Shown here: piece after piece, positions 1 to 14,799 of the stretch
How the letters are laid out: every line of letters starts with the position of its first letter
Position numbering within the stretch: the stretch's first letter is position 1
Assembly (NCBI GenBank): GCA_029259575.1
Contig: JAJDEX010000248.1
Coordinates: 1-14,799 of the forward strand
Direction of reading: 5' to 3'
DNA from: Planctomycetota bacterium
GTDB lineage: Bacteria > Planctomycetota > UBA1135 > GCA-002686595
DNA length: 14,799 nt
Made by a program: the position numbers and the translations under genes
Notes under the pieces: model-generated
What the model was told of the DNA's origin: nothing
Databases searched by the model: none
The model's input: the letters and a program-made list of their open reading frames with translations, nothing else

Positions 1-162
1 GCTGCCGATGGCGGGTCGTGCACAACCGGGAGGAAGGTGACGGACGCGGTACTCGACGCGGTACTCCCGACGCCTCCGCCGCGGGCGCGATCGGATCCAC
101 CCATCCGGCTCAGTCGGCGTCGCCGCGGGCTCTCCGATCCGAAGAGTCCGGCGCGGGACGGA

Positions 163-831
163 TCAGGCGAACTGAGCCCGAACGTGATCGGCCGGATCGT
201 CCTCGCACAGCACGCCGCGGACCGAGTGGTACGAGAGCGGAACCTCGCAAGGCTTGCCGGTCACCCGATCGAACGTCATGCACGTGTCGATCGGCTTGGC
301 GTAGAGGTGCAGCGAAACCGCGGGCTGGCCACCGCGCGGACGGATCAGGTGCAGGGCGATCTCGTCCTGGATGTACGCGACCTCGCCCGTCTTGAAGACC
401 TTCGAACGACCTTCGGCGAGTCCTTCGGGCGTGCTGCGCAGGTGCACTTCCTCGAGTTCGCCCTCGAGCACCGCCATCCAGCATTGCTGCCCGGAGTGGT
501 CGTGGACGGGACTCTCGTGGCCGGCGCCCCAACCGAGAAGCAGCATCTCGAACGGACCGCAGCGGTGCACGAGGTTGCGCGTGTACGAGTCCTTGCTGAA
601 ATGCAGCATGGAGCGCCAGTCGTCGTGCTCGCTGGCGTACTCCGCCAAGCGAGCGGGCACCTGGGTCCCGCGCGGATCACGTTTCAGGGCGTCCGCGAGT
701 CGCAGACAGAGGTCGTCGATCGGTTGTTGGTTCAAGGGATCGGTCGTGAATGGGGTCGGCGTGGGTCCGCGCTCGGAACGGCGCCCGGGTCCAGGGGCTA
801 CTTTACCGGAGTCGCGCCCCGATTCCGCCAC
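163..831 (-). CDS. Cysteine dioxygenase type I (cupin superfamily thiol dioxygenase). Last gene of the minus-strand cluster.
   Basis: The 222-aa ORF has the CDO-like pattern PIDDLCLRLADAL...DSYTRNLV...LLLGWGAGHESPVHDHSGQQCWMAVLEGELEE (cupin His motif HxH...). The ORF start is GTG at 831-829, 6 nt after the stop of the upstream cupin gene. The first ~30 aa are low-complexity and atypical, so the true start may be an internal TTG (about 745), giving MNQQPIDDL. No clear SD for either start. Confidence 0.65.
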   Translation of the reverse strand: MAESGRDSGKVAPGPGRRSERGPTPTPFTTDPLNQQPIDDLCLRLADALKRDPRGTQVPARLAEYASEHDDWRSMLHFSKDSYTRNLVHRCGPFEMLLLGWGAGHESPVHDHSGQQCWMAVLEGELEEVHLRSTPEGLAEGRSKVFKTGEVAYIQDEIALHLIRPRGGQPAVSLHLYAKPIDTCMTFDRVTGKPCEVPLSYHSVRGVLCEDDPADHVRAQFA

Positions 832-837
832 CGAACA

Positions 838-1221
838 TCAGGGCGTCTCGACCGGGGAGATTCCGCCCCGGGCGGATGCATACAAAATGCAATCGGGATG
901 TCCCGCATCGGGCTCCCCCAGCGCGACCGGCGCGTGCACGCTGCCCTTCGGATAACGCACGTAGGCGCCGGTCTCGTAGGTCCCCCAAGCGTCGCGATAG
1001 CCTCCGGCGAGGACCAGGACCTCCTCGACGTCCAGGTGCTCGTGCGGCGGATAACCGCACCCGGGCTGCATGCGGATCAGCACGGTGCCCCCGGCCCCGG
1101 CTCCCTTGGCCTCGTCGGTCGCCTCGCTCGCGAGCAGGAACCAGAACACGCCGGGCGAGTTCGTGGCGCGCCAATCGACGTCGGCGGCGTTCACGTCGAG
1201 TTGGAGTCCGGGGATCTTCAT
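838..1221 (-). CDS. Stand-alone ChrR-type cupin domain protein (Cupin_7-like), 127 aa.
   Basis: ATG at 1221-1219 (MKIPGLQL...). The sequence WRATNSPGVFWFLL...GTVLIRMQPGCGYPPHEHLDVEEVLVLAGGYRDAWGTYETGAYVRYPKGSVHAPV..PDC matches the conserved layout of the C-terminal cupin of ChrR-family anti-sigma factors. It sits 29 nt after the stop of the upstream repeat protein, and its own stop is 6 nt before the CDO start. The longer 376-aa ORF in the track is an out-of-gene extension overlapping the upstream CDS. Confidence 0.6.
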   Translation of the reverse strand: MKIPGLQLDVNAADVDWRATNSPGVFWFLLASEATDEAKGAGAGGTVLIRMQPGCGYPPHEHLDVEEVLVLAGGYRDAWGTYETGAYVRYPKGSVHAPVALGEPDAGHPDCILYASARGGISPVETP

Positions 1222-1250
1222 GGTGGTCGAGCGAGGGACGGGGAGACGCG

Positions 1251-3644
1251 TCACGTCTTGGGCTTCAGCTTCGGTCGCAGCGTCGTGTTGCGTCCGCTCA
1301 GCTGGAACTCGGTCGAGTAGGTCCGGAACTTCGGGTGCGTGACGACGAGCTTCCAACGATACCGCGGCAGCGCGTCGATGCGGTACTCGCCCTTGCGCTT
1401 GGTCGCCTTGCTCTCGAAGGTCTTCGAGCCCCAAGGTCGTCCGCCCTCGTCGACGGGCAGGCGCCGCACCGTCACCTTCGCGTCCTGGATGGGCTTGCCG
1501 TTCGAGGACACGCGCACGGTCAAGCGACCGACCGTGCGGAGCTCGAAACGACCGACGTCGTGCGTTGCGCCGGGAGCGAGCGCGAGCGTGCCGAGCGGCA
1601 GGACCTCCATGCCGGGTGCCTTGGCGGACAAGGTCGTCCGACCAGGTTTCAGACCCGTGATGCGGAAGCGGGTTCCATCCAGGCTGACCGCCGCACCGCG
1701 GAGTCGGTCGAACCGCAATCCGGGGACGGGACGTTGGTCGCCCTGCACGACGATCTCGCCCTCGATCGTGGCGGGGTCCTTCGGCACGGTCGGTCTCAGG
1801 ACGATCGTGACGACCTCGTTCGCCGCCTCGGGCATGCTCAATTCGATGCGACTCGCGGGCAAGTAGCCCACCGCTTTGAACTCGAGGAGGGACACCTTGC
1901 CCGCCGACAGACCCTCGACCTCGAAGCGACCGAACGAGTCGGTCTGGACGTCGCCGCTCCGGTACCACGGCTTGGCCAGGACGAGGAGCTCAGCCCCCGG
2001 GATCGCGAACCCCTCCGTGTCGACGACTCGACCGCGAAGCGTCAGGCCCGGATCCAGTTCGACACGCACGACACGCGTCTCGCCAGGACGCAGCATGTAG
2101 TTCTTGTCCCCCAACTCGGGGTGGCTCACGGTCCCCTTGATCAACTGTCCCTCCCCCACGACGACCGACCAGGTCCCGTCCTCGGCGGTGACGAGCGGAG
2201 TGCGCGAGGCCGGATACTCGGCCCTGCGAATGGTCAAGGTCATGGTGACGAGCGCACCTGCGACCGGTTCGCCCGCCGCATCGACGACGAGACCTTGCAC
2301 GGTCCGCGGCTTGGGAAGATTCACCAGGATCTCGCTCTTGGTGAACTGCCCCCGCGGGGCATCGGCCGTCCCGAACCGCAACGATCCGTCCGTGGCCATG
2401 GCCAGCAGCATCGTGGTGGTTCGCGCGTTCTGCTCGAACTGGAACTGCCCCTGCTCGCCCGCCTGCTTGCTGACCACGAACGGGGGAACGGTCGAGGCGA
2501 TGTCGCTGATCGATTCGAGGTCCTTGTAGTGCTGCTTCACCGCCGTCGCGACGAAGGCACCGGCGGCAGGACTCCCATCGTGCTCGACCACGCGCCCGTT
2601 CAGGAAGACGGACGTATCGACGCGCCAGGTCACCTGGGTCAACGGCGGACTCAGGCGTGCGATGCGGGCGGCATATCCGCCCCATGGCAACGTGGCTCTC
2701 AAGTAGACGTCGCAGGGGGGCAATTCATCGAGCGTGAACGTGCCGTCCCCACCCACGGTGATCGTCTGGCCGCGCGCTTCCGCAAGGTCTCGACCGACGC
2801 CTTGAGGGATCGGGAACCAATCCACCAGCACGCCCGGAACTGCCTGCTGCGTGCGTCCGCTCTCGATGCGAACGACGAGCTTCGTCCCCTCGGAGCGCAG
2901 GAGTTCGACCTCGCTGGTCTCGTCGGGCAGGACGTTGATCCCGGAGACGACGCTGACCACTCCGTAGGGGGCGAGCAAGGCGACGCCGTAGACGCCGCGG
3001 TGCATCCCGGTGAACGTGAACTTGCCCTGGTCGTCCAACTCGATCTCTTGGAGAGGGTCGTTGCCGCGCGCGAGTTCGTACTGGGACCAGAGCCCGACCG
3101 TGTGCGGTACGCCCGCAGGCAACCGGGCGCCGGTCACGCGCCCCTCGATGCGGCCGAGAGGCTGCATCTCGTAGCGGATGAGCTCGCCGAACTCGGCGTC
3201 GGAGCGGCGCATCGGCGCGAAACCATCGTGCTCGACGGCGACGGACGGAATGCCCGCAGCGGACCACGGCTGGGAGAACCTGCCCTCCGCATCGGTCGCG
3301 ATCCGCAGCGCGAAATCTCCCGCGACGAGCTGGACGGTGGCTTCGGCGATCGGCTCACCGTCCACGCGATTCGTGACGATCCCCAGGACGTGCTGCACGC
3401 CTTCGAACGCGTGCTCCTGGCCCATCGCCAGACGCCCGCCGTCCTGGATCGAGCTGGAGGTCGCCCCGTCGCCGCGCATCCCCTCGCCGAGCAACGTGTC
3501 GTCTTCGTCGACGGCGACGATCTGCGGCTCGAGCGGTTCGACGACCGGCGCCGACTGGTTGCTGGACCCGCGCACCGCGAATCCGATGCCGACGGCGAGG
3601 ACGAGCAACGCAGCCAGTGCGAGGACCGCCCGAACCCGACTCAC
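1251..3644 (-). CDS. Signal-anchored large extracytoplasmic protein, ~798 aa, made of tandem carboxypeptidase-regulatory-like (transthyretin/Cna-B-like) beta-sandwich domains.
   Basis: Proposed GTG start at 3644-3642, preceded by GGAG (revcomp of ctcc 3651-3654) at a 6-nt spacing. N-terminus is MSRVRAVLALAALLVLAVGIGFAVRGSS (signal anchor). There are at least 7 repeats of the G(R/L)V.D..G.P..GA.V type (for example LNGRVVEHDGSPAAGAFV, LRGRVVDTEGFAIPGAELLV, VQGLVVDAAGEPVAGALVTM, TVGRLTVRVSSNGKPIQDAKVTV). The 891-aa ORF in the track is a 5' over-extension. The GTG overlaps the upstream gene stop (TGA 3643-3641) as GTGA, consistent with translational coupling. Confidence 0.7.
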   Translation of the reverse strand: MSRVRAVLALAALLVLAVGIGFAVRGSSNQSAPVVEPLEPQIVAVDEDDTLLGEGMRGDGATSSSIQDGGRLAMGQEHAFEGVQHVLGIVTNRVDGEPIAEATVQLVAGDFALRIATDAEGRFSQPWSAAGIPSVAVEHDGFAPMRRSDAEFGELIRYEMQPLGRIEGRVTGARLPAGVPHTVGLWSQYELARGNDPLQEIELDDQGKFTFTGMHRGVYGVALLAPYGVVSVVSGINVLPDETSEVELLRSEGTKLVVRIESGRTQQAVPGVLVDWFPIPQGVGRDLAEARGQTITVGGDGTFTLDELPPCDVYLRATLPWGGYAARIARLSPPLTQVTWRVDTSVFLNGRVVEHDGSPAAGAFVATAVKQHYKDLESISDIASTVPPFVVSKQAGEQGQFQFEQNARTTTMLLAMATDGSLRFGTADAPRGQFTKSEILVNLPKPRTVQGLVVDAAGEPVAGALVTMTLTIRRAEYPASRTPLVTAEDGTWSVVVGEGQLIKGTVSHPELGDKNYMLRPGETRVVRVELDPGLTLRGRVVDTEGFAIPGAELLVLAKPWYRSGDVQTDSFGRFEVEGLSAGKVSLLEFKAVGYLPASRIELSMPEAANEVVTIVLRPTVPKDPATIEGEIVVQGDQRPVPGLRFDRLRGAAVSLDGTRFRITGLKPGRTTLSAKAPGMEVLPLGTLALAPGATHDVGRFELRTVGRLTVRVSSNGKPIQDAKVTVRRLPVDEGGRPWGSKTFESKATKRKGEYRIDALPRYRWKLVVTHPKFRTYSTEFQLSGRNTTLRPKLKPKT

Positions 3645-4579
3645 CCTTCGCTCCCCAAGAGGTCCGGGGACAGGTCGGCGACAGGCTCGTGGATGCCAGT
3701 CGCGTCGAGCGTCGGGAAGGAACCGTAGGCGCGCCCCTCCAGGTTGAACTGCAGGACGCGCTCGCCGTCGCGGTCGATGACGCAGACCCGCGTCGAGGCG
3801 TCGTCGTCCCCGGGGATCAACGCGAGGTCCGCGGGATGCACGAGCGGCTCCTCGAGGTCGAGTCGTCCCTGGGGGCGGCCGGCACGATCCAAGAGGTGCA
3901 ATCCCCCGGGCGCACCGGGGGCGCAATCGAGCGCCACGACGATGCGACCGTCGGGCATGCGCTCGAACGAGGTCGGGACCTCTTCGCGCGCGCCGGGCAG
4001 ATCGAGGGCGTAGTGGAAGTTGCCGTCCTCGAAGACCTGGATGCGACGGCGGCCGGACTCGAGGACCGCGACCGAGCCATCATCGAGGCGTACGCGGACG
4101 GCGCTCTGGAACAAGCCCTCGGGATCGCCGTCGGGACGCAACGACAGCGTGCGACCGGTCGCGGGATGCATCAACTGCACCGCGTGTCGGCGACGTCCTC
4201 CGCTGACCACGGCCAGCACCAGATCGTCGTCCGTACCTTCGACGGCGAGCGCGACGGGTCGTCCCAGTTGCCCGCGTCGATCGGAATCGAGCGACAGGGG
4301 GTCACCCAACGTCACGACCTCGCGGCCGAACAACGAGAACGCGCGCACGCGGCACGCCGCCCCGTCCGCGACCCACAGGCGATGATCGCCGTCGGCCGCG
4401 AGACCGTCGACCGACGAGCGCCCCATGTCGGTGTCACGGAACGTGAAGCCGCTCTCGAGGCGCCGACCGTCCAGGTCGAACGACGCGACGCGCGCGGTGC
4501 GCGCGTGGCGGCCGACGTAGAGAACGCCGGAGCGATGTGCGATGGAGCCCTGCAAGGACCAGAGTGTACGCATCGACAC
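3641..4579 (-). CDS. NHL-repeat / six-bladed beta-propeller protein, 312 aa, no obvious signal peptide.
   Basis: Repeated propeller-blade motifs: GVLYVGRHA, RLWVADGAACRVRAF, LVLAVVSGGRRRHAVQLMH, AVLESGRRRIQVFEDG, RIVVALDCAP, RVCVIDRDGERVLQFN. Start is GTG 4579-4577 (directly after the upstream TAG 4582-4580) or ATG 4573-4571. Confidence 0.55.
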   Translation of the reverse strand: MSMRTLWSLQGSIAHRSGVLYVGRHARTARVASFDLDGRRLESGFTFRDTDMGRSSVDGLAADGDHRLWVADGAACRVRAFSLFGREVVTLGDPLSLDSDRRGQLGRPVALAVEGTDDDLVLAVVSGGRRRHAVQLMHPATGRTLSLRPDGDPEGLFQSAVRVRLDDGSVAVLESGRRRIQVFEDGNFHYALDLPGAREEVPTSFERMPDGRIVVALDCAPGAPGGLHLLDRAGRPQGRLDLEEPLVHPADLALIPGDDDASTRVCVIDRDGERVLQFNLEGRAYGSFPTLDATGIHEPVADLSPDLLGSEG

Positions 4580-5440
4580 CTACGTGTCGGAAGAGAGTCG
4601 TACGAAGACGACCTCGGGTGAGGCACGAAACCGCAGAGGGCCGCCCACGACGCCGATGCCGCGACTCGCGATGAGAACCGTGGGTCCGAGCTCGACGCGC
4701 AACCCCGGATGCGGCGGCCCAAATCGAGTCAATGGCCATACATCCATCTGGCCGCCGTGCGCGTGTCCCGAGAACACGGCGACGCATCCTTCGCGTGCGA
4801 GCGCCGCGGCCGCGCCCGGGTGATGACACAGGCACAACTCGAGATCGCCGGGTTCGAGGACGGCGCGCGCGGCATCGATGTCGAGCGCGCGGCCCTCTTC
4901 CGGGTCCTCGACGCCGGTGACGACCATTCGCCGCTCCGCGATGCGCACGCCTTCGTTGCGCAGGAATCGCCAACCGTGTTCGGCGTAGCTCGCAGCCAGT
5001 TCGCCTTCACGACGATCGCGGTAATCGTGATTGCCGAACACTCCGAAGACACCGAGCGGTGCGCTCAAGCTGCCCAGTTCGGCCCGGACGAGTTCAGCTT
5101 CCTCATGCCGGTTCGCGACGAGGTCTCCGGTGAACACGATCACGTCGGGATTTCGAGCCTTGACCGTCGCGAGCACGTGGTCCAGGTCACGCCCCTTCAG
5201 GAACGGCCCCGCATGCACGTCGGACAGGTGCGCTACGACCAAGCCGTCCAGGTCGGCGCGAGCTTCGGGAATGCGCACGACCTCCTCGCGGACACGCAGT
5301 CCCCGCGGACTCAAGTGCCGCCAGCGATACCAGGCGCGGCCGCCCAACATGCGCAGCACGCATTCGGACGTTCGGAAGAACGCGCGGCGCAACCACGAGT
5401 GCCGGCGGACCGGCTGACGCAACGGGTCCGCGCGCGTCAT
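4580..5440 (-). CDS. Calcineurin-like metallophosphoesterase (YkuE/YaeI-type), ~286 aa.
   Basis: Canonical MPP motifs: HLSDVH(A), GDLV, GNHD(Y), GHAHGG. Preferred start is ATG 5440-5438 (MTRADPLRQ...), 4 nt downstream of the anti-sigma stop (TGA 5447-5445). The longer track start at 5491 would overlap the anti-sigma by 47 nt. Confidence 0.75.
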   Translation of the reverse strand: MTRADPLRQPVRRHSWLRRAFFRTSECVLRMLGGRAWYRWRHLSPRGLRVREEVVRIPEARADLDGLVVAHLSDVHAGPFLKGRDLDHVLATVKARNPDVIVFTGDLVANRHEEAELVRAELGSLSAPLGVFGVFGNHDYRDRREGELAASYAEHGWRFLRNEGVRIAERRMVVTGVEDPEEGRALDIDAARAVLEPGDLELCLCHHPGAAAALAREGCVAVFSGHAHGGQMDVWPLTRFGPPHPGLRVELGPTVLIASRGIGVVGGPLRFRASPEVVFVRLSSDT

Positions 5441-5444
5441 CGCG

Positions 5445-6218
5445 TCAATCGGTGGTCCCGACGCCGCGCTCGGTCGGCTGCCCGACGGCAAGTATCACCT
5501 CGCCTTCGGCATCGATCCATTTGGGCTCACCGGCACGCGCGGTCAAGCGCATCCGCAGGCCAAGGGCAGTCATGTCCAAGACGTCCCCGGCCTTCAGGTC
5601 GGCGAGGCCCAGCCCGCACTGCACCGTCAGCGGTCCGGTGACCTCGATCGAGCCGGAACCCAGGTCGAAGATCAGCGGCGTGCGCTGTTGCAGGCGCACG
5701 GCCGCGTTCGGTTCCAGGCGAATCCGCGCGTCACCCAGCACCAGGTCCGCGCGACCGTCGGGACCGGATTCGACGACCTGGCCGCCCATCAACTTGGTCG
5801 GGGCGTCCTCGACCGCGGAACCGCTGATCGAGACCTCGCCCGCCAGCCGGGTCACGACGACCGACGGCAGGGTCGGGAAATCGCGCGTGACGGCCCACAT
5901 CAGGATCGCCATCAATGCGGGATAGAGGAACAGGCGCAAACGCGAGCGCTTGCCCGCGACGCCACGTGACTCGTCCTCCTGCATCTGGCGCCGCGCCATG
6001 GCGCGCGCCTTGGTCTCCTGGTCGCGGACCTCCCGGCGCGCGTGGCCCAAAGCCGCGGTCGTCTCGACCATGCCCGCCCAAACCCCTTTGCACTCCGGGC
6101 AGTCGTCCAGGTGCGCCCGCAAGCGCTCGACCTCGGCCCCCGGCAGGCTGGACGACAGGTGCTTCCGCGCGAGGTCGCGCATCTGGCTGCAGAGGTCGGT
6201 CGGGTCGGGAGAGGACAT
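5445..6218 (-). CDS. Membrane-spanning anti-sigma factor: N-terminal zf-HC2 zinc-finger anti-sigma domain, one TM helix, and an extracytoplasmic FecR-like beta-rich domain. First gene of the minus-strand cluster.
   Basis: N-terminus DLCSQMRDLARKHL...RLRAHLDDCPECKG carries the C..H..C..C zf-HC2 signature (the HxxxCxxC part is HLDDCPEC). TM is LRLFLYPALMAILMWAV. The C-terminal region (RADLVLGDARIRLEPNAAVRL...LIFDLGSGSIEVTG) resembles FecR-type sensor domains. No sigma gene lies upstream; the next minus-strand gene is gltX, 129 bp away. Confidence 0.6.
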   Translation of the reverse strand: MSSPDPTDLCSQMRDLARKHLSSSLPGAEVERLRAHLDDCPECKGVWAGMVETTAALGHARREVRDQETKARAMARRQMQEDESRGVAGKRSRLRLFLYPALMAILMWAVTRDFPTLPSVVVTRLAGEVSISGSAVEDAPTKLMGGQVVESGPDGRADLVLGDARIRLEPNAAVRLQQRTPLIFDLGSGSIEVTGPLTVQCGLGLADLKAGDVLDMTALGLRMRLTARAGEPKWIDAEGEVILAVGQPTERGVGTTD

Positions 6219-6347
6219 CAGGAACGGAGCGACGGCCCCTGTGCATCATCGGCGGGGATCCCGGGATTCCCTCGCCCCAACCGGACAACTCTTCGCCGCG
6301 CGACGCGATTCCCCGCCTGGATGGACGGGGGCCCGATGAAGCGCGAG

Positions 6348-7820
6348 CTAGGCCAAGCGCCGGGCACCCGCCGCGATACGCGCGAGCGATGCTTCGAAGC
6401 CCAGCAGGTCGAGCGTCTGGAACAGGTCCGGACCACCGGGCTGTCCGGTCAGGGCACAACGCAACGGCTGGAAGAGGTCCGGGATCTTGGCGTCGTGCTC
6501 TTGCACCCAGGCTTTGGTCGCTTCGCCGAGTTCCAGGGCATCCCCGATCGATCCGCGTTCTTTCAGCCAGCCGGCGTAGGCCTCGAGCAGTTCGACGCGA
6601 CGGTCACGCTTGCGCGCTCCCTTCTCGGCCTTGGGGTCGTACACGACGGCATCGTCCGCGACGAAGAAGTGACCGATCCATGCGGGTAGATCGGCGTACA
6701 GGTTCAGGCGCTCCTGGACCGAAACGACGACGCGCTCGAACCACGCGCGACGGTCGGCGATCTGGTCGGCGGTCAGCAGTCCGGCTTCGATCACGAACGG
6801 CGCGGTGTGCTCGACGAGTTCGGCCGGGGACTCCTGGCGCAGGTACTCGCCGGCGAGCCAACCGAACTTGTCCATGTCGAAGACCGCGCCGGCCTTCGAC
6901 ACGTCCGTGGCCTCGAAGTTCTGGACGAGTTGCTCCATCGAGAACACCTCGGTCTCGCCATCGAGCGCCCAGCCCTGCAACGCGAGGAAGTTCAAGATCG
7001 CCGCTTTGGGATACCCGTTCGCGCGATAGTCCCCCAACGACGTGTCCCCGGTGCGCTTGCTCAACTTCTTGCGATCCTTGCCGAGCATCAACGGCAGGTG
7101 CCCGAAGTCCGGCGCTTCGAGCCCGAGCACGCTGTACAGCAGGATCTGCTTGGGTGTGTTGGTCAGGTGCTCTTCGCCGCGCAGGACGTGGCTGATCTGC
7201 ATGTCGATGTCGTCGCACACGACGACGAAGTTGTAGGTCGGGTTGCCGCCCCCGCGACGCACCAGCACCCAATCGTCGATCTCGGCGTTCGGGAAGGTCA
7301 CGTCCCCGCGCACGAGGTCGGTGAACGACGTCTCGCCGTCCGGGATGCGGAAGCGCAACGCGAACTCCTCGCCGGCATCCGCGCGCCGCTGGCTCTCGGC
7401 CGCATCCAGGTCACGATCCTCGCCGCGGTAGGCCACCATCTGCTTGCGGGCCTCCTGTTCGGCGCGCCATGCATCCAGTTGTTCGGGCGTCGAGAAGTCG
7501 CGGTAGGCCACGCCCATCTCGAGCAGCTTCTGGGCCGTCGCGCGGTGACCGTCCACCCGCTCGCTCTGCATGTAGGGCACGTGCGGACCGCCGATGTCGG
7601 GACCCTCGTCCCAATCGAGACCGAGCCAGCGCAGACCCTCGAGGATCGCGTCGAGCGATTCCTGGGTGCTGCGGCCCGCATCCGTGTCCTCGATGCGCAG
7701 CACGAACGTGCCTTCGTGGCCGCGGGCGAACGCCCAGTTGAAGAGAGCGGTGCGGCACAGACCGAGGTGAACGGTGCCGGTGGGACTGGGGGCGATGCGG
7801 ACGCGGACGGGACGGGACAC
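6348..7820 (-). CDS. gltX: Glutamate--tRNA ligase (glutamyl-tRNA synthetase), 490 aa.
   Basis: GTG start at 7820-7818 (MSRPVRVRIAPSPTGTVHLG) with GAGGAG at a 7-nt spacing. Class I HIGH motif (PSPTGTVHLGLCRTALFNWAFAR) and KMSKS-type motif (KKLSKR). Overall GluRS collinearity (IEDTDAGRS, NPTYNFVVVCDDIDMQISHVLRGEEH). Confidence 0.9.
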   Translation of the reverse strand: MSRPVRVRIAPSPTGTVHLGLCRTALFNWAFARGHEGTFVLRIEDTDAGRSTQESLDAILEGLRWLGLDWDEGPDIGGPHVPYMQSERVDGHRATAQKLLEMGVAYRDFSTPEQLDAWRAEQEARKQMVAYRGEDRDLDAAESQRRADAGEEFALRFRIPDGETSFTDLVRGDVTFPNAEIDDWVLVRRGGGNPTYNFVVVCDDIDMQISHVLRGEEHLTNTPKQILLYSVLGLEAPDFGHLPLMLGKDRKKLSKRTGDTSLGDYRANGYPKAAILNFLALQGWALDGETEVFSMEQLVQNFEATDVSKAGAVFDMDKFGWLAGEYLRQESPAELVEHTAPFVIEAGLLTADQIADRRAWFERVVVSVQERLNLYADLPAWIGHFFVADDAVVYDPKAEKGARKRDRRVELLEAYAGWLKERGSIGDALELGEATKAWVQEHDAKIPDLFQPLRCALTGQPGGPDLFQTLDLLGFEASLARIAAGARRLA

Positions 7821-7955
7821 GGGGTGGCTCCTCTGGGAAATGGCGCGACGAGGATAGCCGCGCATCGACCCGAACACCCGAGCCGACGCCGGTTCCTGCG
7901 CGGTCCGGGAACTCCGGGGTGGGGAATCGCCCCCACCGAGGCTAGATTCGAGGCC

Positions 7956-9059
7956 ATGTCCAACACGTCCCTCACCCCCGACTTCGTCCGCACGCTCCCC
8001 AAGGTCAGCCTCCACGACCACCTCGATGGCAGTCTGCGCCCCATCTCCGTGCTCGAGTTGGCCAAGCAGCAGGGTTACGAGGGCCTGCCGGAGAGCGACC
8101 CCGATGCTCTGGGCGAGTGGTTCCGACGCGGCGCGAATCGGGGCAGCTTGGCGGAGTACCTCGAAGGTTTCGCCCACACGATCGCCGTGATGCAGACGAC
8201 GGAAGCGCTCGAGCGCGTCGCCTACGAGTACATCGAGGACATGCACGCCGACGGCATCGTCTACGCCGAGGTGCGCTTCGCCCCGCACTTCCACACCGAG
8301 GGCGGCCTGGGCCTCGACTCGGTCATGGATGCGGTGATCAAGGGCCTCGAGCGCGGGCGCGCCGAGTACAAGGTCGAATTCGGCGTCATCGTCTGCGCGC
8401 TGCGCAACCAGCCCGCGGAACTTTCGCTCAGCCTCGCTGAACTCGCCGTCGCCTGGTTCGGCCGCGGCGTCTGTGGCTTCGACCTCGCCGGCGAGGAAGC
8501 CGGACACCCGCCCAAGCATCACCTCGACGCGTTCCAGTACATCAAGCGCCACAACGGCTCGATCACGATCCACGCCGGCGAAGGATTCGGCCCCGAGAGC
8601 ATCTGGCAGGCGCTGCAGTTCTGCGGCACGCATCGCATCGGTCACGGCACGCGCCTGGTCGAGGACATCGCCGTCTACGAGGGCAAGGTCATCCGCCTCG
8701 GCAGCCTGGCGAGTTACGTGCTGGACCATCGCGTCCCGCTCGAGATCTGCCTCTCGTCGAACGTCCAGACGGGCGCGACGCCCTCCATGCAGGAGCACCC
8801 GTTCCCCACGTTCCTGGGCCTCGGCATGCGCGTCACGCTCAACACCGACAACCGTCTGATGAGCGGCGTGACGCTGACCGACGAGTACATGCTGGCGCAC
8901 AAGGAATTCGGTCTGGGCCTGCAAGCGATGGAGCGCGTGACCGTCAACGGCATCAACGCGGCCTTCTTCCGCTACAAGGACCGCGATCGGGTGCTCAAGG
9001 ACGTGATCCTGCCCGGCTACGCGGCCGCGCGCGAGGAACTGGGCATCGCGCCTTACTGA
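7956..9059 (+). CDS. add: Adenosine deaminase, 367 aa.
   Basis: ATG at 7956 (MSNTSLTPDFVRTLPKVSLHDHLDGSLRP), matching the ADA metal-binding H.HLDG..RP motif. Other matches: IVYAEVRFAPHFH, HAGE, and the C-terminal VTLNTDNRL (SLNTDD-like). GAGG lies 2 nt upstream, a short spacing. The 750-aa ORF in the track is a chimera with antisense gltX. Confidence 0.9.
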   Translation: MSNTSLTPDFVRTLPKVSLHDHLDGSLRPISVLELAKQQGYEGLPESDPDALGEWFRRGANRGSLAEYLEGFAHTIAVMQTTEALERVAYEYIEDMHADGIVYAEVRFAPHFHTEGGLGLDSVMDAVIKGLERGRAEYKVEFGVIVCALRNQPAELSLSLAELAVAWFGRGVCGFDLAGEEAGHPPKHHLDAFQYIKRHNGSITIHAGEGFGPESIWQALQFCGTHRIGHGTRLVEDIAVYEGKVIRLGSLASYVLDHRVPLEICLSSNVQTGATPSMQEHPFPTFLGLGMRVTLNTDNRLMSGVTLTDEYMLAHKEFGLGLQAMERVTVNGINAAFFRYKDRDRVLKDVILPGYAAAREELGIAPY

Positions 9060-9106
9060 TCGATCGGCTCTCGACGGGATCGCGCGGCCGACGTACCTTG
9101 CTCGCC

Positions 9107-10123
9107 ATGAACGAGATGCGCCTGCACGATCCCGAGGCCTTCGCCGGCCGCGTCGAGATTCGCACGATCGAGAGCTCGTTGCTCAAGGGCAACCCGCTGG
9201 GCGATCCGCACCGCCGGGACGTGCCGGTCTACGTCCCGCCCGGTGAGGCGCGCGACCTGCCCGTCGTGTTCGTGCTGACCGGCTACACGGGCCGCGGCCA
9301 GTCGCTCCTGGAATCGCATCCTTGGAAGGCGAGCGTCGCGCTGCAGTACGACCGTTTGGTCGCCACCGACAAGGCACCGCCGGTGCTGCTCGTGTTCCCC
9401 GATTGCTTCACGCGTTTGGGCGGCAGCCAGTACGTGAACAGCTCGGCGGTCGGTCTCTACGAGGACCACGTCGTGGAAGAACTCGTCCCGTTCGTCGATG
9501 CGCACTGGTCGACGCAATCCGGAGGCCGCGGCGTCTGCGGCAAGAGCTCCGGCGGCTTCGGCGCCCTGCACCTCGGCATGCATCACCCGGACACGTTTCA
9601 CGCCGTCGCGTCGATCAGCGGCGACTGCGCGTTCGAACACGGCTATGCGCACGACTTCCTGCCGGCCTGTCGCGGCCTGCTCGAGCACGGCGGCGACCCC
9701 CAGGCGTTCCTGACCAAGTTCGAGACCGATCACAAGCTGAAGGGCGACGGCCACGCGGTGATCTCGCTGCTGGCGATGGCGGCGTGCTACTCGCCGAACC
9801 CGATCGCGCCGTTGGGCTTCGACCTGCCGGTGAACCTCGAGACCGGGGAACGCATCAAGGACGTGTGGGACCGTTGGCTGCGCTTCGACCCGGTCGTCGC
9901 GGCGGCGGCGCACGTCGATGCGTTGAAGAGCCTGAAACTGCTGCACCTCGAAGCCGGCAAGCGTGACGAATTCCACCTGCAATTCGGCCTGCGGATCCTG
10001 GTGCGCAAGCTGAAGGAGCTGGGCGTCCCCCACGACCACGAGGAGTTCGAGGGCGGCCATTTCGACATCAACCACCGCTATCTCGGGGTCATCCCCAAGC
10101 TGGTGGCAGCCCTCCGGGGCTGA
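9107..10123 (+). CDS. Alpha/beta-hydrolase esterase (putative esterase / esterase-D-like family), ~338 aa.
   Basis: GxSxG nucleophile elbow GKSSGGFGAL, PVVFVLTGYTGRG, and the C-terminal HDHEEFEGGHFDINHRY (His of the triad). Start is ambiguous: TTG 9098, ATG 9107 or ATG 9116. There is no clear SD. Confidence 0.7.
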   Translation: MNEMRLHDPEAFAGRVEIRTIESSLLKGNPLGDPHRRDVPVYVPPGEARDLPVVFVLTGYTGRGQSLLESHPWKASVALQYDRLVATDKAPPVLLVFPDCFTRLGGSQYVNSSAVGLYEDHVVEELVPFVDAHWSTQSGGRGVCGKSSGGFGALHLGMHHPDTFHAVASISGDCAFEHGYAHDFLPACRGLLEHGGDPQAFLTKFETDHKLKGDGHAVISLLAMAACYSPNPIAPLGFDLPVNLETGERIKDVWDRWLRFDPVVAAAAHVDALKSLKLLHLEAGKRDEFHLQFGLRILVRKLKELGVPHDHEEFEGGHFDINHRYLGVIPKLVAALRG

Positions 10124-10301
10124 TCCCGTCGGTTCCATCGCCCCCGTGGGCGAAAACGCCGCAAGAACCGACCGCAGGATCTCCGGAAGGGATGAATAGC
10201 CCCGGGTCGAATCGGTAGCTTAGGCACCGTCGCTCGAACCCTGTCACCCTCGACCCCCCGAGGTGGCTGCCCCCGACCCGCGAGCGTCCGGAGACTGACC
10301 T

Positions 10302-10865
10302 ATGGGATTCCTGCCTGACGAGTGGACGCTGAGAACGACCTATATGGTCCTAGGTGCCGCCGGCGGTGCCATCTTGAGCATCCAGATGGTCCTGATGCTG
10401 ATCGGCGTCGACGGCGAAGGTGACTTCGATGCTGATGGCGACTTCGATCCGGGTAGCGACGGGATGGGACTGCTCTCCATCCGCGGCGTCGCCAGCTTCC
10501 TGACCTTCTTCGGCCTCGTCGGATGGTACGGACTCGAGAACGGCTGGTCGGCGGCCAAGTCGTCGATGGTCGGCCTGGCCGCCGGCTCCGCGATGATGCT
10601 GTTGGTCGCGTTCATCATGACGCAGTACCGCAAGCTCGCGTCCGAAGGCAACCTCGACCCGGGCAACGCCGTCGGTACGACGGCCTCGGTCTACCTGAAG
10701 ATCCCGGGCAACAACTCGGGTCGCGGGAAGATCACCGTGTCCATCCAGGACCGGACGCACGAATATCAAGCCACCACCAAAGGTCCGGAGATCCAGACGG
10801 GCTCCGAGGTTCGCGTGGTGCGCATGATCACCGAGAACACGTTCGAGGTGGAGGCGATCTCGTAG
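10302..10865 (+). CDS. nfeD: NfeD-family short membrane protein (YuaF/YqiJ-like): 3 TM helices plus a C-terminal OB-fold beta-barrel. It is the usual partner encoded upstream of flotillin.
   Basis: ATG at 10302 with GGAGA at a 7-nt spacing. TMs: YMVLGAAGGAILSIQMVLMLIGV, LLSIRGVASFLTFFGLVGWYGL, MVGLAAGSAMMLLVAFIMTQY. C-terminal OB-fold signature: GTTASVYLKIPGNNSGRGKITVSIQDRTHEYQATTKGPEIQTGSEVRVVRMITENTFEVEAI. It lies immediately upstream of an SPFH/flotillin gene. Confidence 0.8.
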   Translation: MGFLPDEWTLRTTYMVLGAAGGAILSIQMVLMLIGVDGEGDFDADGDFDPGSDGMGLLSIRGVASFLTFFGLVGWYGLENGWSAAKSSMVGLAAGSAMMLLVAFIMTQYRKLASEGNLDPGNAVGTTASVYLKIPGNNSGRGKITVSIQDRTHEYQATTKGPEIQTGSEVRVVRMITENTFEVEAIS

Positions 10866-10943
10866 CCGACCGGCTGCGACACGACCCTCTGCCCTGCTCC
10901 ACTCCCTTTCGCACTGGATCCAGATCCGACGGCAACTCCTTCG

Positions 10944-11027
10944 ATGCCGCCCATCCTGATCCTCGTATCCATCATCTTGGTTCTGGCAGGTTTCCTGCTG
11001 ATCCTCGCTAGGCGCACGAAGCGCTGA
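10944..11027 (+). CDS. Candidate 27-aa single-TM mini-protein (MPPILILVSIILVLAGFLLILARRTKR), paralogous to the flotillin N-terminal membrane anchor.
   Basis: ATG 10944 to TGA 11025-11027 in the nfeD-floT spacer. 15 of 19 aligned residues are identical to the FloT N-terminus (AIVLVLAGFMLILARRYKR), while the nucleotide sequence differs mostly at synonymous positions. No SD is present, and it is in the same frame as the nfeD TAG stop 26 codons upstream. It is too short for statistical gene calling. Confidence 0.4.
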   Translation: MPPILILVSIILVLAGFLLILARRTKR

Positions 11028-11050
11028 CATCGACCTCTAGGAGGCTCCAC

Positions 11051-12679
11051 TTGCTACAGACAATGCTCCCTCTCGCCGTGATTCAAGACGGCATCATGGA
11101 CGGGGACGCCGCGATGGTCTTCATCGTCCTCGCCATCGTTCTGGTCCTTGCGGGCTTCATGCTCATCCTGGCGCGTCGCTACAAGCGCTGCCCCTCGAAC
11201 AAGATCCTGGTCGTCTACGGACGTACCGCGAAAGGTCAGTCCGCGAAGCCCATCCACGGTGGTGGCACGTTCGTCTGGCCGCTGATCCAGAACTTCGACT
11301 ACCTCGCGCTGGATCCGATGCAGATCGAGATCCCGCTCGAGGGCGCGCTGTCCCTCGAGAACATTCGAGTCAGCGTTCCGTCGGCGTTCACCGTCGCGGT
11401 CGGCACCGAGAAGGAGGTCATGACCAACGCGGCCGTGCGTCTCTTGTCGCTGTCGCGCGGCGAGATCATCAAGCAGGCCGAGGACATCATCTTCGGTCAG
11501 TTGCGCCAGGTCATCGCCTCGATGCGGATCGAGGAGATCAACCGGGATCGCGACGTGTTCCTCAGCCGGGTCCAGAGCTCGCTCGAGCCCGAACTGGCGA
11601 AGATCGGCCTCGTGCTGATCAACGTGAACATCAAGGACATCACGGACGAGTCGGGTTACCTCGAGGCCATCGGTCGCAAGGCGGCCTCCGAGGCCATCAA
11701 CCAGGCCGAGATCGACGTGGCGCAGCAGAACCAGCGCGGCGCCATCGGTGTCTCCGAGGCCGAGAAGGAGCGCGCGATCCAGGTCGCCGAGCGCGAGAAG
11801 ACGCGAGACATCGGCACCAAGACCGCCGAGCGCGAGCGCGCCGTCCGCTTGGCCGAACTCGACAAGGAACGCGTCATCGGCGAGCAGACGTCGCAGTTCG
11901 AACAGGAGTCCCAGGTCCGTGACTCCGAACGCGAGATGCGGATCCGGGTCTCCGAGGCGAACGCCAAGGCCGTCACGGGTGAGAACGAGGCCAAGGCCAT
12001 CGTCGCCGCCACGAACGCCGACCTGAAGGTCCAGGAAGCCGACGCGTTCCAGCGTGGTGAGACGCGCCGTCGCGAGGCCGATGCCGCCGTCCGCGAAGCC
12101 CAGTACTTGGCCGAAGCCAAGGCGGCCGAGGCCGAGGGCAAGAAGAACGAGGCGCAGAAGCGCGCCGAGCTCGAGGCGTCCGCCAAGGCCGAGAAGGCCC
12201 AGACGATCGTCGACGCACAGGCGCAAGCCGAGAAAGCGCGCATCCTCGCCGAAGGTGAGGCGGCCGCATTGTTCGCCAAGCTCGAGGCTGAGGCGAAGGG
12301 TCAGTACGAGATCCTCGCCAAGAAGGGTATGGGTCTCAAGGAGATCGTCAACAGCTGTGGCGGCGCCGACAAGGCCTTCCAGATGTTGATGCTCGAGCAC
12401 ATCGACCACATCAGCGAAGTCGCCGCCAAGGCGATCAGCAACATCAAGTTCGACAAGGTCGTCGTCTGGGACGGGGGCAACTCTGGTTCCGGTGGCGGCG
12501 GCAAGTCGGGCACGGCCGGATTCCTCAGCAGCCTGGCGGGTTCGCTCCCGCCCGCGATGCAGATGATGAAGGACATCGGCGGCGTCGAGATGCCGGAGTT
12601 CTTCGGCAAGATGGTCTCGGACGCGAAGAAGGCCGAGGTCGTCGAGACCGAACAGGTCGAGGACGCGGCCTCCGAGTAG
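11051..12679 (+). CDS. floT: Flotillin-family SPFH/band-7 membrane scaffold protein (FloT/YuaG/YqiK-like), 542 aa.
   Basis: TTG at 11051 with AGGAGG (11039-11044) at a 6-nt spacing; the alternative ATG is at 11063. N-terminal TM anchor VFIVLAIVLVLAGFMLILARRYKR. The SPFH domain has the form KIL.VYGRT...PLIQNFDYLALDPMQIEIPLEGALS...VAVGTEK. It is followed by the long EA-rich coiled-coil flotillin region (AEREK, KAEAE repeats) and a Gly-rich C-terminal tail. The 606-aa antisense ORF over the same span is rejected. Confidence 0.9.
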   Translation: MLQTMLPLAVIQDGIMDGDAAMVFIVLAIVLVLAGFMLILARRYKRCPSNKILVVYGRTAKGQSAKPIHGGGTFVWPLIQNFDYLALDPMQIEIPLEGALSLENIRVSVPSAFTVAVGTEKEVMTNAAVRLLSLSRGEIIKQAEDIIFGQLRQVIASMRIEEINRDRDVFLSRVQSSLEPELAKIGLVLINVNIKDITDESGYLEAIGRKAASEAINQAEIDVAQQNQRGAIGVSEAEKERAIQVAEREKTRDIGTKTAERERAVRLAELDKERVIGEQTSQFEQESQVRDSEREMRIRVSEANAKAVTGENEAKAIVAATNADLKVQEADAFQRGETRRREADAAVREAQYLAEAKAAEAEGKKNEAQKRAELEASAKAEKAQTIVDAQAQAEKARILAEGEAAALFAKLEAEAKGQYEILAKKGMGLKEIVNSCGGADKAFQMLMLEHIDHISEVAAKAISNIKFDKVVVWDGGNSGSGGGGKSGTAGFLSSLAGSLPPAMQMMKDIGGVEMPEFFGKMVSDAKKAEVVETEQVEDAASE

Positions 12680-12699
12680 ACCTCGAGTGTTCCATGCGA

Positions 12700-12744
12700 A
12701 CCGCCGGGTCCCCCACGACGTGGGAGGCCCGGCGGTTTCGTATT
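12700..12744 (+). terminator. Putative intrinsic terminator of the nfeD-floT transcript.
   Basis: Located 21 nt after the floT TAG. GC-rich hairpin accgccgggtccccca / cgacg loop / tgggaggcccggcggt: a 16-bp stem with 1 mismatch and 1 G-U pair, followed by TTCGTATT. Confidence 0.5.
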
Positions 12745-12823
12745 CCGATGGTTGGCGGTACGGAGACGTGCGAACGAACCTGCGGGCCAAGACCGAACGG
12801 CCTCGCAGGTAGGGGGAGCCGCC

Positions 12824-12905
12824 CGACTTCAACCCGATCTCATCCGGCGGACCGATGGCGGCGTTCACCACCATTGGCCCGCCGGATGAGATCGGGTTGA
12901 AGTCG
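12824..12905. repeat. Large perfect inverted repeat: 27-bp arms (CGACTTCAACCCGATCTCATCCGGCGG ... CCGCCGGATGAGATCGGGTTGAAGTCG) separated by a 28-nt spacer that is itself partly self-complementary.
   Basis: Read directly: arm 1 at 12824-12850 and arm 2 at 12879-12905 are exact reverse complements. Imperfect complementarity continues ~9 bp further outward (ggagccgcc / cgtggctcc). The repeat creates the IGPPDEIGLKS peptide mirrored in two opposite-strand ORFs of the track. It lies in a 370-bp non-coding gap downstream of the floT terminator. Confidence 0.8.
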
Positions 12906-13049
12906 CGTGGCTCCGGATACCCGGGAAACTTGGGAATCGATGTCGGAGGTGGTGCATGGGCTGCACGTCAGTGGATGAGCCGGGCAGGATTTCGCGACAC
13001 GGTTCGCGATCGGCCAGGCCGCCATTCCACCACCTCACTCCCGAAACCC

Positions 13050-13445
13050 ATGTTCCCCATCTTCACGCTCATCGGCGGCCTGATCGCCGCCTCGCCCCTG
13101 ATCCTCGCACGCAAGCCAGGCGCCAAGGTGATCTTCGACAAGATCGCCCCCTACCAAGCGATCGTCGGCGCCGCGCTGTTCACGCTCGGCATCGTCTGGC
13201 TCGTGCGTTGGTTGCCCTTCGCGGGCAGCGCGTTCAGCTCGGTTCGCCTGATGCTGATCCCCGCCATGATCCTGGCGAACCTGGCCGTCGGCTTCGTGCT
13301 GGGTTTCGGCCTGATTCGCCGTGTCCTGGTCAAGAACGCAGCCTCCGCAGCGAAGGGTGACGCGCTCTTCGGCAAGCTGCAACGCGTTCAGGCACAGCTC
13401 GGCATCGCCACGGCCGGACTGGGTGCGATCTCCTTCGTGATCTGA
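13050..13445 (+). CDS. Small hypothetical integral membrane protein (~131 aa, about 4 TM helices) downstream of the flotillin locus.
   Basis: ATG at 13050 (MFPIFTLIGGLIAASPLIL...), with an alternative ATG at 12975. Four hydrophobic segments: IFTLIGGLIAASPLIL, AIVGAALFTLGIVWLV, LMLIPAMILANLAVGFVLGFGLI, LGIATAGLGAISFVI. Third-position GC is coding-like and the gene ends at a strong terminator. I recognise no family, and the 12855 start in the track would run through the inverted repeat. Confidence 0.5.
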   Translation: MFPIFTLIGGLIAASPLILARKPGAKVIFDKIAPYQAIVGAALFTLGIVWLVRWLPFAGSAFSSVRLMLIPAMILANLAVGFVLGFGLIRRVLVKNAASAAKGDALFGKLQRVQAQLGIATAGLGAISFVI

Positions 13446-13465
13446 TCGGTCCGCTGAAACACAAG

Positions 13466-13509
13466 AACCCCGCAGGGCCTCGGACGAGGTGCTGCGGGGC
13501 TTCTTCGTG
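13466..13509. terminator. Bidirectional intrinsic terminator between convergent genes (the membrane protein on plus, the kinase on minus).
   Basis: Hairpin ccccgcag-gg-cctcg-ga-cgagg-tg-ctgcgggg (8-bp outer stem plus 5-bp inner stem), followed by CTTCTTCGTG on the plus strand. On the minus strand it is followed by TTCTTGTGTTTCAG. It starts 21 nt after the membrane-protein TGA and 19 nt before the kinase stop at 13528. Confidence 0.6.
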
Positions 13510-13527
13510 CCTGTGGTCCAAGTCCCG

Positions 13528-14799
13528 CTAGTCGGATTCCGAGGACTCGGCGGCGCGCGCACGGTCGAGCATGCCGTCGATCACGCCCAAATTGGGATGC
13601 TCCGGACCTAACAACTGCTCGAAGCGGCTCCGACTCCGTTCGAGGGCGTCGATCGCGGTCCGATACTCCCCGAGGTGGATCCGCGTCTCCCCCAGGTGCG
13701 CGAGCGACTTGGCCGACATCCTCTCGTTGCCCACCGCCTCGAACGTCGTGAGGGCGGCCTCGAATTCGTCGCGAGCCTCCTTGTACCGGCTCAGCCCGTA
13801 CAGGCACTGGCCACGCAAGTAGCGGCCGAGCGCCACGTCCCCGTGCCCCGTGCCGAAGTTCCAGCGGTCGATCTCGAGTGCCGCGTCGGTCACCTCGAGG
13901 GCCTCGGCGAACTGCCCAGCCTCGAACAGGAGCCGGGACTCGATCGTCAGGAAACCGCTCAACACACCATCGTGTTCGAGGTTGCGTCCGCGGGCCTCTT
14001 CGGCCCCCGAGCGGATGAGCGTCAACCGCTCCCCCAAGGTCCTCCCCATCATCGGCGACAGCGCCCAGGCCTGGATCGCCTCGAGTCGAAGCGCGTCACC
14101 CGGCGGCAAGTGCTCGCGCACGAAAGTGTGGGCCTCGGTGAGGTCGCGCACGTGCTCTTCGACGTTGCCGAGCTGCATGTGAATGGCGAGCCGAGTGTTC
14201 AGCAATCGCGCGCGGATGCGTTCGCCCCCGGTCACGTTGGCCGGCAGCTCGGCGAGCCCTCGATCGGCCCAGATCAGGGCCTCGTCGAGCTCGAAGACAC
14301 GCGTGAGTACGGTCGCGATCTCGGCGATCACTTCGACCCGGAAGATGCGGTTCTCCGGCAGGTCGCCGAGCTGTTCGAGGATCAGGTGCAGCTCTTGCAG
14401 CGCCCTCTCGTGGCGCTCGTCCGCAGCCATCTCGCGTGCACGGTTCAACGTCCCTGCGAGGGTCGTGAGCAGTTCGGCCTCCCGCTCCTCGACGGCGAGG
14501 TCCAGACGTTCGGCCTTCTCGATCGTCGAGAGGAGCTCCGATTCTCGTTCCTCGACGACACGATCGGAACGCAAGGCCCAGGCCCCTGCGCCGAGACTCA
14601 AGACGAGCGCCATCAGCGCCGCGGCCTGCCAGGGATTGCGCCTGCCGCGACGCACCATCCGCCCGACGAGCCCCGTGCGGCGCGCCAGGATCGGGAAGCC
14701 CGCCAGGTGTCGCTCCAGGTCCTCGGCCAATGCGGTCGCACTCTCGTAACGCTCGGCCGGCCGCTTGGCCATGCAGGTCGCGACGATCGTATCCAGGTC
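13528..14799 (-). CDS. Ser/Thr protein kinase, partial (the C-terminal part is in the window): end of the kinase domain, one TM helix, and an extracytoplasmic TPR-repeat domain. The 5' part lies beyond the window end.
   Basis: Translation of the last window bases continues the frame (..LDTIVATCMAKRPAERYESATALAEDLERHL), the typical end of a Hanks-type kinase catalytic domain. Then comes a juxtamembrane R-rich stretch and the TM helix WQAAALMALVLSLGAGAWAL. The long helical repeat region has TPR-like periodicity (LGRYLRGQCLYGLSRYKEARDEFEAAL, LAHLGETRIHLGEYRTAIDALERS). Confidence 0.7.
   Translation of the reverse strand, partial: DLDTIVATCMAKRPAERYESATALAEDLERHLAGFPILARRTGLVGRMVRRGRRNPWQAAALMALVLSLGAGAWALRSDRVVEERESELLSTIEKAERLDLAVEEREAELLTTLAGTLNRAREMAADERHERALQELHLILEQLGDLPENRIFRVEVIAEIATVLTRVFELDEALIWADRGLAELPANVTGGERIRARLLNTRLAIHMQLGNVEEHVRDLTEAHTFVREHLPPGDALRLEAIQAWALSPMMGRTLGERLTLIRSGAEEARGRNLEHDGVLSGFLTIESRLLFEAGQFAEALEVTDAALEIDRWNFGTGHGDVALGRYLRGQCLYGLSRYKEARDEFEAALTTFEAVGNERMSAKSLAHLGETRIHLGEYRTAIDALERSRSRFEQLLGPEHPNLGVIDGMLDRARAAESSESD

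Follow-up and report, generated by a model that had tools for sequence, protein, structure and literature searches.

The window analyzed here, 14,799 nt of planctomycetal DNA, carries on its minus strand a run of six genes (163–6218) with intergenic spacing of 0–29 nt. In order from the 5' end, the genes encode an anti-sigma-like protein (ASF), a metallophosphoesterase (MPE), an NHL-type propeller protein (NHL), a CarboxypepD_reg repeat protein, a ChrR-type cupin (Cupin_7), and a cysteine dioxygenase (CDO) (Table 1). All of the junctions described in the initial annotation are confirmed. Specifically, the ASF TGA (5447–5445) is followed after 4 nt by the MPE ATG (5440), and the MPE TAG (4582–4580) directly abuts the NHL GTG (4579–4577), 6 nt downstream of which lies an ATG that public gene callers prefer as the start. 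The NHL TGA and the repeat-protein GTG share the sequence GTGA at 3644–3641. Gaps of 29 nt and 6 nt, respectively, separate the repeat-protein TGA (1253–1251) from the Cupin_7 ATG (1221) and the Cupin_7 TGA (840–838) from the CDO GTG (831); a later alternative CDO start would yield a 190-aa protein. No terminator-like site exists at the junctions of the six genes. GC3 is 0.77–0.88 in all six ORFs versus a GC2 of approximately 0.5, as expected of real genes in 68% GC DNA, and at least six marine (TARA/ENA) assemblies of the same species display the identical layout. Pfam backs each of the six original domain calls. The closely spaced genes are thus genuine, and their names stand. The remainder of the window encodes adenosine deaminase (Ada), an esterase, a 187-aa unannotated ORF adjoining a flotillin (Band_7) gene, a membrane protein, and the TPR tail of a Ser/Thr kinase.

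Table 1. Features of the six-gene run and its upstream neighbor (positions in the window)
Feature	Position	Strand	Description
CDO, Arg-type cysteine dioxygenase (predicted)	163..831	(-)	CDO_I 1.8e-27, 96 bits vs cut-off 23
Cupin_7 (ChrR-type cupin), stand-alone	838..1221	(-)	127 aa; Cupin_7 1.4e-17; HxH...E...H metal motifs
CarboxypepD_reg repeat protein	1251..3644	(-)	797 aa, beta-sandwich repeats; CarboxypepD_reg 1e-47, four stretches
NHL-type beta-propeller protein	3641..4579	(-)	310–312 aa, cytoplasmic; NHL/SGL weak, 21–26 bits
MPE	4580..5440	(-)	286 aa, cytoplasmic calcineurin-like metallophosphoesterase, YaeI/LpxG-like branch; Metallophos 4.4e-11
ASF	5445..6218	(-)	257 aa, single-pass membrane anti-sigma-like protein
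Zinc-ligand motif of ASF anti-sigma domain	6090..6191	(-)	Cys10-x25-His36-x3-Cys40-x2-Cys43
gltX–ASF spacer	6219..6347	(-)	129 nt
gltX (glutamyl-tRNA synthetase)	6348..7820	(-)	Pfam tRNA-synt_1c 7e-93 + Anticodon_2; 490 aa as called in L001

ASF consists of a cytoplasmic zinc anti-sigma domain (residues 1–90), a transmembrane helix (~92–112), and a periplasmic FecR/PupR-like beta domain (~120–252). The Pfam zf-HC2 model, whose cut-off is 22.2 bits, matches ASF marginally at 22.8, and it matches 56 of the 62 ASF family members, with a best E-value of 7.4e-10. Of two further models, the NCBIfam anti-sigma model NF052375 scores 37 bits, under its equivalog cut-off of 100, and the TIGR03988 alignment spans residues 10–44. 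C10, H36, C40, and C43 are each at least 90% conserved across the 62 members and are invariant or almost so in the N-terminal alignment, in a protein that otherwise evolves fast (median identity 28%). The N-terminal model (pLDDT 93) adopts a helical anti-sigma domain fold in which helices 3 and 4 form a single long helix entering the membrane, and the best 11 Foldseek matches are all anti-sigma domains (RslA 3hug, RsiW 5wuq, DdvA, and MucA). The anti-sigma call therefore holds by motif, Pfam score, and predicted fold: ASF carries a class I zinc (ZAS, zf-HC2) domain with predicted sigma and zinc binding. The label “FecR-like” fares differently by sequence model and by structure. The Pfam FecR model does not match ASF and matches only 1 of the 62 family members, while the predicted structure of the extracytoplasmic part strongly supports a FecR/PupR-like fold. 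ASF is a new family within a known type of regulator.

The gene upstream of ASF, gltX, adjoins ASF, or MPE where ASF is missing, throughout the clade, with a median gltX-to-ASF gap of 82 nt (48 species). The spacer present here possesses neither a sigma-70-like nor a terminator-like site, and no conserved promoter was found in it; the transcription unit may begin with gltX. A GGAAT-N18-GTT match at 6312–6287 was considered as a promoter and rejected, as it is present in only 2 of 53 orthologous spacers. Downstream, MPE has no N-terminal hydrophobic segment. Its identification as LpxG, the lipid A UDP-2,3-diacylglucosamine diphosphatase, was likewise discarded: the score is 96 bits versus an equivalog cut-off of 350 (57 bits for the YaeI model), and the gene is missing from 9 of the 67 loci with enough upstream sequence and hence is not indispensable. 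MPE and NHL are closely spaced (median gap 9 nt in 64 species, frequently a 4-nt overlap). The NHL protein has 89 homologs, and among those with a named source, all but one are labeled Planctomycetota/Planctomycetes; the propeller appears to be restricted to the clade. The repeat-protein gene follows after a median of 70 nt (49 species). Its product carries CarboxypepD_reg repeats as its only Pfam domains, possesses a hydrophobic N-terminal anchor (residues 1–28) suited to a membrane-anchored or exported protein, and, like ASF, evolves fast (median identity 26.5%).

The last two genes encode cupin-fold proteins. Cupin_7 has its best PDB match in 3o14 (5.7e-8), and CDO in mammalian CDO1 (8.5e-30, versus 2.7e-7 for B. 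subtilis CDO). The window protein has the CDO residues equivalent to H86, H88, H140, R60, H155, Y157, and Cys93, as do 31 of 31 orthologs, and S153 is kept in 30 of 31, giving an active site of the mammalian type, including the Cys93/Tyr157 pair. By these residues and its PDB matches, CDO qualifies as a genuine thiol dioxygenase, an Arg-type cysteine dioxygenase type I, and the original proposal that a thiol-oxidizing enzyme sits beside the ChrR-type cupin stands at that level. Neither Cupin_7 nor CDO has an N-terminal hydrophobic segment or export signal, so both are probably cytoplasmic.

Do the six genes act together? The initial annotation speculatively regarded them as one redox or envelope signaling module, with an oxidized-thiol signal that the cupin and CDO could produce or detect and that is relayed through the membrane anti-sigma. 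Such a module would be consistent with the co-directional genes, the gaps of at most 29 nt, the terminator-free junctions, and the predicted thiol dioxygenase activity of CDO. The ASF zinc site is, in addition, of the Cys-His-Cys-Cys type, which is redox-sensitive in RsrA and RslA. Moreover, the cupin and CDO genes lie on the same strand, 1–7 kb downstream, in many relatives. However, comparison of 77 species genomes of Saltatorellus-clade Planctomycetota, with the NHL gene as the anchor of the loci, argues against it. The conserved unit comprises gltX, (anti-sigma), phosphoesterase, NHL propeller, and repeat protein; this part of the gene order is kept, whereas the adjacency of the repeat-protein gene and Cupin_7 is not. 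In 26 of 26 other species possessing both, the repeat-protein gene and the Cupin_7 gene downstream of it are 1179–6815 nt (1.2–6.8 kb) apart. Nearly all 26 have at least one further gene in this interval, including Ppx/GppA, alpha/beta-hydrolases, and unknowns, and in at least 13 species the intervening genes include opposite-strand ones such as TraB, p208, and HATPase.

Gene content points in the same direction. All 10 genomes without ASF have Cupin_7, compared with 19 of the 28 that carry ASF, CDO is present in 6 of the 10 genomes lacking ASF, and 2×2 presence tables reveal no association of ASF with either gene. The shared order is that of a longer backbone: PnbB, p589, QueF, a variable slot, esterase, Ada, gltX, and, further along, ferrochelatase and GSIII. 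Because the housekeeping genes QueF, Ada, gltX, ferrochelatase, and GSIII are equally syntenic, co-location at this locus is inherited rather than functional. The proposed division of ChrR into separate polypeptides fails on two further counts: ASF has its own periplasmic FecR/PupR-like sensor while the cupin and CDO probably reside in the cytoplasm, and Cupin_7 scores only 25.6 and 25.9 bits against the ChrR family models, whose cut-offs are 124.5 and 300. The integrated redox module does not survive the clade comparison, and we now consider it highly improbable. The six-gene run is a lineage-specific juxtaposition within a conserved syntenic backbone, and the 29-nt junction between the repeat-protein gene and Cupin_7 is, judging from gene order, a derived deletion. 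Loss of Ppx/GppA and other genes that lay between brought the two units into contact only in this lineage. Given the 29-nt and 6-nt gaps, transcripts started upstream are likely to read through into the cupin and CDO genes here, and co-expression is possible.

With the cupin and CDO set apart, the question becomes which sigma factor ASF might hold. Its immediate upstream neighbor is gltX rather than a sigma gene, this genome has no sigma gene in the 10 kb flanking ASF on each side, and none adjoins ASF in any of the 54 related species that keep it. An ECF sigma gene is detectable within ~10 kb in only 5 of the 77 species, in none of them adjacent, as judged by home-made profiles that would miss divergent sigma fusions such as that in L088. 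In a positive control, L089, a remote zf-HC2 protein shows the canonical layout, its gene overlapping the end of its own sigma gene by 4 nt. ASF is an orphan anti-sigma gene; a conventional adjoining sigma partner is absent. Orphan anti-sigma genes have been documented or hypothesized in the literature (PMC6180224; PMC7406223).

The earlier statement that ASF lacks a cognate sigma is correct for the window and for the immediate neighborhood in the 54 species, but one ECF sigma gene lies a short distance beyond. This PF07638 gene (L087:15813-16370) is located at ~18.7 kb in window numbering, 3.9 kb past the right window end. It is separated from ASF by 12.4 kb and nine intervening genes, lies on the opposite strand, and is divergent from an 810-aa gene that is followed by a Ser/Thr kinase gene. 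Opposite in strand and kinase-associated, it does not turn the locus into a conventional sigma/anti-sigma operon, the possibility that the initial annotation had held out against its own reading. It could nonetheless be the ASF partner, under dual control by the anti-sigma and the adjacent kinase, given that this genome has no other sigma gene within ~13 kb of ASF and that a sigma gene fills the same QueF–esterase slot in Poly30, L017, L020, and L041, with a sigma-TM fusion (717–728 aa) there in L088 and the P0090 locus. Against this notion, QueF directly abuts the esterase gene in most species, leaving the slot empty, and Poly30, L017, and L020 keep the sigma despite a zinc-less ASF. The distance and orientation relative to ASF are also unfavorable, and ECF groups linked to kinases usually come without an anti-sigma factor, phosphorylation being their presumed means of control (PMC7826278). 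A partnership of ASF with this sigma is, in our estimate, distinctly unlikely.

Does ASF act on a sigma factor at all? The full zinc motif is present in 41 of 54 locus orthologs. Twelve species, including S. ferox Poly30, retain the transmembrane helix and FecR-like part without the whole zinc domain, a loss that occurred in one subclade, and at least 10 species lack the entire ASF gene yet keep MPE and NHL. Together, these losses indicate that the locus can fulfill its function, whatever it is, without sequestering a sigma. They also suggest that the function of ASF in this clade could reside in its transmembrane helix and FecR-like domain, which might, for instance, scaffold or regulate the repeat protein or other envelope proteins, with the zinc domain an evolutionary remnant or a binder of some other cytoplasmic partner. 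The missing sigma neighbor in all 54 species would fit, as would the envelope-flavored genes inserted after ASF in L059, L063, and L078 (a GT2 glycosyltransferase, a sulfatase-family enzyme, and a large unknown protein) and the rapid evolution of ASF and the repeat protein, a trait common in envelope-exposed proteins. However, where the zinc domain is present, its conserved ligands and its resemblance to sigma-bound anti-sigma domains argue for purifying selection on a sigma-binding function. ASF also shows no co-occurrence with the repeat protein (33/8 versus 7/3) and is likewise uncorrelated with MPE, so its link to the downstream genes is by adjacency alone. We regard a sigma-independent role as rather unlikely.

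The explanation we favor, and judge probable, is that two separately inherited units occupy a deeply conserved backbone, the first led by an orphan anti-sigma that holds a distal ECF sigma. Unit 1 follows gltX, with which it is probably co-transcribed, and opens with the orphan class I zinc anti-sigma, combining an RsrA/RslA-like Cys-His-Cys-Cys domain, one transmembrane helix, and a periplasmic FecR/PupR-like domain. It continues with MPE and NHL, a putatively translationally coupled cytoplasmic pair, and then the exported repeat protein; these three may have a role in the circuit. Unit 2 is the stand-alone Cupin_7 and the mammalian-type CDO, taken as a cytoplasmic cysteine-oxidizing pair. 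The notion is that the anti-sigma domain of ASF holds an ECF sigma encoded elsewhere in the genome, and that the sigma is released when a periplasmic signal at the FecR-like domain sets off regulated proteolysis of the FecR and RsiW kind, when the zinc-thiolate site is oxidized, or both. In a more elaborate version, ASF would act as sensor in a trans-envelope system peculiar to the clade, devoid of a TonB-dependent transducer and expressed from the gltX unit. The repeat protein would be its periplasmic signaling partner, and the output would be a distal ECF sigma or, in zinc-less species, an influence on the co-transcribed MPE and NHL pair that involves no sigma. This elaboration strikes us as quite doubtful.

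We note likenesses between these genes and known systems. Analogous to RslA of M. tuberculosis, RsiW of B. subtilis, and the soluble RsrA of S. coelicolor, ASF possesses an HxxxCxxC motif and an upstream Cys, with the spacing of the RsrA ligands (C11/H37/C41/C44). Its modeled helical N-terminal domain superposes on those of RsiW and RslA, and like membrane-bound zinc anti-sigmas, it has one transmembrane helix followed by an extracytoplasmic domain. Unlike RslA, RsiW, and RsrA, ASF sits beside no sigma gene in 54 species, has a FecR/PupR-like extracytoplasmic domain, has helices 3 and 4 modeled as one, and has lost its zinc domain in one subclade. ASF shares its single-pass topology with the FecR/PupR cell-surface-signaling regulators, the structural match covering only ~111–125 residues of the 213–216-residue PupR and BDI_1681 chains. 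It differs from them in its zinc-binding type of N-terminal domain and in its surroundings: no FecI-type sigma lies beside it, and the precomputed Pfam lists for the genes of L001–L004 and L087 (within ~10 kb) contain no TonB-dependent transducer or receptor family.

As in ChrR, the anti-sigma of R. sphaeroides sigma-E, zinc anti-sigma and Cupin_7 domains occur in one gene cluster. Unlike in ChrR, they reside on separate polypeptides four genes apart, are neighbors in no other species, and show no association in their presence across genomes, and ASF has a transmembrane helix and FecR-like domain in place of the cupin. CDO is 34.6% identical over 185 aa to a rat CDO1 sequence, in agreement with the PDB alignments, and shares with mammalian CDO1 the 3-His iron site, Arg60, Ser153-His155-Tyr157, and Cys93. 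It differs in being bacterial and in having a 30-aa N-terminal extension, or else a later start, and its Cys-Tyr cross-link is putative. Finally, the orphan anti-sigma gene rsiA2 of Sinorhizobium meliloti (PMC6180224) is, like ASF, encoded away from any sigma gene. ASF belongs to another anti-sigma class and another phylum, and, in contrast to rsiA2, its orphan site downstream of gltX is conserved clade-wide.

The six-gene operon at the left end of the window arose by accident, through gene loss specific to its lineage. Closely spaced genes in one genome may look like an operon with a shared function, an appearance that comparative genomics here dissolves. Within the window itself, the packing described in the initial annotation is exact: six ORFs on the minus strand, all strongly biased toward GC at third positions (GC3 0.77-0.88), occupy the left 6.3 kb, and every junction is as reported (see table). 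Several other marine assemblies of this species (TARA/ENA) share the layout. Pfam likewise confirms the domain assignments, namely CDO_I, Cupin_7, CarboxypepD_reg (four stretches), Metallophos, a weak NHL/SGL match, and a zf-HC2 match barely over threshold. Directly upstream of the anti-sigma-like gene, called ASF, Pfam places gltX. Apart from the 187-aa ORF and flotillin gene taken up below, the remaining window genes specify an adenosine deaminase, an esterase, a small membrane protein, and part of a Ser/Thr kinase, namely its TPR tail. Scans of the window revealed no Rfam families, sigma-70-like promoters, or junction terminators.

Features of the window and related loci, with gene spacing in the window and across the clade
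Feature	Coordinates (strand)	Window spacing	Clade gap	Remark
Cysteine dioxygenase (CDO)	window 163-831 (-)
ChrR-type cupin (Cupin_7)	window 838-1221 (-)
CarboxypepD_reg repeat protein	window 1251-3644 (-)
NHL beta-propeller (NHL)	window 3641-4579 (-)
Metallophosphoesterase (MPE)	window 4580-5440 (-)
ASF	window 5445-6218 (-)
gltX	window 6348-7820 (-)
GGAAT-N18-GTT match	window 6312-6287 (-)			gltX-ASF spacer
187-aa ORF and flotillin	window 10302-12679 (+)
Kinase tail	window 13528-14772
Sigma/810-aa/kinase region	L087:10675-16370			window-equivalent ~13.5-19.2 kb
PF07638 ECF sigma	L087:15813-16370
Sigma-TM fusion	L088:3839-6025			also P0090 locus
ASF without zinc domain	L048/L007:8425-9087			S. 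ferox Poly30; also L017, L020, L023, L026, L027, L028, L031, L032, L036, L039, L086
ASF-MPE inserts	L059:4376-9121; L063:2650-9149; L078:3218-6570
gltX to ASF			n=48, median 82 nt
gltX to MPE			n=10, median 39 nt	loci without ASF
ASF to MPE	(-)	4-nt gap	n=47, median 67 nt	0.8-6.7 kb inserts in 14 species
MPE to NHL	(-)	TAG/GTG abutment	n=64, median 9 nt	many 4-nt overlaps
NHL to repeat protein	(-)	GTGA overlap	n=49, median 70 nt
Repeat protein to Cupin_7	(-)	29-nt gap	n=26, median 3.6 kb
Cupin_7 to CDO	(-)	6-nt gap

The comparison set consists of 77 loci, one genome per species, scanned with a 10-sequence NHL alignment and including those of Saltatorellus ferox Poly30 and Engelhardtia mirabilis Pla133. 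Among 89 NHL relatives, all but one of those with a named source are labeled Planctomycetota or Planctomycetes, and the clade GC content of roughly 70% (PMC11032199) fits the 68% of the window. Homologs of all window genes were mapped onto the 77 loci. Compared with their window counterparts, GltX homologs show a median identity of 62% and those of NHL, MPE, Cupin_7, and CDO 44-51%, but ASF homologs only 28% and repeat-protein homologs only 26.5%. Gene order and orientation are conserved along a backbone that runs PnbB(-), p589(+), QueF(+), a variable slot, esterase(-), Ada(-), gltX(+), ASF(+), MPE(+), NHL(+), repeat protein(+), Ppx/GppA(+), alpha/beta-hydrolase(+), in some loci HATPase(-), and then Cupin_7(+), CDO(+), ferrochelatase(-), and GSIII(-). 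Synteny is just as strong for unrelated housekeeping genes, so proximity is weak evidence of shared function in this clade. The variable QueF-esterase slot holds a 187-aa ORF with no Pfam match followed by a 542-aa flotillin (Band_7) gene in the window genome and in three related loci (L010, L011, and L024). Inserts that separate ASF from MPE include a GT2 glycosyltransferase gene, a sulfatase-family gene, and a large gene specifying a 765-800-aa protein with no Pfam match; at L059, a GGDEF gene lies between the NHL and repeat-protein genes.

The conservation of this neighborhood is partial. Specifically, the order gltX, ASF, MPE, NHL, repeat protein is kept, and the adjacency of the repeat-protein and Cupin_7 genes is absent in 26 other species, in which the two lie 1179-6815 nt apart and never within 150 nt. 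A single gene, Ppx/GppA, occupies the interval in the window's nearest subclade (L010, Pfam 6e-37). There, a GC3-based caller proposed a minus-strand 327-aa ORF, an antisense artifact of the plus-strand Ppx/GppA gene. At least 13 species have opposite-strand genes (TraB-like, p208, or HATPase) in the interval. These gaps and intervening genes indicate that the 29-nt junction of the window represents the backbone in its most reduced form rather than an ancestral operon.

The genes also come and go independently of one another. The repeat protein is present in 33 and absent from 8 loci with ASF (7 and 3 without ASF), Cupin_7 is present in 19 and absent from 9 (10 and 0), and CDO is present in 19 and absent from 9 (6 and 4). 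In such 2x2 presence tables, ASF showed no association with any of the repeat protein, MPE, Cupin_7, and CDO. Of 38 loci in which the sequence extends at least 8 kb upstream of the NHL gene and 9 kb downstream of it, only 11 possess all seven genes. The initial annotation had proposed, as a speculation, that the six genes constitute an envelope or redox signaling module in which the cupin and CDO could make or sense an oxidized-thiol signal passed on through ASF. The close packing in the window invites that reading; the kilobase gaps in 26 species, the opposite-strand interveners, and the independent gene content speak against it, and we consider it highly improbable that all six genes form one redox-signaling module. 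Rather, the cupin and CDO form a metabolic unit of their own, which a deletion joined to the presumed ASF transcript.

The individual proteins can be described further. Cupin_7 stands alone as a 127-aa protein in which the HxH...E and ...H metal motifs are intact; among solved structures, the two-cupin protein 3o14 is the best match. The notion of a split ChrR was rejected: the anti-sigma and Cupin_7 domains sit on separate proteins four genes apart, and the cupin scores well under the ChrR cut-offs. Cupin_7 also weakly matches the DMSP_lyase cupin family (E 2.3e-4, 21 bits, under the cut-off), which, beside a thiol dioxygenase in a marine organism, might merit a look. No export signal was found in Cupin_7 or CDO. 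In L088 and the P0090 locus, two further loci outside the 77-species set, CDO follows a class-V aminotransferase, consistent with ordinary cysteine catabolism. An exact-sequence look-up of the 222-aa CDO returns no record because gene callers use a different start. Finally, MPE was dismissed as the clade's LpxG, given a score far under the cut-off, its absence from several species, and its lack of a membrane anchor.

What remains is ASF at its fixed site downstream of gltX. A word-indexed search yields 3 close relatives with the single sequence and 9 with a profile; HMMER, run exhaustively over 1.84 billion representatives, yields 139 full-length relatives of ~260 aa. In an alignment of 62 of these relatives, Cys10, His36, Cys40, and Cys43 are each at least 90% conserved, and 56 of the 62 match zf-HC2 (best E 7.4e-10). 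Sub-threshold NCBIfam matches include an anti-sigma equivalog (2.7e-9) and RsrA (1.2e-3, residues 10-44 aligned). The AlphaFold2 model, built with the family alignment as input (pLDDT 93.5), contains three N-terminal helices, a helix at 92-112 presumed to span the membrane, and an all-beta domain at 120-252. The label of zf-HC2/FecR-like anti-sigma first given to the gene is thus well supported in silico by motif conservation, profile matches, and model alike. As modeled, ASF crosses the membrane once, with a conserved zinc anti-sigma domain on the cytoplasmic side and a FecR-like domain on the periplasmic side.

Among the 54 species with an ASF orthologue, 41 carry the complete zinc motif, and one orthologue is truncated by its contig end. 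The other 12 lack the whole N-terminal zinc domain and keep the transmembrane and FecR-like parts; they make up the Saltatorellus subclade, including S. ferox Poly30. Loss of the domain from an entire subclade of 12 species counts in favor of a sigma-independent role for ASF, which, alongside the motif retained elsewhere, we regard as unlikely.

As first reported, no cognate sigma gene adjoins ASF: there is none in the window and none within 10 kb on either side of ASF in its own genome. The possibility that a sigma gene immediately beyond the window completes a conventional sigma/anti-sigma operon does not hold. A PF07638 ECF sigma gene (196 bits) does exist on the 250-kb TARA scaffold of the same species, ~3.9 kb past the right end of the window, 12.4 kb from ASF, and on the opposite strand. 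It is divergent from an 810-aa unknown gene, after which comes a 738-aa Ser/Thr kinase-TPR gene; ECF sigmas regulated by kinases would be expected to have this layout. Downstream of the sigma lies a 320-aa gene, which was rejected as the anti-sigma of this sigma: it specifies a secreted protein with neither zf-HC2 nor any Pfam match. At a control locus (L089), a remote zf-HC2 gene overlaps the end of its ECF sigma gene by 4 nt. Within ~10 kb, a sigma gene was detected in just 5 of the 77 species, four in the QueF-esterase slot and the fifth downstream (L061), and it never adjoins ASF. L088 and the P0090 locus carry in that slot, the slot of the small ECF sigma in Poly30, a 717-728-aa fusion that begins with an ECF sigma (regions 2 and 4) and continues through a hydrophobic segment into a long C-terminal extension; home-made sigma profiles, which would miss divergent fusions of this type, detected none in the 77 loci.

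A match to GGAAT-N18-GTT, which we take to be the SigR/SigH-type ECF promoter consensus, lies between gltX and ASF and looked attractive because the ASF zinc site resembles that of RsrA. Of 53 orthologous upstream regions, just 2 contain it, in positions that do not correspond, and on that sequence comparison it is treated as chance.

The picture we find reasonably probable is that of an orphan ASF restraining a distant ECF sigma, with a separate cupin/CDO unit. ASF heads a co-directional set directly after gltX, followed by the cytoplasmic phosphoesterase MPE, the cytoplasmic propeller NHL, and the exported beta-sandwich repeat protein; these three genes, which show no statistical link to ASF, may simply share a transcript with it. 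ASF would sequester an ECF sigma encoded elsewhere in the genome. Triggering of the periplasmic domain could release the sigma through regulated proteolysis like that of FecR and RsiW; oxidation of the Cys-His-Cys-Cys site, as in RsrA and RslA, could act in addition or instead.

These analyses define a family of ~260-aa orphan anti-sigma-like proteins with zinc anti-sigma and FecR-like domains, hosted by a clade of little-studied, shape-shifting planctomycetes. Each domain type is well known; the family itself is new and uncharacterized. Orphan anti-sigma genes such as rsiA2 are already known (PMC6180224). Because anti-sigma surveys start from sigma-gene neighborhoods (PMC7406223), we expect orphans to be under-sampled. 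Two isolates with complete genomes provide natural variants, Pla133 (CP036287) with the zinc domain and Poly30 (CP036434) without it, and thus a ready comparison for the role of orphan anti-sigmas.

From the enzyme side, CDO is of the mammalian type: its best solved relatives are human and rat CDO1 (E 8.5e-30), versus 2.7e-7 for the Bacillus subtilis enzyme. His86, His88, His140, Arg60, His155, Tyr157, and Cys93 are kept in the window protein and in 31 of 31 orthologues, and Ser153 is kept in 30 of the 31. In bacterial CDO forms, Tyr157 is described as unmodified, the Cys93-Tyr157 cross-link being a eukaryotic feature that they lack (PMC8050391). A bacterial CDO with a eukaryote-type pair may interest thiol-dioxygenase enzymologists: going by its sequence, the window CDO shares with eukaryotic CDO1 the Cys93/Tyr157 residues that form the eukaryotic cross-link.

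Follow-up and report, generated by a model that had tools for sequence, protein, structure and literature searches.

A diverged second copy of the floT leader and N-terminus in the nfeD–floT spacer of a marine planctomycete, probably a gene remnant

Results

The nfeD-like gene, floT and the long spacer between them

The window analysed here is a stretch of 14,799 nucleotides from a planctomycete, and all features described below lie on its forward (+) strand. The first gene of the pair, an nfeD-like gene at 10302..10865, encodes 187 amino acids with N-terminal membrane helices and a C-terminal OB-like domain. In nearly all related loci with an upstream flank, an nfeD-like ORF lies directly upstream of floT. 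The first-pass annotation had called this gene NfeD, which gene order supports, but the Pfam match is only sub-threshold (PF01957, E 0.022, 15.4 bits against a cut-off of 29.1, residues 124–175). NfeD_TM matches in the nfeD orthologues of relatives were weak or faint. The second gene, the flotillin-family gene floT (11051..12679), encodes 542 amino acids from TTG and comprises an N-terminal anchor, an SPFH/Band 7 domain (PF01145, E 1.3e-26, 94.2 bits against a cut-off of 23.6, residues 48–226) and an Ala/Glu-rich coiled-coil region. Thousands of floT homologues are labelled flotillin, YqiK or SPFH by different sources. The NCBIfam FloT equivalog model NF058507 gave 141 bits, under its cut-off of 700; the floT product is a member of the flotillin family and not a Bacillus-type FloT equivalog. 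At its N-terminus, a basic stop-transfer motif comes directly after the hydrophobic anchor (VFIVLAIVLVLAGFMLILARRYKRC), and the motif RRYKRC was common to all of the ~140 homologue N-termini examined. The start codon TTG 11051 lies 6 nt after GGAGG (11040–11044), with ATG 11063 as an alternative.

The order, nfeD then flotillin, is that of the canonical two-gene operon (PMC11222466), but the two genes are 185 nt apart. The median gap in a set of 117 non-redundant related loci was 19 nt, and only 1.7% had a gap of at least 185 nt, so the earlier remark that these genes normally lie close together was borne out. The gap exceeds the median because of an inserted 164-nt repeat.

The mini-ORF

The spacer contains a mini-ORF at 10944..11027, with ATG 10944, TGA 11025–11027 and 27 sense codons (MPPILILVSIILVLAGFLLILARRTKR, then the stop), exactly where the first reading had placed it. 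It corresponds to the anchor part of copy 1 of the repeat, where the reading frame has stayed open. Alignment confirmed the reported match to the FloT anchor: the last 19 residues were identical to FloT AIVLVLAGFMLILARRYKR (11132–11188) at 15 of 19 positions and 40 of 57 nucleotides, and the nucleotide differences were mostly synonymous. The helix of the mini-ORF comprises 21 hydrophobic residues, and RR.KR is kept. As had been noted, there is no Shine-Dalgarno-like motif (GGAG, GAGG or AGGA) in the 25 nt before ATG 10944. Some real genes of this genome and some floT orthologues are also without one, and therefore this lack does not rule out translation. In the predicted fold, ATG 10944 would be partly paired. 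The codon choice had been described as less GC3-rich than that of the neighbouring genes; it was lower, but only slightly (0.81 against 0.86–0.90), and the frame just upstream had a GC3 of 0.40. Seven of the 27 codons are rare, and the CAI of 0.55 corresponds to the 13th percentile of real-gene windows.

Fusion of the mini-ORF to floT by frameshift or read-through was considered and rejected, because the floT frame is closed by a stop at ~11009 and the stretch from there to the TGA contains no slippery site. Reading past the TGA terminates at 11079–11081. No stop separates the nfeD TAG from the stump, which continues in the same frame; an open frame of this kind would arise by chance with a probability of ~0.15. 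Two polymorphisms just after the nfeD TAG would each alter an amino acid on TAG read-through.

The 164-nt tandem unit

The similarity between the mini-ORF and the FloT anchor is real, but it is not limited to the ORF: it spans 10867–11030 against 11031–11194. Copy 1 (10867..11030) is a stump in which the floT leader and codons 1–48 survive in diverged form; it occupies the place right behind nfeD where floT canonically begins. Copy 2 (11031..11194) holds the working floT leader, with GGAGG 11040–44, TTG 11051 and ATG 11063, and floT codons 1–48. The copies align on one gapless diagonal at an offset of 164, with no net insertion or deletion over 164 nt, and a gapped alignment with a 16-nt leader deletion was dropped for this register. 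Exact-seed repeat finding missed the repeat since the copies are too diverged, and explicit alignment was needed. Local DNA alignment of the copies scored 71, against 22 ± 3.6 for shuffled sequences (maximum 38).

Within copy 1, the transmembrane helix and stop-transfer segment (10959..11027) aligns to floT 11123–11191 with 48 of 69 nucleotides identical. Upstream of the mini-ORF ATG, a remnant of the N-tail motif lies at 10899..10925 (PLPFALDPD against MLPLAVIQD). On the diagonal set in advance by the anchor alignment, 17 of its 27 nucleotides were identical, a value reached by 0.18% of other diagonals; only on that diagonal was the upstream similarity significant, and by free local alignment it was not (180 of 1000 shuffles reached it). 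No start codon after the nfeD stop allows translation of this motif, LPxA(L/V).

The copy 1 anchor ends 159 nt past the nfeD stop, close to the family median of 157 nt (IQR 138–183), whereas the resident anchor ends 323 nt past it, a distance reached by only 1.7% of loci. Copy 1 retains neither the original Shine-Dalgarno sequence nor the TTG and ATG start codons. Its TGA 11025–11027 aligns to the family-invariant Cys codon TGC of RRYKRC, and an ACG (Thr) aligns to the family-invariant Tyr codon TAC of the same motif. Both units open with CGACC, and TCGAAC (11195–11200) directly follows copy 2; the junction therefore has CGA(C/A) microhomology. Homology to only part of a functional gene and a syntenic position, both marks of a gene remnant, were found for 10867–11030.

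Distribution among relatives

When 152 related loci were scanned in all six frames, the second anchor-like peptide turned up in the window and six contigs of the same species only (score 71); the best score elsewhere was 38. Neither a second anchor nor a small hydrophobic ORF was found in the ~145 other nfeD–floT loci. The nearest relatives, whose FloT proteins are 77–80% identical and whose gaps are 25, 13, 28 and −4 nt, were without a second anchor, and no hydrophobic small ORF was found in the long spacers of other relatives. The conservation of a small transmembrane ORF in related genomes that the first-pass annotation had proposed to look for was thus not observed, nearest relatives included. 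Genome and metagenome scans and a search of 5.8 billion proteins gave no relatives between 80% and 99% FloT identity. The host organism is uncultured and marine, and is known from Tara and ENA metagenome assemblies.

The mini-ORF was fixed and identical in seven independent assemblies (the window and the six same-species contigs), an invariance that is uninformative because local diversity is only ~0.5%. The only spacer polymorphisms in the species are at 10866 and 10870; apparent differences in one contig (L165) were due to a chimeric contig end. Since copy 1 is limited to one species-level clade and is invariant there, dN/dS was estimated between the two copies.

Divergence and selection signal

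In the 24 codons up to and including the final Arg codon (10953–11024), copy 1 and copy 2 differed with a pS of 0.61, a pN of 0.20 and a dN/dS of ~0.18, and synonymous sites were saturated (dS ~1.3). For comparison, resident floT against selected orthologues gave pS 0.33–0.66 and pN 0.19–0.31. The anchor of copy 1 shares 40 of 57 nucleotides with the resident gene, and genes of other genera share 39, 39 and 38. By these values, the distance between the copies is that seen between flotillin genes of different genera. Identity of copy 1 to the resident copy was 0.31 in the leader, 0.63 in the N-tail, 0.18 in the linker and 0.70 in the anchor; true orthologues with an equal N-tail length gave 0.16–0.31, 0.52–0.67, 0.27–0.61 and 0.54–0.71 in the same segments. 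The conservation profile of copy 1 thus matches that of real orthologues, with a random leader and linker, ~63% in the N-tail motif and ~70% in the anchor. Because this orthologue-like divergence and profile include the N-tail outside the mini-ORF, the constraint looks like that of a flotillin N-terminus and not that of the mini-ORF.

Unique changes at codon positions 1, 2 and 3 numbered 6.6, 1 and 5.9 in copy 1 and 1.7, 0 and 3.3 in the resident copy. First-position changes in copy 1 were as frequent as third-position changes, and its helix had no second-position change. Copy 1 evolved ~2.5 times faster (~13.5 against 5.0 unique changes), which was borderline in a Tajima-type test (chi-square ~3.9). 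Simulated neutral decay since an in-place duplication gave P ~0.005–0.03 at the estimated 16/7 split of changes, and P 0.08–0.17 at an even 12/11 split. Some period of constraint on copy 1 is needed, because full neutrality since the split is disfavoured. A pattern of mostly synonymous or conservative differences is a weak discriminator, since first-position changes in NUN codons swap hydrophobic residues and third-position changes are silent. The Tyr-to-Thr replacement needs three substitutions, or a deletion with a nearby compensating insertion. It is unlikely to have arisen in a short neutral phase, and fits long evolution free of the flotillin Tyr constraint with the frame still kept.

The first-pass annotation had read the differences between the copies as purifying selection and not as a decaying duplicate. 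The pattern is indeed protein-like and neutral decay from birth is disfavoured, but selection on the 27-residue peptide itself is unsupported. Recent peptide-level constraint and inherited flotillin constraint cannot be told apart when the two copies are compared in sequence.

Recombination and donor search

Diverged alleles have been imported near the locus in this strain. Within floT, a 232-nt segment (12064–12295) carries 25 differences, and the sequence changes abruptly at 13482 to an allele that is ~20–30% diverged. A word-index search with the 42-residue translation of copy 1 returned no candidate for a donor-like flotillin N-terminus or an anchor-only family. An exhaustive HMMER search with copy 1 found two spurious repeat proteins only, its power being low with so short and hydrophobic a query. 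Neither a second flotillin paralogue nor a donor allele resembling copy 1 was found. The distances of NfeD and FloT to 80 relatives were congruent (mean residual −0.9, sd 3.8; 3,240 locus pairs, among which the window was no outlier), which gives no positive indication that a horizontal replacement took place. A distant donor has no support; a donor, if there was one, may belong to the unsampled sister lineage.

Discussion

Our data indicate that the similarity between the spacer and the start of floT is real and that it is due to a very old, species-specific second copy. This spacer is probably, though by no means certainly, what is left of a second copy of the floT leader and first 48 codons, with the mini-ORF as the surviving frame of a gene remnant. 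Copy 1 would have been translated for most of its history as a flotillin-type N-terminus and would have become a remnant since. The simplest route does without selection on the stump: together with its own leader, a diverged floT allele would have been joined in by homologous recombination on one side and by a CGA(C/A) microhomology join on the other. This corresponds to homology-facilitated illegitimate recombination, for which a mechanism has been described (PMC3240628). The first 48 codons of the previous allele would thereby have been stranded behind nfeD, and repeats ~35% diverged from the outset would also be safe from RecA-mediated deletion. According to a less simple variant, an in-place microhomology duplication would have been followed by long translation of the upstream copy and its later silencing. 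The stump today would be transcribed in the nfeD–floT intercistronic RNA, and ribosomes probably translate it little if at all. Inherited constraint, together with the robustness of NUN (hydrophobic) codons, would explain why it still looks protein-like.

Several features count for a remnant: the canonical floT position, the gapless diagonal, the orthologue-like profile and divergence, the apparent relaxation, the lost signals, the altered Tyr and Cys codons, the single-clade distribution, the nearby allele imports and the lack of an RNA family, unusual fold, promoter or terminator that would point to another role. Against it count the intact 27-codon frame, the ATG at the helix start, the stop just after the positive charges and the lack of a net indel, and also the helix without second-position changes, the simulations that disfavour full neutrality, the triple change of the Tyr codon, the missing donor, the congruent NfeD and FloT histories and the existence of genes that do without a Shine-Dalgarno sequence.

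Gene stumps are left in Vibrio cholerae by sequential displacement of T6SS effector and immunity genes (PMC5361080). As at those loci, a diverged homologue here adjoins a truncated piece of its predecessor, the junction is of microhomology size, the remnant is protein-like in its substitutions and imports of diverged alleles are seen nearby. Stumps of this type keep a protein-like pattern because they were working genes until displaced. The present locus differs in that no donor was found, the nfeD and floT histories are congruent and a flotillin locus is no known arms-race locus. An in-place duplication would account just as well for its exact 164-nt tandem register.

It is rather unlikely, though this is the strongest alternative, that the mini-ORF encodes a functional anchor-only microprotein, born by a selected 164-nt microhomology duplication, translated from ATG 10944 without a Shine-Dalgarno sequence and tuning flotillin assembly. 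The intact ORF, its 21-residue helix, the kept RR.KR and the lack of second-position change in the helix agree with such a peptide, as do its fixation and invariance in seven assemblies, which the low local diversity deprives of weight. So do the simulations at the estimated split of changes, which disfavour neutral decay, and the rise in GC3 from the upstream frame to the ORF. Other genes of the genome also lack a Shine-Dalgarno sequence. An identical 164-nt tandem repeat is quickly lost by recombination unless selected, and the triple change of the Tyr codon with the adjacent K and R kept fits a long, different and frame-preserving constraint. Against the microprotein, the N-tail motif outside the ORF is conserved, and it would be expected to be randomised over a dS above 1 if the ORF alone were selected. 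The original Shine-Dalgarno sequence and start codons are lost, the ATG would be partly paired, rare codons and a low CAI accompany the ~2.5-fold rate acceleration, and the ~145 other nfeD–floT loci hold no counterpart.

MicroProteins are small single-domain proteins of plants and animals that arise from partial duplication of a larger protein and disturb its assembly. The mini-ORF resembles them in that it derives from a single module capable of interaction, the membrane anchor, and lies beside the gene of the larger oligomeric protein to which that module belongs; unlike them it is known from sequence only, is confined to one species and has lost its own translation signals. KdpF, CydX and AcrZ are small hydrophobic subunits encoded inside the operons of membrane complexes. 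The peptide of the mini-ORF is likewise single-pass, ~30 residues long and encoded inside the operon of a possible partner. However, conservation of those subunits extends across genera and none of them is a piece of the neighbouring gene, whereas the mini-ORF is lineage-specific and a recognisable 5′ copy of floT. That it is a microProtein forming a third, lineage-specific nfeD–SPFH component in one marine planctomycete lineage, which would co-insert with the FloT and NfeD helices and cap or tune their assemblies, we regard as unlikely. The proposal of a third operon component under selection, as first put forward, is not supported, since the signal fits a former flotillin N-terminus, the N-tail is conserved outside the ORF, other loci have no counterpart and copy 1 appears to have evolved faster.

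An intercistronic regulator, in which the stump acts as an RNA or a uORF that opens the floT ribosome-binding site and the peptide is irrelevant, is improbable. The stop at 11025–11027 lies 12 nt before GGAGG, and translation would end 23 nt before the floT start. Folding predicts that 10987–11000 in the mini-ORF pairs with the floT Shine-Dalgarno sequence and start (unpaired probability 0.15). This sequestration was no stronger than with a shuffled upstream sequence (mean 0.19; 29.5% of shuffles as low), the fold z-score was −0.8 with no Rfam match, and the kept amino-acid sequence would be left unexplained. A search of the spacer for an RNA family, an unusual fold, a promoter, a terminator and a Shine-Dalgarno-masking hairpin gave nothing beyond shuffled controls.

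Very improbable is a plain in-place tandem duplication decaying neutrally from birth. It would account for the tandem structure, CGACC at both unit starts, the CGA(C/A) junction, the lost Shine-Dalgarno sequence and starts, and the premature stop at the Cys codon. Synonymous sites are saturated, yet pN is only 0.20. With 16–23 neutral changes simulated, similarity as high as that observed had a P of 0.0001–0.026 and at most one second-position change a P of 0.0002–0.04, and perfect 164-nt repeats are unstable unless selected. The likelihood that two hydrophobic helices with positive stop-transfer ends are alike by chance is negligible: transmembrane helices do resemble one another, and the NfeD helices of some relatives score up to 38–42 against their own FloT anchor, but chance is refuted by the score of 71 in the six-frame scan, the DNA alignment score far above shuffles and the collinear similarity on one diagonal.

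If the microprotein were true, it would be without precedent as an anchor-only paralogue that regulates a flotillin in bacteria, and a rare bacterial case of a microprotein born by partial duplication. If the mini-ORF is part of a gene remnant, the case is ordinary but instructive. Such a stump can carry an inherited signature of purifying selection (dN/dS ~0.2), and the codons of a hydrophobic helix also hide decay. Comparison of duplicate copies alone is therefore unfit to call small membrane ORFs functional. The case is also a record of mosaic recombination at the flotillin locus of an uncultured marine planctomycete.

Results

The source organism, marine and uncultured, belongs to Planctomycetota, and the closest sampled flotillins are 73–80% identical to that of the window. 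The flotillin-family gene (floT, 11051–12679; Band 7 domain, E 1.3e-26) follows an NfeD-like gene (nfeD, 10302–10865) recognised by gene order and a sub-threshold PF01957 match. The first-pass annotation considered the 185-nt gap between them unusual, and the gap in 117 non-redundant related loci has a median of 19 nt, with only 1.7% of loci reaching 185 nt. The 27-codon mini-ORF that it described in the spacer runs from ATG at 10944 to TGA at 11025–11027 (product MPPILILVSIILVLAGFLLILARRTKR). The last 19 residues are identical to the FloT N-terminal transmembrane anchor (AIVLVLAGFMLILARRYKR, 11132–11188) at 15 of 19 positions, as claimed; nucleotide identity over these codons is 40/57, and the alignment contains the listed nucleotide differences, which are mostly synonymous.

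Homology extends beyond the mini-ORF along one gapless diagonal of offset 164, pairing 10867–11030 (copy 1) with 11031–11194 (copy 2). Copy 2 comprises the floT leader with GGAGG and TTG and ATG starts, followed by codons 1–48. CGACC opens both units and TCGAAC follows copy 2, giving CGA(C/A) microhomology at the junction. Identity between the copies is 0.31 in the leader segment (copy 1 10867–10898; background 0.275), 0.63 in the first nine N-tail codons (10899–10925), 0.18 in the linker (10926–10958) and 0.70 in the helix and stop-transfer motif (10959–11027). The N-tail value is matched by just 0.18% of other diagonals. Copy 1 has GCCCT at the position of the Shine-Dalgarno sequence of copy 2 and no in-frame ATG, GTG or TTG before 10944, and its family-invariant Tyr and Cys codons are now ACG (Thr) and TGA. 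The distance from the nfeD stop to the anchor end is 159 nt for copy 1 and 323 nt for the resident gene, against a family median of 157 nt (IQR 138–183). Therefore, the ancestral place of floT is held by copy 1, with the working gene lying one unit downstream.

The tandem structure is present in seven independent assemblies (Tara, ENA, Logan) and is thus not an assembly artefact. In a six-frame scan of 152 related nfeD–floT loci, a second peptide like the locus's own anchor was found only in the window and six same-species contigs (score 71 in the window; 38 at best at other loci). The next relatives (FloT 77–80% identical) have no second anchor and gaps of 25, 13, 28 and -4 nt, and no small hydrophobic ORF lies in the long spacers of other relatives. 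With the 42-aa copy 1 translation as query, searches found neither a flotillin with a closer N-terminus nor an anchor-only protein family; the power of such a query is low. The structure is genuine and confined to one species-level clade. Same-species contigs are 99–100% identical at the locus, differ in the spacer only at 10866 and 10870, and are identical across the mini-ORF, leaving no variation for a dN/dS comparison among orthologues. In one of them, the low-coverage (1.95x) contig L165, the 5' end (1–54) consists of nfeD sequence in reverse orientation (window 10583 to 10530), which meets the rest of the contig at window 10968, within the mini-ORF; this end is most likely an assembly chimera and not a variant.

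The nfeD stop TAG (10863–10865) is in frame with copy 1 and the mini-ORF, with no stop between (10863–11027). Read-through would extend NfeD by 54 aa, with a helix at the C terminus, and the polymorphisms at 10866 and 10870, just after the TAG, would each change an amino acid. The shared frame is probably a coincidence.

Between copies 1 and 2, pS is 0.61 and pN 0.20 (dS about 1.3, dN about 0.23; Nei–Gojobori, 24 codons), and between the resident floT and selected flotillins of other genera pS is 0.33–0.66 and pN 0.19–0.31. The copy 1 anchor is no closer to the resident gene (40/57 nucleotides) than to other genera (39, 39 and 38). Its four-segment profile against the resident gene is the same as that of true orthologues of equal N-tail length. 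With 118 outgroups as the reference, copy 1 has about 2.5 times as many unique changes as the resident copy; they are as frequent at first as at third positions, with one at a second position.

The surroundings also vary within the species. Inside floT, the window strain departs from all six same-species contigs at 25 of the 232 positions in 12064–12295. These sites are mostly spaced 3 nt apart and include both amino-acid differences (V396A and Y408F), and the flanks are about 100% identical; judged from this pattern, the patch resembles a short segment imported by recombination from a relative with about 10% divergence. The segment 13482–14799 takes in the C-terminal half of a minus-strand Ser/Thr kinase-TPR gene. 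From 13482, in the intergenic sequence just past the stop of this gene, identity to same-species contigs that are otherwise nearly identical falls abruptly from about 100% to 70–86% in nucleotides (79% in protein) and stays low to the window end. This allele, about 20–30% diverged, reflects either whole-allele replacement or a hypervariable gene. Short patches at 10001–10200 and 8401–8600 (92–95% identity; surroundings 98–100%) suggest that the locus is generally mosaic.

In some relatives an NfeD transmembrane helix resembles the FloT anchor of its own locus (L015:107–163, L009:2660, L039:2666), with 10/19 identical residues in L015 (AAVMVLVAIIMRFFRRMQS and AAVFVLFALIVAFARRYKR). This may be chance likeness between helices, or the helices may be matched in the NfeD–flotillin pair. 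In the 122-nt spacer of another relative (L092:2399–2522), a unit of roughly 17 nt (GCGCTCCCAAACGG-like) is repeated in tandem about four times, a different route to a longer intergenic region. Many orthologous floT genes have a C-rich leader without a purine-rich Shine-Dalgarno sequence (e.g. CCAAGCCCCCCATG), and in others a strong GGAGG-type site is present or the gene overlaps nfeD (ATGA, TGATG); initiation signals at this junction vary widely within the phylum.

Discussion

On balance, copy 1 is probably a gene remnant that is non-functional today, whatever its origin. It would have existed mostly as a translated flotillin N-terminus and be a stump at present. A former flotillin N-terminus accounts for the ortholog-like depth and segmental profile, for the conserved N-tail motif that lies outside the mini-ORF and is now untranslatable, for the lost translation signals and altered invariant residues, and for the accelerated rate and the absence from other lineages. 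Copy 1 is a partial gene duplicate or stump, a class already known. A selection-free route would be the joining of a diverged allele by homology on one side and microhomology on the other, and such joins are documented elsewhere (PMC3240628, PMC5361080). Repeats about 35% diverged at the outset would be stable against recombinational loss. Diverged-allele imports are seen in the window strain within 2.5 kb. For 80 relatives, the distances measured on NfeD agree with those measured on FloT, which speaks against a specific origin: nothing points positively to a distant donor.

The first-pass annotation had proposed that the mini-ORF peptide is under purifying selection as a third component of the operon. 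An anchor-only peptide functional today is possible but rather unlikely. The frame is intact, with ATG at the helix start and the stop directly after the positive charges, copy 1 keeps its 164 nt without net indel, and GC3 is 0.81 within the mini-ORF against 0.40 just upstream. The Tyr codon underwent a triple change or a compensated frameshift with K and R retained, and an unselected perfect in-place duplication could hardly have lasted. However, a conserved segment lies outside the mini-ORF, which has no Shine-Dalgarno sequence, a start codon partly paired in the predicted fold, a CAI at the 13th percentile and no counterpart elsewhere.

It is very improbable that the stump acts as a leader ORF: in the predicted fold the floT Shine-Dalgarno sequence pairs with 10987–11000, but shuffled upstream sequences pair with it equally well. 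Searches for a promoter, a terminator, an Rfam family and an unusual fold found none. Neutral decay of a duplicate from birth has a slighter chance still. Simulations with a neutral copy 1 matched the observed similarity rarely under the estimated 16/7 split of changes (P 0.005–0.03) and with P 0.08–0.17 under an even 12/11 split. This bears out the earlier claim that copy 1 is not a duplicate decaying from birth, though the test is weak since the functional copy accounts for half of the divergence and changes at first and third positions are tolerated in NUN codons. Chance resemblance of mini-ORF and anchor has essentially no probability; the similarity exceeds chance, with a local DNA alignment score of 71 between the spacer and the floT 5' end against 22 ± 3.6 for shuffles. 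For duplicated copies such as these, the analysis carries a caution that dN/dS between them may mislead in hydrophobic segments.

Follow-up and report, generated by a model that had tools for sequence, protein, structure and literature searches.

The question raised by this locus is what an unusually long inverted repeat, perfect in its core and imperfect on either side, represents in the intergenic region that follows a flotillin gene, and whether it acts there as a mobile repeat, as an RNA structure, as a site recognised on folded DNA or without any dedicated function. The window (the whole stretch of DNA that was analysed, 14,799 bases with a G+C content of 67%) contains the following parts of the repeat.

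12803 to 12823, no strand: outer left imperfect stem extension, with 14 of 21 Watson-Crick pairs and one G.T pair to 12906 to 12926
12824 to 12850, no strand: left perfect arm of 27 nt, exact reverse complement of 12879 to 12905
12851 to 12878, no strand: spacer of 28 nt, with an imperfect inner stem (8 of 11 Watson-Crick pairs) and a 6-nt loop, as given by the repeat finder and the folds
12879 to 12905, no strand: right perfect arm of 27 nt, exact reverse complement of 12824 to 12850
12906 to 12926, no strand: outer right imperfect stem extension, pairing with 12803 to 12823

The scan for exact repeats agreed with the original prediction that the two 27-nt arms, of which the left one reads CGACTTCAACCCGATCTCATCCGGCGG, are exact reverse complements with 28 nt between them, and no other exact inverted repeat of at least 12 nt with a spacer of up to 200 nt was found in an exhaustive scan of the whole window. 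From the base composition of the window, chance alone should yield about 3e-9 such 27-nt repeats, and none of 200 shuffles reproduced the arm match. The pairing had also been proposed to continue outward, and it does so as far as 12803 and 12926: the repeat finder returned a whole imperfect inverted repeat of 124 bases, with 59-nt arms (12803-12861 and 12868-12926) around a 6-nt loop, which are 83% complementary (49 of 59 Watson-Crick pairs and two G.T). Pairing exceeds chance in the outer flank (P=2.5e-4) as well as in the inner one (P=2.6e-3). The spacer was likewise predicted to be foldable, and an inner stem does exist, with one G.U and two C.A mismatches on the + strand, and the right half of the spacer reads CACCACCATTGG and not cgccaccattgg as had been given. 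The element is thus real and not a product of chance.

Analysis of the mismatches revealed that all 10 of the stem are located in the flanks, the core being paired at 27 of 27 positions as compared to 22 of 32 in the flanks. When 10 mismatches were placed at random, a run of at least 27 pairs was left in only 1.1% of trials (P=0.011), which indicates that the core has a history different from that of its flanks. The mismatch-free core within degenerate flanks is consistent with the recent origin that the perfect match had been taken to imply. Furthermore, the 27-bp core is purely Watson-Crick with zero G.U pairs, and of the pairs outside the central loop 11 are not Watson-Crick, with G.U numbering two if the + strand were transcribed and four for the - strand, so that the strand bias in wobble pairs expected of RNA-level selection is absent.

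The genes and hairpins that surround the repeat are listed below.

10302 to 10865: NfeD-like gene, upstream of floT
11051 to 12679, + strand: flotillin gene floT (SPFH/Band_7; Pfam PF01145, E=1.3e-26), upstream of the long hairpin
12699 to 12737, + strand: terminator-like GC-rich hairpin of floT, with 19-nt arms that are 89% complementary, 20 nt past the stop codon and followed by TTTCGTATT
13050 to 13445, + strand: gene of a near-orphan predicted membrane protein of 131 aa, called at this length in L001 and L047 and with coding-like codon-position GC
13462 to 13505: smaller hairpin after the 131-aa gene
next after the hairpin at 13462 to 13505: kinase-TPR gene, convergent

The product of floT has homologues in Planctomycetota that carry the name flotillin. 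The nearest named ones belong to Planctomycetota MAGs and to 'Planctomycetes bacterium Poly30' (72% identity), the strain that bears the name Saltatorellus ferox, a genus which the NCBI taxonomy places under Planctomycetia incertae sedis; the FloT cluster draws its members from marine assemblies of Tara, ENA and Logan. The small hairpin at 12699-12737 has a weak T-run and was not called by a strict terminator scan. Equivalent hairpins with 13-17-nt arms are nevertheless found about 20 nt past the floT stop codon in relatives (L039:11618-11655 and L045:11647-11682), indicating that the small hairpin occupies the usual terminator position of floT and that the long hairpin is an addition. In accordance with its predicted location after the floT terminator and about 145 bp before the next gene, the repeat ends 145 bp (perfect arm) or 124 bp (extended stem) upstream of the gene start at 13050. 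A consensus scan of 12400-13400 returned no promoter-like or terminator-like sites, a U-tract is absent beside the long hairpin on both strands (3' of the stem, the + strand reads AAACTTGGGA and the - strand GGCCGTTCGG), and neither a tRNA nor a tandem repeat is involved. The claim that the element is neither a simple terminator nor a typical operator stands, the hairpin being far too long and lacking a U-tract on either strand.

A coding role of the element was considered and rejected. The frames that cross 12803-12926 have GC values of about 0.6/0.65/0.65 at the three codon positions, as compared to 0.65/0.39/0.90 in floT and 0.63/0.45/0.87 in the 131-aa gene, that is, a GC3 of 0.65 against 0.87-0.90 in real genes; the pattern of real genes is also missing from the open reading frames at 12694-12900 (+ strand) and 12840-13025 (- strand) and from the in-frame extension at 12855-13049. 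The element is non-coding, as had been proposed. A 196-aa open reading frame (P0129), which some gene callers start at an ATG within the hairpin loop, is an over-extension of the 131-aa gene, since the three homologues of the latter have 130-135 aa and align along the entire 131-aa version and the GC of the extension is non-coding.

Comparison among assemblies showed that the hairpin is identical in eight independent assemblies of one marine Planctomycetota species (the window, L001, L002, L047-L050 and L058), which comprise an NCBI MAG, four ENA assemblies, two Logan assemblies and one Tara scaffold. The 370-bp spacer between the genes is 100% identical between the window and the seven others (ENA ERZ3421833, ERZ3421540, ERZ3421493 and ERZ3421850; Logan ERR2762123 and ERR2762118; and the Tara scaffold). 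Assembly errors can yield long perfect palindromes, and contigs of relatives do break at such sequences (L044 starts inside the palindrome of L043, and L053 ends at its own); yet the presence of the same hairpin with unique flanks on both sides in eight assemblies that differ in both pipeline and sample leaves a fold-back chimera with a practically negligible probability. The divergence of the strains from the window consists of a very low background with patches of dense differences (12000-12500, inside floT; 6500-6750; 10000-10250; and all positions beyond 13500), and many other 250-bp bins likewise have zero or one strain difference. Because divergence is so low and so patchy, the identity of the spacer is not evidence of constraint.

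Beyond the species, the situation is different for the gene and for the hairpin. The floT gene is a conserved, syntenic core gene and the nfeD-floT operon is conserved, while blastn found no homologue of the spacer in the nearest other relatives, whose FloT is 72-80% identical. The protein database contains no FloT between the cluster at 90% identity or above and 80% identity. The hairpin is species-specific and is absent from the relatives examined, those with 72-80% identical FloT. The gene that follows floT also varies: it is queF in L039, an ABC transporter followed by queF in L045, L046 and L062, a phosphatase in L043 and a glycoside hydrolase in L061. In the species of the window, floT and queF are separated by a block of about 7.6 kb with five genes, which encode the 131-aa protein, the kinase-TPR protein, an 810-aa protein, an ECF sigma factor and a 320-aa protein. 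With this block following floT, the hairpin stands at a boundary between conserved and variable DNA.

The 131-aa protein has only three distant homologues (130-135 aa, 41-49% identical), whose genes lie in other neighbourhoods, and none of the three is preceded by a related hairpin. This argues against the hairpin being a conserved 5' leader of the 131-aa gene, and the 5'-leader candidate of the original prediction found no support.

Copy number was assessed in several collections. In the JGI/Tara metagenome collection, an arm 20-mer matched a single locus, which is the orthologous Tara scaffold and carries both arms with the same spacing. In 596 Gb of species-representative genomes, the 36 places matched by an arm 18-mer are all single ones in unrelated taxa, none longer than 18-20 nt and none forming an inverted pair. 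These matches are chance ones, and the collection evidently lacks the source species, so that it is uninformative on the genome of the latter. The IMG/VR viral contigs gave two chance matches to the arm, and blastn found no match in plasmids and phages. These collection scans used exact 18-20-mers, which copies diverged by more than about 5-10% could escape. L063, the window and L047, which together span about 33 kb of contiguous DNA in this species, contained no second copy at blastn sensitivity, nor was a transposase or RAYT-like Pfam domain detected in them. No target-site duplication longer than 2 bp was found, the only matches being 2-bp chance ones at symmetric boundaries in 12796-12825. 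The element is therefore single-copy in the data searched and without the hallmarks of a mobile element.

These results bear on the proposal of a REP/MITE-like repeat, for which a search for multiple copies had been suggested as the check; the scans returned a single locus, and about 33 kb of the same genome held no second copy. REP and REPIN sequences are present in tens to hundreds of copies in a genome that also carries a RAYT (TnpA-REP) gene, and a REP unit is a compact stem-loop of 20-40 bp whose GTAG or CGTC tag is left unpaired, a REPIN being made of two units inverted with respect to each other. A relic of a mobile element, be it a MITE, a REP/REPIN-type repeat or the two terminal inverted repeats that an insertion sequence leaves after internal deletion, could account for the short core bounded by 27-bp perfect inverted termini, which resembles a minimal MITE of the Correia or ERIC type, and for the position at a synteny breakpoint. 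A GTAG tetranucleotide is also present at 12809-12812, and Planctomycetes have been reported to have GTAG-tagged REPs (PMC3733652). This GTAG, however, has no CTAC counterpart on the right, where the sequence is GGTATCC, and is paired in the fold; the two halves are not compact REP stem-loops; and pairing continues beyond the perfect arms, so that the flanks belong to the palindrome and not to a target site. As to what defines a MITE, terminal inverted repeats are present as the 27-nt perfect arms, and neither dispersed copies nor a parent insertion sequence with the same ends was found in the genome, metagenome, viral, plasmid and phage collections. The element also shares no sequence similarity with the other long hairpins of relatives described below. 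A multi-copy REP/MITE repeat was rejected for the single copy in the data searched, the absent target-site duplication and the lack of a transposase or RAYT-like domain in the 33 kb covered, and a mobile-element relic in the wider sense is very unlikely.

Predicted folding revealed an extremely stable structure on both strands: the minimum free energy of the RNA was -100.8 kcal/mol (z -11.0) for the + strand and -108.9 kcal/mol (z -12.7) for the - strand, and the element folded as single-stranded DNA at -53.8 kcal/mol (z -9.0). A scan of the entire window against Rfam 15 (E<=1) found no family at the gathering threshold and only sub-threshold lookalikes of miRNA precursors and snoRNAs, of which the top matches were MIR6457 (49.1 bits, threshold 140) and MIR9481 (29.8 bits, threshold 130). 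The miRNA-precursor matches reflect a generic resemblance to long hairpins, as any long hairpin gives, and the suggestion of a structured sRNA gained nothing from Rfam. Nor does the element offer any covariation, as the spacer is identical in all eight assemblies and cannot be aligned in the next relatives (FloT at most 80% identical).

The stability of the fold and its location between two co-directional genes nonetheless favour a functional RNA structure, in which the hairpin of about 120 nt would serve in the 3' UTR of floT or as an intercistronic structure, or as a regulatory 5' leader of the 131-aa gene. It could act as a secondary terminator or read-through insulator without a U-tract, as a block to 3' exonucleases, or as a processing site for RNase III, by which floT and the next gene would be uncoupled; a perfect duplex of at least 20 bp is a classical RNase III substrate. 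An intrinsic terminator consists of a GC-rich stem of about 5-20 bp with a loop of 3-8 nt and a U-tract directly 3' of it.

Additional evidence on this reading came from about 156 kb of the fetched loci of relatives, in which two further long perfect inverted repeats were found (L043 and L052), the second one with an orthologue.

L043, 1985 to 2093, with the outer repeat reaching 1966 and 2100: hairpin with 53-nt perfect arms and a 3-nt loop
L052, 6661 to 6774: hairpin with 20-nt perfect outer arms at 6661 to 6680 and 6755 to 6774
L053, 6723 to 6800: orthologue of the L052 hairpin, with inner arms perfect over at least 26 nt, up to the contig end

The L043 repeat (1966-2100) starts 10 nt past a stop codon and the L052 hairpin directly at one; from their ends to the next co-directional gene there are 58 nt and 59 nt, respectively. 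This placement favours an RNA-level role. Pairwise comparison of the window, L043 and L052 hairpins detected no similarity above shuffled controls, and only the orthologues of L052 and L053 are alike. The ordinary terminator-like hairpins of the lineage have 13-19-nt arms and mostly 3-16-nt loops. In 249 kb of control loci (chance matches from many phyla), three repeats with arms of at least 20 nt were found, two of them in Planctomycetes, numbers which are too small for a claim.

L053 comes from a close strain of L052, and the two hairpins differ by nine changes clustered in a right arm of about 26 nt and by two in the left arm. The changes jointly make the L053 arms perfect over at least 26 nt, whereas those of L052 are imperfect. 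They include one double change from C-G to A-T, which preserves a pair and counts in favour of an RNA structure. Clustered multi-nucleotide changes that raise complementarity are a signature of template switching. In accordance with this, Lavi et al. (2018; PMC5941160) concluded that imperfect inverted repeats in bacterial non-coding DNA preferentially become perfect via template switching, and proposed this process as the cause of the excess and persistence of perfect inverted repeats.

Several observations stand against an RNA function of the window element. The floT gene already has a terminator-like hairpin at a position conserved in relatives; the long hairpin has neither a U-tract on either side nor a promoter-like site nearby; no Rfam family reached threshold; the core lacks G.U pairs and the flanks lack a strand bias in wobble pairs; conservation ends at the species; and the homologues of the 131-aa gene are found without the hairpin. 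Taken together, a functional RNA structure is the main rival reading, possible and rather doubtful. That all three long hairpins lie just 3' of genes in co-directional pairs would also fit a functional class, and a broader form of the RNA reading would make the giant near-perfect hairpins of about 110-135 nt and unrelated sequence past stop codons (the window, L043:1966-2100 and L052/L053) members of a functional class of this lineage of Planctomycetota; we regard this as improbable. We give equally little credence to the further proposal that such a class would consist of terminators without U-tracts, insulators or RNase III sites, recognised by shape rather than by sequence and kept perfect by arm-to-arm conversion.

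The good fold as single-stranded DNA was also weighed as a sign of a site recognised by a protein on folded or cruciform DNA, such as a solitary attC-like site of an integron, a site for a recombinase or resolvase, or a partition site. The sequence CTTCAAC...GTTGAAG matches the R''/R' consensus (RYYYAAC / GTTRRRY) at six of seven positions in each box, and the length of 82-124 nt is within the attC range. Functional attC sites are, on the other hand, defined by extrahelical bases and an unpaired central spacer, and the stem found here is perfect over 27 bp and has neither. The outermost consensus position (the first or the last) fails on both sides, pairing runs about 20 nt past the putative R boxes, and a chance GTTRRR hexamer is expected in about 5-10% of 27-nt arms. 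Moreover, no integrase or attC array was found in the neighbourhood and no GTTRRRY after the 131-aa open reading frame, and floT is not a cassette. A folded-DNA recognition site is accordingly highly improbable.

The explanation favoured here, in which our confidence is about evenly divided, is that the element is a single-copy, species-specific, non-mobile extragenic quasi-palindrome, the core of which was homogenised by arm-to-arm copying and which has no sequence-specific function. An older palindrome with arms of about 59 nt may have arisen from an inverted duplication at a rearrangement-prone junction between the nfeD-floT operon and the lineage-specific gene block, and would have partly decayed in a neutral manner. 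The 27-bp tract would then have been recently re-homogenised at the DNA level, through an intramolecular template switch, in replication or repair, that used one arm to rewrite the other (quasi-palindrome correction). Homogenisation at the DNA level is suggested by the perfect, Watson-Crick-only core, the degenerate flanks and the lack of a strand bias in G.U pairs; what marks a quasi-palindrome of this kind, a sharply bounded perfect tract within an imperfect repeat, is present (P=0.011). If the spacer is transcribed, a very stable double-stranded RNA stem would form, and any hindrance of read-through or cleavage by RNase III would then be a by-product of the structure. An origin by template switching, for which the L052/L053 pair is the analogue, and the absence of a dedicated function are both inferred.

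Against the template-switch explanation, it may be argued that the window element is invariant in all eight assemblies, offering no strain polymorphism, and that conversion would be known by analogy only, its signature having been seen only in a different hairpin, that of L052 versus L053. The perfect core could equally be explained by strong constraint, through a protein that binds both arms or through an RNA function. Bacterial long palindromes are generally deletion-prone, and persistence in all strains could hint at a benefit, although the low and patchy divergence of the strains means that a short time was sampled. According to the original prediction, a single copy with neither conservation nor covariation in relatives, and with no associated transcript ends or coverage, would favour a chance or neutral palindrome, and the part of this that can be computed from sequence is what was found. 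Its description of the element as non-coding, together with the position and size, survived, its REP/MITE candidate failed, and its sRNA and 5'-leader candidates found no support.

As it stands, the element is a well-documented, unusually long single-copy extragenic palindrome of an uncultured marine planctomycete and has little significance. Extragenic quasi-palindromes are already known, and the example in the window is unusual mainly by its length. Such palindromes have practical consequences, as they break the assemblies of relatives (L044 and L053 end at palindromes) and mislead gene callers, as in P0129, the 196-aa open reading frame that starts in the loop. The L052/L053 pair provides a natural view of how a palindrome is homogenised between close strains. 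To our knowledge, planctomycete transcription signals are poorly known, and the significance would be greater if transcript mapping revealed giant hairpins as the terminators or insulators of the lineage.

Compared with known systems, the element shares with palindromic MITEs and REP-type repeats (Correia, ERIC, REP/REPIN and GTAG-tagged REPs; PMC3733652) its extragenic location just 3' of a gene, its size of about 80-125 nt, its long inverted arms and its hairpin-forming transcript, and differs in being single-copy, without a target-site duplication, a transposase or RAYT, or a shared sequence family; where REP/REPIN sequences form paired compact units, here one long hairpin at a single locus has its GTAG paired. 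Integron attC sites are alike in length range, in forming an imperfect palindrome that folds as single-stranded DNA and in R''/R' boxes similar to CTTCAAC/GTTGAAG, and unlike in the one consensus failure per box, the missing extrahelical bases, central spacer, integrase and array, and an upstream gene that is no cassette. With intrinsic terminators, including the U-tract-poor type of high-GC genomes, the element has in common a GC-rich stem-loop past a stop codon in a co-directional pair; its stem is 2-4 times that of the ordinary terminator-like hairpins of the lineage, has no U-tract and comes after a separate terminator-like hairpin, and nothing on planctomycete intrinsic terminators was found in the literature. 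The template-switch quasi-palindromes of E. coli and other Proteobacteria (PMC5941160) resemble the element in being non-coding and in having a perfect tract inside imperfect pairing, and the resemblance extends to the clustered, complementarity-raising changes of the L052/L053 orthologues. The arms studied by Lavi et al. (PMC5941160) were shorter than 20 bp, with a mean of 5.75 bp, as compared to 27 nt perfect and 59 nt overall in the window, and unlike in their system an arm-to-arm conversion event was not directly observed at this locus.

Comparison of the region between floT and the next gene (window 12680-13050) with five loci of floT-carrying relatives (L039, L045, L062, L043 and L061) revealed that synteny breaks 3' of floT, a position taken in the relatives by queF, by an ABC transporter gene or by others. 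In the relatives, a kinase/ECF-sigma block lies upstream of nfeD-floT, while in the window's species a kinase-TPR/ECF-sigma block is located downstream of nfeD-floT instead. The features of the window described below are:

12855-13445, plus strand, 196-aa open reading frame with its ATG start in the loop of the long hairpin, in the same frame as the 131-aa gene
13050-13445, plus strand, gene for a 131-aa predicted membrane protein
13462-13505, hairpin whose perfect arms of 14 nt enclose a loop of 16 nt
13500-14799, minus strand, 3' part of the kinase-TPR gene

The 196-aa open reading frame is recorded as a called protein (P0129; ENA/Tara). Its first 65 codons are non-coding, as shown by their codon-position GC and by homologue lengths of 130-135 aa. 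No Pfam domain was found in the 131-aa predicted membrane protein, and only three homologues, 41-49% identical and located in unrelated gene neighbourhoods, were detected among 5.8 billion clustered proteins. The small hairpin at 13462-13505, which separates the convergent 131-aa and kinase-TPR genes, is probably a bidirectional terminator, and its size is typical of the ordinary post-gene hairpins of this lineage.

Comparison with seven other assemblies of the species (L001, L002, L047-L050 and L058) showed 48-60 differences per 250 bp (~22%) at 13500-14799, whereas the rest of the window was ~99% identical to the same strains. This jump in divergence is abrupt and close to the end of the 131-aa gene, and the segment 13500-14799 appears to carry an allele of the Ser/Thr kinase TPR domain that is hypervariable or has been replaced. 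Elsewhere, the strain comparison revealed dense patches of differences against a near-zero background at 1500-1750, 6500-6750, 8250-8500, 10000-10250 and, within floT, 12000-12500, a pattern that suggests imported recombination tracts. Approximately 25 of the 26 strain differences in floT fell inside 12000-12500; despite these, the FloT protein was reported to be 100% identical between strains, and thus the nucleotide differences are essentially all synonymous.

Long palindromes were also present in relatives:

L043:1966-2100 (GCA_039821985.1, contig JBCBNC010000017.1), palindrome with 53-nt perfect arms, a 3-nt loop and a 22-nt outer repeat
L052:6661-6774 and L053:6723-6800, orthologous long hairpins of two close strains

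The L043 palindrome lies between a peptidase M48 gene and the gene for a 590-aa protein, and its sequence is not related to that of the window hairpin. L044, a Logan assembly made independently, starts within the L043 palindrome. The L053 contig ends exactly at its palindrome. In the orthologous pair, the hairpin state differs by strain, with perfect outer arms in L052 and perfect inner arms in L053. The changes between the two are clustered and render the L053 arms exactly complementary, and the pair looks like a natural case of palindrome homogenisation.
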